A stretch of 58,681 bases of DNA, the filler included, from Vermamoeba vermiformis (Eukaryota), in assembly GCA_045837725.1 (NCBI GenBank). It is 6 parts of 6 records of this genome, joined end to end, with 100 filler letters (N's around TTAATTAATTAA, not from the genome) between each part and the next. Parts side by side here need not be neighbours in the genome. Positions count along the whole stretch, not along the records: positions 5,420 to 15,641 come from JBEWZL010000285.1; 5 more parts are not named here. The stretch is one strand, 5' to 3'. Below, piece after piece: positions 1 through 58,681 of the stretch. The notes under the pieces were generated by a model. It did not search any database. It was not told the origin of the DNA and was given only the letters and a program-made list of their open reading frames with translations. How positions within the stretch are numbered: position 1 is the first letter of the stretch; each line of letters opens with the position of its first letter. The translations under genes were made by a program, and so were the position numbers.

Positions 1-111
1 TTTTTAGCTATTTAAATTTGTGGTCGGCTGTAAAAAGATTGTTATTAAATGCAGTTTGGTACTAAGTGAACAATTACCTGCCTTCATAACAACAGCTCGA
101 GTTCTACTCGT

Positions 112-1406
112 CTACATCGAACAAAGTGCACAATAACATTTCTGCACAGTTTTCCAAGAACACGAAGTCAAATCGTATTCCTTCTCCCATTCTGCATCTA
201 TGGCGCACATGGTACAATATTTATGGTGGCAATATTGACCTCCTATGGCACAGCGGTCGCAACCAGCCTCTCGTTCGGAAGTGCTGCACCAATTGTAAAG
301 CCTGCCTGGTACTATTGCACGACATGTGGAGCACTGAATAAGTCCTTTACAAATTGGCTCGTGGAAGTTAAGACATGTCAAACAGAATTTTCGATGACAC
401 TTTTGACACGTGTCAACGCAATTCTTGCACAATTTGACGTCTTCTGCAAGCAATGGCTCGCAGTTTCCACAACGTCCAATTTCACTGTCATACACAAATC
501 CAATTTCTTCTTTGCATTGATGACACTTGGTGTACGCCAATCCTAAAAATGAATAAGTTTGTTATGTTGATCCGGGAAAAGGAAACACGACCAATCACAT
601 TAGTTAATAACTTACCGTCACCAATACATCTGTCTTTGCATGTGTACCATTTGCCAACTTTCTTCGCACAGTCGTGGCAGACGCGATGCGAACAATTTTG
701 ACAGTCGTAGCCACAGTCACTGCAAATTGCTTTTTGACACTTGATACACGTTGTTTCAGTAATATGATAATTCCAGTCCTTGCTACAAATGTACTTGTCT
801 TCTTTGCACTCACAGCGGATCCGCGTAATTTGGTGCTTACATAATTCGACATCGCAATCGCAACATTTGTATTTGTAGCCTCCTTCGTAGCATTTGGCAC
901 AAGATATTTTATCGCAATCACTGCACTGTTTGCTGCAGTTTCCACAAACACGAATCTTGCAGTCGCACGTCTCGCAACAAAATCGACAAAAGATCTGGCT
1001 TGGATCGCAGCCACATTCTGGTGCATGATTTTCCTCGTAGCACTGGTGACACATCGGCATATCGCAATTTATGCAGTGATATCGCGCTAGTCTATGACAG
1101 CCGTCGTCGCAACCAAAATAATGAGCCAGATGCAACAGTTTTGGGTTATCCTTTCGAGTTCTGAAATTAGATTAACGCTTTTATAATAGTTCGTACCTTA
1201 TATCTGGATGATGTTAGCTTCGAATGCAACAAACGATTTTGTGTGACGATCTGGCGCCAAAATAATTTTTCTATTTGCCTGAAGTGACGACTAATGGTGC
1301 CGATCTTAATAATCTTTTTTACGTGAGCGAGACTATTCATTTTTGGGGAGGTAAATATACAATTTAAAATCAACAGAAGAACATCGTCGGGCAGATCTCT
1401 CTCCAT
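112..1406 (-). CDS. F-box protein with long Cys-rich (CxxC, putative Zn-binding) C-terminal region; 3 exons
   Basis: Exon 1 has an F-box-like start (DLPDDVLLLILNCI...IGTISRHFRQI). ORFs 488-1135 and 112-540 are joined in frame by GT-AG intron 543-615. The first intron (donor 1196) needs the AG at 1151-1152 to keep frame, so that junction is less certain. Confidence 0.7.
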
Positions 1407-1620
1407 TTCCTGAAAAGTAATTAATTAATTATGCTGTTGTTTTATTTTATTATTATAAAATTTTTAAACGACGATTTGATTAATGGGAGCGTTTTGGAAT
1501 CTACCTTTGAATCCGATCTTTCCCCGCTTTTTACCATTAGGGTAGCAGCGTTACGTACGTTTACTTGTAAAATGAATTCGACTGCGGGTAGTGTGGTTAC
1601 CTATTGGCAGCATTGTAAAC

Positions 1621-2125
1621 CTTATGAACGAAAGTGTCAGCGTTCCCGATGATTCAGCAACGAATGAACTTCAAACCTTATCGCTCAACCGTAACAACGA
1701 GATTTCAATCAGTGCGGGAAATTAACTGTTAATTACTGACATGCTCTCTGCCACGGTCAGCACACAAACAAGTCAGGGTTCGCACGTCCGGCTTTCACTC
1801 GACTTCGTTTACGGATCCAGTATTCAATTTGTTGCCCCGTATACTCTGAAATTTACCGCGAGTGGCATCTATCAAATCACTTTAACGCCCTTCGGTACGG
1901 CAAACGGCAATCCAGGTTGGTTTTGTGTATTTGTCTTGCACTTCTAAACCGAGAGCAATCCAATACTGCTTCAACGCACCAAATAACAACATTGTCTCGT
2001 CGACGCGCTTGGTGCAATTTAACGCTGAGGATACGTGCTATTGGGTTGTTGAATTGGGTACTATTTTAGTTCCAGATCCTGGCAATTTTTTCTGGAGCGG
2101 TGTGCATGTGGTCCGAATGAAATAA
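1621..2125 (+). pseudogene. Disrupted paralog of the NEIQ-repeat / C1q-like protein family
   Basis: Reads VSVPDDSATNELQTLSLNRNNEISISAGN, then an in-frame TAA at 1723-1725. The same frame continues into ORF 1741-1947 (FTASGIYQIT), then shifts frame near 1920 into ORF 1925-2125 (LVQFNAEDT...FWSG, C1q/TNF-like). Confidence 0.65.
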
Positions 2126-2377
2126 ATAACAATTTAATGTTGCCTACACTAATGCTTGGAAGGAAAAATCCAAAACTAGATCATGGAAGATCTCGATTAG
2201 CGAGGCAACTCAATTCACTGCATACAGTTTCCGATAGCATAGAATTGTCCATTGCATCGGCAATTCTATTACTCCCTGATTCAAATTCTAGATTTTTGTG
2301 TTCCAAAAAGCGAATTGAATTTTACAGGATTTCAAAACCAACGAATCATTAATTTCCCTTTGTGTAAACAGTAAACC

Positions 2378-3423
2378 ATGCACAAAGCGCTATTAGTTCT
2401 GACTATTTATTACTTTGTGGTTGGGTCCTTCGGTAAGATAACTAACTCGAGGTACTGATCTAATTCTTCTTGCAGGACAAAGCTGCGATTCGAAGCAGTT
2501 TGCAATTAGAAATAGCGCTGGAGATGATTATTTAACGATTAATTCCCCAACGGACGTTAAAACCTGCGGAGGCGTAAATATTTGCGATGAAATTAACACG
2601 GCGAAGCAAGACACCTCATCCACAAACGAAATCCAGTCCTTGAGCCTGGATCCCAGCGGCCAACTCTCTATCTCCAGCGGAAATAGTGTTAATCTTCCAG
2701 ATAACAGTGCAACAAACGAAATTCAAGCCTTATCAATCAATTCAAACACGATCTCGCTTTCTAACGGCGGAGGCAGTGTCGTTCTTCCCGACGCATCCGC
2801 GACGAATGAAATCCAACAATTATCCATTGACAACAACCAAATGACCATCAGCAATGGTAACACGGTTCAATTACCATCAGTATGGTCGTATACAAAAAAT
2901 TATGCGTTCACCGAACCAGGTGTTCCTGTCACGGCCACAACTTGGAGCGTAGTTGGGCCGTATGAGCTCATTTTGTCTTTTCCGAGCAATTTTTCTACAG
3001 TTCAAATAGTATTTAACGTACCTTACTCCGGTTGTACGGTTGCAGGTAAGTCAAGCCAGGTTCTATTTGATCCAAACCGAAAAACTAACAAAAAAATGCA
3101 ACTTTAGCAAAACGGTTTCGTATTCAACTAGTATTCGATGGCACCTCTATTTGCGATACCACTTTAATGAATCAAGCTGCGAATGAATGGACCCCTGTTC
3201 AGTTGTAAGTGCATTTTGAATCGCTGCCATTCTCTCTCTTGCTAATTCCAAACTGCACAGGTTCGGCCTCGTTCAAAATGTTAGCTCCGGCAATCACGTG
3301 ATTCAAATCAAAGCCTTGGTAGACAGTGGAAATAATTGCTGGATGCCCATTTTTGGCAGTACTCTGGGTGAGGGCATCTCTCCATCTATTTTCGGCACCT
3401 ACAATATTATTGGCTTTCCATAA
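2378..3423 (+). CDS. Secreted protein with three D-x-SATNEIQ-x-LS...ISxGNSVxLP repeats and a C-terminal beta-rich head domain; 4 exons
   Basis: Signal-peptide-like exon MHKALLVLTIYYFVVGSF, intron 2433-2475, repeats in ORF 2640-3107, further GT-AG introns, TAA at 3421-3423. Confidence 0.8.
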
Positions 3424-3768
3424 TTACAAAAATAGGTCAACGTGAACGCCATCGCCCTCGTGTATTAGAAAATTATGGCAATAAATTTAATGTCGGGCAA
3501 TAATGAAAACCGCATAATTGAATATTAATAACAGCAATAATTCAAATTAGTTTCATTAATATTTAACGTAATTTTTGTGGGGTATTCCCATTTTACAAAA
3601 TAATTTTTCGAGATGAGCTTTTACTTTACTTGTTGTTGTGACTATTGCATTATGCCCAACTCTCTATCATTAATGAACTGTTACATTTCTGTAATTGACG
3701 AGGTTTGTGTTTGATGTGCACTCAACAGTTCGACGGCGTAAAAATTAAGCTGATCGCGTTTTTCCTTC

Positions 3769-5319
3769 TCACTCGTGCAAAACATAAACTACTTCTCCTA
3801 TGCATTAAATGGGTAATAATACTAACTGAGGGGTTACGCAGCGTGCACGACAAGAAATGCCCGCTTCTTCCGTTAGGGGTAGGTTGAGTCAGACAGGTCA
3901 AGTTTGTACTTTATTCTATCGCACCACACAATAATATTAATCTGCATTGTTTTGAATTTCACGTTGGCATCGTTCGATGAGTTCCTTTAAGGCAAGTACA
4001 TCCGGAACATCGGTCAATTTGACTGACAGCAACTTCGATTCGAGGTGACTTTTGCCCGCGGATGACGAATCTATAAGAAATATATGTTAGCCATAGTCAT
4101 TCTGAAACAGATTATGTGGAGCTGATCCAAACCTTCGGTGTCAACAGCTTTAATCGTCAAACTACCACTACCATCGTATTTTCGTTCAAAGTCAATATCT
4201 TGAATGCAATTGTATTCTATAGAGGTAGCACCGCCCGACTTTCCACGTTCGTTACTGCATCCAAAAACTGGTACCGCAACACTTAACTGCAGCAGGCGCT
4301 GGTTCGTTACAGCGTTGATATCGAATCCACCGGCAACTCGCTGGATAAATAATCCAAACGCCCAAGCAACAATTCTGGGCAGTAATTAAGAATGAGTTAC
4401 TCAGAAGTTGGTATTACTTGGAAGTCGAGACGAAAGTAATCTTACGTGCTTATGCTGACGCCCAACCAAGCTTCAATGTAGTATGAAATTGGTTTGTTGG
4501 TAGAGCATGATTGAAAGATTAAAATAGGAAACGTCATGAGCAGGCACAAAGTACAGGGCAGCAAGACTAAGAGACATTGACGAACTGGTAAAATCGCAAA
4601 TTAATTGACGAGAAAGGTAATAATTCAATTGTATGAGCATACTTTCAGTACTGTTGAATGATTCGTTGGCCCAAACGAGGTGTTCCGCAGTTCGAAGTTC
4701 GGATACCAGAAGAGAACGATTATGAGTTGAAAGTGTGACATTGGACTCCACGTCGCTAATTGACGTGAAAGATTCGCTGTAATGAATTGCAAATACGAAC
4801 GAACGAATTTTGTTGATCGGACGGATGGCCTTCTAGCTATCTTTTTAATTTCATTTAAAACAATTATTTTCCAAAATATTAAATAAATTTTCTTGCGCTA
4901 TTGCTTTTACTTACGGTTTCGACGTTCTCCTTCGATCCCATAGAGCCACTTTGATCAGCCACCACAGATTCACAGATAACAACGGCACGAATAAACTAAT
5001 GGCTGTCTCCATTAATTAATTTAGCGTCGTTGAAGCATAAGAAACATACTGATAACTACAACCATTGTGGGTTGTTCCGGATCGAGAACGGCCATTGGCT
5101 CCTCGCCCCCAAAGTGATCTTGCATTGTGCCTTCCTGCAGTAGTTGTTTTAAAATATAAGACTTGTTGTGCTTTTGAATCACGAGATATTTCGCTTTTGC
5201 GTGAAACTGATGTCACTAGAGACACCGTCCCAATGAAATTTCTCTTTACGTCCCTTTCCGCGGAGTTTCAAACATTGCTTTAAAAAGATTATCTTCTGAC
5301 CGTAATTGGTTGATTAATT
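3769..5319 (-). CDS. Multi-exon gene of unknown function, 5' end probably lost in the gap
   Basis: Several minus-strand GT-AG introns (plus-strand CTTAC/CATAC at ~4441, 4638, 4910, 5046) separate open exons such as ORF 4473-4751. The exact structure was not resolved. Confidence 0.45.
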
Positions 5320-5419
5320 NNNNNNNNNNNNNNNNNNNNNNNNNNNNNNNNNNNNNNNNNNNNTTAATTAATTAANNNNNNNNNNNNNNNNNNNNNNNNN
5401 NNNNNNNNNNNNNNNNNNN
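5320..5419. other. Assembly gap with artificial TTAATTAATTAA linker (also 15642-15741, 21202-21301, 26154-26253, 52204-52303)
   Basis: Identical 100-nt N-run/linker/N-run structure at five positions; the linker places stop codons in all six frames. Confidence 0.97.
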
Positions 5420-5444
5420 ATGAAAGACATATTACAAAGTATTT

Positions 5445-5843
5445 TTATCTCGCAAATATAACTTCTTCAACTAGTTTCTTTGCAATCTCCATTGTTAATT
5501 GGTCTGGAAGTGCAAACACTCTAATCCACTTAGTGAAGTAGTCAACAATGACAATAATGTAGCGATTGCCATTGTGTGTAGGGTTGAAGGGGCTTAGTAT
5601 GTCCATTCCTATTGTTTTGAATGGTGTGGAACAGTGTATGGGTTGTAGCAGCCCAGTTACCTTTGTTCGCTTATGGTGAATGCACTGCTTGCAGGTTGAG
5701 ACCCACGTGTAACACCACACACGAAAAGAGTTCGTGATGACATATATCGCCTGAAATCTCACAATAATCTTGTGAGATAAAAGCCCTTTGCATTGTTTAT
5801 TTTTGTATGCTTTTACTCTATCAATAACACACCTCGCCATCAC
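5445..5843 (-). mobile_element. Degenerate Ty3/gypsy LTR-retrotransposon integrase fragment
   Basis: CKQC Zn-finger end, GLLQPI..PFKTIGMDIL.PF, GNRYIIVIVDYFTKW..VFALPD: the rve integrase core start. The DNA is CpG-poor. Confidence 0.88.
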
Positions 5844-5969
5844 TATTGTACATTGGGTTCTGATTTTGTGTGAACTGTTGTTGTAGATTCGATTGTGAAA
5901 AATTGATTCAGATTTGGCAAAACGTTGTGCTAAAATTAAATAACATGGTCAATAATTCTAATCATAATG

Positions 5970-6760
5970 TTGGACACTGCCTATGTCATCAGATAATCAC
6001 ATCTGTATGTGCTCTCAGTGGACCTGCTTGCATCTCAGGGGAGAAGCCCCACCCAGCCAGCCTAGGTCAAACACTAGAGCGGACAGCTCAGCACCTGGGA
6101 CTACCTTGACAGCCACTCCCTAGCAGTGAGCTCAGAGGGGACACAGACCAACTAGGAATGAAAGACTCCTGCAGGAATTCACAGTCAAGAGCTAGTTCTC
6201 AAGCCTCTGCAGCTGCTCCCCCCTGCAACCAGGCTAGTCCGTGCAAAAGGTCAAGATCTTGCCAATCTGACCAAAGGGATGATAATGGCCACTCCCCTAG
6301 CCCCTGGAGCTTGAGTCTCTCCCCCAAGCTCTGTGACTGAAGTTTGCAAAAGCACAGACATCGATCCATACGCAGAGACAGGCACAGAAACCTCCAATTA
6401 AGCTCCTGTTCTTGTGATCACAGATCTGATTGCTGAAAGCATCACCACTGTTGTGCTCTCTCTCTCTCTCAGCAAGCTATAACAGCTCTGCAAGAAGCAA
6501 CTCAATAAGCACTTTGTGCAATCTTTACTGATCTTGGAGAGAGTCTAAGAGAACAAGTTCTAAGTCTCACAAGTAAACTCACACATGATAAAGGCACCAG
6601 ACACTTGCATCAACATGATGCAGCTCAACAAGGTGCAGTAATAACCATTCCTGAGAATGAGCCATGCTGACACAACTCAACACCCTCCACTTCATGAACA
6701 AATTGACAACAGGGGACTCAAGACAGCCCTTCTGATGACAATTGGTCCCACCTGTCCTTT
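5970..6760. mobile_element. CpG-depleted decayed coding-like relic, probably transposon-derived
   Basis: Moderately GC-rich but nearly devoid of CG with abundant CA/TG; broken Ser/Arg-rich reading frames; adjacent to the integrase fragment. Family not recognised. Confidence 0.4.
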
Positions 6761-6778
6761 TTAGGGTTAGGGTTAGGG
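6761..6778 (+). repeat. Interstitial telomere-type repeat (TTAGGG)3
   Basis: ttagggttagggttaggg read directly; a degenerate counterpart ttagggctggggctagg lies at ~13136-13152. Confidence 0.9.
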
Positions 6779-7099
6779 AGCAAGGAAGGGCCCCCAAAGA
6801 CCGGAAATCGGAGGCGGAGAGGGGCCCCGAAAAAATCCGGAAAAAAACGGCTCAAATTGAACGAAATTGAACACGAACAGGTGCATTCAATTTCGCAATA
6901 GCACCGAGAGATAGCTCCAATAATGAGCTATTGGGACCAGTAAGGGTCCCCGGTAAAATCGACGAGGTAAGGCGGAAATAGCGACGGGTCCCCAGGGCCC
7001 TCGAGGGGATCCGGATCGCTAACTTTGATTGAAAAATTCATTATGGAAATTCATTGCTTAGATATTATTCAGACTGCCGACTATCCACCAGGAAAAATA

Positions 7100-10000
7100 C
7101 CAGAAAAATTCTCGGTAGCGAGGAAGCGGAGAAAACAACGCGGAGATCCGTCCTGTCAGAATGACGGATCAGCGAAGATCTATGGACAATTAATGGCCTT
7201 AGTATGATTTATGGTACGTAATAACAATAATTATAACAAAAATTTAATATTTGTTTGAGTTCGAGGTCAGATTCGAGCCTCGATCTAAATTTAAATTCGC
7301 GAGATGATCATATTCTCATTACTCGCGTCATTTTATTGCCTCATTAGGTTAAATAAAAATCATTTTAAGAATTTCTGTGCATACTACGAACTTAGCCAAG
7401 ATCCCACGCGTCAATTTTTCATAAAGTCCGCGACAGATCGACCAAAAGGGTCGAATTGAACATTCAACTGATTTATTAATATTATTTAGATGCCATTTCA
7501 ATTGACAGTAACGCGCCACGGCATCAGAGCCGTTACAGCGCGAGTTATTTTTGGAACAGACCCGATGCGAAATTGGTAGATCGGCCACAAGGGTCGAATT
7601 ATTCTTCAGTATTGATTATTAGCACCTGTTAGTGAAGCGCCACGACGCCAACGTCGTTTCAGCGCGAGGTATTCGGATAAGTCAAATTCGCACGCGCCAA
7701 TTTTGGAAAGTATTTTAAAAACTTAAGACAGATCGACCACAAGGGTCGGTTTATTTATTTGTTAGTGTTATTGCTTTCGATTACAGCATATAGCAACGCG
7801 CCACGGCATCAGAGCCGTTCAGCGCGAGTTATTTTTGGAACAGACCGCGCGAGTGAGCTGATGCGAAAATGGCGCACGGGCTATTTCGCATTAGTAATTC
7901 AACAGAACGACCACAAAGGTCGTATTAATGATTTATTATGGTTTATTCACAGCAGATAGTCACGCGCCACGGCCACGACGGCCGTTCAGCGCGAGTTATT
8001 GTAGGATTGACCAACAGATCGACCACAAGGGTCGATTTGGTCATTTAGATTGGTTAATTATTATCAACGTACACGCGCCAAACGACAATCAGCGTCGTTA
8101 CAGCGCGGCTTTAAGATCGCGAACCTAACGCGATCAAATCTCGGTGCAGTGACCGAGATAAATCAAGGTAAGATTTTTATATGTATACGTCCACCATGGA
8201 CAATATTATTATGTCGTAAATTCAATTTTTAAATTTTCTGCTGAAAATTATCTGATCCGGATCGAGCCATTTTATCCGGATTTTTAATTAATATCGATGA
8301 AACAATACTAAATATAATATACTAATACTTCATTTTTTATTTAGATTGTGCTCACGATTTTTTACCGCGATCGAAAGTTCCAGTTACTTTCGATGCGCGA
8401 GATCCTGACCACCAATGGTCGTTTTATTATACGATGATGCCTTTAGTTCGTTCCCCGGTGCAGGAACGATGACTATTGCTCGCCGACGGGGTCGGTAACT
8501 TGATGCCGAGATCTAATCCGCCAAGACCCTTAAAATAACTCGGTAAGTTTTTTAATATATTCAATGATGATAGAATAATCGTACCAATGCGTCGATTATT
8601 CATTTCAAAATCAAGTTAAATTTTTTAAAATTATATAGAATCAGATCGAGCTTCGTGCTCGTGCAAACTTTATATTATTGGTTATTATATTATCAATGCA
8701 ATATAGTAATCGTTATTTTATAGGTTATTTCAGTATCGTCTGCGCAGACGTGATGTGCGGATCGTTCGCGTCGATCGCTCAATCCCCGCTAATTCTTCAA
8801 GCGTAAGTAGTTTAAATTTGTTATATTATTCTATTCAATATTATAATGCTATTTATTTAGGCGTTACAAGTTACACGGGACGGATCTCGAACGCGAACTT
8901 CTCGCGTTATTAGATCCATTACATTGCTTGTGGTGGACCGGTAAGTACATATACATGTAGACACTATTATTGCTAACGCACTATTTTAAAAGATATTGCG
9001 AAGGAGACTTCTGATGAACAATTATAAGATCGAGACGCGTCTCGATCCGTTTAAGTTTCAATGTAGGGCATCGATTGCCTTAAAGGTAAGTGATCCCCCT
9101 TATATATTAATATTTTAATTAACTGATGCTAATTTTACGCCTAGGAGATGCCACGGAGCTGGGGCCAGATCGCGTGCAACAATAACTCGATCGCTCATAA
9201 GTTAAGTAACGCGCATCGATCGCGTCAAAAGTAAGTAAAATTGGATTTAATATTATTATTGTAATATAATAACATCTTTATTTATTATTAGAACGGTTGG
9301 ATAAAAGTTTTAATGGATTTGGTGGCGAGAGATCCAGCGCGTCAAAATTTTTGTCTATGGTAACTGACCGACCGAGGTAAGGATAAAAAGTGTAGAAATG
9401 ATCGTTAATAACGTTATTGTAGAATCGATAAGGGTCAGAGCGACCCTTGAGTGACAGAATTCGGATCGGGATCCGACGCATCCCGATCCGTTAAAGTTTT
9501 GCTGAAGAGCTCTAATGGCTCTTAAAGTAAGTGACAACCATCATATAACGTATTTAATGATTATTATAATACCCATTTATTGTTCAGTTAACCCGATTAC
9601 GAGTTAATTTTGGACTTGGCGCGATCTTGGATCACTGACAAAAGTACGGCTCTCAATAGGTAAGTTAATTTACGCTTTTATATTATATCTAATTAATTAT
9701 TAACTCCTTGATATTGTAGAGTTGAAGCGTGTTTGATGTCATCAGAGATCCCGCGGGGCCCCCGTTGATCCCCCGCTTCAGTAATTAACTGCGCGCATCG
9801 ATCGCGCTAAAAGTAAGTTAAATGTTTATTTTATTATTATTTTAAGGTACTAATACATATCATTATACAGAGCAATTCGTTTATTCAATATTTCGTGGAT
9901 TTGGGAACGCGAATCTGGCGCCTTAGAATTTCTGCGGAAACAGGGCTAATGAGTCAGGTACGTTATAAAAACGCTTAATGTACTAGTACTAACGCGATTA

Positions 10001-13000
10001 TAGGTTGGTAAGGGTCACGGCGACCCTTGACATGAACGGACGAGATCGAGATCCTGGCTCCTGATCAAATTGTTGGTGCACATCGATTTGAGCTAAAAGT
10101 AAGTAGAACGCGTTATTTACACATGCTATAACTTACTGATATCATTTTTAATTCAAGTAAGAGCAGGTTAGCTTTTTTTACGGCTGCCAAACCCGCGATC
10201 TGAAGCGAACAATTGTGTAGATTGAAGACAAGTTCTCGACCCGTAAGTAATATCAGATGATTATACTATATATTGACTAATATACTATTACAGTGGATTG
10301 GCCAAAGTAGATGAAATGACGAAGAAATGCGATCCGCAACATGAGCGGATTCGAGATCCGAATATCAGCGTAAAGATAAATAGGTAAGTAAATTTACGAG
10401 TTAATAATCAATATAATCAATTACTGACTCCTTGATATTGTCAGAATTAATGCGTGATTGCGTTTACGCTGATCCACGCGGGGCCCCTCGTTGATCCCCC
10501 AATTTCGGCAATTAATGCGCGCATCGATCGCGCTAAAAGTAAGTCAATTCGATCTATATTTATATTAATTACGTTTTAACATTGTTTATTTGTTCGTAAA
10601 AGGGTCTGAAGAAAAAATTGGCAAATTCGACTACGCGATCTGGCGCGTTATCATTACCGCTCTTGCAGAATGAATGAGTCTAGGTAAGTATTAAAACGTT
10701 TAACGCACCACCTCTAACACGGCTACAGGTTGGTAAGGGTGACCCTTGAAGTAAATGGATGAGATCGAGATCCGCCTTTTCTCGATCCGTCAAATTCCGA
10801 GTTTAACAACGTAAGTATGAATAGTAATTATTTTATTATCACTTAATTTGTTATTCGTTTGCCCAGTTATTGACTCTATCAATGCAGGGACCCTTGCTGC
10901 ACCCCGCGCTAAAATTCAAGATCGAACGCGTGGTAACTTAAGAAAGCGCATCGATTGCGCCAAAAGTAAGTAGACCTTATTTAATACATCATTTGTAACG
11001 TACTGATATCGTTTTTATTAGCGCGAGTCATAGTGATTTCACGGATCGTGTGCGTGATCTGACAGCTCAATTCTTCTCGTTATTCGAACGTGAGAGGACG
11101 TAAGTAGCATAAATCGATTAAACAATATCGTTACTAATATAATTTATGTATAGCTAGAATAAATTAGTCCGTAGAGGCGAAGAGAACGATCCGCAACTTG
11201 AGCGGATTCACCAACTAACTTTCAGCGTTGTTGGTAAAAAAGTAAGTTAATTTACCCTTTAAACTTAATACAAACACTTAATAACTCCTTTTAGAGTTGT
11301 CGTGATTGCTTTCGTCACGATCCCCGCGGGGCCCCCTTTTGATCCCCGAGTTTAGGCAATTTTGCGCGCATCGATCGCGCTAAAGGTAAGCAAAATATGA
11401 TTAAATCTAATATTATATAGTATTGTAATCCGAATTATTTAATTAGGACTTAAGCGAATTGATTCTCAGATCGTTCGTGCCATCAAGAACACGAGAATCA
11501 GTGCATCGATTGCGTTTTGGTAAGTACAACGCGTTTATTACTATAATTACAACGTACTAATACCAGTTTTATGCAGGTATTAGTAGTCATTGCCTCAAAC
11601 CGATGTGTGGCACGCGCGATCTGGCACGTAGCGAATATTAAAACAATCACGTAAGTACACCCAATTATTAATTATCATTTTATAATATTTCGTGCAGTTA
11701 TTTACTTTATTTACGCAGGGACCTTGCTGCACCGCGTATTAGATTCAGATCAAACGTTCGAGTTCAACGATCCAGAGGATAGCAATTGCCCAATTAATAT
11801 AGAATTGTAATTTAATTTAATGTAATAATAAATGTAATAATTGTTTGTTTCAAACAATCGACCGAAAATCTGATCTACATTCTCACCCGATCAGGTCAAT
11901 AGAACGACCACAACAGGTCGTATTATTTTAATATGTAAACAAACGTTGATACAACATCAACAACAAATTGGAGCCATCGCAGCGGCATATTTTGTTATTA
12001 ATGCTGGATCCAACGTCAAATCAATCCACGTAATTAATTAAGTTTGGTAAGTTAAAATATTATTATTAATATCTTTGTCAATTTGGGCAATGTTTCAATA
12101 TTATTTTACCCAATAGAATAAGTTTAAATTAGTTTTATATTATTTCGTCGGATCGAGCTTCGAGCTTGATCAATTTACAAATTATGAGTATTATGATATT
12201 GTATATTATATATTATTACTAAATTTACCTTTCTTGTAGATGAAGGCTTGATCCGGTCGTCGCGCAATTTTTGGATCAACTTTAAAAGATCAAGTTAATG
12301 TGCGGTAAGAGAACATGACAACGGTAATCAGTATTTTATAATTTAAATAATTTTTGTTAGTAACAATACACAGCGCTTAAGTCAAGAAGATCGATCAGCA
12401 CGTCAGGATCACCGCTCCTAGAAACAAGACGAGCAGAGGTAAGTGAATTCAAATGCAGCGTATATTAAATATATTTATTGATTATTACTATTCAGTTTAA
12501 TGCGCCTCGATCGCTGATTGGTCAATTCGTCTGGAACACGATCCGTCCGTTACACGAGACTAGGCGATGCTTTGCCCAACTGTAAGTATTAAATAATTAA
12601 TAACTGCTACGTATACTAACGAAGTAGTGTTACGATTAGGGCCAGTGGTATTGCTGGTGGTAGATCCACACCACCCGTTATAGAGATCTCGCTTGTGCTT
12701 GGCGATGGAACGAAACCGCTGCGTGTCAAGGATAAAATCATGTAAGTACTATTGTTATTTGTTAAATTAATTGGTTACTCGTCAATAATAGTCGAGTTTT
12801 CCAGATCGAGCCGCGTTCGTAAATTCAGCTATAAATATTTGTTTTGTTGTTTTTTTCATTATTCGCTCACCTTCTGTACAGAGTACAACAACATTGCTCT
12901 GTCTGCATTAGATCGATTGTTTAGCAGTCAACGTCCGCTACGCTCTCAGTATGGCTCTGAACGTAAGTAGCAAACGTTAATAATAAAGACGAAAATATTC

Positions 13001-13100
13001 TAATCGCTTTATTTAGTACGCTAATCATATTGACACAACTCTCGCATATCCTATGCCGATCTACTCGCGCATATCCAGGCCAAATGCAGAAACGCGAAGG
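7100..13100 (+). ncRNA. Putative highly spliced, structured long non-coding RNA (about 30 canonical introns, ~70-105-nt hairpin-bearing exons)
   Basis: GTAAG/GTACG donors, branch-like CTAAY and YAG acceptors recur at ~143-nt spacing. The exons spliced by hand give stops in all frames, and paralogous exons differ by non-multiples of 3. Transcription is inferred, not shown; boundaries are approximate. Confidence 0.6.
7433..8107 (+). repeat. Tandem array of five two-hairpin units (A: TCGACC-ACAAG-GGTCGA; B: CGCGC-C-ACGGC-loop-GCCGT-TYCA-GCGCG) separated by AT-rich spacers
   Basis: A stems at 7438, 7581, 7733, 7907, 8019; B stems at 7512, 7637, 7797, 7963, 8074. Stems are preserved despite sequence changes. 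Confidence 0.9.
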
Positions 13101-13183
13101 TAGGTTGTTTTAACAAGATGATAATTATATAGGATTTAGGGCTGGGGCTAGGATTTTTGTTAACAAAAAAAAAAATCACCATG

Positions 13184-14287
13184 CATACACTTTGGTGTAC
13201 GCCCCCTCGCACCCCCGTACGGCACGCTGTACGCCCCCTCGAACCCCCATACGGCACGCTGTACACCCTCTCGAACCCCCGTACGGCACGCTGTACACCC
13301 CCTCGCACCCCCATACACTTTGGTGTCCACCCCTGTACGGCACGCTGTACGCCCCCTCGAACCCCTGTACACCACGCTGTATGCCCCCTTGCATCCCATA
13401 CAGCACACTGTACACCCCTGTACACCCCCCGTACAGCACGCTGTACGCCCTCTCGAAACCCCGTACAGCACGCTGTACACCCTCTCGAACCCCCATACAC
13501 TTTGGTGTACACCCCTGTACGGCAAGCTGTACGCCCCCTTGCACCCCCGTACAGCACACTGTACGCCCCCTTGCACCCATACACTTTGGTGTACACCCCC
13601 GTACAGCACGCTGTACACCCCATCACACCCCCAGTATGGCATGCTGTACACCCTCTCGCACCCATACACTTTGGAGTACACCCCCATACAGCATGCTGTA
13701 CACCCCTTTGCACCCCTGTACAGCATGCTGTACACGCCTTCACACCCCTGTACGGCACGCTGTACACCCATCGCACCCCCGTACAGCACGCTGTACACCC
13801 CTTTGCAATAGCGTACACTTCAGTGTACACCCCTTCGCACCAGCGTACACTTTGGTGTACGCCCCCTTGCCCCCATACACTTTGGTGTACACCCCGTCGC
13901 ACCCCCGTACAGCATGCTGTGCACCCCCCTTTGCACCCCCGTACGGCACACCGTATGCCCCCTCACACCCCGTACGGCACACTGTACACCCCCTCGCACC
14001 CCCTGTACGGCACACTGTACACCCCCTGGCATCCATACACTTCAATGTACACCCCTTCGCACCAGTGTACACTTCAGAGTATGCCCCCTTGCACCCATAC
14101 ACTTTGGTGTACTCTCACTTGGTGCCATACACTTTGGTGTATGCTTGCTTGATGCCGTACACTGTTGCGTATGCTTGCTTGATACTGTGCACTTTGGCCT
14201 ACACCCTGTTGCACCCCTGTACAGCACGCTGTACACCCCCTCGCACCCCTGTACGGCATGCTGTATGCCCCATTGCACCTGTACAGC
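13184..14287. repeat. C-rich minisatellite of ~30-32-bp units (CGCACCCCCGTACGGCACGCTGTACRCCCCCT interspersed with CCCATACACTTTGGTGTAC variants)
   Basis: Directly visible tandem repeat; each unit has an internal inverted repeat; many CG to TG/CA variants. Confidence 0.95.
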
Positions 14288-14559
14288 CTTTTTATCCAAG
14301 GGTAGCCCTTGGGGTAAAAAAACGGCTGGAGTGCTTTTTTAAATATGTTTTTATTTGCAGCCAACAACCCTGGCTGCTGGGTTAGAGTGGCCAACTGGTC
14401 ACAGGGACAGAAAGTAACCAGCTGGTCACAAGACTGATGTCAAGTGTTGTGCTGCACAGCACCAGTGCAACAATGTGTGTACACGGATTGCTCACGTGCA
14501 TGTGGAGCACGTGATCAGCACAGCAAGCAGAGTAATTCATGGCAGATAGGCAAGGGCTG

Positions 14560-15460
14560 TGTGTTCGGCGCTCGAATTCGCAGGCGAGACTCGATGCACT
14601 GACATGCTTGACGAGCAGCTTGTCGCAGTGTGCACAGTGGTGTGTGGCCTGTCATGAGTGCCATGTGGTGTCAATGCGCTGTTGTGCACGGCAATGCGCC
14701 GGGCAATGCTGACTGGAGCTAGGTCAGTGCTGGTACTAGAATATACACATCAATCGACGCACCTGGCTATGTCTCCCTTGCAGAGCTGGAAAATGCGCGC
14801 TAGTTCTACTTCGTCGCTCTGCAGCGCTGTGTACATAGTGGCATCAAAGTGATGATATGGGACTTGACATGCAATGAAACACTGCACGCAACTGGTCAGA
14901 TTCGTTGGATTGAAGTTAAGAACAACCTGACTTACCTCCCGCAGGTTGCTTGCTAGCCGGCAGTCCTATCGAAGCTCTCGGAACGTGTGGCGCTTAAAAG
15001 GCGGCCAGTAGCACTACGTAAACAAATAAAAATTAGATGCCGCGCATCTAAAAATTACAGATTTAAAATTCTCTTACTTACTAAACGCAGCGTACTTGTT
15101 GGCTACCACCCGAAAAGGGTGCGCCTTTGAATTAAGTCGCAGAAACACGTAAGTCCCTACCCAGCAGTGAGCTCGAAGAACGCGTGGCTTGTGACCGATC
15201 GCATCTGCTGAAAAATCTAAAAAATCAGAACTAATCCAATATCAATTCTGCCCCAAGTTATTAATGAAGGAAAACTCACCTCAGTGCACTACGCACTGTA
15301 CGAGTACAAGTTACGAGCATGAGTTAGTGCAAAAGACAGCCGATCGTGCAACGGTAAACTTGGCCGTGGCCGTTGCTGGTGCGTTGTTGTCATTACAAGA
15401 AAATAAATAACTAGAAAATTAATTGCAGGACCATTGTGGTTGTGGTGGTCTTGGTGTTCA
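14560..15460 (-). other. Spliced minus-strand transcription unit or decayed gene, product unclear
   Basis: Plus-strand CTTAC/CTCAC donor complements at ~14931, 15074 and 15275 with matching acceptors; no convincing protein reconstructed. Confidence 0.3.
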
Positions 15461-16175
15461 TGCGAATTAACGAAAACGGTCGTGTGTGAATTATCGTGCC
15501 AGGATTTATCCCAGCACAAAAACAATTTTTGGCAGCACGTGCCTCTCAACGCACGTCGGTTTTCGCTGTCGACGCACGTCGGCTTTCACGGCATTGACTA
15601 AATTGGAAGTGACCGTTACGCACATGCGAGTGTAACAACTTNNNNNNNNNNNNNNNNNNNNNNNNNNNNNNNNNNNNNNNNNNNNTTAATTAATTAANNN
15701 NNNNNNNNNNNNNNNNNNNNNNNNNNNNNNNNNNNNNNNNNTAACCTGACATCTTGTCGTGATGACGGAGAACATCTGGCTGGATCATTGGCGTAGCGAC
15801 TCTAAATCGATCAGCTTCCTGCTTTTGAAGACGATGTTTAACAACATAAAAAACTAGTATTAATTGTTGACAATGTATCAAATCCTGATTGAATACTAGT
15901 AGATAGATCAGCTGGCTGTACCTTTTCTAGGAGTCGGATGCTTTAATACAAGAAATTTGATATCTTCGAAGTCAAACGTGGGCGCGGTGCTAATGAGCTT
16001 GTATTTTCGTTTTTGCTTAGATTTCAAGTGACTCAAGTCTCACAATTAGACGCGAAAAATTGAAAAACGAAATCAACCTTATTTATAGCACTAACATGAC
16101 CACAATTTCATTCACTTTTAAATGATATTTTAAACAACGGTAACAAAGCACTGTCTTGTAAATCCAAAAACGGTT

Positions 16176-18338
16176 ATGCGATCAACAGGTGCGTGCACAC
16201 TTTTTATAAATTAAATTCTATCTGTATTTCCGTTTTCTAACCACCGAATCCAGGATTTTTTGAAATTTTGTTGTTTTATTTTTTCGTGTCCGAAGTAGCA
16301 GCCGATCTGTTGCCAATAGGTAAGTGTCAACAAATTTTATGGAATTTATTATAATACTTTATTATAATAATTAATATTTAAGCTTAATTTATGTGTTTAG
16401 TGGGTGCGCAATCCAACTGTTCCGGAAACGGTCAATACGATGCAACGAAAGGTCTATGTCAGTGCAATTGGCCGTATTCAGGACGAATTTGTCAATATGA
16501 AAAAGCAAAGCCGAATTGCTTGGTACGAAGAACCGAATCCGGATCATTCAAACGTATCTTACAAATAATTTAGGTGGGCTATGATTGCTACAATTGCGAA
16601 GATTACAGTTGTCCTAAATATGGACGAGGATATTTCTTAAAAAATGTTTGGGCTTGCGACGGGACATCCACGACTTACGACTCTGAGAGCCATAAAGACG
16701 TCCCCGTGAAGCTCCATAATAACTGCCGTAATATTACATCGCTATGCTATGAAGAATATGAATGCGAATGTCCTTCTGGCATTGCTTTCCTTGGCTCTGT
16801 TTGTTTCAGAGACGATCTGATCCACAATTTTGGTTTCTTCATGCTTATTATGGCAGCTCTTACAGTATTTAGCACTATATTCGAGTTTGGAACGCATTAT
16901 TTGGAACACGTAAGTCAATCGAATCAAATAGTGACAAAAACTGGATCTAGCTGATGAAATTTCTTAGCGTTTGGAGGATCATAATCAAAAAGCGATAGTG
17001 GGCATTATTCAAACATTTAAATCTGAATTAACTCTGATTGGAATTATAAGCTTGACTCTATACCTCGTTAGCAGTTCGACCAGTACGTAACGGATCCGCT
17101 TTCTTTGAGAATTATTCCAATTGCCAGATAATATATCTAATGCCATTTAATAGCATTTGAGCATGGTATTGAAGCAATTGGAGGCAAAGAAGATATTATT
17201 GAAGCAATTCACTTCTTGATCTTCTTCATGGTGCTCGGCTACTTCTTCACGCTCGCCATCTGTTTCATCGGCACCAAGATATTTTTAGCACGAAGACTTC
17301 GTAAATACGAAGAAGTATTCCAAGGTATGCTATAATCACTTATCTATTGGTCAGATCCGCTCTTACTAAGCAAAATAATTATCAGCTGCTCGTGAGGCGG
17401 CACTGAAAGGCGAGAATTATGAAGGCACTAAACGAGACCTTATTATTCAAAATAATCTAACAGGATTTTTGTAAGTAGCAACTTAAATTAACACATGACA
17501 TTTATTTTATTAATTTTATTTTTGTAGCGCAAAGCTGCATTTCAGAGAGTATAATGCTTATAGAATATATTTCATGAGAACCTTGAAGAACGAGTATAGC
17601 GAAGAAGACCTAATGTTCTTCAGATTCGACAATTATTTGATGCTATGTGTGAACGATCTGATCGGCCGAATCTCTGGTGGCACTTGGTTAGCTTGGATCT
17701 ACTTCGCTTGGAATTTCTTCGCGAACGTATATCTAGATAATAGTTGGATGCCTTATGTATCTCGAGTTCTCGTCACATTTTCTATCGCTTTTGCTGGTGC
17801 GGTCAATGAAGGCGCAAGAGATGGAATTTTAAGACGGCTTGAAAAGCAGAATGAAGGGGTAAATTAGTTATATTTGTCGAATAATGTAATAATGATTATT
17901 TTTTTATAGACACAAAGTGAAGAAAATAATGATGAAGAAATGATGCCGATCGCATCCACTGACACCGAAAGACACACTACGCAATCCAAATCTAAAGTGT
18001 CACCTATTATCTTATTTAATCAATCTATGATATGGTTTGGCTTGACGTACGCATTTACTTCAGCAATTGCATTGACAATCAAACCTTACGAATGGTACTG
18101 GCTGCTAATTTTTCTAGTAATTATGTTTATAATTTATGCCGTTTACGTATTCCACTCGTTACAAACGATTGCTGGAGCCATATACAACGGACCGTTGATC
18201 AACAAGCAGTACGTCAAGGAAGTCATGAAACGACATCCACAAGTTGACAAACATATTTTGATCGAACAGTACCGTCATGATCATAACGACGAATTGCCTA
18301 TTATTAATGACGTTGTTGTTAGTATGTCCGCCAAATAA
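16176..18338 (+). CDS. MLO-family multi-pass membrane protein with signal peptide and N-terminal EGF-like/Cys-rich extracellular domain
   Basis: Spliced N-terminus MRSTGFFEILLFYFFVSEVAA; EGF-like CSGNGQYDATKGLCQCNWPYSGRICQ. MLO-like motifs: FEFGTHYLEH, KSELTLIGIISLTL, EAIHFLIFFMVL, EYNAYRIYFM and FRFDNYL...LIGRIS..W. Confidence 0.8.
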
Positions 18339-18444
18339 AACTGTGGACTACAGGTCTAAATTAATTTGAACTTTTTTTATAAATTTAAAAACCGTACGCT
18401 ATCGGATGAATCAAATATTTATATACCTACAATATAACACTAAT

Positions 18445-20966
18445 TTAATTTGCATTTTTTCTCTTCTTAATGTCTTTTAATCGTTCTGCAGCGGATTTAG
18501 CGTCAGGATTGATCTCCAAAACGAGATTCAAATATCGTTCTGCGGCTTCTAAATCACCTTTCGCTGCATATACATCAGCGATATCTCTAAAATAAGTGTA
18601 GCGATAGATTTCAAAGCCAGCGTATCCACCAGCTTTGTTAAGTGCATCGAACTGCGCTAACGCCTCGTTGTATTTTCCTACAAATACAATGCGGTTAATA
18701 GGGGAATATTAATATGTACGGTTCCATAATGAGAAAAATACTAACCTTCTTTAAGATTAATAATTGCAAGTGGATAGGCCCGATCGATCTCGTTTAGCAC
18801 TTCGGCTATTTGTTTCGCTTCAATTAAATTACCACTACGCGCCAGTATTGTTGCCTTATGTATAATAGTATTGAGAACTTCTTGATCGTTTCTTTCTTGG
18901 GCAAGTTTGATTGATTTGTCAGCGGATCTTGGAGCTTCGTCCATTCTATTCTATGGATTCAAAATTTGTTAACCAAGACTGATTATACTATGAATAGTAT
19001 GCCTTACTAAACTTGAAAGAAATGAGGCCTCATACATGAACAATACGTGGTTTTTAGGTTCGCGTTTGATCGCGGCCTGAACGAAAGCCAGTCCGTCCTC
19101 ATAACGCTCTCTAAAATCATATCATTAGTAAAAACTATATAATAGTGCTAATACGTACTCTACGTCGAAAATAATGCAAGCAGCAGCTGGATTTTCAGCG
19201 TTCATTAAAAAGTAATCACGAGCAGCCAAAAATTCTTCTCTGTACTTCTTTAGAGACGCACAAAGAGCAGCTTTAAGCATAATATAATAAGTATGCTTTT
19301 CCAATTCTAGCGCCTGGTTAACAGCCTCTAAAGCCTTTTCTTCTTGGTTCAGATCGCCTTCAAAAAAATATTTAATTATTTAATTACTTGAAATATTATT
19401 GAATTGGCCTTACGATAATGCATTGCAAGTCTATAATGAGCGCTGTGCAATTTTGGGTTTAATTTAATGCTTTGTAAAAGCATCGGAATTCCCTCTTTTG
19501 CCGGCAACAGATTGCCTAAATTGAACCAAGCTGAAGCAAGTGTCGGAGCGAGTTCAATGGCCTTTCTATAACACTTTTCAGCCTCTTGAACGCGCTTTTG
19601 AGCGATATTAATGCTACCGAGGACACTCCAAGCAGTGCCATTGTTCGGCGATTCTTCGAGCCAAAGGCGAGCGACTTTCTCGGCAGAATGGATATCTTTC
19701 TACATATATATATTAAGGCAATTAATAAAAAATAATTGGAGTTACAACCGCGAAAAGAGTTTTGGATCTTGATCGGCTTTGTTGTACATAACAAATACGT
19801 ACTTTACTAAGTAGTTGAGTGGAAATTTGTGCAAGAGTACTTTCGATGCCTGGTAAAATAGGTCTATCAGCCGCTACGGCCTTTTTAAGGCTTTCCATTC
19901 CTGCATCTACGTTGTTGTCTTGCAGGATCTGTTTCGTTGCATATTCACACCATAATAGCGTGTCTTTGTCTGAATCTGGACATTCGATAGCCTTTTTGAG
20001 AAATACCTCTTCTAAAAAAGATGTTAGAACGTCATGTAACCAAAATCAAATTTTGATCCGAATCCGCATTAGACTTACTTGTTGGATGTAGCTTCCATAG
20101 CAACGTCCATGGTCGACTTTTATTAGAGTCTAAATCTATAGCTCGTTTAAGATATTGCTTCGCCTCATTGGACAAACCATAATCAAGCAACACTTCTGCT
20201 TGCTTCATTGTTACAATGTAGTTGTTAGGAAACGCTTTAAAAGCCTTATCGAAGAACGTAGTGCACATATTATCATATGATCCACGCGAACTTAATAGTC
20301 CTAAAATGCGTTCCCAGCTTTCACGAAAAACAAAGGATTCGGGATCAAGTTTTTTAACGGTCGCGATAAAATCATCATCCCAAGCTGCCTTATTTAACGA
20401 GACTTGCAATGGCACTATATATAACCAATATGAGTAATTATGAGCTATAATAAACACTTGCTGCTTACGTTTCCACGTCAATGCTGCTAGAAATAGATCC
20501 GACGTTTTGCTCCTTTCAAGGGCTTCAGAAGCATATTCAAGCGCCTTATCAGTCTCGTTTCGATCAATTTTAATTTGAATTTGCCTAAAGAAGTCCTCTA
20601 TTTTCAACGACAAAATTGATCAGAATGTTGACGAAATTCGTGTGGATTCGACCCCCTTACCAACATCTTCTTCGCGGCTGCTATTATTTGGTATATCCTT
20701 CAATGATCCTCCAAATCGTCGCACGTGCAGGGAGGAGGCAGCTATAGCAAAAAACAATTTGATTAACTTTCGAATTACAAATTCAGAATACGTAAGCGTG
20801 TTGAATACATACCAGTACTATTTAATAAGAGGATATTGGTATTTTTCGATTTTTTTTGGACGAATTTAGTGCTGCTGGCAATAGATTTGCTAGCAAAAAA
20901 TCTATTAACGGCTGATCTTGAGCTCTGTCGAGCCACACACTGAAGTCGCCATAAATTTCGTAGCAT
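18445..20966 (-). CDS. TPR-repeat protein with predicted mitochondrial presequence; multi-exon
   Basis: Arg/Ser-rich acid-free N-terminus MLRNLWRLQCVARQSSRSAVNRFFASK. TPR-like helices (AEVLLDYGLSNEAKQYLKRAIDLDS; IADVYAAKGDLEAAERYLNLVLEINP). Stop at 18445-18447. Confidence 0.8.
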
Positions 20967-21688
20967 GGTTTGATGCTTACATATGAGGGTGACTTGAAAA
21001 GACGCAATAGAAGTACTTTTGGGCCAGAAAAAACTAGGAACACGTGCTCAGCGTCATAATGAGCTCATTTCCTGCTCTTCATCTTAATATTTTCTTGACG
21101 TGAGACATTCGTTAGCTATTAGTGGTTATGTTCATGATTACTGATTTTAGAAAAAGAACGCTGTGTAGTTTTACGAAGTTCTACCGCAAGCTGAACGTTG
21201 CNNNNNNNNNNNNNNNNNNNNNNNNNNNNNNNNNNNNNNNNNNNNTTAATTAATTAANNNNNNNNNNNNNNNNNNNNNNNNNNNNNNNNNNNNNNNNNNN
21301 NTTAGGTCTCAGACTGACAGTTTTTCAAATTTATTAGGTGAATAGACCCGTTTTTCTTTTGTCACAATGTACTTGTATTAACAGTCAAATAAACAGCAAT
21401 TTAGTATACGCTATTTGATGGACATGTCCTTGATTTTCGTTAACAATAGCTTATTTGAATATACCGGCAAAGCTAAAGATATCTTAATGGATTTCGCCAT
21501 CGTGTTCCTATAACATCGAGACTCGATTTTGTGGTCGTGCACAACCCGAAAAAGGGCATTTGTCTGCAAGGACTAAAAATGAAAGCATCAGAGCACAAAA
21601 AAGATTTCATCTAGCGATCAAATTATCCTTCTTGCCCCATAATCAGAACCACAGCTCCCGTCGCTGGTCTTACCGCCACTTCTATTGC

Positions 21689-22996
21689 ATGCCCTTGTTG
21701 CTAGAAGATTATTGGCAAGCGTCGGCAGTGACTTGGCTGTCAGATCGCTACTTTCTTGTAAGAGAAGAAGGATTTACTTACAAGAAGAGACACGAGAACA
21801 AGTTCCAGTCGTTTTTGACGTAAGAGATGATAAAATAATTTCAAAATATTAAATTGATTAATTTTGAAACAATTACAGACGTGTTCGAAAAAAGCTACAA
21901 CTTGGTTGCAAGGTTCTAAACCGAGGTGGATATGAAGTGGTTTTTTTCATGAAGTTTGAAAAGCTTGCTCAGATCCCGAGGAAGCTAACCAGTAAGCTTC
22001 AAAATATTTCGCTGCGCAATCAATATATTAATACGATATGTAGAGCTTCACAGCAAGACCTTTCCCTTCAGTGAGAAGATAGATAAGAAGCTAACGGAGA
22101 AAGAGATCAAGGAACTTCTTGGTCGCGCCCCTCAGCTCCGTTATGTCGGCCCTCTAAGCTTTCTACCAGACTCCTCGTTCAAAGTGAAGCAGGTTACGTT
22201 CTCCCAGCGCCAAGACCCTTGCCCTAATGTGGATGAGACGGTTGCAATGTTCAAAAAATTGCCTCCCTCCGAGCCTCCCTACGTCCCCCAGCTTGGAATT
22301 TACGCTCAACCCTTGCTAGAGTCTACGCCTGTGTTCTATAGTTCTAACCAGTTTGCTGGCCTTGCCCCAGTCCCGAACCACCATTTCGATCCCGGTCCCA
22401 GTGAGCACTCGGGCTACTTGACGTCATCAGCTAGCTACACGTCCTCACCGTATTATCATCGCGACTCCGTTCTCTATGCATGCAATGTCAATTCAATGCA
22501 GCGCGACGTCCTGGCACTGCCTAGTGAGCCACCGGATCCAGCTCCGTACCTCGACACCGAACCGAATTACTGCTCGTCTGGCACCCCTCTGCACGCGCAG
22601 TACATTCCGAAGCAGTCTCGGACGAACAACAATACACCAGCTCCAGGTCTTTACGGCCTTTCTAACATTGAAAGTGACGAGTCCCCTCGTTACTACCCTT
22701 GCCCTTCAGAGGGTGCCTGCTCCGAGTACCTGTCAACAGTTCAGCAGCAGTACACGCCACTGCAGTCCTGGACAGGCACTGACACTCCTCAAGAAGAGCA
22801 ATCTGAGCTCGATGCATATGATGCCGAGTTCAATGACTTGGAGGATGTAGGCCTCCCTAATGCGTGCATTCCGCTCTTGAATGCTACGCACCACATCCCT
22901 CCGATGACCGGCGATATCGTAGCTCCAGCACAGTGGGAGAACGATACTCGTGACGCGTCATGGACTTGCTATGAAGTTCAGCAACGGATACTTTAA
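21689..22996 (+). CDS. Unknown protein, paralog 1: ~130-aa globular N-terminal domain plus Pro/Ser/Tyr-rich acidic tail; 3 coding exons
   Basis: ATG 21689; introns 21820-21878 (phase 2) and ~21992-22043 (phase 1) splice in frame into ORF 22184-22996. Confidence 0.75.
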
Positions 22997-24458
22997 AAAC
23001 AACGCTGAGGCCCAAAGACTCGTAAGTTACTTTTGCCTGTACTCTAATGTCATATCTTTAACGTTGATTTGGTGGCCAGAGCAAAAAAAAAACGACCCAA
23101 CGAAAAGAACCCAAGCTATCAAGCATGCTACACAAACTTCTCGTGTAGCCACTCGTTTTGGCCAACACTTAGTGAACGAGAGGGCGGACGGGAGCAATTT
23201 TATTATATTTTATTCGCTATTCATTTTTAATTATGAAGCTATACCTACTGGGAGAATAAGCGGTATGATAATATGGAATAACGTAATGGTTATTTTTATT
23301 TTAATCTTTTGACTATATATAGGAAAAAAGACAATGATAGAAAATCGTGCTCGAGGTTAAATAAGAAAACTTTTGCAGCATGATTTTGGCTTATTCTCAC
23401 AGTAGTTATCGCTTCATAATTAGATTGCTCCCGTTAGCTTTCTCGTCATTATGTTGCGGTTATCTACGACTGTCACACTCACAATTATGTATTATAAAAA
23501 AATAAAGCTTGTTTTGCAAGCGAAATATTTTACGAAGGCATTTAACATTCGAACCCAATTGCGTTGCAATCTCCCTATCCAGTCTCAGCGGCACTCAGCT
23601 CAACGATACTCCGATGTTGAATCGCCATAAACGCTTCTATGGATACTATACGGCAATTATGTGGTCGCACGGTTTGGTCTTGGCGAGTCAAAGATTATTC
23701 GTCTGCAAAGCAAATAAAATTTGGTCGAAGTAAGTGTTCTTATTGTTCGAACCAAACAATATGATAGACCAAGTCAACGAAGTTCCGCTGAAGAACGTCT
23801 TTTGGCTTGTTGCCTGGTGGGTGTTGTTGATAATCCTATTGGTATTGGTATACACATTCTACGTAAACAAGACTGCTTCGTTCTTTAGTTTGCAGAAACA
23901 CCACTTTCAACCGAAGCTCAAGCAGGAAAAATTGCTCATTACAACTGGCACCTAAATCCAACTTAAGGTTGTTGTATTCGGTATTGTTTTGTAAATAAAA
24001 TTTAGCCCAGTAATTTTCAGAATTTGTTGCTAAAAATATCCCGGGATATTATTTTTCAACAATGCTTTAGCGTCCGTACGCCAACGAGTAGTGAAGAGGT
24101 TGAGATCGATGGTAGGGAAAGGAAATGACAGACGAGAGAGGGTCGTGCTGTGCACGTTTCTCCCGAGGTCGTTGCAACGATATTAGCCATCGTAAACACT
24201 CCTTTTCTTTAAGAACCCGATATCATAATGTAGGGCCCCATGAAGTGAATTACTACGCATTGAAACTCATTAATTAGCATTGGGTTCTGCGCAGTAATTC
24301 AGCGGAGCAAATTGCGAAGAGAAATTTGGTGACATAATGACAGGCAAACATCCGCGGATACTTACGTCTTTTGCAATTGAACCGCATAACGTAATATATA
24401 ATACCACGACAAACAAGACAACTAGGAACATTACTATTGGGAACAAAAGCTACCGTTT

Positions 24459-25416
24459 ATGCAACATCTGTTTACAGAGTCGGCCATGGTCTGGTTGACT
24501 CGCTGGTGCTTCGTTGTTGAAAAGCAAGGATTGATATGTAAAGCGAGATGCGACATTGACCACGACACGTTCAGAAAGAAGTGAGTTTAACAATTGGCAA
24601 TCAAATCTGATTTTAATTTTTAAAATTAGCTACATGAACGTGCGACAAATTGGAGTATTTCTGGTTCATAAACAAGATACGGACGATATTATTTCATTTT
24701 TTGTTCTTAAAAATGGTCGGGCTGATGATCCTGAGGTGCTTGGTAAGATTTTTGACATCTTAATAATAACTCGGTCTAACATTAGTGTAGATCTGCAAGA
24801 AAAAGCAAAACCACCGCTAGAAATTGACTACAAGACTGGTCCTAAGATTTTACACGAGCAATTGTTGCCACATCTAGCCCCTGGCCAGTACGTGGGTCCT
24901 CACTGTTTCAAACAGGAGGGCGAGGCACCGATCCATGCCTTCAACTCCGATCAACGTACAAAGCCCCGAAAGAAGCAGAGCGCTCCTTATACTGCTAAGC
25001 CGTGCAAGGAGAAACGACGTAAAGCCCCGACATCCGTCGACCCCTCTCCGCTCTATGCCTCGTCCTATTTCATACCTATCGACAAGATGGAACTTGCTGT
25101 CCAAGATTTTCAGTCCAAGTACAAGTCTACAGAACTACCAATGTCGCATCATGACCCTCCTTCTTCGGATGCCGTTGTCAACCCCGCTCCTGATCCACCT
25201 CCGCCACCACTACTACTCATGGAACCTCTCGTAACTAGTGGCGATGACATTGTGAGCGAGCCAAGCACTAGCTCGCCCATTTCATCGAACTCTCAACCTG
25301 TCGAACCCCCTGACATAGAGTCCCTTCTCGGTGCTCTTGTTGAGGATGCACTAGCTCTAGACACGGATGGTGACCTACTTGACTACGACGACATTGGAAG
25401 ATACTTTAACATATGA
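24459..25416 (+). CDS. Unknown protein, paralog 2 of the 21689 gene; 3 coding exons
   Basis: ATG 24459; phase-2 and phase-1 introns as in paralog 1; shared motifs SAxxWLxxxxFxVxxxG and YVGPxxF; basic stretch then acidic tail. Confidence 0.75.
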
Positions 25417-26300
25417 CCAATCTAACAAAGCGTAAGTGTTAATTGCTGTCAGGATCCGACAGATCAGTCATTGGTCGTATTTTATCTAACAACTTTATTT
25501 AGTCTCAAACCGAACAACCCAGCAAAACACTTCAGATTACAGAGAATACGTTTTAAACAACTCTGGGTATTGCTGCTAGCGCGAATACTACGGCAGCGCG
25601 ACCTTTTACAGATCCTCCAATTGGGGTCAGTCTTCTGGTTAAGTGAGCCAGAAGACTGACCCCAACTGGACTTTAAGGATCCGTGTACGACCGCGCGCTG
25701 AAGTTACGCACTTACGCCAATCCCCAGCGTTATTTGAACGTATGACGTTGAAAACTGTTTACGCTGCTATTTACGCCAAAAAAAAAGGCCAAAGTGGCGC
25801 AGGTTTCAATGTTTGCTTGTAATCTAATAAATAATTTAACATCTACGTTAAAAATTTCGCCGGCTTGGCTATTATCCGACACTGGCAGAGACACAAGCGA
25901 GCCCAAAATTGGGTTCTAGTGTTCAATAACGATGTTTTTGAAGGTTGATGTGGTTGAATAATCTGTTAGCCGATACTCACGCCTTTAATTCGTAAAAGAA
26001 GACAATAGTACAAGATCTCGTTTGACATTTGGACCACTTTTGGCTGGGTTTCATCCTAATACTATGGTACGTGCGCGCATTTAAGGATTTAAGGATTAAC
26101 ATTCTGCGCAGTAATTTTGCGCAAGGAAAAATCCGTGGATATCGCTGACGAGCNNNNNNNNNNNNNNNNNNNNNNNNNNNNNNNNNNNNNNNNNNNNTTA
26201 ATTAATTAANNNNNNNNNNNNNNNNNNNNNNNNNNNNNNNNNNNNNNNNNNNNCTGACAGCCTCCAAAGATTCACACTAACAAAATCTTCGCTTTTCAGA

Positions 26301-29300
26301 CAGCGACTCAAGTGGTACTAGCTCGACTTGCCAGCCTAGCCCTGTCGGTAAGTCTTCCCAGCGCGGTTGAAGTTTGAAAGCGGATCAGATCTAACAAAGA
26401 TTCTCTTACAGGCAGCGCAAGACTGACTGACTTTACTAACTGGCTCAAACAAAACAACAAAAAGGGTTTCTTGGGCGAGTTCGGTGTCGCTCAGAACTCT
26501 GCTTGCTACACTGCTTTGAGCGAGGCTCTTGCTTACATGCACGCGAACTCCGATGTTTGGTATGACCCAGATCCACGTGTAGTTCATACAAAATGATGTC
26601 TTATGTTATTATATACTAGGGTCGGCTGGACCTATTGGGCTGCTGGTCGTGGATGGCCTGACGATTACATGTTCAACTTGGAACCTTCGAACAACTACCA
26701 GACCGACAAACCTCAATTAGCCTACATGCAGCCTTACTTGAGCGCTAATGCTCCCTTCTCCATTCCTATGGCTCCTTCTGCTCATGTTCCAGTTTCTGCT
26801 GCGCCTCTTCCCGGTGCTTGCACTCCTGAAACAACGAACACGATCTACACGGATTCGCTCGGCGCTGGCTGGGATAACTGGTAATCTATCTCATAATAAC
26901 CTAAGTATTAAATATTAATGGAGTCATTATTATAGGAGTTGGGCTGCTAGCTACAATCTTTCCGATACTTCTCTCAAGAGAAGCGGCACATCCAGTGTTA
27001 GTTTCATTCCTCAAGGCTGGCAAGCCGTTTTCTTCGCTCGCCCTGGCGACACTTTCTCTACATCTACTTATAGTGGCGTTGAGTTCTATATCAACGGAGC
27101 TCCCAATGGAGGTCAACAGATCCGCGTTGGATTCAGACAAGGTGGCAATGAGTACGGATCTCCTACCGTCATTAACATCGGTAGCTTCATTGATGGCGCT
27201 ACTTCTGTTGGCAATGTTTGGCGACGAGTCTACGTGCCATTCTCAGCGATGAACATTGGTCTTGGTGACACTTTGATGGGTGTCACTATCGGCTCTGAAA
27301 CTGACACCGCACAAGCGCGCGTGTATGTTGATGACGTCAGATTGATCTGTGCCGGCACTGCCACGCCCGTTGCTACCCCTGTTGCTACTCCAGTTGCCGC
27401 CCCCGTGAAGCCTCCTACTGCCACTCCTGTCGCAACACCCGTTGCAGCCCCTGTGAAGCCTCCTACCGCTACTCCCGTCGCCGCACCTGTTGCAGCCCCA
27501 GTCAAACCTCCCACCGCCACACCCGTTGCCGTGCCTGTTGCGGCTCCTGTATCACCTCCAGTAGCTCCTCCTGGCTTCGCCTGGACTGGTGTGAACATTG
27601 CTGGTGCAGAGTTTGGTGGATTTTCATTTTGGCCTACGACTCAAGACATGGACTACTTCGCTGGCAAAGGCATGAACATCTTCAGAGTGCCGTTTGAATG
27701 GACTCGATTGCAACCTATCTTGTCTCAACCGTTTGACTCGACCGAAGAAAGCGGCTTGGACACCGTTGTGCAATACGCAACAGTCACCAAGGGAGTTTAC
27801 GTCATCATTGATCCGCACAAGTACGTGCATCCAGAAAAGCACTTACTTTGACTTTTTATTGACCCAAAGTATTGTAGCTACGCTCGTTATGGTGGCTTGA
27901 TTCTCGGTTCAGGTCTTTCCAACGCTCAATTCGCTGATTTATGGACTCGATTGGCCAACAAGTACAAGAGCAACGCCAAAGTCGTAAGTTGAATTAATAT
28001 AACTATACTGACTCCATCTAACTATAACATCGCTATAGTTATTTGGTCTTATGAACGAGCCTCACGATATGCCGAACAAGTAAGTCAAAACTTGCCGTGA
28101 AATATTTGCATTTGACACGTGTCAACTTGTCAATACTTCAGTACCGAAGTGCAATTGTTTAATTCTTGTTCTTAGTGACTGGAAGAACGCCGCTCAAGCA
28201 GCGATCAATGCGATCAGAGCTACTGGTGCCACAAATTACGTCTTGGTCCCCGGCAATGGTTGGACTGGTGCTGCAAGCTGGACCGACAACAGTTACGATC
28301 AAGGTGCTAGCCCGAAGAAATCTAATGCCGAGACTATGCTCACTATTCAAGACTCAAAGAACAAACTCATCTTTGAAGTCCACCAATACTTCGGTAAGTC
28401 GTTCATGAACGATGCGTTGACCGAAGTTTGACTGACACGTGCATTAGACGCTGACTATAGCGGTACCGCTGCCACTTGCCAAGCTCGTCCTATTGGCAAC
28501 TCAACGCTCATTGCGTTCACTAACTGGCTCAGAACCAACAACAAGAAGGGTTTCTTGGGCGAGTTCGGTGGTGGTCAAAACACGAACTGCTACAACGCCT
28601 TGACTGATGCTTTGAAGTACATGAAGGCTAACTCTGACGTCTGGTACGGTCCACAATAGAAAAATAGTCACGTGGTCTAACTGAAATTTCAATAGGGTTG
28701 GCTGGACTGCTTGGGCTGCTGGTGCTGCATGGGGTTCCGATTACGCCCTGAGCTTGCAACCGACGAACAACTATGCCACTGACAAGCCTCAAATGGCTTA
28801 CTTGCTGCAGTACTTGCACACAGCTGGCGCACCAATTTCAGTCCCGATGGCTCCTGTTACGCCTTATGCCGCGCCACCTCTCGTGAGTCCTCCTGTCGCT
28901 ACTTGCACCGTCGGAACTACCAACAGCGTGTTTGCTGATGCTTTGGGAGCCGGTTGGGATAGCTGGTAAGATCGGTTATTATACATATATAATGATATCG
29001 TACTTAAATATGTTATAGGAGCTGGGCTACTGTGCTTAATATGAGCGACTCATCGTTGAAACGAAGTGGCAGCAAATCAATCAGTTTCATTCCTCAAGGC
29101 TGGCAAGCTGTTTATTTTGCCCGCCCTGGCGACACCTTCTCTACATCTACCTATAGTGGTGTTGAGTTCTATATCAACGGTGCTCCTAACGGAGGTCAAC
29201 AGATCCGCGTTGGATTCAGACAAAACTCGAATGAGTTTGGTTATCCGACCACCGTTGAAGTGAATAGTTATATTGCAAACGGTGCTATTAATAATTCTTG

Positions 29301-29501
29301 GAGACGAGTCTACGTGCCATTCTCAGCCATGCAAATTGCTCCTGGCAACAATTTGATGGGCGTTACGATCGGATCTGTAAGTCTTGAACTCTCAATAATT
29401 TCTTCTTAGCGATTGTAACTAATAACTTCCTTATATGATAGTCTACTGATACTGCTCAAGCTCGTGTGTACATCGATGACGTCAAGTTGATCTGTCTGTA
29501 A
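26301..29501 (+). CDS. Multimodular endoglucanase: (partial GH5)-CBM8-like-Pro/Thr linker-GH5-CBM8-like; 5' end truncated by the gap
   Basis: GH5 motifs GVNIAGAEFG, FRVPFEW, IIDPHNY, FGLMNEPH (acid/base), FEVHQYFD, GFLGEFG (nucleophile, twice) and GWTxWAAG (twice). The CBM module WDSWSW...SISFIP...YSGVEFYING...WRRVYVPF resembles the Dictyostelium CelA CBM8. Confidence 0.92.
27355..27572 (+). repeat. Coding repeat: (T/A)PVA / PVKPP linker of the cellulase
   Basis: TATPVATPVAAPVKPP repeated in ORF 27234-27851. Confidence 0.85.
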
Positions 29502-29745
29502 AAGCGAGATCGTGCATTAAAACCGTGAACGAGTTTAAATGTATGTCATATAATTTCGGGTAATTATACTCGTTGATAAATAACGAAGTCGTTGTCAACT
29601 GATACGTTTGAAATACGCAAAAAGGAAATAGGAATTCAAAGAAGAAATATGAGATTTCATTCATTCGAAGTAAAACTCAATAGATACAATCGATGTAATG
29701 CTTTAAAATTAATAGAATTGATTAACAATTGTCAAGTGAACAACA

Positions 29746-30505
29746 ATGGGGGCGACTATGAAAGGAGCGATATTGATGCTTGTGAGCGGAAGCATTTTGT
29801 TGGCGGTGTCTGTGCCATTATTAGTTGTCGGATCATTAAATCAAAATGATTATAGAGAATTTTCAAAGGCTGATTTTACGCGTAAGTAAAGAAACATTGT
29901 AGCTCGAAAACACAATATCTAATTGGATCCGATTTCAGCGACTACTTGTTACACCTACGATTATCGGTTTAAAGATGCTAGAGAATCGTACCTTGACTCT
30001 GACTATTGGCAGCTGATATTAATGGTACTGCGATAACAAAATGAAATTGAGTACTCAATGAATTTTTGACTTTTTAGGTTAATTACACTTCGCCCACGCA
30101 AGAGGTTCTAAAAGGAGAAATACCATTAAATAGTATGTATAATATTCCAATTAATGATTTGATATTGACTCCTTACGGTTAGGTGATCCGTCGAAGGATA
30201 AACTGGTTGAATCCAATCAAGATAAAATTACCGCAGGATTTACTTGCTATTATCATCCTTATAAGAGCCCTTTTCTCGAAAAAGTCGACTTAAAGCAGCT
30301 TGAAAGCTCGTCATTGGCCATGATTATTCTGGGATGTATTTTTGTAGTTGGCGGAGTTATTTTGGTGTTCCTAGGCAACGCGATGAAAAAAGACGTCAGT
30401 TTGGAACGATGGATGCAATATCAACAAAGAAAAAAAGAAGAAGAGGCTGGAATCACTCCTGGCGACCCTGACGAAGTCAAAATGATGAAGTTGCAGAAAA
30501 AATAA
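29746..30505 (+). CDS. Small two-transmembrane protein with extracellular Cys-containing loop (BK-channel beta/TipE-like topology)
   Basis: TM1 (AILMLVSGSILLAVSVPLLVVG), loop with TTC...FTCYYHP, TM2 (AMIILGCIFVVGGVILVFLG); three introns. The family assignment is tentative. Confidence 0.6.
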
Positions 30506-30648
30506 ACCCAAGTGTCAAAGTGCCACAAAGTGTCAAAAATAAAGTATTTTTACTTTCTCGCCTGAACAAGATATTTTGGCTAAAAATAAATTCTGTCAAA
30601 GTGTCAAACGTTGACTGATGTGATTTATTCTATGAAATCGATGTACAA

Positions 30649-32948
30649 TTAAGGAATGAGTCGATGAGGGTCTCTCGGGAACATGCTCGTTCGACGAATA
30701 TTTCCCAAGTTAAGGAAGAACAACACAACGCGCTCTAAGCCAACGCCAAATCCGCCGTGCGGAGGTGCTCCGAATTTAAAGCTTTCCAAATATGGTGCGA
30801 TGCTTGCTGGTTCGATATTATGCTGCAAAACTCGTTCGAGAAGCAGTTGATAAGAATGAACTGCAAAAAAAAATTCATCAGTAACGGATCTCGATTAAAA
30901 AAACATTTTCTATCAGGTACTATAGGTCCTATTATTAATATGATCAATATTTTTACCTCGTTGACTGCCGCTAATAATCTCTTGACCGCGCATAAATACG
31001 TCAAAGGCGTTAGCATATCTTGCATCTTCAGGATTAGGCATCGTATAGAACGGACGAACTTGTAACGGGAACTGATCAACAATGAAGAAATCAGTGCCGT
31101 ACTTCTCTTTCACAATCGTGCCAAGGAGCCGTTCATGAACGGTCATAAAATCGTCCAACTCGCCCACATGGTACTCGTTCAATGGAGATTCGTTGAGCAT
31201 TTGAACGGCCTCTGCGTGAGTAATTCTAATAGGATTATATTGAAATGGTTCAAAAGGGAATTGTTGGCTGACTGCAAATATGAAAGTTAGATCTTGATCT
31301 GGATCTTCAAGGGAAATTTCATGACTTACTAACAGTCAGTTCGTGATGGTACTGCGTATTAAGACCATTGAATATCGTCCCAAATACGTGCTCTAGTACT
31401 TCTAATATTTCGTGGTAATGTTGGTAAATTTGCATTTCCAAATCGAGACCGGTGAATTCCGTCAAATGTCGCATAGTCCTGGCATTTTCAGCGCGAAATA
31501 CTGGACCTATTTCAAACACTCTTTCCATGTCGCCGACGACCGCCATCTGTTTGAAGAATTGCGGAGATTGCGCGAGATACGCGTTTTGTTCAAAATACTT
31601 GACTACAAACACACTCGCGCCACCTTCGGTCGTCGCTGCAACGAGTTTCGGTGAATGAATTTCAGTGAATTCCAGTTCATATAGTGCCTGACGGAACAAC
31701 ATTCCAACTCCAGATTGAATTTTAAAGATGGCGTGGTTCGCTGCAGTCTGTCGAAAAAAATATGACACGTGTCAATTCCAAACATGTCAAAGTGTCAAAA
31801 ATAATATCTTTAGGCTTACTCGTAGATCTATGACTCGGTATTCTAGGCGCAAATCAAGTCCAACTTCGGCGTACTTATTCGCAGTCGCTTTCTGTTCCTG
31901 CAGCTTTGAAATTTCGGCTGTTATTTGAGCTCTACTGGCTACAGCAGCAACTCCTTGCAAAGTTTCCGCAATCATTTGTATTTTCGTTTCAATTTCTTCG
32001 ATTTTGTTTCGTTGCTTTTCTAACACGGAAAACGGCCTTTAATAAAACAAACGTCAATTTTTGGATCCGCCAAAAAATTCAGTAGGATCCGCACCTTGAA
32101 AGATCTTCATATAGAATAGGTAATTGCTCCGATTTGGATATTATGAATACTTTTTGAATACTAAGTTCAATCGATTGTTGTGTTGCTCCTCTAACTTTAG
32201 CGGATCTGATAACACCAGTCACTTCGACAATTGACTCAGGCGGAATCCTATATTAACATTAATTATCAATATCACATATATAACCTGTGAATTAGTATTT
32301 ACTTTGCTACGAGCTTCACCATCTCTCGTGGAACTTGGATCGGTTCTTCAGCGGCTTCAATCATCGCTTGAATTGAATACATATTTTGTCGTAACATCAG
32401 AAAACATAGATTGTTGCCTAAAAAGGAAATTATAAGTATTATTGAGCAAACTGAGATAAGGCAAGCGAGGAAAAAAATACTTACTGACTAACTGTAAGCT
32501 TTGAAGTCTTGCTCGTATTAATACGGTTTGACCGATATTTGTTTCGGACAAGTCCTTAATATTAGTGAATTTTTTCTCTTCCGATTCGCTTTGGGGCTTC
32601 TTTTCAACGAGAGGCGCAACGCCAAAAAGGTGCGGGTAAGTTGCATACAATTCATTCAGCTTCTAATTAATATTATTAAATTACCGTATTATAATAGTAA
32701 TATTAATTGCGTACTTGCTCCTCTTGCTCCTTGAGTCTTCGCGCCTGAAATTTTTTTATTAATTAAACAAATTAATTTATTTTGGTAACTCATACCTTTT
32801 CTTCTCTTTCTTGCATTCGTTGTATTTTTTGCAATTGTCTGGTAATTTTAGGTTATTTTCAAGTTTAATTTAGCGGTACTTACTTGGTAGACTGATTTTG
32901 AGGGGTTTGCCCCTCTTGAGGCTCTTCATTGGATGGATTATGTTCCAT
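30649..32948 (-). CDS. DARS: Cytoplasmic aspartyl-tRNA synthetase
   Basis: OB-fold ([10 protein letters not shown]), [77 protein letters not shown]. Confidence 0.96.
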
Positions 32949-33240
32949 AGTGATTTATCCGAGTAATTTGACTGCTTAGCTAGCTCATTTTATTAAATGA
33001 GTTGTGTTCTGCAGAATTTATCAGATCCATAATACAGGATCCTCGAGTTTCCCGGATTTTTCGCGGCCCAGTGCATTACATGAGTCATGTTTATGTTGCA
33101 CTTTACAACCTATTTCACGTTTCGAATTAGAAACAAGATCCGTCCAGAAATACAATCTCCCGCAATCTCCAATTCTCTTTTCGTCGCACAGTATTACCGG
33201 GGCTGAAATCGGCGAATTAGTTTAATTATCTTGTTAAAAC

Positions 33241-34312
33241 ATGAAGTTAAACACGTCTCTTATCGCTGTACTGATCACTTTGACAGTTCTCGGGCAAGGT
33301 ACACCATCCGTTTACGGAGATCACCTTCATTGCGCATGTTAATGGGTCCTATTATTAATTCGTATTTAACAGTTCGTTTGGAAACTTGCAACTCAGGCGA
33401 TTTCATCGTTTCAAATGGAATCAAAGAGTATTTGCGCATCAACGACAACGGCGTTTATGGATGCAATCAGAAAAATATGTGCGATATGCTGCAACTGCTT
33501 TCATTATCAAGTGACGGAGTTACGCTCTCTATATCTAATGGAAATTTTGTAAACCTTCCAGATAGCAGCAATACAAACGAGATCCAAAATTTGGCGCTGT
33601 CGAGCGAAGGAATCCTTTCGCTCACGCAGGCTAACTCCGTCCAGCTGCCTGATGCAAGCAGTCAAAATGAATTGCAACAATTATCCTTGAAGAACGGAGA
33701 GCTATCAATCAGTTCGGGAAATTCCGTCGAATTGCCAGATGCGAGCGCAACGAATGAAATTCAATCCCTGGATCTATCCGGATCTACATTGACCATCAGT
33801 TCTAGCAATTCAGTTGACTTGAGGGATAGAACTCATTACGTATTTACCCTCACTACGCCTAGTTGGTCCACACCTGGTACTTGGAAGCAATTTCAATTTT
33901 CTACTATTGAATCCAACTCATTCGGAAGCTCCGCTCTAAATTTAAGTAAGCCAACCTTTCTTTAAATATAGATAACTTACTCGGTAATTTAGCTACATTT
34001 ACGGCACCATTCGACGGATGGTACAGGTTCACATTCACGTCATGCTTGTCGCTATCAACCTCCAGCGACGGAAGAACTTGGGTCTCGTTCAGACTTGCTG
34101 GCGTAGAATCTTCTGCATCCCCTGCACTACACGGGGGTACCTATATACCCGACACCGGTAATTTTCGTGCCGTAACTGCAACGCTTACTCGTCGCGTTAG
34201 TGCTGGTCAGAGCGTAGACGTGTATGTCTATACTCCCGTTGCTGGTACATTTGGCGTATCTAGTTTTGATTATGCTAAAGTTATCTGGACCGGAGAATAT
34301 ATGGGCAAATAA
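33241..34312 (+). CDS. Secreted NEIQ-repeat protein with C-terminal C1q/TNF-like domain; 3 exons
   Basis: Signal peptide MKLNTSLIAVLITLTVLG; introns 33299-33372 and ~33946-33992; LPDxSxxNE(I/L)QxLxL repeats; FTAPFDGWYRFTF...VSAGQSVDVYV...WTG. Confidence 0.85.
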
Positions 34313-34370
34313 TCGCTAAATAAACTATCTTTTCTGCGAAGTACCTGTTTATATTTCGAAACCCAATGAA

Positions 34371-36540
34371 TTAGGTGTCAAATATACCAGCAGCCATGAG
34401 TATAGGACTGTTCAATATCTTGACGTTCTTCACAATGCTGACTAACACAAATCGGCCCATTTTCTTGGCTGGTTCTTGCACGAATGGCACGGCGAAATCT
34501 CGCTCGATCTCCAGCGTTGCCTTGAATCGGTTCGAATGTATTCCTATTTTGGCAATCGATACCACTCGCACTGTCCTCTTTGCAAACGAAGATCTGAACG
34601 GTCACGTAAGTATTTGTGCCAAATAAGGAAATATTTTGAACTTACGTTATGAGGGTGTATTTTTCGTTTGGGGTGATCACGTGGTAAGTATGCAACATGA
34701 CGCGGAATTTCTTTAATTCTCCGATGGGATCTTCAACGGAAGATATCAACGCCCCCTAATTAAAGATCACATGTTAATGTTTTCATGAAGCAAACGAACT
34801 TTTATGGATAAGACTTACTTCTTGTATTTGATCGACAGTATTTCCTTTTAAGGTAATCACAGCCCAATCAGAAGCACTAACACTGTCTACTATTCGTCCC
34901 TCTTGTTCGATGGACTCGACAGTTACTGCGTTACTTCCCACTGAAAGATTATCGCCAGTACGAATAACTCCGCTGTGAACGCAAACAAACGTGATTATGC
35001 TCGTCATGGTCGTTCTCTATTATTAAATAAGTACATGATATTCATGAAATGACTACTGTTTTTTTTTGTTACGTACTTTGATGGTTCGAATAGCCGCTTT
35101 TAAATTTTTTTCGCTCCATGACTCTAACCTAGTAATACGCGCCTTCATATTAATATAACGGAAATAATAATGAACCCTAAATGGTACTTGCCTCGTATTA
35201 TATATTTCAGCGAGAATTTGTTGAATTGAGGGACCATTGTACCATGGCATCTTCTTCTCACTAGTATTGAATTCAGTGACCACATTTTCGCCTGTTTTTC
35301 CGTTTACGGGTACAATGTAGTAATTAGGAACTCCATGCTATGAACACAAAACAAATGTTATAACAAATCTGACTATTGAAGCTAACTATAATAATCCTAG
35401 TATTCCTAAGAGTATCGTATGTAGTATATTAAATTGCTTGTCGATTTTGATTTGTAACTAATTTCTGAAAGGAAAGCGGATGCAGGTAACTTACTCTGCT
35501 TAGCAGTGAGACTAAGAAGCTTCTGAACTTATTAAACATTGGCTGCGCGAATGATACTTCGTCTAATCGATTCACCGCTATAATTAACGTTCGATCTTGG
35601 GTCACTGCAAAGGCATGTAACGCCGATAATATTTTTGGGATCAGATCCACGATCGACATGCTATAAAATGATAAGATTGATTATTCATATAGTAAGTATA
35701 TTACTTACGACTTGAAGACGTTTGGATTTACGCATAAAATTCCGACGCCGTACGCGCCCATCATTACACGAGAGAAATTTTCGTATTTTGTATAAGAGAC
35801 CGCGACATTGACTGGCAATGTATCCACTAATAATAAATCTGCTAGATCAGGTGCATTAGTCCTATACATTCCACCTTCTGAAATATTCAGCCACCTAGAA
35901 ATAAATGGGTTGGATGCGATTTACCATAAAAGGAAAGTTCTGTCCAGGACTTACTTGACCAGCTTTTTTAAGGATTGAGCCGTTTCTATTATTTTCATAG
36001 GTGTTGCTATTGAATTGGATGCGAGCCAATCGTTCAAATGAGCTCGCCAAAGAGAATCCGTCGAGCCAAGTTTTGAAAATGATTTGCAAACTGATAGACA
36101 ACGGAGAAGATCACGTTTGTCCATAAAATAAAATACTAATTGTAATAGTTAATAAAAATACGATCCCTTCAATCTGATAAGCTTACTCTTGTTCAAGATC
36201 TCGGTTGGAAGCGTGCCAAACGGAGACTGGCTCGTGCTTTGAAATTCACGCTCCCTATTTTAAATATATAATAAGTAAAATATAGACGGAGGCAATAGAG
36301 ATTGAGTCTGGCCGTTCCGGAAAATTGCAATTTTAATTTTATTCATGAATAATTAAATAGGCTTCGATTTTAATGGTCTTAATTTCATACTTACGATAAC
36401 GTAATATTTTTTGGAATTATTATCTCTCCATTTGACTGGGCTTGATCTGATCTGGTCAATAAATTGAAAATCGTTGTTTTGCCTGATCTGTTGGTGCCTA
36501 CAATAACACAAACGAGCTTTTTGTGGCCAGTTTCTTCCAT
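34371..36540 (-). CDS. Divergent EF-1alpha/eRF3/Hbs1-family translational GTPase-like protein
   Basis: G1 VIVGTNRSGKTT, LLLVDT (degenerate G3), IIAVNRLD (G4), IVPVNGKTGENV, MPWYNGPSI; domain II VHSGVIRTGD; domain III MGRFVL...AAG. Confidence 0.8.
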
Positions 36541-36676
36541 TTGTGTATCTCTATATTCAAAAAATAAAAGCAAGACGCCGAAATTTTGCGAGAGGCTTTG
36601 CCTAGCAAAATTTCCGCAACAAAATCAACTTTTACAATTTATTTACAATACAAGCACTATACTATAGCTCGAGTGA

Positions 36677-38260
36677 CTATTTATCACCGTGCAAAGATGG
36701 TACGCGCTGAGTTCTTGATAAACCGACGCGCCTTCGGCTAGGTGATGGACCTAGGTTCATGCCGCTTGACTGCTCTCCGTTAGCTTCTAAAAATAGAAAC
36801 GCAATTAATATACTATCATAGCCGGGACCTATTATCAATTTTTTCATTATAGGGAGAAGAAGACTTACTTGATAGACCAGGCTTTTTCGGTGAACTGGTG
36901 CTGACGATCGGCTTCGATTGTGCAGCTGAGGTTGAAGCGGGCATAGCTGGTTTGGCTAAATAGTAACATTAGAACATATTATTACAATAATAATTAATCT
37001 TACGCTTAATTGGCGTGGAAGGACCGGATGTGACTTCTTCATCGCTTTCATTTTTCTTCTTTGGAGGCGATGAATTGCCATTTGCGCTAGCTGCTGTCTG
37101 CTTATTTCCACCATATTGATTATTTGCTTCGCTAGTAATTAAAGCTCTCTTATCTCGTTTCGTTTCAATCGCTGGTTGGTTGGATGTCGAGACGGATCTG
37201 TCCTCTTCTTCATCACTTTCTATTGACGGTTCTTTTTTCTTAGAAGTGCTACTGCTATTATTGACTTCTTTAATAGCCACTTCTTTCACTGGCGCTGTTT
37301 GTGGCTTTCTTTCTGGAACAATTTCTTTGACTGGTTCAATTACGACTGAAACAGGCTTTGGTTTTGGAACTTCTTCTTTTCGTGTTGAAGTCGACTCTGA
37401 TATTGACACGTCATCGTCTTTATTACGCTTTGCTCGCTTTGTGGGTGCTTTCTTTTCTTTGGGCTCCGCCTTTCGTTTCTTTGACTTGGATCTTTCTTCT
37501 TCAAACCCAAAATCAGCGTCATATTCGCCATCAGCTAAATGAAATTAATATACCATTCGTTAATAGAATTAGTAATAATTACCTTCACCGCTAAAATCAT
37601 CGTCGCTATCGATGATCCGTTTCTTCGGTGGTGTTCGTTCACGCTTTGTCGGTTGCTCTAAATCGAAATAATTTAGGTTAATTTTTAAAATAAATACTAC
37701 AACGTAAATAAGCAATAAAAGGGCTGCTGGTTGTTTCCCGCGCGAATTGCACGGCACGAATTTCCAGAAAATTTAAAAAAATAACGAATTAATTTCTACT
37801 TACTTTCTACAACCGGTTCACGAGGTGATAATTCTTTAGCTGGGGCAGGTGATGGTCGTACGGTTTGTCCGCCAATTTTAGGCAAATTTCTAAATGTTAC
37901 TACCGGTTCGTTATCGTCTTCCTCTAAATTTATAACTTCATCGTCATCAATTACGTTCTTTTTCTTGGGTTTAATAATTTCTGGAATTTTTTGCGCAATA
38001 TTATTGATTATTCTCCGACCGAGATCAAAGTCGTCGGCATCTCGATCTTCAACTAGCACAACGTCGTCATCGTTATCGTCAATAATAACGCTCGCAGGTT
38101 TTTTATTATTTTCTTTTTTCTTGCTGGGTTCACGTTTCTTAGGCCTAACTTCGTCGTCCTCTGCATCCTCACCGCTTAGATCTAAAGCGTCTTCATCTTC
38201 ACCGTCGCCAAAAGCAGCATAATCAACCTGCTTGCTGGCTCTTCGTGGTGTTCGTGACAT
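36677..38260 (-). CDS. RAD51AP1/NUCKS1-like intrinsically disordered protein
   Basis: N-terminal RRASKQVDYAAFGDGEDED resembles the NUCKS1/RAD51AP1 start. C-terminal RRVGLSRTQRVPSLH resembles the RAD51-interacting motif. The middle is charged and low-complexity. Confidence 0.7.
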
Positions 38261-38676
38261 GCGTAGATTTTAATTAACAGAATTATTTTTTCTCCCGATC
38301 AAAATGCCAAAAAATCAAAATTAATAGTTAAATTGAACCGGACGCAAAAGAAAAGAATCAATTAATTTTCTACCCGGTTGGGGCGCTACTAGGAAACGGA
38401 TCAAGATCGTAAGCTCGTGAAGCTTCACCTTTGTGGATGTAGCACGTCCCATGTATCAATTTTCTCCTCCCTAAAGCTCAGTACCGTTCATGGAACGCAG
38501 TGCGTGGTCATCTTGTACCATGTGATTTATCGAATGGGACTTTAGATTAATTAAAGAACTCCGCGAATCACCTCGACAAACTGTCGATTTGACAAAAAAG
38601 GCAGAAAGGAAAATTACAAGTTTCGGTCACAAGCTTTTTGTCCCGTGATTCAAATAGTGTAACATACAAGAAACTT

Positions 38677-41638
38677 ATGTTTGCCAACAAAATATTCTAT
38701 GTATCTGGAGAAATTGCAGATGCTCATAAGCTTCAACAAGTGTTAGTCGAGAACGGCGGCAAGATCTGTGCAACTCCAACTTTTTTGAGCGGACTCAATC
38801 AACTCGTTCAAAAAGAAGGGTGCATCAATGATTACATACCGCTCGAAGCAGAAGAACACGCAATTTTTGTAGTGGTGGACAGATTTGAGGGAGTACGTGG
38901 CAACGAATGCAGAAATTAGTGATTTTAAGCGCGCGTATCCGATTATCATGTATCTATTAATTTTATTTTTAGATTCATATCGAAAGTCTATTACTCAGTT
39001 TTCCAAGTAGTGGCTTTTCGATCAAATTTATTAAATTTTAAATATTAATTCAATCGATTAGCTCTCTATTTATACGCAAATTAAGCGCTTATTTAGTATT
39101 GACTATCACTCTACCGCGAGAGGAAAATGTTCTCGAGCGTTAAATTGCTTACAATTTATTGCGGTACTAACTTTCTTTGGATTTGCAAGGACTCGTTCCA
39201 CCAGCTGTGCGAGAAGAATGGCGCTCATATTATTGGCAAGTACACTCAATTAACGATATGCACAGAAAAAATAGTTTCTAACGGTCTTTTGTAGGTGTAC
39301 GCTGCATCTACGAATCTGTTCGCGATCGAAAACCGATTCCAGAAGGCAAAGAACATTACCCTTTATATTCTAGATTATTAGAAGGATGTAAATTCGGATG
39401 TTCCTCAATGAATAGCAACAAAAAGGTATGTACCTTGCGTACGAGACCAATCTGCCGAAAACATCCACAAATTCCATGATAATTCCTTACGTGACCCTTG
39501 ATCAATTTAGCAAATTTAACCTACTCATATTAATCACCAAAGATACCCTAATTTGTTTCGTACCGAGAATCAGTCCCCTTTGTGAGCGACTGAACCGTCC
39601 CAAATTTCTCGATCGATTGGACTTTAGCGCTTAGCTCGCGGAACTGACCGCCCTTATATAGGAAAATACAATCAAGGTCATCAAGTACATGCATGGCGAA
39701 GTTACCGAAGAAATTAACAGCGAAACTACTGCCTTGATCGCTACACGAGTGGGATCGATCAAGTATCGCGTAAGTAACTTTACTATAGCATGATAAGATG
39801 TTTTGGATTATACTCAATCGCTTACTATACTGCCTCATAAGTCTATTAAATTCAGGATCCCAAATTTAATTCGTTGCTAAATTTCGCTCGGTTCTTCGTG
39901 GTGTTCTAAACTGTCCCAAATTATCGATACAGTTCCGCACCTCGTGCTAATTCATGCAATGCACCTATTAATATTTCTCTACGATACAGCTGGCCTTAAC
40001 TTCCAAAATTCCAATTCTGGATCCTGCTTGGGTTTTCAAGTGCTGGTCTACTCAAACGCTTATGCCGATGGATGACTACAAATTGGCTCCTTTTACTGGC
40101 TGCGTAATCTCCGTGACGGGATTGAGCCTAGGTATGGGACAGGACTGATTTTGCGGTCCTTTGGACGTTGTGAATCAAAAGGCGCACCTGTGTACATGTT
40201 ACCGGACTTAATGGCCTCATCGGTCACAATTAGTCCCAAAAATCACAACGTACTTTAGGGCACATTAATTATACGCATACATATATAGTGTTGGCTACAT
40301 AGTACTAATTCAACGTTTTAGTCACGAGACAGGAGGTCCAGAGATTGATTTCTCTCAACGGCGGAGAATACTCGCCGAATTTGACTAAGCGATGCACTCA
40401 CTTGATCGCAAAGGTACGTGCCATGTTAATGCTGCTTAATTGAGAGCTAAGCCAATTGATTTTTAAAGAACGCATCTGGATTAAAATTTTTGTACGCGAT
40501 GGAGTGGGGCATCTATTGTGTTGGCTTAGAATGGTTCCTGGAGAGCATTAACTATCAAGTAAGCGAGTCTTAAGTCAAATTGAATCAAAGGAGACCAAAA
40601 ATCTAATCGTTTCAAAAGGGTTGCGTCGACGAGACAAGATACTTTTTGCCTATTGACGACGAGGCCAAACAAAAGCTGCTTACTCCTTCTATTAAAGATA
40701 TTAATAGGTACGTTGCAAAATTGCATTTCTATAATTACCTTTTTGAATTTGAATTGCCAAATCTTGCGGCGGAAGTTCAATTTGTGCGCGTACTAATGTC
40801 CCCTTTTAGACTCACACCAACACTACGACGTCGATATTTGGCTCAATTTAGACGGCGCGTGATCATTAAGCGACCTGATAGTTCATCCTCATCGAGCCTT
40901 AGCAAGGCCATGATACCGCTCAGTCAACTTTTGTTCCAAAGACAACTTCCGTCCCTATCTTTCAATGCTGCCACAACCATTCGCAATTCTTTCCCTTCAC
41001 TACCACAACCTTCCTTCATGCCACGATTAGATGACGATGACGCCATGACAGACGATGATAATGAAGAGTTGGACGATTTGATGAAAACCGAGGTCAACAT
41101 TAGAGACACGAGTTCAACTTTTGGAAGTTCTGTTTTGCCACAATTCGACGGAGTAGACATTCGAAAGTTCGTCGAGGCCTTGGCAAGCAATCATCTGAGT
41201 AAGTAGAATTCTTCTATGGAAAATTCGTGCGAAATTAAGCCAGATGCGTTTTGGATCAAAAATTGAATTCAGCTATATAAGTTAAAAATTCGTAAAATAT
41301 GTTATTATTTTTGAAATACAACTCTAATGCAAACGAATTCGCGAGTACTAACGAACATGAATAATTCAGATGCGGATGTTGAACGAATGATCGCCGCTTG
41401 CGATGAAGTGATCAAGTACTACAGCGAATTAAGCAAGAAAGAAGATATTGCTCCTCTTCTCGAGTTTATTAACCAACAAATTGAACTCTTGAGACAACAA
41501 GACGAAGAATCTACCTCGGCGAACAACGAGCCTAACGAAATCACAAACGAGACTAGTAATCAAGCTGCTGCTCTCTCTAGCGATGCTGGCACTAGCGACG
41601 ACGAGTGCAGCAAGATGGTCGATATTATTGACAAGTAA
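38677..41638 (+). CDS. Multi-BRCT protein similar to the N-terminal BRCT0-1-2 array of TOPBP1/Rad4/Dpb11
   Basis: LVENGGKI; IKYMHGEVTEEIN..TTALIATRVGSIKY; PILDPAWVFKCW; APFTGCVISVTGL; LISLNGGEYSPNLTKRCTHLIA; VGLEWFLESI. The start codon is uncertain. Confidence 0.82.
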
Positions 41639-42024
41639 TAATAACTGGCAATAAGATCGATTGTCGAAAAGATACGCGGATGCACCAACCACATCCGCGG
41701 ATCCTGTACAACACTGGTATTTTGAACATATTTTATTTATTAGCGCCAGAACCTGGGTTTCGATCACGATTGTATAATTTGTAAATAAACCAAAGTGAGT
41801 GAGAAACTTAACAGCAAAATCGGATCTTTCTCCATTCATTTGCTCGAAAAAAGATTTGCTCCTTGTAGATATCTAGATATTCTAGAATATAAACCACGTA
41901 TCTACAGTTAATATTTTGATATCTCACCCGTTTTATTTGAATATTTTTGCGGCAAGTCAAAACCCGCAAAACCGACCAATTTTACCTGGTGTCTCAAATT
42001 GAATTCAAATGTAATTGATATACA

Positions 42025-45000
42025 ATGGCGGAGCATAAACGAGGACAGTAAGACCAATTTCCCTCAAGTTTGCCTTGGCAATTCCAATTTCTGACTTTTC
42101 AATTAATTTCAGATCGCTTCGCGTGTCGAAAAATTCGACGATAAAGGGAAAGAAGAATATTCTTAAACAGGGGTTCCATGATGGAGTTAAATGGTACGTT
42201 ACTAATTCACAATTTAATTGAAAAATTATTCAAAAATATTTTTGTCCGTCTGCAATTCAATTAAAGGCCTATTATACATCTAAATGTTATTTAATTAATT
42301 TATTTTAAATTTTGATCACGTTGCTGTCAAGATTGAATTTCATTGTATTTTGACAGATCAACTTACCGCTAATTCTACAGGAGCGTGCATTCAGCACAAA
42401 AAATTCTTGGCCCTTTATTAAATCGTAGCAAGGTTAAGGATAATGTAGCTAAAAAGAAGGAAGAAGGACAAATTAGAATCAGAAACGCAGTATCGCGAAG
42501 GAAAATCGCTAGTATATTTAATCGTCCTGAAGAATTAGAACGGCCAAAGGATACTAATGAGAATAATAATAACGCGAATAAGAAGCAAAATATTTTTAAA
42601 GAACGGTTAGCGCAAGAAATTGACGAGTTCAATACCTACGAGGTTAAAACTCCCGATGACCTGCTAGAAGTAAGTCAATGCCTTTCAAATACCATATATA
42701 ATACAATTTGATCATTTAATAAGTTTAATTAGAAATCTAAACCTTTCCCTATTTAGCAAGTTTTCGTACTGACCTAGATCCATGAACAGATAACGTTTGA
42801 AAGGGCCGTTCATTGCTTAATATACCCCTTTGGCCACGTCAAATCAGAATATAAACTCGAACTCAGCAAGCTCGAGCAATACTTCAAATTTTCTGATCCT
42901 AATCGCGGATCCCAGATTATTTTCGCTCTCAAGACGTTTGGTGGTACTGACGTAAGTCTATATATACTCGACGATGTAGAGGTTAATCTAGTTGTAGTAT
43001 CGAATCAATCAATTGCAAGAAGAGCTGAAACAAGTCATGGACAAAAAAGGACCGTTTAACAAAGAAGACTTTAACGTAAGCTATTGCCATATTTATGCGA
43101 AATTAATTATATTAATGCCAATTTTTATTAGGATGAACAAGCGTTTTATAACTGGAGGTCGTTACAACAAAAACGAGCGGATAATGAAACTCAAGCTGCG
43201 AAAAATCCAGCGAATGTTTGTACTTACCAAGCGCTATCGCCTCAATGCGTAGGAAGATTATTTATAGGAGTACTTGAAGGCAAGAAACTCTTGAAAGACG
43301 ATACTTTGGGCAATTTATTTGTCATGGTCAAATACGACAAATCAAAAACCAAAACTACGATGACTTCGCAAGGTCCTAAGGCTAAATGGAACGAAGAAAA
43401 ATATTTGTAAGTATTTTATGTCCTATTAACGCCAATACTATAATTTTTATCAATTTTATTTTTCGTTACAAAAAAATTTCTAATTTTGTTTTGTATAGCG
43501 ACGTTCCAGTAGACAGGGCAGATAAAGATATAATAGTTAAGGTCTATACAACGGATCACAATTTCATTGGCGTTCAAACGAAGACCAAAGTGGCCGAGCT
43601 CAATATTCCAGTACGAAATTTTCTATTTAATTAAGCGTGCGATTATAGGCCTAATAAGTTAAATTAAATCATCTAGAGCTCCAAGTGGCGTGACCAACCA
43701 TCGCCACAGATTGAGTGGTTCTCGTTGAAATCACCAAAAGTAAGACCGATCGGATCTCACTTCAATTGAATCTGCTTAATCGAGATCTAATATATTCAAT
43801 AGAGTCCTGAAGCCAAGTTGAAGCTTCAAATAGTATTTATTTCGCAATCTCATGTTAATGACTTGCCGACACGGAGATTTAAAGACGTGCCAACTAGCAT
43901 AAAAGTATATCAGTAAGTACGCCTCAAAGTGATTCGTCGATTTATAGACTAATTGATTCTCAATATAGGACACTATTAGAACAAATAATAGGAGTTTCAA
44001 GTTATGCACAAAAGAGAAAAATTAACTTGATCAATACCGTCGAGATGCAGGGCTACATCGATCAATTTTGCAGTTATTATGGTATTCCTAAGAGTTATCA
44101 GCACTTGACGTAGGTTTCATATGCCAACTTCCATATAAGGAAATCATCAACGGAAACATGTTTTTTTGAGAATACGGATCCACGAGTCTTTTATGGATAT
44201 CTTGTATCAATTTCCTTTTTAGGTATCTGGACTATCTTTTGACGTACGTCACTGAAGATCGAGCGCATTTATCGAATATGTTCGAGTCATTGGTCAATTT
44301 AAAGAAATTTTCGTTCAAAACCAAGAACGAAGCTAAACGCTTGGAAGACACGCAAAATAGATTGAAATTATATTGCGAGAACGCTATTCAGAGCTGCACG
44401 AAGCTATTCCCGAACAATGACGCGGATTACGGCTTTGATTTTGTGATCAAAATGTTCACGTTTTTGTTCCCAAACAACTACGCTAATCTTATCAGAGACA
44501 ATACTGTGGTACGTACAACTTTTTTGCTTTATTTTTGAAAAGCGGAAATTTCAATTTTTTCTTGTCACCAAGTTTTTTTTGCATTCTTTTCGACTTTAAT
44601 CTAGCACTGAAGATCCGTAGTATATACTGAAATTTCGCTAATTTTATCATTTGCAGGTGATGTGCAAGTTGACATATGACTTGTTAGGTCCGTTAAAAGC
44701 CCTGGCAGCACAAGATCAGACCGGCCGCAAAAAAAGCAACGCGAAAGATCAACCAGGGCCACAAGCTCCGTTAGTCCCTGATATGTTCGTCGAGCCTAAA
44801 AACGATAAAACGAAGCAGCCGCCGCGCCCTTCAGTAGTGACACGTGAAGTGTTCCAATTGGCGGGAAATGTTGCTCATCAAGTTCACCCTGTTTCAACGC
44901 CTGTCAGTCCTTCACTAAGTCCTGAACCGAAGTACAGTTGCGTTGACATGATTGCGATTGTTGAGGGCCTTATGGAGTTTGTCGATGAATACGATTTCTT

Positions 45001-46884
45001 CTTCGACAAAGCCTTTCCAAAGTACGTCAAGCACCCTTTCCAAATTTAGAAAAGTCAGAAAAATACATCTATCTCAATAAGTTATTTCGATTTATTAATC
45101 ACTTTTGTACATTAGGGAGGTCGATATTGTTTGCACGGTAATCAACGCCTGTTACGACTCGCTCGAAGCAGATCTGAAAGATTTTTTCACGCTGACTAAG
45201 CATTCGAGAGATCTCGAGACTATTAGCGTCATCGATGTATTCACCGCGACTAAGAAGCTGTTCGACAGTTGGATTAAGCGTGAACAACGGTACGTTATGA
45301 TACTTTGACCTGTCAAGATGTCACATTTTCTGACATGTGTTTCTAGTGTCTCAGATTTCCCTCTTTACTCTTACGCTGTTAGTTACGTAGCACTTTGGTT
45401 AGAAGAGCTCAAGACTAAGTTGCGCGAATGGACCATGAATGCGCGTGAGTTGGACAAGTGGGAAAAGATCAGCAAAGACTCACCACATTCGTCGTCGTGT
45501 TTGGACTTAATGATGGCGTGTTCTCAAACAGTGGAGTTCTTAGAAGAGCTTTTCAGTGAATGGGACGATAACTCCGTACTTCTATTACTGCAACATTACG
45601 GCACTGTAAGTCAACCTAAACTTGTTTTGACAGGTGTCACTTTTTTTTGACATTTCTGTCATTTAGGTGATCGGCAAAGTGTCATTTTCATATGCTGAAA
45701 GTATGAAAAGATTTTTTTGCTTGGAACTTGGTGTCACCGAAGAGACCATCAACAACCTCGACAAAATGCTGTATGATCCGACCTTCCAAGTCTTCCCGAA
45801 GAAATTTGACTTTAAAATCTCCGAGAAGGTGCGTATTTTATACTATTCATATAATTCATTCACTTATTTTTGAATCACAGGCTTGTATCAAATTGAATAA
45901 TGTCGAGGCCTGTCGTGCCTATCTCAACGAACTTGTTGGAGACCAGATTTATCCGATCTACAAATCGCTTATACCCAAGTTTAAGGACGAAGAGCGACAG
46001 GTTCTCAGCTCCGAAGATTATATTTCTGAGAATTTCACAGAGTTCTTCAAGTCGATGAAGAAGACCCAGAACGAAATGATCGACATCATAATTTTAGGCG
46101 TAAGTTTATTTTTATGTCATTTAAATGTCTCTTCTGGAGTTAATTATCATATAGATGAGTAATACTATAAGATTGAACTTGTTGAATGTGTTTGGATACG
46201 TCATTAAGGATGAAAATCGATTGAGTTCGGCGTGGAAAAATATCAGCCCGAGGAAACAAGGACCAAAGGACAAACAAATGGAAGATTATTTAGAAGAGCA
46301 ATTAGAGCCGTTATTCAACTATTTGAACGAACACTTGAAGATTATGACGGATAATATGTACCACGAATTATTTTTGCGGTTGTTGCGACAGATCTGGCTT
46401 CACATTCTCGACATTATTTACAAAGTATTATTAATAGACGATGAAAAGAATAAGCCTAGTAGTTTGCAAATTGAAATCATTCGCGGATTGTATCAGGTAC
46501 GTGAAATTTCATCGTTCACTGAAAAATACTTTTACTAATCTTTGCATCTATTTTAGCCGATGAAGAGTAAGCGTAGCGATATGATTTGTAAATATTATGA
46601 CTAATGAATATACAGAGTTCTTCTATGCTGACGGCGAAGGTCTCAAACCTCGGATCATGGATCGAGATCTGACAAAACAAATCGTTATATTAGATTGCTA
46701 TTCAAAACCGACTAAAGAAGTAATTGCAGAATTAGAACGCGAAGAGAATTCGCCGAAGAATTCTTCGTTGAATGAGTTGAACAATCGCGAAACGAATGTC
46801 TACAATATGTTGTTCCAGTTATTAGTCTCACGCAAAAAAGACAAAGAAGCGTTAACTTATTTGGGAATCAAAAAGAAAAAATAA
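42025..46884 (+). CDS. Munc13/BAIAP3-like C2 + MUN (MHD1/MHD2) vesicle-priming protein
   Basis: C2 domain (GRLFIGVLEGKKL...KWNEE...IVKVYTTDH); WTMNARELDKW...HSSSCLDL; CIKLNNVEACR; LEPLFNYLNEHL; FFYADGEGL. Confidence 0.88.
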
Positions 46885-46985
46885 ATTGCTCTGTAATTAT
46901 ATAAATTTGTAATAATTAATTTTCAATTTTAAGTGCAGATCAAACACGGCGCCCGAAAATAAAAAAGTGATAATTTCATATTTAT

Positions 46986-48643
46986 TTATTGAAATACTCC
47001 CCATCCATGTAACTCTAGTTGATTCCTCTTATAATAATCGCCATAAATCGGAGAATACTGTCCTTCCATGTAGATGACTTTAGTGAACGTGTTGAACCAA
47101 TATTTGCAGACCAATGAGAGCACCATTAATTGCATATATTTTTTATTAAAATGATGCGGAGGTCGGTCACACATTCGAAATATTTTGGTCAATAGTTCCG
47201 GCAAAAATAATATTGATGTTTCGATTGATCCAGAATAAGCGTCCATATTAATTTTTTCGAATGAAATTCCATATTTAGGCATTAATTTGATTGTTTTTTT
47301 GCCATTAAATTCCTTCAAAATGAAATCGCCTTTAATCTTCTCTCGCTCAAGCAAAAATTTTCCGCTACGAGTCAAATAAAGCAAACTGTTGTACTTCTGT
47401 GACCGCATTACCAATGTCTTGCTAAAGTGTTCCATTCCAAGAAATTTTTCTCGTTTTTTAAATTCAAATCGGTGGACCTTGCCAACCACTTCTTGAAAGG
47501 ATCTAGTGTCTTTAATATGCAACTGCCATTCGACCACCGTATCCTTAGTCAGCTTATCGTATACTTCGTCTTCAAATGATACGGCAAGTTTTCCGGAATA
47601 ATCATTCCAAATGTTGTGCGTAACAGTAATTTCAGTTTCATCCGGAAACTTGATCCGCAAGGTTGCGTTAATCCTTTTAAAATAGCATTATTAATAAAGC
47701 GATATTATTATATTAATAATTTAATCATACTCGTTAAGCCAGGGTTTCATTGAAAATTGAAAAGTCAACGCAGCGTCGAACAAATAATAATCAGCAGGTT
47801 CAATCGAATCCGCAAAAGTTTGATGATCGGCGATAGTTATTGTAGGACTATATTCGCTTTCAAATAGATCTTTGATAAAGAGTTTCGCTTTGACTTCATA
47901 AGCGGCATCTGCATCCAAGACGATTCTTATTTTCCTTATAGGAGTCAGAAATCAAATTCATAATAATAAAATATTACTTATGAGGGTGATCTGAGACGGA
48001 TCTATAAGAAAATAGCGTTAGCCTAGAGCATTGAAAATTATTTTACGTAGGTAAGATCCACCTACATTTTCCATTCTTCAGTATTAAGCTTTCTGTAAGC
48101 TATTGCCGTAGGCATGCGCTCATATATCTCTGGTAGGCGAAGAGTAACCAGAAACGAATTATTTGTCTTGCATCGTAATAGATGTGGCAGTTTGCCGTTG
48201 GTTGTTAGAAAGGAAACGCAATCTGCACCAGATTTAGCTTATATCGAAATGTTAAATGAGTTGTACTTACACTTATGAGCGCCTCCTTCGGTGTTTACCT
48301 TATATTGACCCTTGGGTGGATTTTTAAAGATCCAAGCCCGACGAAAATTATCTCCAATATTTTTCCCGTGAGCTAAAAATTAGTTAAAATTCGTATTATT
48401 ATATAATTAATTTATTCTAAGAAACTTACGTGCAAAATCTTCGCCTGTATCGACATGTATGAACGAATATTTTTCAACGTAAAACGCATCCCACATTTCC
48501 AGGCGTAGTAATAATATTTCGTTTTCTTTGATGGTATAATCTACATCAATATAATACTCGTAACATTTACCAGATGGTGAAATTGAAGTTGCTTCGAGTA
48601 TCCTCGTCTCAGGCACGATCTCTTTCCATTCGTATACGCTCAT
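46986..48643 (-). CDS. Multi-exon protein with C-terminal F-box-like motif
   Basis: Exons in ORFs 48407-48682, 47721-47918 and 46986-47660; LPELLTKIFRMC...LSLVCKYW near the C-terminus. Confidence 0.65.
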
Positions 48644-48964
48644 GTTTCCAAGCAAATCCAATATCAAAATTGCTTGAAGCAATAAACAATAGTGGTTTTT
48701 CTTAAATTTAAATTGTAATTAATTACCTACGCTTCGGACAGTTCACAACCGTTTTTTTTCACTTTTTTCAACTGTCTTCCTTATTTAGCTTATTTAGCTA
48801 TCTAATCCATGACCTGAATAACTCAAAGAAGACCGTAGCTTTCTTCAGATTGACAGTTGCTAAAAAAGGCAAGCTCAACGAAAGCACGTGCTTATCAGAT
48901 AAAAAGACTAGTTACGTTGTTAGAGTTAATTAGCTAAATAGTGTATCGAAGTGAACACCACGTA

Positions 48965-51194
48965 ATGTTTTCGTTCGGAAAAAGTACCGGCAAAGATAAA
49001 ATAGGCTTCAAAAAGCCGATGAAGAACACCATCCAATTCGAAGATCTTCCCAACAAACTCTGTGAAATTCTGTATTTGTCGAATGAAAATGTGGTAAATT
49101 TAAAATCAACAGGTGCTTGGGAACCCACGAACGGCAAACGATTTTATTTCGGTAAGCAAATCCAAACAAAAAAAGAGTAAATTTAAATTAATCTTTACTA
49201 TCCTTCTAATACTGTTATCACAAACGCCCATATATTAATTATATTTTGGCAATTTTTTAGAGGTCACAGTTATCTCAAAAGGCACCAAAGGCACGATCGC
49301 AATTGGTTTATCAAAGAACGAAAAAGATGCAGCCGACAAGCAACCTGGCTGGACTCACGGTACTTACTTAAGGTCTATATATAACTTATTGTTAAATTTT
49401 TCATTACAGGAACGTTTGGTTATCATGCTGATGACGGCATTGCTTTCTGCGATGATACTGAGGTGATCCGAAACTTTGGTCCCATATGGGCAGTTCGAAA
49501 TGTTACAGTAGGATGTGGTGTTGACTTTGAAGCACGTAAGTACCTCCATGCTGTTTAAAAAAAGTTGAGTGCATCCGTTCGAATTTAAATTGGCGAGATT
49601 GATTGGAGGTATTGGTTCAATTACGCACTAAATATTAGTATACGAGCTAATGTATATTTAGAATCAGTGTTCTTCGTATTTCCCGATGGTACGAAGAAAA
49701 CATTGCCGACGTACAAGATGCAAGCTTTTCCCGACAAGTTGTATCCAATGGTTGGCTTGCACAGCCTGCAAGAACAGATTAAAGTGAATTTTGGCACCAA
49801 AGGAATTCCTTTCGTGCATAATCCATTCGTAAGTAACGCAAAGAAATTTCTGGTACGCGCCATACACATCCGGTTTTTAACTGCTGATAATTTTTAGGCC
49901 GAGAATAAAATACCAACGTTCTTCAAATTCAACAAAACAACAAAAGCAATTCTTGAAGGCAACATACTCACCGTCACAGCGCCAAAGGCCGAGTCACTTC
50001 AAGCTGACTCTTTCTTCCCCCGTCTCACAACATCACTGCCTTATTATGAAGTCACCATACTATCACTAAAACGTAGGTGCCACCTACAATATACCATCCA
50101 ATTATTACCCTATTTGGCGTATTATGAACCTATACTCATACGCGTTTTTCATAGCGGACGAAACGCTTTCGATTGGTTTCAGCGACCAAAGATTTGAGTC
50201 CAGTCAACTCGTGGGCTCCATGCAGAACTCGTTCGGCTACTTCAACAACGGCACTGTTGGCTTCAACTTCACGAGCGACGGGGAGCGAGGTGCGTTCAAA
50301 GTGAACGACGTGGTTGGATGTGGTCTTGCCATGGACTCGTTCAACCAACGCAAGGTGTTCTATACTGTAAATGGCAAGTTCGTCGGGTACATAACGAAGA
50401 GGGTTGCAGGTGGAATGGATTGCTTCCCAACGCTTGGATTCGTTGGAAGCGACATCCGCGTTCGATACAACTTCGGCCGTTCGGAATTTGTTTGGGATAT
50501 TAACGAATGGCCTAAATCTGACAAGAACTGCTATATTAGCAACTTGCCTACTGAAACTCTGCGAATTATTCTTGAGGTAAGATTCAGGATCGAGCCACAT
50601 CCAGCATTTGTACTGACTTATTTTTTTCTTAGCATGCTTCACATACCGCTGCCTTTACCTTACTTAGCGTATCGTTGGTCAACAAGAAGTTCCATCAGCT
50701 CGTGACCGATAACAACGCTATTTGGCACAAACTTTATATGCAACAGTACCCGGATCAGAATCCAAACTTGAAGATGCAAAGTTGGGCTAAATTCTTCAAA
50801 GTACGATATGAAAGGTTTAAAGAGCGACCTGCCGAGCCTGCTATTGGTGCGTAATATTCAGATCCGCTATGTTAATTTTATTGTACTGACGTTGGATTTG
50901 TTTTCAGAGAATTGCGAATTTGGCTTCAAATGCCCACTATCGTATTATCAATTAGATACAACTGAAGGCGATAGACGACATTGCAACAAGTGCGATAAAG
51001 ACGTCTACGCTGTCACATCCGTTGAACAATTAAAGCAATACGTGCAATTAGGACGATGTGTGGCCCTCGTGCAAGACGATGGCGTAAGTTTTTTTTTTGC
51101 TTTTTAATTTGTATGGTGGTGTTAACTAATAGCCTTGATGCAGTTTGATAGTGAGATGGGTGACATCGACCCTGACTATGGTGATGAAGAGTGA
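48965..51194 (+). CDS. SPRY-SPRY-F-box protein with C-terminal Cys motif
   Basis: SPRY motifs (FYFEVTV, QPGW...FGYHADDG, LYPMVGL...VNFG; YYEVTI, SFGYFNNG, DVVGCGL, FPTLG...YNFG), F-box NLPTETLRIILE...LVNKKF, then KCPLSY...RRHCNKCDKDVY...GRCVA. Confidence 0.85.
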
Positions 51195-51563
51195 AAAAAA
51201 AAGACGAGTCTAATATTGTATTGAGTGCCAAAATCTAGCTTTGGAGGCTAAAAATATTGCGTGAACGGGAACAAATTTGCCTCCCGTCAAAAACTCAATC
51301 CTGGCACCATTTTATTTTGCTTTGGAAGATCTTTCTATTTATTCGTACACGGCTCAAATATAAATTCAATATACGACTAGTTCTGGCCTTTGTTTTTTCT
51401 GAGCGCTCAGATGTGAACTGAAACTTCTGACGCCTTTTTCTCTACCTGCGATTCACTGGCGTTTTTATTTGTTTCGGAAGATCTTTCGGTTTATACACAC
51501 GATCTTGTTTGTAACAAGATCTCCGAAGACAACCAGGAACGAATAATTAATAATTATTATTTA

Positions 51564-52203
51564 ATGATGAACGAATTGCAATTGTTAATAGCGTTTCTTG
51601 TTCTTGCGGTTGGTAAGGCATCATTTCTTTATTTTATTATTATCGGACCTCAAAATAATTATTTTAAACAGCAAGTTGTTCGTTGATCGAGCAAGATCCA
51701 AATTTTGCGAATTTATTCGACACGGATTTTGTCAATTTTGGGACAATATATTCAACTGATTTTATTCGGAAAATTGCCAGCGAAAGAGGAGCCTCAAGAC
51801 CTCCAATATTCGACAGTTTCAATGAGCCGAAGATCAGACAACAACTTCGCAACAACGTTCTTCTTCTCATTGATAAAATGCTCTCGATGCAACAAAACAA
51901 CATGTCGTAAGTAATTTACTGCATAATTTAGCCACAAACGGCTTGCAATTTTTATTGACACGTGTCACTTGTTTTTTCAGATCCTGTGCAATTCAACGGC
52001 TCAGTGAAGCAAAAGCAATCAGAGATATCTATACAGATGATACGAAATTCAACAACCGGCCTCTGCCGCGATATTATCACGTGACACAACAGAAATGGGT
52101 TCCAGCAATCTTGGACTCGATGCTCATAAAGTGGGCCGACGCATTGTTTCCAGGAACATGGTTTGCAACAGGTAAAGCTCAACAACAACAAGTGCCTAAC
52201 GCA
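51564..52203 (+). CDS. Secreted protein of unknown function, truncated by the gap
   Basis: Signal-peptide-like first exon (MMNELQLLIAFLVLAV); GT-AG introns join ORFs 51683-51910 and 51943 onward. Confidence 0.6.
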
Positions 52204-52648
52204 NNNNNNNNNNNNNNNNNNNNNNNNNNNNNNNNNNNNNNNNNNNNTTAATTAATTAANNNNNNNNNNNNNNNNNNNNNNNNNNNNNNNNNNNNNNNNN
52301 NNNCTCAGACCATTAACACAAAGAGTAACGATTGGCAACTGTTACCACCTTAAGTCATCGATGTCAGCCGAGGCTATGCGCTGTTGTGTATCAACGTACG
52401 TAGATGACGCAAAGCATCCACTGGTTGATTTAATCACTGCCGTAATTAGCGGGACTGTACCAAGATTAATCGGTCCTTGCTTGGAGTTCTTGCAGCAACA
52501 ACGCCCGAATTGGATAAAGCTTTATCTTATTTATTAAAATGAATTCGTTTGATTTAATATGCATAGAAAATTGTTATTATAAAAATATGGGTCATGAGGT
52601 CACTCTTGTCGTGAGTCAGGGTCATTAGGTTACGGAGTTAAAAGTGGT

Positions 52649-55600
52649 TCACTTGATTGATACTTTGCCCATCATGTCAGCAAGCTCTGCTTCCTCTTTC
52701 ATTAAGACATTAGAGGCACCAAAGTCTCCACCAAGCATTGTATTTAAGCCTCTTTCATCATGAACTCTTGCTGTGTTGAAGACCAGCACATGAAGCACTT
52801 CATATCGAGTCATTTGAGAGTAATCTTCATATGTGCATATAGGAATAGGCTGAATATTGTGCCAATCTTCTGTTTTCATTCTTCTATCAAAATTACTGTG
52901 TGCTTTTTTAACATGCTCTGAGTGTCTAGTTCGTAAGCTTCTATCAGTTTTGCCAACGTAGCAGTCCCCTAATTCGTTGCAATAAAAATAGATACAGTGG
53001 GTTGCATCCAGTGTAAGATCCTTTTGAAGTTCTGATTTCTGTTTTGCATTAAGGTCACGACAGTATGTCTGATTTCGCAAACCATGTGCAATGAGTCTTC
53101 TCTGATCTTCATTCCAAATTCTTTCAACATCACTTTCCAAATATTGTAGCATTACAGCAACACGAAAACTATTAAGGAGTTGAGTTCCACTATTTGGTGA
53201 GCGAATTGGGTACTGAGTTTTGCTATGTAATACTCGATGGCGAACCCATGTACAAATGTAGGTGAAATCGTTATTGCCAGCAAAACCTGGTATTGATCGG
53301 ATAGCAAAACCTGATATCATATCAAATACCTTTCACCAAAGTCAATACTATATGTGCTGCAAGTATAATAAACTTACTTCTTTTGCCGTTGGCCTGGCAC
53401 TTGCATCTCTTTCACAGCATTGTTTAGCCAGAAAGTAAATTGGATGGGCTTGCACTATTGGATCAGAGAGAAATTCAGAAATGCTGTGCTCACTAACAAG
53501 AACTTTGCAGGCAATTAGCTCTACAAGAACTGCTCCAAAGGAATAGATATCTGCAGGCAGTGCATATTCTTCGTTTGCAACTTCAGGTGCCATGTATGGA
53601 TTGGTACCAACTTTCAAAGTGTTTTTTGTTCCTTCTTCATATAATTTTGCTGAACCAAAATCTACAAAGAAATATATCAAAAAAACAATTCAATGAACAT
53701 TCAAAACAGTACTCACCAGAAATTACACAGTTTGCAGAGTCATCATCAGTGGTTAGAAGGATGTTGCTTGACTTGAGATCTCGATGCATCCATCTTTGTG
53801 AGTGCAAATAAAGTAAGCCATCTGCAATTTGGTAAGCAAGCTTCATTACAAAGTTGGTAGGCAGAGTTTGCTTTCTCATAATCAGTTTGTGAAGGTCACC
53901 ACCAGCCATCCATGGCATTACCAAGCAATGATCATCTGCATTATATGCCAACAAAGGAATAATTCTTGGGTGTGTCAACTTGATGAGAGCCACTTTTTCT
54001 TGCTCAAATTGTTGTTCAGGCTTTGATGACTGAATCTTCTTGATTGCAAAGAGCTGGTTGCCGTATGCCACTTTAAAGACTTGGCCATAAGAACCTTCAC
54101 CCAGTGGATCACCCTGTGGTCGAAGGGTAGGCAGATTTTGGATGTGGTCTCTTTGTTGATATGAAAAAAATGCCTGCAGCGCCTCTTCAAGAGCAATGGG
54201 GATGAAGCTATTGTAGCACTCACCATTGATGTAGAGATCAAAATAAGATGCAGACTCTGGATTCTCCAAGTGTAAGAACTTAGTCTTTGCGAGAAGATGT
54301 CCAACTCGAGTGAGATTTAACTCCAACTTATTGAAGGCACCAACATGAAGCAAAACTGGCTTGTCTTTGATGGTAGCAACCATATTTGATACTTCACTTG
54401 CTGTGACAATCTGAGGTATTCTCAATGTTGAAGTGAGGTGTAGGCTATTTCTTATGCGCTCCAGTTGCTGATGCTCCATCTCTTTGGCCTTTGAACTGAT
54501 AAATGCCAATCTTACTTCTTGCTCCAGCATTGCACTAAATAAAAAATTAGACTCTCAAGAAAACCAAAGGTAAACATACATTTCTGACTTGAGTGATCCT
54601 ACACATTCATCAATGTTAGTCTTCCAAGCATTCTCTGCAACTGAAGTCACTCCTGCCAACGAAGGAAACTCTGCATATAAAATTGCATTTGCTGCTTCAC
54701 CAACTTTCTTTGAACCTTGGTAAACTTGTGCCATGTGCAACAAAAGATTTTGCAAAGTGGCAATCAGACTGTCTCTCACTAAGCCCAAGTTAACACGGAA
54801 GTGGAAGAACTTGGCTACTGTTCTAAGATGGCGGGCAGTAAATGATGTTATCTCTCTATGTGGCATGGAAACTTTGCTACAAAGCTGTTTCAGCTGATCT
54901 TGTACCAGCTGTTCATAATTTTGATTGTCGTTTTGTAATTGATTTGAAGCCTTCTCCAGAGCAGAAGTAAATGGTTTCATCAATTCATCAATTGTGTAGA
55001 AGTATTCTTTTGAAAATCCAGACCTTGATATGTGTACTCCATCATATGAAGCCTTTGCAAGCACAGCACGAAGAGTACTTCCATGGAGAGTAGCACACAA
55101 TTTAGCTAGGTGCTGCTTAATGTGCTTTTCGAGCTCCTAAGCAGATTATTTTAAATCACTATTATGTTAATATCATTGAACATACCTGAGTAAGGTGCTG
55201 ACTTAATTGTAGATTGACTGGAATTAAGTTTAATTGATGTTGAATTTGAGTGTTGCATTCACCCATGAGCTTATCAAATATTGTTGTGTCGACTTGACTA
55301 TCACCTGCTTGTAAGAATAGCTCTGTTGCTCTATCAACTAAGTGTGAAAAACGACTGGCCAATTCTAGCAAGGCACTGTGAGAGATCATCTTCAAGACTC
55401 TTCTAATTTGATTAATGCCAAGTTTTTCATAGTCAGAATCATGAAGGCTGGCATTTGCTAACTTAGCATCTACTGAGCCATAGTTCATATTGATTTTAAC
55501 TTCTTTACGCATCACTGCTTTCCAAGGCTCAATGAATTGAAAAGTCAATTTTGGGTACTCAGACACCTACCCAACAATTAGAACAAGAAATTGAAATAGC

Positions 55601-57391
55601 TAAGAACTTACTTGGGCCCCAGATGTTGGTCGAAGTAAAATTGTAGTATCAATGTCCTTTTGTCCACGATAAGATTTTATTCTCTCTGTTGCCTGGTTGT
55701 CTTTCTGAATGTCACTTGGAAAGAGATAGAATATGTGCTCTAAATTTGCTTGCTCCAATACTGTAGAAGTCTGAATGTTGATATTTTCACTTGTATCTTC
55801 AAATCCAGGCATATCAACAATTTCAATGCCTTGGATGTGTGGAAATCGACCATGCACATGTATTGCTTTCACAACAAATGAAAGATCTGTGTTTGTACAG
55901 AACTCTTGCAACTTGCTTGCCAGAATTGCCTCTGTTTCAGCTGGATGATCTTGCTTAAGCTCTGCTGCTTTTGATTTAAGTTCGTTCCACCTATCAACAG
56001 CACATTTGATAGTGTAATCATCAGTCTCTTCACTATTACCAATCACTCTAAGGGCTTCATGAAGCTGCTCTTCTTCTAACGGTTCATCTGCTTGTAATAG
56101 ATCTGTAAAATAGACTTTGTCTGCCTTTTCAAGCTCTTCTTCCATACTGAGCGACTTCATTTTGGCTACAGTTGCATCAATATCAAAAGTGTCAAAGGTG
56201 ATTACATAGTCTGCTCTATCAGCATAATGAATGAATGTTGGCACTTTTGTAGTAGTTTGTGTTTGGTGCTTGTTTGCCTCAGGAAGGATTTGGCAACCAA
56301 GTATTGAATTGATAAGAGTACTCTTGCCAGATTTTGTCTTTCCAATAATTGCCACTCTCTTTAGTGGAAGCCTTTTGGTTTTCTCAAGCTCATCAGCAAA
56401 CTTCTTGACACTGTTTTCTAAGGTTGATTTGTAAAGCTGATGCTTGGATAACTGTTCTAAAGTCGTTTGGAACTCCTTCCATGTGTTTTCAATGTCCAGG
56501 ATAGAAGGAAACTGGATAAAACCTTCAGTGTATGAAGCAAACAAATCATTGGAGAAGCGTAGCAATCTAATGATGTACTCGCCAGTACCAATGGAATCTT
56601 CATAGAGTATTGCATGGGCCAATGGTGTTTTACAAACTCGGCTGACTTTGAAAGTAAGACCATATGTTGATGCTAGTCCTTCCAGGTTTGTGATGTCTTC
56701 TACCTTTGCACTTAGGTTGCCAATGCTTAATGAATTCCAAACTGAACGAATTGCTAGTGGGAGAGCACATGGTAAGCTGATGTGTTTGCAATTCTGGTCC
56801 TCCAACCAGGCAAGAGACCAGGCCCACTCTGAACTAATGCATTCAATCCAAGGAACATACAGCCCCTCAGCTGCATTTGGTTGTGCGTAGATTGATGCCA
56901 GATTTGGTAGCTTACAAGTCTTTTCATAAAAGCGACCATTGGAAAAAACAAACTACATATGAGTTAGAAAGAATTAATATTAGGACACAGGACATACGTG
57001 AATGGAGGGTAGATAAGAGTCAACTTTTTTAAAAGCCCCTTCAACTTTCTTAATGAAAGCAGACAAATCTGAGTATTGAATTAGAAAGGGCCCTAACTCA
57101 ATAAATATCACACGTACCTTTGACTTTGTATTCAGCGAGTAGAAATGAAACGTCCTCGTTTGACAAGTATTGAAGCAATGATTTAAAGTCCGGCTCCTCT
57201 CGCACGTCCTTCAAAACTTCACCAACAGCCCCTGAAGCATGTATCTCGAGGATAAATGAACTTTTAAGTGGTATTACACGCACAGAAGTTGCACCACACG
57301 CGTGCAGAAAGTTCCAATAGCTCGGAATGAATTGGCTCGACGTTGGGGTTGAATTAACCACAAACCAATGAGCGGTACTTGTGGTCTCCAT
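52649..57391 (-). CDS. 1468-aa fusion: unknown N-terminal region, dynamin-like GTPase, helical region, TKL-type protein kinase, GIY-YIG endonuclease; 8 exons
   Basis: Exons 57391-57118, 57068-56998, 56952-55612, 55566-55186, 55136-54580, 54534-53717, 53661-53378 and 53329-52649 all splice in frame through GT-AG introns. Motifs: GKTKSGKSTLINSILG, TTKVPT, DMPG; GEGSYG, AIK, HRDLKSSN, DFG, APE; CIYFYC...YVGKTDRSLRTRHSEH. Confidence 0.88.
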
Positions 57392-58681
57392 GCTGACTAA
57401 AAAAAACAAAGTGATTAAATTCGTTGACACGCTGAAGAGATACGTTGCGCCCGAAAGGTTACGTGATGTCTTGTGGTGAAATAACCATGACCTCACGCGG
57501 TGGTGTGAGGACGACTCACCACTTCAATAATCAAGTTACTAGGGATGAGTTCCATAAGGAATTTAAAATTAATTAATTAAGGCGGAATTACCCTAAGTGC
57601 GTAATTTAACTGTAGAAAAAATTAACGAGCGCTACTTACCTGGTTTTTTACGGCAAGCTTTAAATTGCACGACGCTTTAATAGTTGCCATTGTTCCAAGC
57701 GCAGGTACGTTAAGATAAATATCGTGAACAACATTGATAGAGTTTTTCCGCCTTCTAGAAGCTTTCGCGTTTCTGCGTGTCGAAAGAACTTTTGCATTGC
57801 ATCACCAACTTCGGTTGAGGTGCTTGTCTTTACTGCAGCGAAGTCAGGGTGCGCCGCCAAGGAGCTTGAATTTGAAGAACGAATCTGGCGCGTAACCTCG
57901 TAAATGAATAGTCTGAAACTTATCTCTTCAATTAACTGATTAGCTAAGTTTAAATTACAATGTTGGATTATACTTCCTTACTTTGCACGAGATGCGCCCG
58001 TCAATCCTTTTGAACACATTTAAATTTTAATTTAACACGTGGTTGCTTTTTCTAATCTCTCTTCTATATCTATCGCAGTAATAGTAAATTATTAATTGAT
58101 AATAATTATTAATTAATAAATCAAAATTTGTTAAATAGCTTACATTTTAATAATTTTGAGTACCGAACAACTATATAATAAATTTATCACGAATAGATCA
58201 TTAATTAATGGTACCAACCATAAAAGACCAACCAAATAAGCCAAGTGGTCTCCAGGGATTCGTAATAGTAAGGGTACGTATAGTAGTTTACTATAAGCAG
58301 CTATGAACAACGCGTTGTTTGTTCTCGCGGCAATTATTTATATAAATATAATAAGTTCAAGGAATTGTGTTGACGGATTCGAGTTTAAGTGAACTTTACA
58401 TCATTTAATCGTTCATCGAACATACTGTATCGCCTATTATTAAGATTTCTGTAGTTCTTGTTTGTCAAAGACTGCGAATGCTTGCCTCTCATGTTCGTGC
58501 AACTGGCCGTACTTCTTGCGTTCATGCTTTGATCTAACATTGTATTGGTCACTTCATTGCTCATGAACCGTTCAGTGGCGAATGCGAGACAAAGATTGGG
58601 TTAGCAAGGCTTCTCAATGACGTTCGAGGTTCTCGTCGACTGTTCTTCGTTGAGAAATTGGTTTCACACCGTTTAATTTAT

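Follow-up and report, generated by a model that had tools for sequence, protein, structure and literature searches.

The Xist repeats, the NORAD units and hsr-omega carry their repeats within large exons. Host genes of the UHG/GAS5 type carry functional snoRNAs in their introns, and in introners the mobile unit is the intron itself, its copies being mutually similar genome-wide. In the lncRNA FIRRE, a local repeat (RRD) forms 7 of the 13 human and 11 of the 23 mouse exons, binds hnRNPU for nuclear retention and diverges in sequence between lineages with its function kept (PMC4820808). Intron-bearing non-coding RNAs of fission yeast, with the intron of the centromeric dg ncRNA or the cryptic introns associated with Pir2/ARS2, are reported to recruit silencing (PMC5322907, PMC7229227).

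The locus analysed here lies in a stretch of 58,681 nucleotides, filler included (hereafter the window), from the Vermamoeba vermiformis assembly GCA_045837725.1, in the part derived from JBEWZL010000285.1; positions are those of the window. The initial annotation had described an array of introns and hairpin-bearing non-coding exons with a period of about 143 nt, and had proposed a heavily spliced structured lncRNA or, alternatively, a chromatin-organising locus.

Layout of the locus and its splice signals

The array, placed by the initial annotation at 8168-13105, is real and every listed donor was found to be present, but it is not a single unit. Two adjoining transcription units were distinguished on the + strand, gene A (about 8060-11840; 24 non-coding exons and 23 introns, with an uncertain 5' end that may lie as far upstream as about 6800) and gene B (about 11960-13100; 6 introns), and hairpin units reach upstream to about 7432. 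Spanning no more than about 6 kb, the locus is set among ordinary genes. Its flanks carry a retroelement integrase fragment, a (TTAGGG)3 tract and a C-rich satellite, and a 1.1-kb satellite comes downstream of it.

The interval 8543-12963, which makes up 7.5% of the window, holds 24 of the 55 GTAAGT copies on the + strand and 1 of the 31 on the minus strand; the donor cluster is thus strand-specific. The 20 spacings between donors from 8803 to 11651 measure 127-155 nt (mean 142.4, sd 7.6), as claimed. The short, AT-rich introns were also confirmed: in gene A, 21 of 23 are 45-68 nt long, intron GC content is 24.6%, AG terminates all 23, and introns elsewhere in the window are of similar type (45-70 nt, GTAAGT, CTAAY). 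GTAAGT is the donor in 19 of the 23 gene A introns, and a branch-point-like YTRAY motif precedes the acceptor in 20 (strict CTRAY in 13).

The first two introns of gene A are longer than the rest, and their junctions are colinear with related RNA reads. Intron 1 (8168-8344; GTAAGA...TAG, 177 nt) contains a hairpin remnant at 8255-8281 that is probably a lost exon; for intron 2 (8543-8722; GTAAGT...TAG, about 180 nt), the acceptor at 8722 is favoured over that at 8706 because of the related reads. Intron 3 (8803-8860) was placed by splice signals and colinear related reads, introns 4 (8941-8992), 5 (9086-9144), 6 (9231-9291), 7 (9377-9422, GTAAGG), 8 (9527-9587) and 22 (11520-11576) by splice signals, and introns 10 (9813-9870), 15 (10539-10602) and 21 (11386-11446, GTAAGC) by splice signals and paralogue comparison. 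Intron 9 (9660-9719) is paralogous to introns 14 (10384-10444) and 20 (11242-11294), intron 11 (9958-10003, GTACGT) to intron 16 (10684-10728), intron 12 (10099-10157) to intron 18 (10966-11021) and intron 13 (10243-10293) to intron 19 (11100-11153). Intron 17 (10811-10866) has a second possible acceptor at 10887, 21 nt downstream, and the same paired arrangement recurs in intron 23 (11651-11718; alternative acceptor 11697). The 3' end of gene A is placed by an AATAAA at 11827-11832, its likely poly(A) signal.

Gene B, with about seven exons in the GATC/hairpin style of gene A, has introns at 12047-12240, 12305-12360, 12439-12495, 12582-12639, 12742-12804 (or -12881) and 12963-13016, all on the + strand. 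Its long introns hold hairpin remnants resembling exons with lost splice sites. It contains no ATG-initiated ORF; one frame stays open for 101-142 codons across several exons, lacking a Met and depending on the choice of acceptor.

Upstream of gene A, five + strand units of about 112-174 nt (7432-8064; starts at 7432, 7578, 7727, 7901 and 8013) each consist of hairpin 1 (GATCGACC-ACAAG-GGTCG type), an AT-rich linker and hairpin 2 (CGCGCC-stem-loop-CAGCGCG), the stems of the latter being ACGGC/GCCGT, ACGGCC/GGCCGT, ACGACG/CGTCGT and AACGAC/GTCGTT. No good donor was found in these five units. AUUUUUGGAA or AUUUUGGAA occurs in three of them, and in some a single-stranded AUUUUUGG lies between two hairpins. 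A copy of hairpin 1 also precedes gene B (11896-11925, + strand; 93% identical to 7899-7927).

Duplication history and selection on splice signals

Higher-order repeats are evident within gene A, where 9588-10157 (+ strand) aligns with 10294-10866 and 11154-11576, internal blastn matches showing 71-75% identity over 167-413 nt. Identity of at least 55% is found in 48 exon pairs, 55% being the highest value attained by shuffled exons. The period stems from the old tandem duplication of a unit comprising an exon and an intron, and higher-order repeats some 725-855 nt long are present as well.

Among 11 pairs of paralogous introns, interior identity is 57-77%, against 51 +/- 5% for shuffled sequence, yet 8 of these pairs share the same donor hexamer and the other 3 differ there by one base; neutral decay at the interior rate would leave the hexamer intact in about one pair in ten (0.66^6). 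Survival of the hexamers while the intron interiors diverged indicates that splicing has been selected. Whole-exon averages (58-80% between paralogous exons) are no better kept than the intron interiors. Within three paralogous exons, a 22-nt block and blocks of 9-11 nt are invariant, and the adjoining intron is only 57-60% identical.

Exon composition, hairpins and motifs

The exons of gene A (72-104 nt) are CpG- and GATC-rich, as had been noted: GC content is 47.4%, CpG o/e 1.58 and GATC frequency 21.4 per kb (o/e 5.5), compared with 4.5 per kb (o/e 1.19) in long-ORF pieces. The inverted repeats reported in the exons are likewise present: the window holds 26 perfect GC-rich hairpins whose stems measure 7 bp or more, and 11 of them fall in 8018-10787. 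Exon 1 carries two neighbouring perfect hairpins of 7 and 8 bp (8115-8159, + strand) and has a fold z-score of -5.0. The longest perfect hairpin (11 bp; 9462-9490, + strand) has a homologue at 10763-10787 that differs from it by a compensatory G-C to A-T change (GGG/CCC vs GAG/CTC), one of several hairpins that differ between copies in this manner. In the three exons of 93, 94 and 91 nt, three different hairpins occupy one corresponding place. An exon-end block, TGCGCGCATCGATCGCGCTAAA (9789-9812, + strand; also 10515-10538 and 11362-11385), is invariant in three paralogous exons and forms a terminal hairpin directly 5' of the donor; related forms terminate eight exons. The exon motif is strand-biased (GAGATC 9 vs GATCTC 1; AGATCC 7 vs GGATCT 1).

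Fold z-scores are -1.04 for exons (6 of 24 below -2), 0.04 for introns and -0.27 for ORF pieces (Mann-Whitney p = 0.014 and 0.05); this signal is modest and the same on either strand, which counts against an RNA reading. Predicted base pairs showed no avoidance of exon junctions. Comparison of G:U with A:C mismatches (13 hairpins, 5 mismatches, one of them G:T) does not separate RNA- from DNA-level palindromes; the stems are nearly all perfect Watson-Crick. Rfam gave no matching family at E values as high as 10, visual inspection revealed neither C/D nor H/ACA boxes, and no homologue was found outside the window.

Coding capacity

Gene A has no coding capacity on any splice path tried. Stops in all frames, previously noted for a few exons spliced by hand, extend to the whole spliced product (2254 nt; 35-47 stops per frame, longest open stretch 78 codons); no frame is open in 12 of the 24 exons, and neither strand of 6780-13050 holds a stop-to-stop ORF longer than 92 aa. 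The paralogous exons of 93, 94 and 91 nt were recovered at 9720-9812, 10445-10538 and 11295-11385; paralogous exons differ by 1-3-nt indels, and exon lengths fall equally into the three classes modulo 3. An alternative splice path giving a long ORF had been named as the finding that would overturn the non-coding reading: a permissive alternative-acceptor search gave a longest stop-free path of 409 codons, no better than shuffled-exon nulls (478 +/- 85 codons; 49 of 60 reach 409). Each of the three stop codons occurs 7-22 times in every frame, so no single codon reassignment opens a frame.

RNA evidence

Three RNA-seq runs with the same species label were searched, covering about 46-48% of each run and representing no more than 2 samples from a single study. 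The proposed check for spliced junctions gave a divided result: at introns 1-3, related transcripts are colinear with the spliced junctions, but this copy has almost no reads, depth over 9032-11869 being 0 in two runs (X1, X3) and not above 0.16 in the third (X2). The stretch compared with the reads holds no expressed control gene, and the organism or strain may be poorly represented in these runs. Related reads, 90-95% alike and few in number (15, 26 and 32 per run), cover 7484-9031; they stem either from a related copy or from a strain that has diverged. In one form of these reads, 8158 and 8360 are separated by 24 letters, equal to the 9 + 15 exon letters left without intron 1, and loose read ends after 8530 and 8788 fit the next exon better than the intron on by-eye comparison. 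These reads could also reflect DNA lacking the intron.

Discussion

Splice signals kept without coding capacity point to a heavily spliced, structured lncRNA. This earlier proposal holds on the strength of the lack of an ORF, the conserved donors and the compensatory hairpins; expression of this copy was not seen. The explanation we favour, with about even confidence, is a Pol II-type multi-exon, spliced, structured lncRNA gene with repeat exons, serving as a multivalent scaffold. Gene A most likely yields a long spliced RNA of repeated hairpin modules, judging from its sequence. A unit of about 143 nt, one hairpin-bearing exon and one short intron, was tandemly duplicated repeatedly, after which blocks of 5-6 units (about 725-855 nt) were duplicated again. 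The mature gene A RNA of about 2.2 kb would consist of consecutive modules, each about 87 nt long and bearing 1-3 short GC-rich stem-loops, often anchored on GAUC, and the strand-specific GAGAUCC. Much as FIRRE repeat exons bind hnRNPU, it may be a multivalent platform (scaffold or decoy) to which a protein recognising the hairpins or a motif attaches, and the introns may be retained because efficient splicing is needed for production, export or stability of the RNA. The sequence and reads show how the gene is built, that it cannot code, how it was duplicated, that splice signals and some hairpins are conserved and that related transcripts colinear with spliced junctions exist; for this copy we infer expression, folding in vivo, a protein partner and a role for splicing.

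It is unlikely, though conceivable, that transcription and splicing are themselves the function and the mature RNA is irrelevant, as in cis-regulation of a neighbouring gene or in introns on which silencing or chromatin factors would assemble. Such a role would fit the splice signals being the best-conserved feature, with whole-exon identity not above that of introns, and ncRNA introns are reported to act as signals in fission yeast (PMC5322907, PMC7229227). The fission yeast introns described there are, however, cryptic and poorly spliced, unlike the consensus introns found here with 19 of 23 GTAAGT donors; moreover, conservation of some exon blocks and hairpins far exceeds that of the adjoining intron, exon GC, CpG and GATC are held well above intron level, and the exon motif is strand-specific.

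The near absence of reads on this copy in three runs, the exon-like hairpin remnants without splice sites in introns 1 and 2 of gene A and the long introns of gene B, and the loss of donors from the five upstream units would all suit an evolutionary leftover, an amplified exon-intron array with little or no transcription and no present function. We consider this improbable, as units that have diverged by 20-40% nevertheless retain GTAAGT donors, acceptors, branch motifs and perfect stems, and the donor hexamer persists far more often than neutral decay predicts.

Excision of exon hairpins or exon-sized modules as small RNAs is a still more doubtful reading. It draws on the many local hairpins in a repeated array and on upstream units whose hairpin-AUUUUUGG-hairpin order is the layout of Sm-class small RNAs, but stems of 7-12 bp are too short for Dicer-type processing, the box and Rfam searches gave nothing, and splicing ligates exons rather than releasing them. 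Only a small chance is given to untranslated exons of a coding gene (a long multi-exon UTR) or a nonsense-mediated decay decoy, for which the stop-free frame of gene B could speak; that frame has no Met and varies with acceptor choice, and no coding ORF exists on either strand of 6780-13050, downstream of which lies the satellite.

A DNA or chromatin element, whether a centromere-, origin- or nucleosome-phasing array or a set of palindromic protein-binding sites, is very improbable, and the chromatin-organising alternative of the initial annotation found no support. The stems are indeed perfect palindromes, GATC- and CpG-rich, and the flanking integrase fragment, (TTAGGG)3 tract and C-rich satellite would suit such an element. 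However, the 142-nt period, which falls short of the 147 bp in a nucleosome core, is explained by the length of the duplicated exon-plus-intron unit and not by nucleosomes; stem sequences vary with pairing kept, unlike the sites of a single factor; the strand-specific donors and motif favour RNA; and the locus spans a mere 6 kb or so among ordinary genes. A misread protein-coding gene, with an alternative splice path or unusual genetic code, is close to refuted already, the 409-codon path being outdone by shuffled exons, all three stops being frequent in every frame, and paralogous exons differing by 1-3-nt indels with lengths even modulo 3.

Comparison with known systems

Introners and introner-like elements resemble the favoured lncRNA gene in that many short introns of similar size have been multiplied within a genome; here, in contrast, similarity between introns is confined to units that are paralogous throughout, and the exons hold what is conserved. 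The Xist repeats, NORAD units and hsr-omega share tandem RNA modules that bind many protein copies, but lack an intron in every unit. Like snoRNA host genes (UHG/GAS5 type), the locus combines stop-filled non-coding exons and well-kept splice sites with an untranslated product; it differs in that its introns, of 45-68 nt, are AT-rich, unconserved and match no snoRNA family, the conserved material being exonic. Fission yeast offers non-coding transcripts whose introns themselves matter, although these heterochromatic or repressed transcripts reportedly contain one or a few introns, cryptic and inefficiently spliced, whereas 23 consensus introns are periodically arranged here.

FIRRE provides the closest known architecture, and the statement of the initial annotation that no described element was built in this way was too strong, the RRD repeat exons of FIRRE being comparable (PMC4820808). 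Both are multi-exon spliced lncRNAs in which a locus-specific repeat forms many exons. They have no sequence relation, and the present host is a eukaryote with a compact genome; here the whole exon-plus-intron unit repeats, with introns of 45-68 nt against kilobases in FIRRE, and nearly all exons are repeat-derived, against about half in FIRRE, the modules being short GC-rich hairpins.

Organisation of the intron-exon array

Canonical splice donors on the plus strand are concentrated in this region far beyond chance, as 24 of the 55 plus-strand copies of GTAAGT in the window lie within 8543-12963 versus one of its 31 minus-strand copies, and the donors listed in the initial annotation are all present. 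The 20 donor-to-donor spacings between 8803 and 11651 range from 127 to 155 nt (mean 142.4, sd 7.6). The array that had been described there as a single unit over 8168-13105 is retained as an array, but the interval is occupied by two genes. Gene A, the larger, extends on the plus strand from ~8060 to ~11840, with an AATAAA at 11827, and its predicted non-coding exons are separated by 23 introns; gene B, a smaller sister unit in the same style, lies on the same strand at ~11960-13100 and has six. They are preceded at 7432-8064 by five units related to the array (upstream units), each ~112-174 nt long, in which two hairpins are combined with an AT-rich linker and good donors are missing.

The introns of gene A have a GC content of 24.6%; 19 of the 23 open with GTAAGT, 21 run for 45-68 nt to a terminal AG and 20 carry a YTRAY motif upstream of the acceptor. 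Their likeness to the introns of neighbouring genes, also pointed out in the initial annotation, is borne out, since introns in the window are 45-70 nt long and have GTAAGT as donor and CTAAY as branch motif. The exceptions in length are introns 1 and 2 (177 and ~180 nt), and a GATCGAGC-type hairpin remnant was found inside both of these and inside each long intron of gene B; such remnants are probably former exons that have lost their splice sites. Introns 17 and 23 are paralogous and each carries, within 10845-10887 and 11676-11718 respectively, two acceptors 21 nt apart, so that alternative 3' splice sites, as judged from the sequence, may be conserved between them.

The exons of gene A are 72-104 nt long with 47.4% GC, a CpG observed/expected ratio of 1.58 and a GATC ratio of 5.5, compared with a GATC ratio of 1.19 in long-ORF pieces, and 11 of the 26 GC-rich perfect hairpins of the window with stems of at least 7 bp fall within 8018-10787. 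Composition and hairpin counts thus agree with the earlier description of the exons as CpG- and GATC-rich and hairpin-bearing. The locus is real and unusual, and its anatomy is firmly established. Spliced genes in this eukaryotic window encode a kinase, a GH5 cellulase, an aspartyl-tRNA synthetase and SPRY and TPR proteins. An aspartyl-tRNA synthetase fragment shares 60-67% identity with proteins in amoebozoan, fungal, foraminiferal, plant, kinetoplastid and chytrid records, the kinase ORF has its best match, at 66%, in an assembly protein, and word-index searches with the dynamin-like ORF gave no match.

Origin of the array by duplication

Comparison of the locus with itself using blastn matched 9655-10054 to 10379-10773 (71%) and 10320-10543 to 11178-11390 (73%), and many further exon pairs score above the shuffled maximum. 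The array therefore represents an old tandem amplification of an exon plus intron unit, followed by the duplication of blocks of five to six units, and the 142-nt period arises because the exon plus intron unit was duplicated. No array-like sequence was detected by blastn elsewhere in the window. TRF did not recover the array in 8000-13100 even at a score of 30, because the copies are less than 70% identical, and a tandem satellite of head-to-tail copies ~70% or more alike is ruled out by this divergence. Introner elements, whose introns would be near-identical copies of a mobile element with terminal repeats or target duplications, were also considered and rejected, since non-paralogous introns score like shuffled AT-rich sequence.

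Conservation of splice signals and hairpins

Across 11 pairs of paralogous introns, identity of the interiors is 57-77% (51 +/- 5% for shuffled sequence), while the donor hexamers are the same in eight pairs and differ by one base in three. Whole paralogous exons are 58-80% identical, with no overall excess over the intron interiors, and their conservation is patchy. The three paralogous exons of 93, 94 and 91 nt (9720-9812, 10445-10538 and 11295-11385) share without change a terminal hairpin block of 22 nt and other blocks of 9-11 nt, with the adjoining intron at 57-60%, and a single position in the same exons is occupied by three different hairpins. Pairing is kept in four stem versions of hairpin 2 of the upstream units, and the GGG/CCC stem at 9462 is exchanged for GAG/CTC in its counterpart at 10763 with pairing maintained. 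Certain motifs are strand-specific, such as GAGATC (9 versus 1) and AGATCC (7 versus 1).

Fold z-scores are modest, averaging -1.04 for exons (6 of 24 below -2), 0.04 for introns and -0.27 for ORF pieces, and the signal is equal on both strands. Comparison of G:U with A:C mismatches, intended to tell RNA hairpins from DNA palindromes, gave 11 versus 6 in a first set with AT-rich noise, and one G:T among five mismatches in a clean but very small set. Avoidance of exon junctions by predicted pairs was not observed, 310 of 685 pairs crossing a junction against a mean of 308 for shifted junctions; among the 27 perfect stems of the spliced RNA, 5 cross a junction where ~7 are expected. Removal of intron 14 brings together an 11-bp perfect helix, ATCAGCGTAAA / TTTACGCTGAT, with a 27-nt loop, which spans the exon junction (10364-10383 with 10445-10473) and is absent from both paralogous copies.

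Evidence from RNA reads

Three raw-read RNA-seq runs deposited under the same species label were mapped to 5420-13150, a stretch without an expressed control gene, and yielded 15, 26 and 32 aligned reads, which fell in 7484-9031; the repeat body had a depth of 0 in two runs and did not exceed 0.16 in the remaining one. Nearly all of these reads are 90-95% alike and only partly aligned, which places their origin in a related copy or in a divergent strain. They run from the upstream units into the downstream exons, and one of their hairpins has GTTCC/GGAAC in place of the GTCCC/GGGAC of the window, a compensatory change.

One read form carries 24 letters between 8158 and 8360, comprising nine of exon 1 and 15 of exon 2, which is the exact remainder expected after excision of intron 1. 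Nine reads over the three runs join 8158 to 8397. On comparison by eye, loose read ends after 8530 and 8788 resemble the next exon rather than the intron, and one after 8158 resembles exon 3. These observations support a transcribed, spliced family behind the related reads and not the expression of the gene A copy itself; alternatively, the related reads could derive from DNA without introns rather than from spliced RNA. In the RNA-seq check proposed in the initial annotation, related reads are colinear with the junctions of introns 1-3 and almost no reads come from this copy.

Interpretation and alternative explanations

What was observed agrees with a spliced, structured lncRNA of the repeat-exon type; a spliced, structured lncRNA had been suggested in the initial annotation, and on sequence evidence this suggestion holds. 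The RNA product would most likely act as a multivalent scaffold or decoy, and the introns would be retained because splicing is needed for the biogenesis of the lncRNA.

A bolder and rather unlikely version is that the locus is one member of an undescribed family of intron-punctuated modular RNAs in which splicing is part of particle or network assembly. Each ~87-nt module would be an exon of its own, splicing would leave a junction complex about every 87 nt, and the self-complementary GAUC, AUCGAU and GC-rich palindromes together with the dense splicing could build a particle resembling beads on a string or a network of RNA-RNA contacts. Splicing would then form part of the assembly mechanism beyond mere maturation, and the related RNA-seq transcripts would be further members of the family.

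It is unlikely that the act of splicing or transcription is itself the function: the well-kept donor hexamers speak for it, the conserved hairpin block and shorter blocks of the 93/94/91-nt exons against it. A silent, decaying array is equally improbable; the near-empty read depth of this copy speaks for it, the retained donors and stem pairing against it. A small-RNA precursor is very unlikely: hairpins abound, but no perfect stem exceeds 11-12 bp, where a pri-miRNA or hairpin-RNA cluster needs stems of ~20 bp or more.

That the exons are the untranslated part of a coding gene is highly improbable. Gene B has a Met-less frame open for 101-142 codons, which depends on the choice of acceptor, and both strands of 6780-13050 lack a stop-to-stop ORF above 92 aa. 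A DNA or chromatin element is scarcely to be expected. The near-nucleosomal period had been taken as a hint of chromatin organisation, a hint that is weak since duplication accounts for the period and 142.4 nt is shorter than the 147-bp nucleosome core; a centromere or nucleosome-phasing array, which calls for a nucleosome-compatible period, CENP-A occupancy and one array per chromosome, was rejected on the period.

A coding gene that has been misread can practically be dismissed, as each frame of spliced gene A (2254 nt) is interrupted by 35-47 stops, all three stop codons among them, with a longest open stretch of 78 codons, no frame is open through 12 of its 24 exons, and indels of 1-3 nt separate its paralogous exons, so that neither a meaningful spliced ORF nor a frame kept between paralogous exons was found. 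The exons are thus non-coding, as originally described. A permissive search, allowing plausible donors and any YAG/AAG acceptor 38-250 nt away, gave a longest stop-free path of 409 codons; exon-shuffled nulls reach 478 +/- 85 codons, 49 of 60 attaining the observed value, so that no coding signal is to be read from this path. An alternative splice path to one long ORF, which with protein homologs had been named initially as grounds for refutation, was not found beyond the level of shuffled exons.

Other features of the window

In the upstream units at 7432-7900, an AU4-5GGAA string is single-stranded between two stem-loops in three of the five, a layout like that of an Sm site, and in the unit at 7578-7726 GAG|GTATTC directly follows the leader hairpin as in spliced-leader RNA, a GT being present there in one of the five units. 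Rfam returned no match of these units to Sm-class snRNA or spliced-leader families.

Directly 3' of gene B, a 1.1-kb C-rich satellite (13196-14287; 32-nt unit, 26.5 copies by TRF, 69% matches) carries in each unit a 7-8-bp hairpin of the CGTACAGC...GCTGTACG type and is the source of spurious ORFs of 300-420 aa. On the other side, 6000-6778 has 50% GC, is CpG-poor by eye and ends in (TTAGGG)3 at 6761-6778, an interstitial telomere-like tract after which CpG- and hairpin-rich sequence begins at once with a sharp change in composition. An ORF at 5445-5948 on the minus strand, adjoining an N block, matches the integrase core (rve) at E 3.4e-5, below the Pfam cut-off, and is probably a retroelement fragment.

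The 52000-58000 block is strongly depleted in CpG (observed/expected 0.28 in its ORFs versus 1.07 in other long ORFs), and its minus strand carries ORFs for GIY-YIG, protein kinase and bacterial-type dynamin-like GTPase proteins. Every candidate intron of the block measures 45-49 nt, less than introns in the rest of the window, and the block may be an insert that is methylated or foreign (mobile or viral). The longest perfect inverted repeat of the window (18 bp, 9-nt loop) lies outside the locus at 25621-25665. Five pairs of 44-nt N runs, 12 bases apart, mark the filler at the part joints (5320-5419, 15642-15741, 21202-21301, 26154-26253 and 52204-52303).

Significance and comparison with known systems

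The biology of lncRNAs is dominated by mammals, where long introns make the need for splicing of non-coding RNAs hard to ask. Gene A is a compact case, with 23 consensus introns of ~56 nt in a 3.7-kb gene without coding capacity, and its internal paralogs provide a built-in evolutionary experiment in which signals for splicing and certain hairpins persisted and the rest drifted. If the gene is expressed, its replacement by an intronless copy would make it possible to test whether the RNA product, splicing or the DNA is functional, how the repeat modules of an RNA scaffold evolve and whether structural modules of exon size occur other than in proteins; a silent gene would still illustrate cleanly the tandem amplification of exon-intron units.

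Known RNA classes were searched for in the locus. Rfam gave no match in the whole window at the gathering score and, in 7300-13200 with E up to 10, one chance-level match to a bacterial sRNA (E 6.8); ARAGORN found no tRNA. Telomerase RNA was dropped, since the sole template-like string is an 8-nt loop, estimated to be at chance level. The hairpin-1 motif was present at 38 loci in metagenome contigs, with one match each, 42-70% GC and no other similarity, and these were judged chance matches. Keyword searches of the open-access literature retrieved no described equivalent in fungi or protists.

Among described systems, snoRNA host genes share non-coding spliced exons with gene A, but differ in intron content: each of their introns has to hold a snoRNA, at ~70 nt or above and with boxes of the C/D or H/ACA class. 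Here 21 of the 23 introns are 45-68 nt, at 25% GC, Rfam gave no snoRNA match, and such an assignment was rejected. The introns of the silencing-recruiting non-coding RNAs of fission yeast are cryptic (PMC5322907, PMC7229227), unlike the consensus introns of gene A. The nearest described architecture is that of FIRRE, a spliced non-coding RNA many of whose exons likewise consist of a locus-specific repeat; the RRD local repeat (PMC4820808) makes up 7 of the 13 human and 11 of the 23 mouse exons and binds hnRNPU. Gene A has the corresponding features, namely exon families and higher-order repeats without a copy elsewhere in the window, and on its sequence the locus would appear to be a variant of the repeat-exon lncRNA kind with a putative function.

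What the first reader, a model, noticed from the sequence alone, without database searches (positions are those of the whole stretch)
7433..8107. 5' tandem double-hairpin array with compensatory base changes
Seen: five A+B units at a mean spacing of ~145 nt. Hairpin A TCGACC/GGTCGA becomes ACGACC/GGTCGT (double compensatory change, 7907), TCGGCC/GGTCGA and TCGACC/GGTCGG (G-U compatible on the + strand). The inner stem of hairpin B swaps between ACGGC/GCCGT, ACGACG/CGTCGT, ACGGCC/GGCCGT and AACGAC/GTCGTT with free loops, while the outer GCGC/GCGC stem and asymmetric bulge are kept. Lone A-like hairpins recur at 8407 and 11904. Inference: selection acts on structure, as for a multivalent protein-docking module. 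GC hairpin pairs with U-rich spacers at the 5' end of a spliced lncRNA parallel the Xist A-repeat and roX stem-loops, by analogy and not homology.
Basis: partly seen in the sequence, partly recalled or inferred. Interest (0 to 1): 0.82.

Follow-up and report, generated by a model that had tools for sequence, protein, structure and literature searches.

The report
Tandem double-hairpin array heading noncoding repeat
Five old but well-kept copies of a two-hairpin module sit at the head of a repeated, intron-rich, non-coding locus of an unidentified eukaryote; they look functional, but whether they act as RNA or as DNA is not settled.

Summary
Five A hairpins and five B hairpins lie at 7433-8107 on the + strand, where chance gives about 0.02 and 0.01 sites. 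All ten fold as described. Motifs are 84-96% identical between units and spacers about 50%, so the units are old and constrained.

Pair-keeping changes exist: two double changes and two wobbles. They are too few for significance; 28 of 500 shuffles match the A-stem score.

Downstream lie at least 23 introns of the host's own type, spaced about 142 nt, with no reading frame. A spliced non-coding unit on the + strand is therefore plausible.

Three RNA-seq runs of the same species label give no coverage from 7263 to 7925, and about one partial read in each of two runs just after. DNA contigs suggest several near-identical copies with reshuffled modules. Fold energies do not pick a strand: A favours +, B favours -. 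No Rfam match and no relatives were found.

Best reading, at 0.35: a multivalent hairpin leader of a repeat-derived non-coding RNA. Promoter monomers and plain repeat DNA remain serious rivals.

The parts
7438..7454 (+). Hairpin A1: TCGACC / loop AAAAG / GGTCGA
   Evidence: -8.7 kcal/mol as RNA
7512..7542 (+). Hairpin B1: outer CGCGC stem, 1-nt 5' bulge, inner ACGGC/GCCGT, 3' UACA
   Evidence: -15.6 kcal/mol
7547..7555 (+). Sm-site-like ATTTTTGG(A) just after B1. The same motif follows B3 at 7831, and AATTTTGGAA lies at 7700 after B2.
   Evidence: 3 in about 0.7 kb against 26 in 58.7 kb on the + strand; two of the three are duplicates of one another
7581..7597 (+). Hairpin A2: TCGGCC/GGTCGA, with a G.U pair on the + strand
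   Evidence: -8.1 on +, -3.0 on -
7637..7665 (+). Hairpin B2: outer GCGC stem (4 bp, outermost pair lost), inner ACGACG/CGUCGU
   Evidence: -13.2 kcal/mol
7733..7749 (+). Hairpin A3: TCGACC/GGTCGG, with a U.G pair on the + strand
   Evidence: -10.4 on +, -6.9 on -
7797..7826 (+). Hairpin B3, with the same inner stem and loop as B1
   Evidence: -17.1 kcal/mol
7858..7894 (+). Extra 11-bp hairpin (CTGATGCGAAA / TTTCGCATTAG) in the B3-A4 spacer, which explains the 174-nt spacing
   Evidence: (I14)
7907..7923 (+). Hairpin A4: ACGACC/GGTCGT, with the closing pair changed on both sides
   Evidence: -8.8 kcal/mol
7963..7993 (+). Hairpin B4: inner ACGGCC/GGCCGU
   Evidence: -20.1 kcal/mol
8015..8039 (+). 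Hairpin A5 (core 8019-8035), which can extend to 10 pairs including one G.U
   Evidence: I20; -11.0 kcal/mol
8074..8107 (+). Hairpin B5: inner AACGAC/GUCGUU with a 7-nt loop
   Evidence: -15.5 kcal/mol
8108..8167 (+). Putative end of the first exon, with two perfect hairpins (8115-8135 and 8138-8159) before the first donor, CAAG|GTAAGA, at 8168
   Evidence: z -4.81
8168..11719 (+). Body: 23 predicted introns (45-181 nt) alternating with GC-richer exons of 72-198 nt. Donors recur every 127-155 nt from 8803 to 11651. A higher-order repeat of about 720 nt is present.
11897..12002 (+). Sixth, degenerate unit: an A-like hairpin at 11904-11921 (ACGACC/GGTCGT, 6-nt loop) plus a GTTATT tail, with no B. 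It lies 143 nt before the next donor at 12047.
12047..13100 (+). Further exon-intron modules, with GTAAGT at 12047, 12439, 12582, 12742 and 12963. They belong to the same transcript or to a second one.

Best explanation
The five A+B pairs are old, constrained copies of a two-hairpin module. They form the intron-less head of a repeated, intron-rich, non-coding transcription unit on the + strand.

The most likely working form is the folded + strand RNA leader, which would offer several equivalent docking sites. Hairpin A is a 6-bp stem presenting a nearly fixed CACAAG loop. Hairpin B has a fixed CGCGC base and asymmetric internal loop, under an apical stem-loop that is free to change as long as it pairs. 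An Sm-like U-tract follows three of the B hairpins.

Shown: the motifs, their conservation against diverged spacers, their folds, the downstream host-type splice signals, the absence of a reading frame, and signs of extra genomic copies.

Inferred: that the array lies inside the transcript, that RNA and not DNA is the active form, and that proteins bind it.
For: - Motif counts are far above chance.
- Motifs are 84-96% identical between units, against 48-54% for spacers, B loops and tails.
- Ten of 10 hairpins fold as named, with high ensemble frequency. The whole array folds with z -11.45.
- RNAalifold recovers A and the two-tier B without being told.
- Stem changes are mostly pair-keeping: two double changes (A4's closing pair; B's fourth pair in B2 and B5) and two + strand wobbles (A2, A3), against one lost pair at the outermost position of B2.
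- B's apical loop varies in length (4-7 nt) and sequence, which fits a folded hairpin poorly matched by a fixed double-stranded protein site.
- Downstream there are 23 introns. Nineteen of the 23 begin GTAAGT and all 23 end in AG. GTAAGT occurs 24 times on + and once on - in 8-14 kb. They are of the same type as introns of a coding gene in the window. They are kept although module copies are only about 71% identical, which argues that the + strand is or was transcribed and spliced.
- A sixth A-like unit again sits 143 nt before a donor.
Against: - Three RNA-seq runs of the same species label, each with about 13 million records read (46-48% of the run), give zero depth in all bins from 7263 to 7925. 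Depth is 0.11-0.19 in 7926-8146 in two runs and 0 in the third. All 8, 6 and 9 laid reads fit only partly.
- The start of transcription is unknown. The array could lie wholly upstream of it.
- Covariation is not significant: 28 of 500 shuffles reach the score.
- There are at most two or three independent double changes, and B1 and B3 are duplicates.
- Fold energies do not choose the + strand. A2, A3 and A5 are better on +, but all 5 B hairpins are better on - by 0.9-2.6 kcal/mol. Thirteen hairpins sum to -158.3 on + and -156.3 on -.
- Body exons show no strand bias: 10 of 24 favour +. The G.T to A.C ratio is 5:1 at stems of 6 or more pairs but 8:7 at 5 or more.
- Summed DNA word depth is about 5-11 times that of the flanks across 7484-9251, and nine contig joints show other module orders, as in repeat DNA.
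Confidence: 0.35

Rival explanations
1. DNA-level promoter or enhancer monomers. The array lies upstream of the start site near 8108-8140. A and B are double-stranded binding sites, palindromic because they bind dimers or are bipartite, repeated in tandem to drive the downstream non-coding unit. This would resemble the tandem 5' monomers of mouse L1, rDNA spacer enhancers, or the tandem repeats of human subtelomeric TERRA promoters (all recalled, not checked here).
For: - The loop and flanks of A are as conserved as its stem: ACAGATCGACCACAAGGGTCGAAT, 84% identity.
- Most of B is fixed in sequence: GCGCCACG ... CGTT.CAGCGCGAG.
- No RNA reads cover 7263-7925.
- Unit number differs between genomic copies; joints skip 460-461, 70 and 101 nt.
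- Energies are strand-neutral.
- A single A-like unit precedes the second run of donors by 143 nt.
Against: - Double changes that keep complementarity (A4; B's fourth pair), together with B's variable loop length of 4-7 nt, are not expected of independent half-sites.
- One contig joint places an A5 unit 28 nt after the middle of a body exon (10348 to 8012). In at least one copy the unit therefore sits inside the exon-intron series.
- No factor or known motif was tested. Resemblances to known factor sites are recalled only.
Confidence: 0.25
2. Plain repeat DNA. The array is a module of a complex satellite or subtelomeric repeat family with no function of its own. Palindromes spread by duplication and are kept or corrected by DNA-level processes such as gene conversion or hairpin-templated quasi-palindrome correction (recalled).
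For: - Depth is high and contigs are reshuffled.
- The whole 7.4-13.1 kb region is modular at about 145 nt, with a higher-order repeat.
- It is flanked by (TTAGGG)3 at 6761 and a C-rich 32-nt satellite at 13196-14287.
- One joint links B2 to the base before the TTAGGG run (7644 to 6759).
- It is not expressed in three runs.
- The family is not seen elsewhere in the window.
Against: - Motifs stay 84-96% identical while spacers in the same units have fallen to about 50%. Neutral repeats do not do this unless conversion is confined to 20-35-nt patches.
- Splice signals are kept in 23 of 23 downstream modules despite about 29% divergence.
- No terminal inverted repeats and no transposon ORF were found in 5.9-14.5 kb.
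Confidence: 0.22
3. A tandem array of small Sm-class RNA genes. Each B hairpin, the U-tract that follows it (AUUUUUGG or AAUUUUGG) and the next hairpin would form the stem / Sm site / stem domain of a small nuclear or spliced-leader-like RNA.
For: Sm-like AU4-6GG motifs follow B1, B2 and B3 and lie between hairpins. That is 3 in about 0.7 kb against 26 in the 58.7-kb + strand.
Against: - No Rfam snRNA or SL family matches at E up to 1 or at gathering scores.
- There is no GTAAGT donor inside 7433-8107.
- B4 has a degenerate motif and B5 none.
- Two of the three motifs are one duplication.
- No reads lie on the array, though standard libraries lose small RNAs.
Confidence: 0.06

Closest known systems
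Xist A-repeat (mammals)
   Same: Several GC-rich repeat cores that can each form a double hairpin, separated by U-rich linkers that are less conserved than the cores. Sequence varies between repeats of one species, and four units suffice for high-affinity protein (SPEN) binding (passages read in PMC10870365). Here there are likewise five cores of two hairpins with AT-rich spacers about 50% identical.
   Different: There is no sequence likeness and no Rfam match. Units here are about 145 nt, and each hairpin is separated from the next by 40-60 nt; they are not one 24-26-nt core (core size recalled). The organism has fungus-like short introns. Presence in RNA is not shown. The locus is multi-copy.
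roX1/roX2 stem-loops with roX boxes (Drosophila; recalled, no paper read)
   Same: Repeated stem-loops in a spliced non-coding RNA that act through structure plus a short conserved sequence.
   Different: roX stem-loops lie towards the 3' end and are not a regular tandem array. No motif likeness was tested or seen.
Tandem promoter monomers: mouse L1 5' monomers, rDNA spacer enhancers, human subtelomeric 61-29-37-bp TERRA promoter repeats (all recalled, none read)
   Same: A tandem array at the 5' side of a multi-copy transcription unit, with unit number differing between copies (joints). The setting may be next to telomere-like repeats.
   Different: Those arrays are not defined by paired hairpins with pair-keeping changes. 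Promoter activity was not tested here.
Subterminal repeats of DNA transposons and the Helitron 3' hairpin
   Same: Short palindromes repeated near the end of a multi-copy element.
   Different: No terminal inverted repeats. No CTRR within about 12 nt after any A or B hairpin (read). No transposase or Rep ORF; the longest open frame in 6.8-13.05 kb is 92 aa. The body carries spliceosomal introns.

Membership tests
Any Rfam 15 family | Covariance-model match | tested here: not met
   No match at E up to 1 in 7433-8107; the only hit in 6000-15000 was snoU82P at 6276-6342, at 18.2 bits against a gathering score of 42. No match at gathering scores in the whole window. RNAs interrupted by introns would be missed.
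Xist-A-repeat-like docking array (functional class, not homology) | Tandem conserved GC-rich hairpin cores with less conserved U/A-rich linkers | tested here: met
   Cores are 84-96% identical and linkers 48%. The folds are confirmed.
Xist-A-repeat-like docking array (functional class, not homology) | Lies in the 5' exon of an expressed long non-coding RNA | tested here: inconclusive
   Non-coding spliced-type modules follow directly. RNA depth is zero over 7263-7925 in three runs, and the start site is unknown.
Xist-A-repeat-like docking array (functional class, not homology) | Binds several copies of a protein | not testable with these tools
   No candidate partner is known. No complex prediction was attempted.
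Structured RNA by covariation (R-scape-type criterion) | Significant covariation in the proposed pairs | tested here: inconclusive
   For the A stem, 97.6% of 42 cells pair, the score is 0.246 against 0.147 +/- 0.043, and 28 of 500 shuffles are as high. Three of 19 pairs carry a double change, and the covariation term is -0.44 kcal/mol. Only 5-7 related copies were available.
Sm-class snRNA / spliced-leader RNA genes | Sm site between stem-loops | tested here: inconclusive
   Present after B1, B2 and B3, degenerate after B4 and absent after B5.
Sm-class snRNA / spliced-leader RNA genes | Match to a known snRNA or SL family, or a splice donor inside the unit | tested here: not met
   No Rfam match. 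No GTAAGT between 7000 and 8542.
Helitron terminus | Hairpin 10-12 nt before a 3' CTRR end | tested here: not met
   Read: none of the ten hairpins is followed by CTRR within about 12 nt.
DNA transposon with subterminal repeats | Terminal inverted repeats and a transposase, or a known non-autonomous family | tested here: not met
   No inverted repeat of 18 nt or more brackets the locus. No ORF above 92 aa. No eukaryotic repeat library was on hand, so a known family cannot be excluded.
tRNA-derived repeat | tRNA-like fold | tested here: not met
   ARAGORN finds no tRNA gene in the window.

The most novel reading that the evidence does not exclude
The locus represents an undescribed kind of modular non-coding gene. 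It would be a multi-copy family built from about 145-nt modules, each either a GC-rich hairpin exon plus a short canonical intron, or an intron-less A+B double hairpin. The head would be a multivalent platform for assembling a ribonucleoprotein: five A hairpins with a fixed CACAAG loop, and five two-tier B hairpins, three of them followed by Sm-like sites. It would be expressed only in a stage not sampled by the available RNA-seq.
Probability: 0.15. Interest if true: 0.75.

Novelty: new variant of a known kind. Interest (0 to 1): 0.45.

Why it matters
If the array works as RNA, it would be an independent invention of the "tandem hairpin cores with U-rich linkers" design known from Xist, in an organism with fungus-like introns. 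It would also give a compact system, with 20-35-nt motifs and natural compensatory variants, for asking how multivalent hairpin arrays recruit proteins.

The wider locus is unusual in its own right. About 30 non-coding exon-intron modules at a near-constant pitch of about 142 nt, with splice signals kept through about 29% divergence, suggests selection on splicing itself in a repeat-derived RNA.

If the array is instead promoter monomers or plain subtelomeric repeat DNA, it is of local interest only.

Tried and rejected
- Fixed-gap B pattern: 0 hits. The loops differ in length, so I replaced it with the variable-gap pattern.
- Whole-genome search: no genome is held for this window.
- Earlier scan notes by place, sequence and words: nothing on this genome or on look-alikes. 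The eight listed notes concern phages, bacteria or human DNA and do not bear on this.
- Metagenome scan for A+B: 4 loci. All lie in 64-70% GC contigs, each with a single A-like site and no B, so they are chance hits.
- Viral scan for the A 18-mer: 1 locus, a single site in a 58% GC contig with no B, so a chance hit.
- Full-text search for four motif strings: 0 papers.
- A search for papers on tandem exon-intron non-coding repeats: 73 hits, 10 listed, none relevant by title or abstract.
They are no evidence of anything.
- Taxonomy from proteins: the dynamin-like ORF had no sequence relatives, and the Atlas gave only bacterial dynamin clusters at 0.90 or below. Pfam and PDB hits (TKL kinase, GH5, SPRY, GIY-YIG, rve) do not fix a lineage. 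"Fungus-like" rests only on intron style and my own knowledge.
- Strand test by G.T against A.C in stems: 5:1 at 6 or more pairs, 8:7 at 5 or more. Too few to decide.
- Strand test by per-module z-scores: no bias in body exons.
- Covariation in the recurrent exon-end hairpin around ATCGAT (8 exons). I abandoned it because (GC)n arms pair in shifted registers, so columns cannot be matched.
- Coding reading of the spliced exons: stops in all three frames, and 10 of 24 exons are closed in every frame.
- Two of my 23 intron ends (10603, 11719) were set one base late; the AG lies one base earlier.
- One search was an unfinished script that only printed the window length.
Full report
**Observation.** The sequence at 7433-8107 holds five copies of hairpin A and five of hairpin B, all on the + strand. 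The pattern CGRCC-N5-GGTCG matches only at 7439, 7582, 7734, 7908 and 8020 in the 58,681-base window. Chance gives 0.02 matches, and 0 of 100 shuffles reach the observed count. GCGCCA-N12-26-CAGCGCG matches only at 7513, 7637, 7798, 7964 and 8075, against 0.01 expected. A first version with a fixed gap found nothing because the loops differ in length. Spacing is 143, 152, 174 and 112 nt. The long interval holds an extra 11-bp hairpin at 7858-7894 (I14).

All ten hairpins take the named fold as their minimum-energy structure. As RNA, A gives -8.1 to -11.0 and B -13.2 to -20.1 kcal/mol, with z-scores of -2.8 to -5.6. As DNA the values are -3.9 to -6.9 and -9.0 to -12.6. B has the same two-tier shape in 5 of 5 units: a CGCGC base (4 bp in B2), a 1-2-nt 5' bulge, an inner stem of 5-6 bp, a loop of 4-7 nt, and 3-4 unpaired bases on the 3' side.

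**How strong the structural signal is.** Between units, the A hairpin with its flanks is 84% identical, the outer stem of B 96% and the inner stem of B 84%. The A-B spacer is 48%, the B loop 52% and the tail 54%. The units are therefore old duplicates whose motifs are held.

RNAalifold finds A and the two-tier B unaided. Nineteen pairs are predicted and 3 carry a double change, but the covariation term is only -0.44 of -22.34 kcal/mol. For the A stem I counted seven sequences: the five array copies plus those at 11904 and 8407. Of 42 cells, 97.6% pair. One pair has a double change, U-A to A-U, in A4 and in the 11904 copy. The covariation score is 0.246 against 0.147 +/- 0.043, and 28 of 500 shuffles reach it.

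In B, only the fourth inner pair covaries: G-C in B1, B3 and B4, and A-U in B2 and B5. B1 and B3 are recent duplicates. One pair is lost, the outermost of B2. Pair-keeping change is thus real but rests on two or three events, and no test has power with these numbers.

**Context.** From 8168 onward the + strand reads as a series of short exons and introns. I placed 23 introns between 8168 and 11719. Nineteen begin GTAAGT, and the other four begin GTAAGA, GTAAGG, GTACGT and GTAAGC. All end in AG; two of my ends were one base late. Many carry a CTRAY branch motif.

GTAAGT occurs 24 times on + and once on - between 8 and 14 kb, against 0-5 per 2 kb elsewhere. From 8803 to 11651 the 20 donor-to-donor intervals are 127-155 nt, with a mean of 142.4 (positions). 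This is close to the 145-nt pitch of the array.

A coding gene of the window, a GH5 cellulase at 26.9-29.4 kb, has introns of the same kind: 54-66 nt, GTAAGT, CTRAY, AG. The joined exons (2,126 nt) have stops in all frames, and 10 of 24 exons are closed in every frame. No open frame in 6.8-13.05 kb exceeds 92 aa.

The body is a higher-order repeat. 9655-10054 and 10379-10773 are 71% identical, and there are further pairs at 72-81%. The splice signals have survived that divergence, which argues for selection on splicing of a + strand RNA.

A sixth, degenerate unit lies at 11897-12002. It scores 26 bits, and only the A part and a GTTATT tail align. It sits 143 nt before the donor at 12047. The 8407 site is only a 5-bp look-alike and was not found by the model.

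**Expression and copy number.** I laid three RNA-seq runs carrying the same species label. About 12.95-12.97 million records were read from each, 46-48% of the run. They placed 8, 6 and 9 reads on 6600-13200, and every read fitted only partly.

All bins from 7263 to 7925 have zero depth in all three runs. Bins 7926-8588 have 0.11-0.19 in two runs, first mate on the - strand, which amounts to about one read each. Most of the reads lie at 13009-13200, beside an A-run. No joint was reported in RNA. This is no evidence for transcription of the array. It is also not proof of absence, because stage, RNA class and depth are limited.

In the DNA run X1 the summed word depth is 54-83 over 6821-7483 and 294-619 over 7484-9251. 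It is 56-190 from there to 12345, with the single-copy level near 55. The tool warns that this is not a copy number. Even so, nine listed joints show that other, rearranged copies exist in that DNA. They include skips of 460-461, 70 and 101 nt within the array, 10348 joined to 8012 with 28 letters between, and 7644 joined to 6759 beside the TTAGGG run. X1 may be the sample from which the window was assembled.

**Relatives and known families.** No genome is held for the window. Rfam gives nothing for the array, and ARAGORN finds no tRNA. The metagenome scan gave 4 chance hits in high-GC contigs, and the viral scan gave 1 chance hit. Motif strings occur in 0 papers. No terminal inverted repeats bracket the locus.

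**Which strand, RNA or DNA.** The whole array folds at -255.3 kcal/mol (z -11.45) on + and -237.6 (z -7.04) on -, and 4 of 5 units have a lower z on +. The motifs themselves disagree. A2 (-8.1 against -3.0), A3 (-10.4 against -6.9) and A5 (-11.0 against -9.1) favour +. All five B hairpins favour - by 0.9-2.6 kcal/mol, because the conserved C/A mismatch at the base becomes a G.U pair. Thirteen hairpins sum to -158.3 on + against -156.3 on -.

Body exons show no bias: mean z is -0.95 on + and -1.09 on -, and 10 of 24 favour +. Wobble against A.C counts are 5:1 or 8:7, depending on the cut-off. The + strand assignment therefore rests on the splice signals and not on the hairpins.

GC-rich hairpins with 6 or more pairs are denser in the array (10.4 per kb) and the body (3.45 per kb) than in the rest of the window (1.5-1.7 per kb).

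**Explanations.** I rank them as follows.
- 0.35: a folded hairpin leader of the + strand non-coding RNA, acting as a multivalent docking array.
- 0.25: double-stranded promoter or enhancer monomers upstream of the start site.
- 0.22: a module of a complex, perhaps subtelomeric, repeat family with no function of its own.
- 0.06: small Sm-class RNA genes, suggested by AU4-6GG motifs after B1, B2 and B3 but without any Rfam support.
- The remainder is unassigned.

Against it stand the absence of reads, the unknown start site, the strand-neutral energies and the repeat-like copy behaviour.

**Comparison with known systems.** The design resembles the Xist A-repeat. That has eight and a half repeats with less conserved U-rich linkers, each repeat can form a double hairpin, and four units suffice for tight SPEN binding (passages of PMC10870365). 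The resemblance is analogy only. There is no sequence likeness and no Rfam match, the unit size differs, and presence in RNA is unproven. roX stem-loops, L1 monomers and TERRA promoter repeats are cited from recall.

**Verdict.** This is a real and constrained tandem double-hairpin array in an unusual modular non-coding repeat locus. The RNA-docking reading is plausible but unproven, and on present data it is no better than even with the DNA-level rivals taken together.

Noticed in passing
window 8168-13100: About 30 non-coding exon-intron modules at a near-constant pitch: 20 donor-to-donor intervals of 127-155 nt, mean 142.4. They form a higher-order repeat of about 720 nt whose copies are 71-81% identical, yet all keep GTAAGT, branch and AG signals. 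Exons are rich in GC hairpins, many with GATC in the stems; GATC occurs 27-29 times per 2 kb here against about 10 elsewhere.
   Followed up: partly
window 5960-6778: An 800-nt CpG-poor segment of about 50% GC ends in (TTAGGG)3 at 6761-6778. Its composition is unlike its surroundings. DNA word depth in bin 6600-6820 is 9.9, against 83 in the next bin. The lay tool silently drops human-like records, so this may be a foreign or chimeric piece, or an interstitial telomere junction.
   Followed up: no
window 13196-14287: A C-rich tandem repeat with a 32-nt consensus (TGTACACCCCCTCGCACCCCCGTACAGCACGC), about 26 copies, with higher-order periods of 84-222 nt. It lies directly after the non-coding locus.
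   Followed up: no
window 7547, 7700, 7831: Sm-site-like AUUUUUGG or AAUUUUGG motifs sit between hairpins after B1, B2 and B3. The loop of the first exon-1 hairpin (8122-8128) reads AACCTAA.
   Followed up: partly
window 9070-11505: Eight exons end with a GC-stem hairpin around ATCGAT followed by (U/C)AAAAG|GTAAGT (donors at 9086, 9231, 9813, 10099, 10539, 10966, 11386, 11520). The hairpin is placed 4-6 nt before the splice donor.
   Followed up: partly
window 26919-29409: Two similar open frames, at 26919-27851 and 29008-29409, share one N-terminal domain. The first continues through a Pro/Thr/Val-rich linker built of 48-nt repeats into a GH5 cellulase domain (Pfam E 2.8e-10).
   Followed up: no
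window 52649-57523 (- strand): A run of adjoining open frames carries dynamin-like GTPase, TKL-type kinase and GIY-YIG domains in a stretch with few CpG (19-60 per 2 kb against about 100). The GTPase part has no sequence relatives in the 5.8-billion-protein search.
   Followed up: partly
window 5445-5948 (- strand): A weak integrase-core (rve) match, E 3.4e-05 and below the Pfam cut-off. It is probably a decayed retroelement or DNA-element fragment next to the CpG-poor segment.
   Followed up: no
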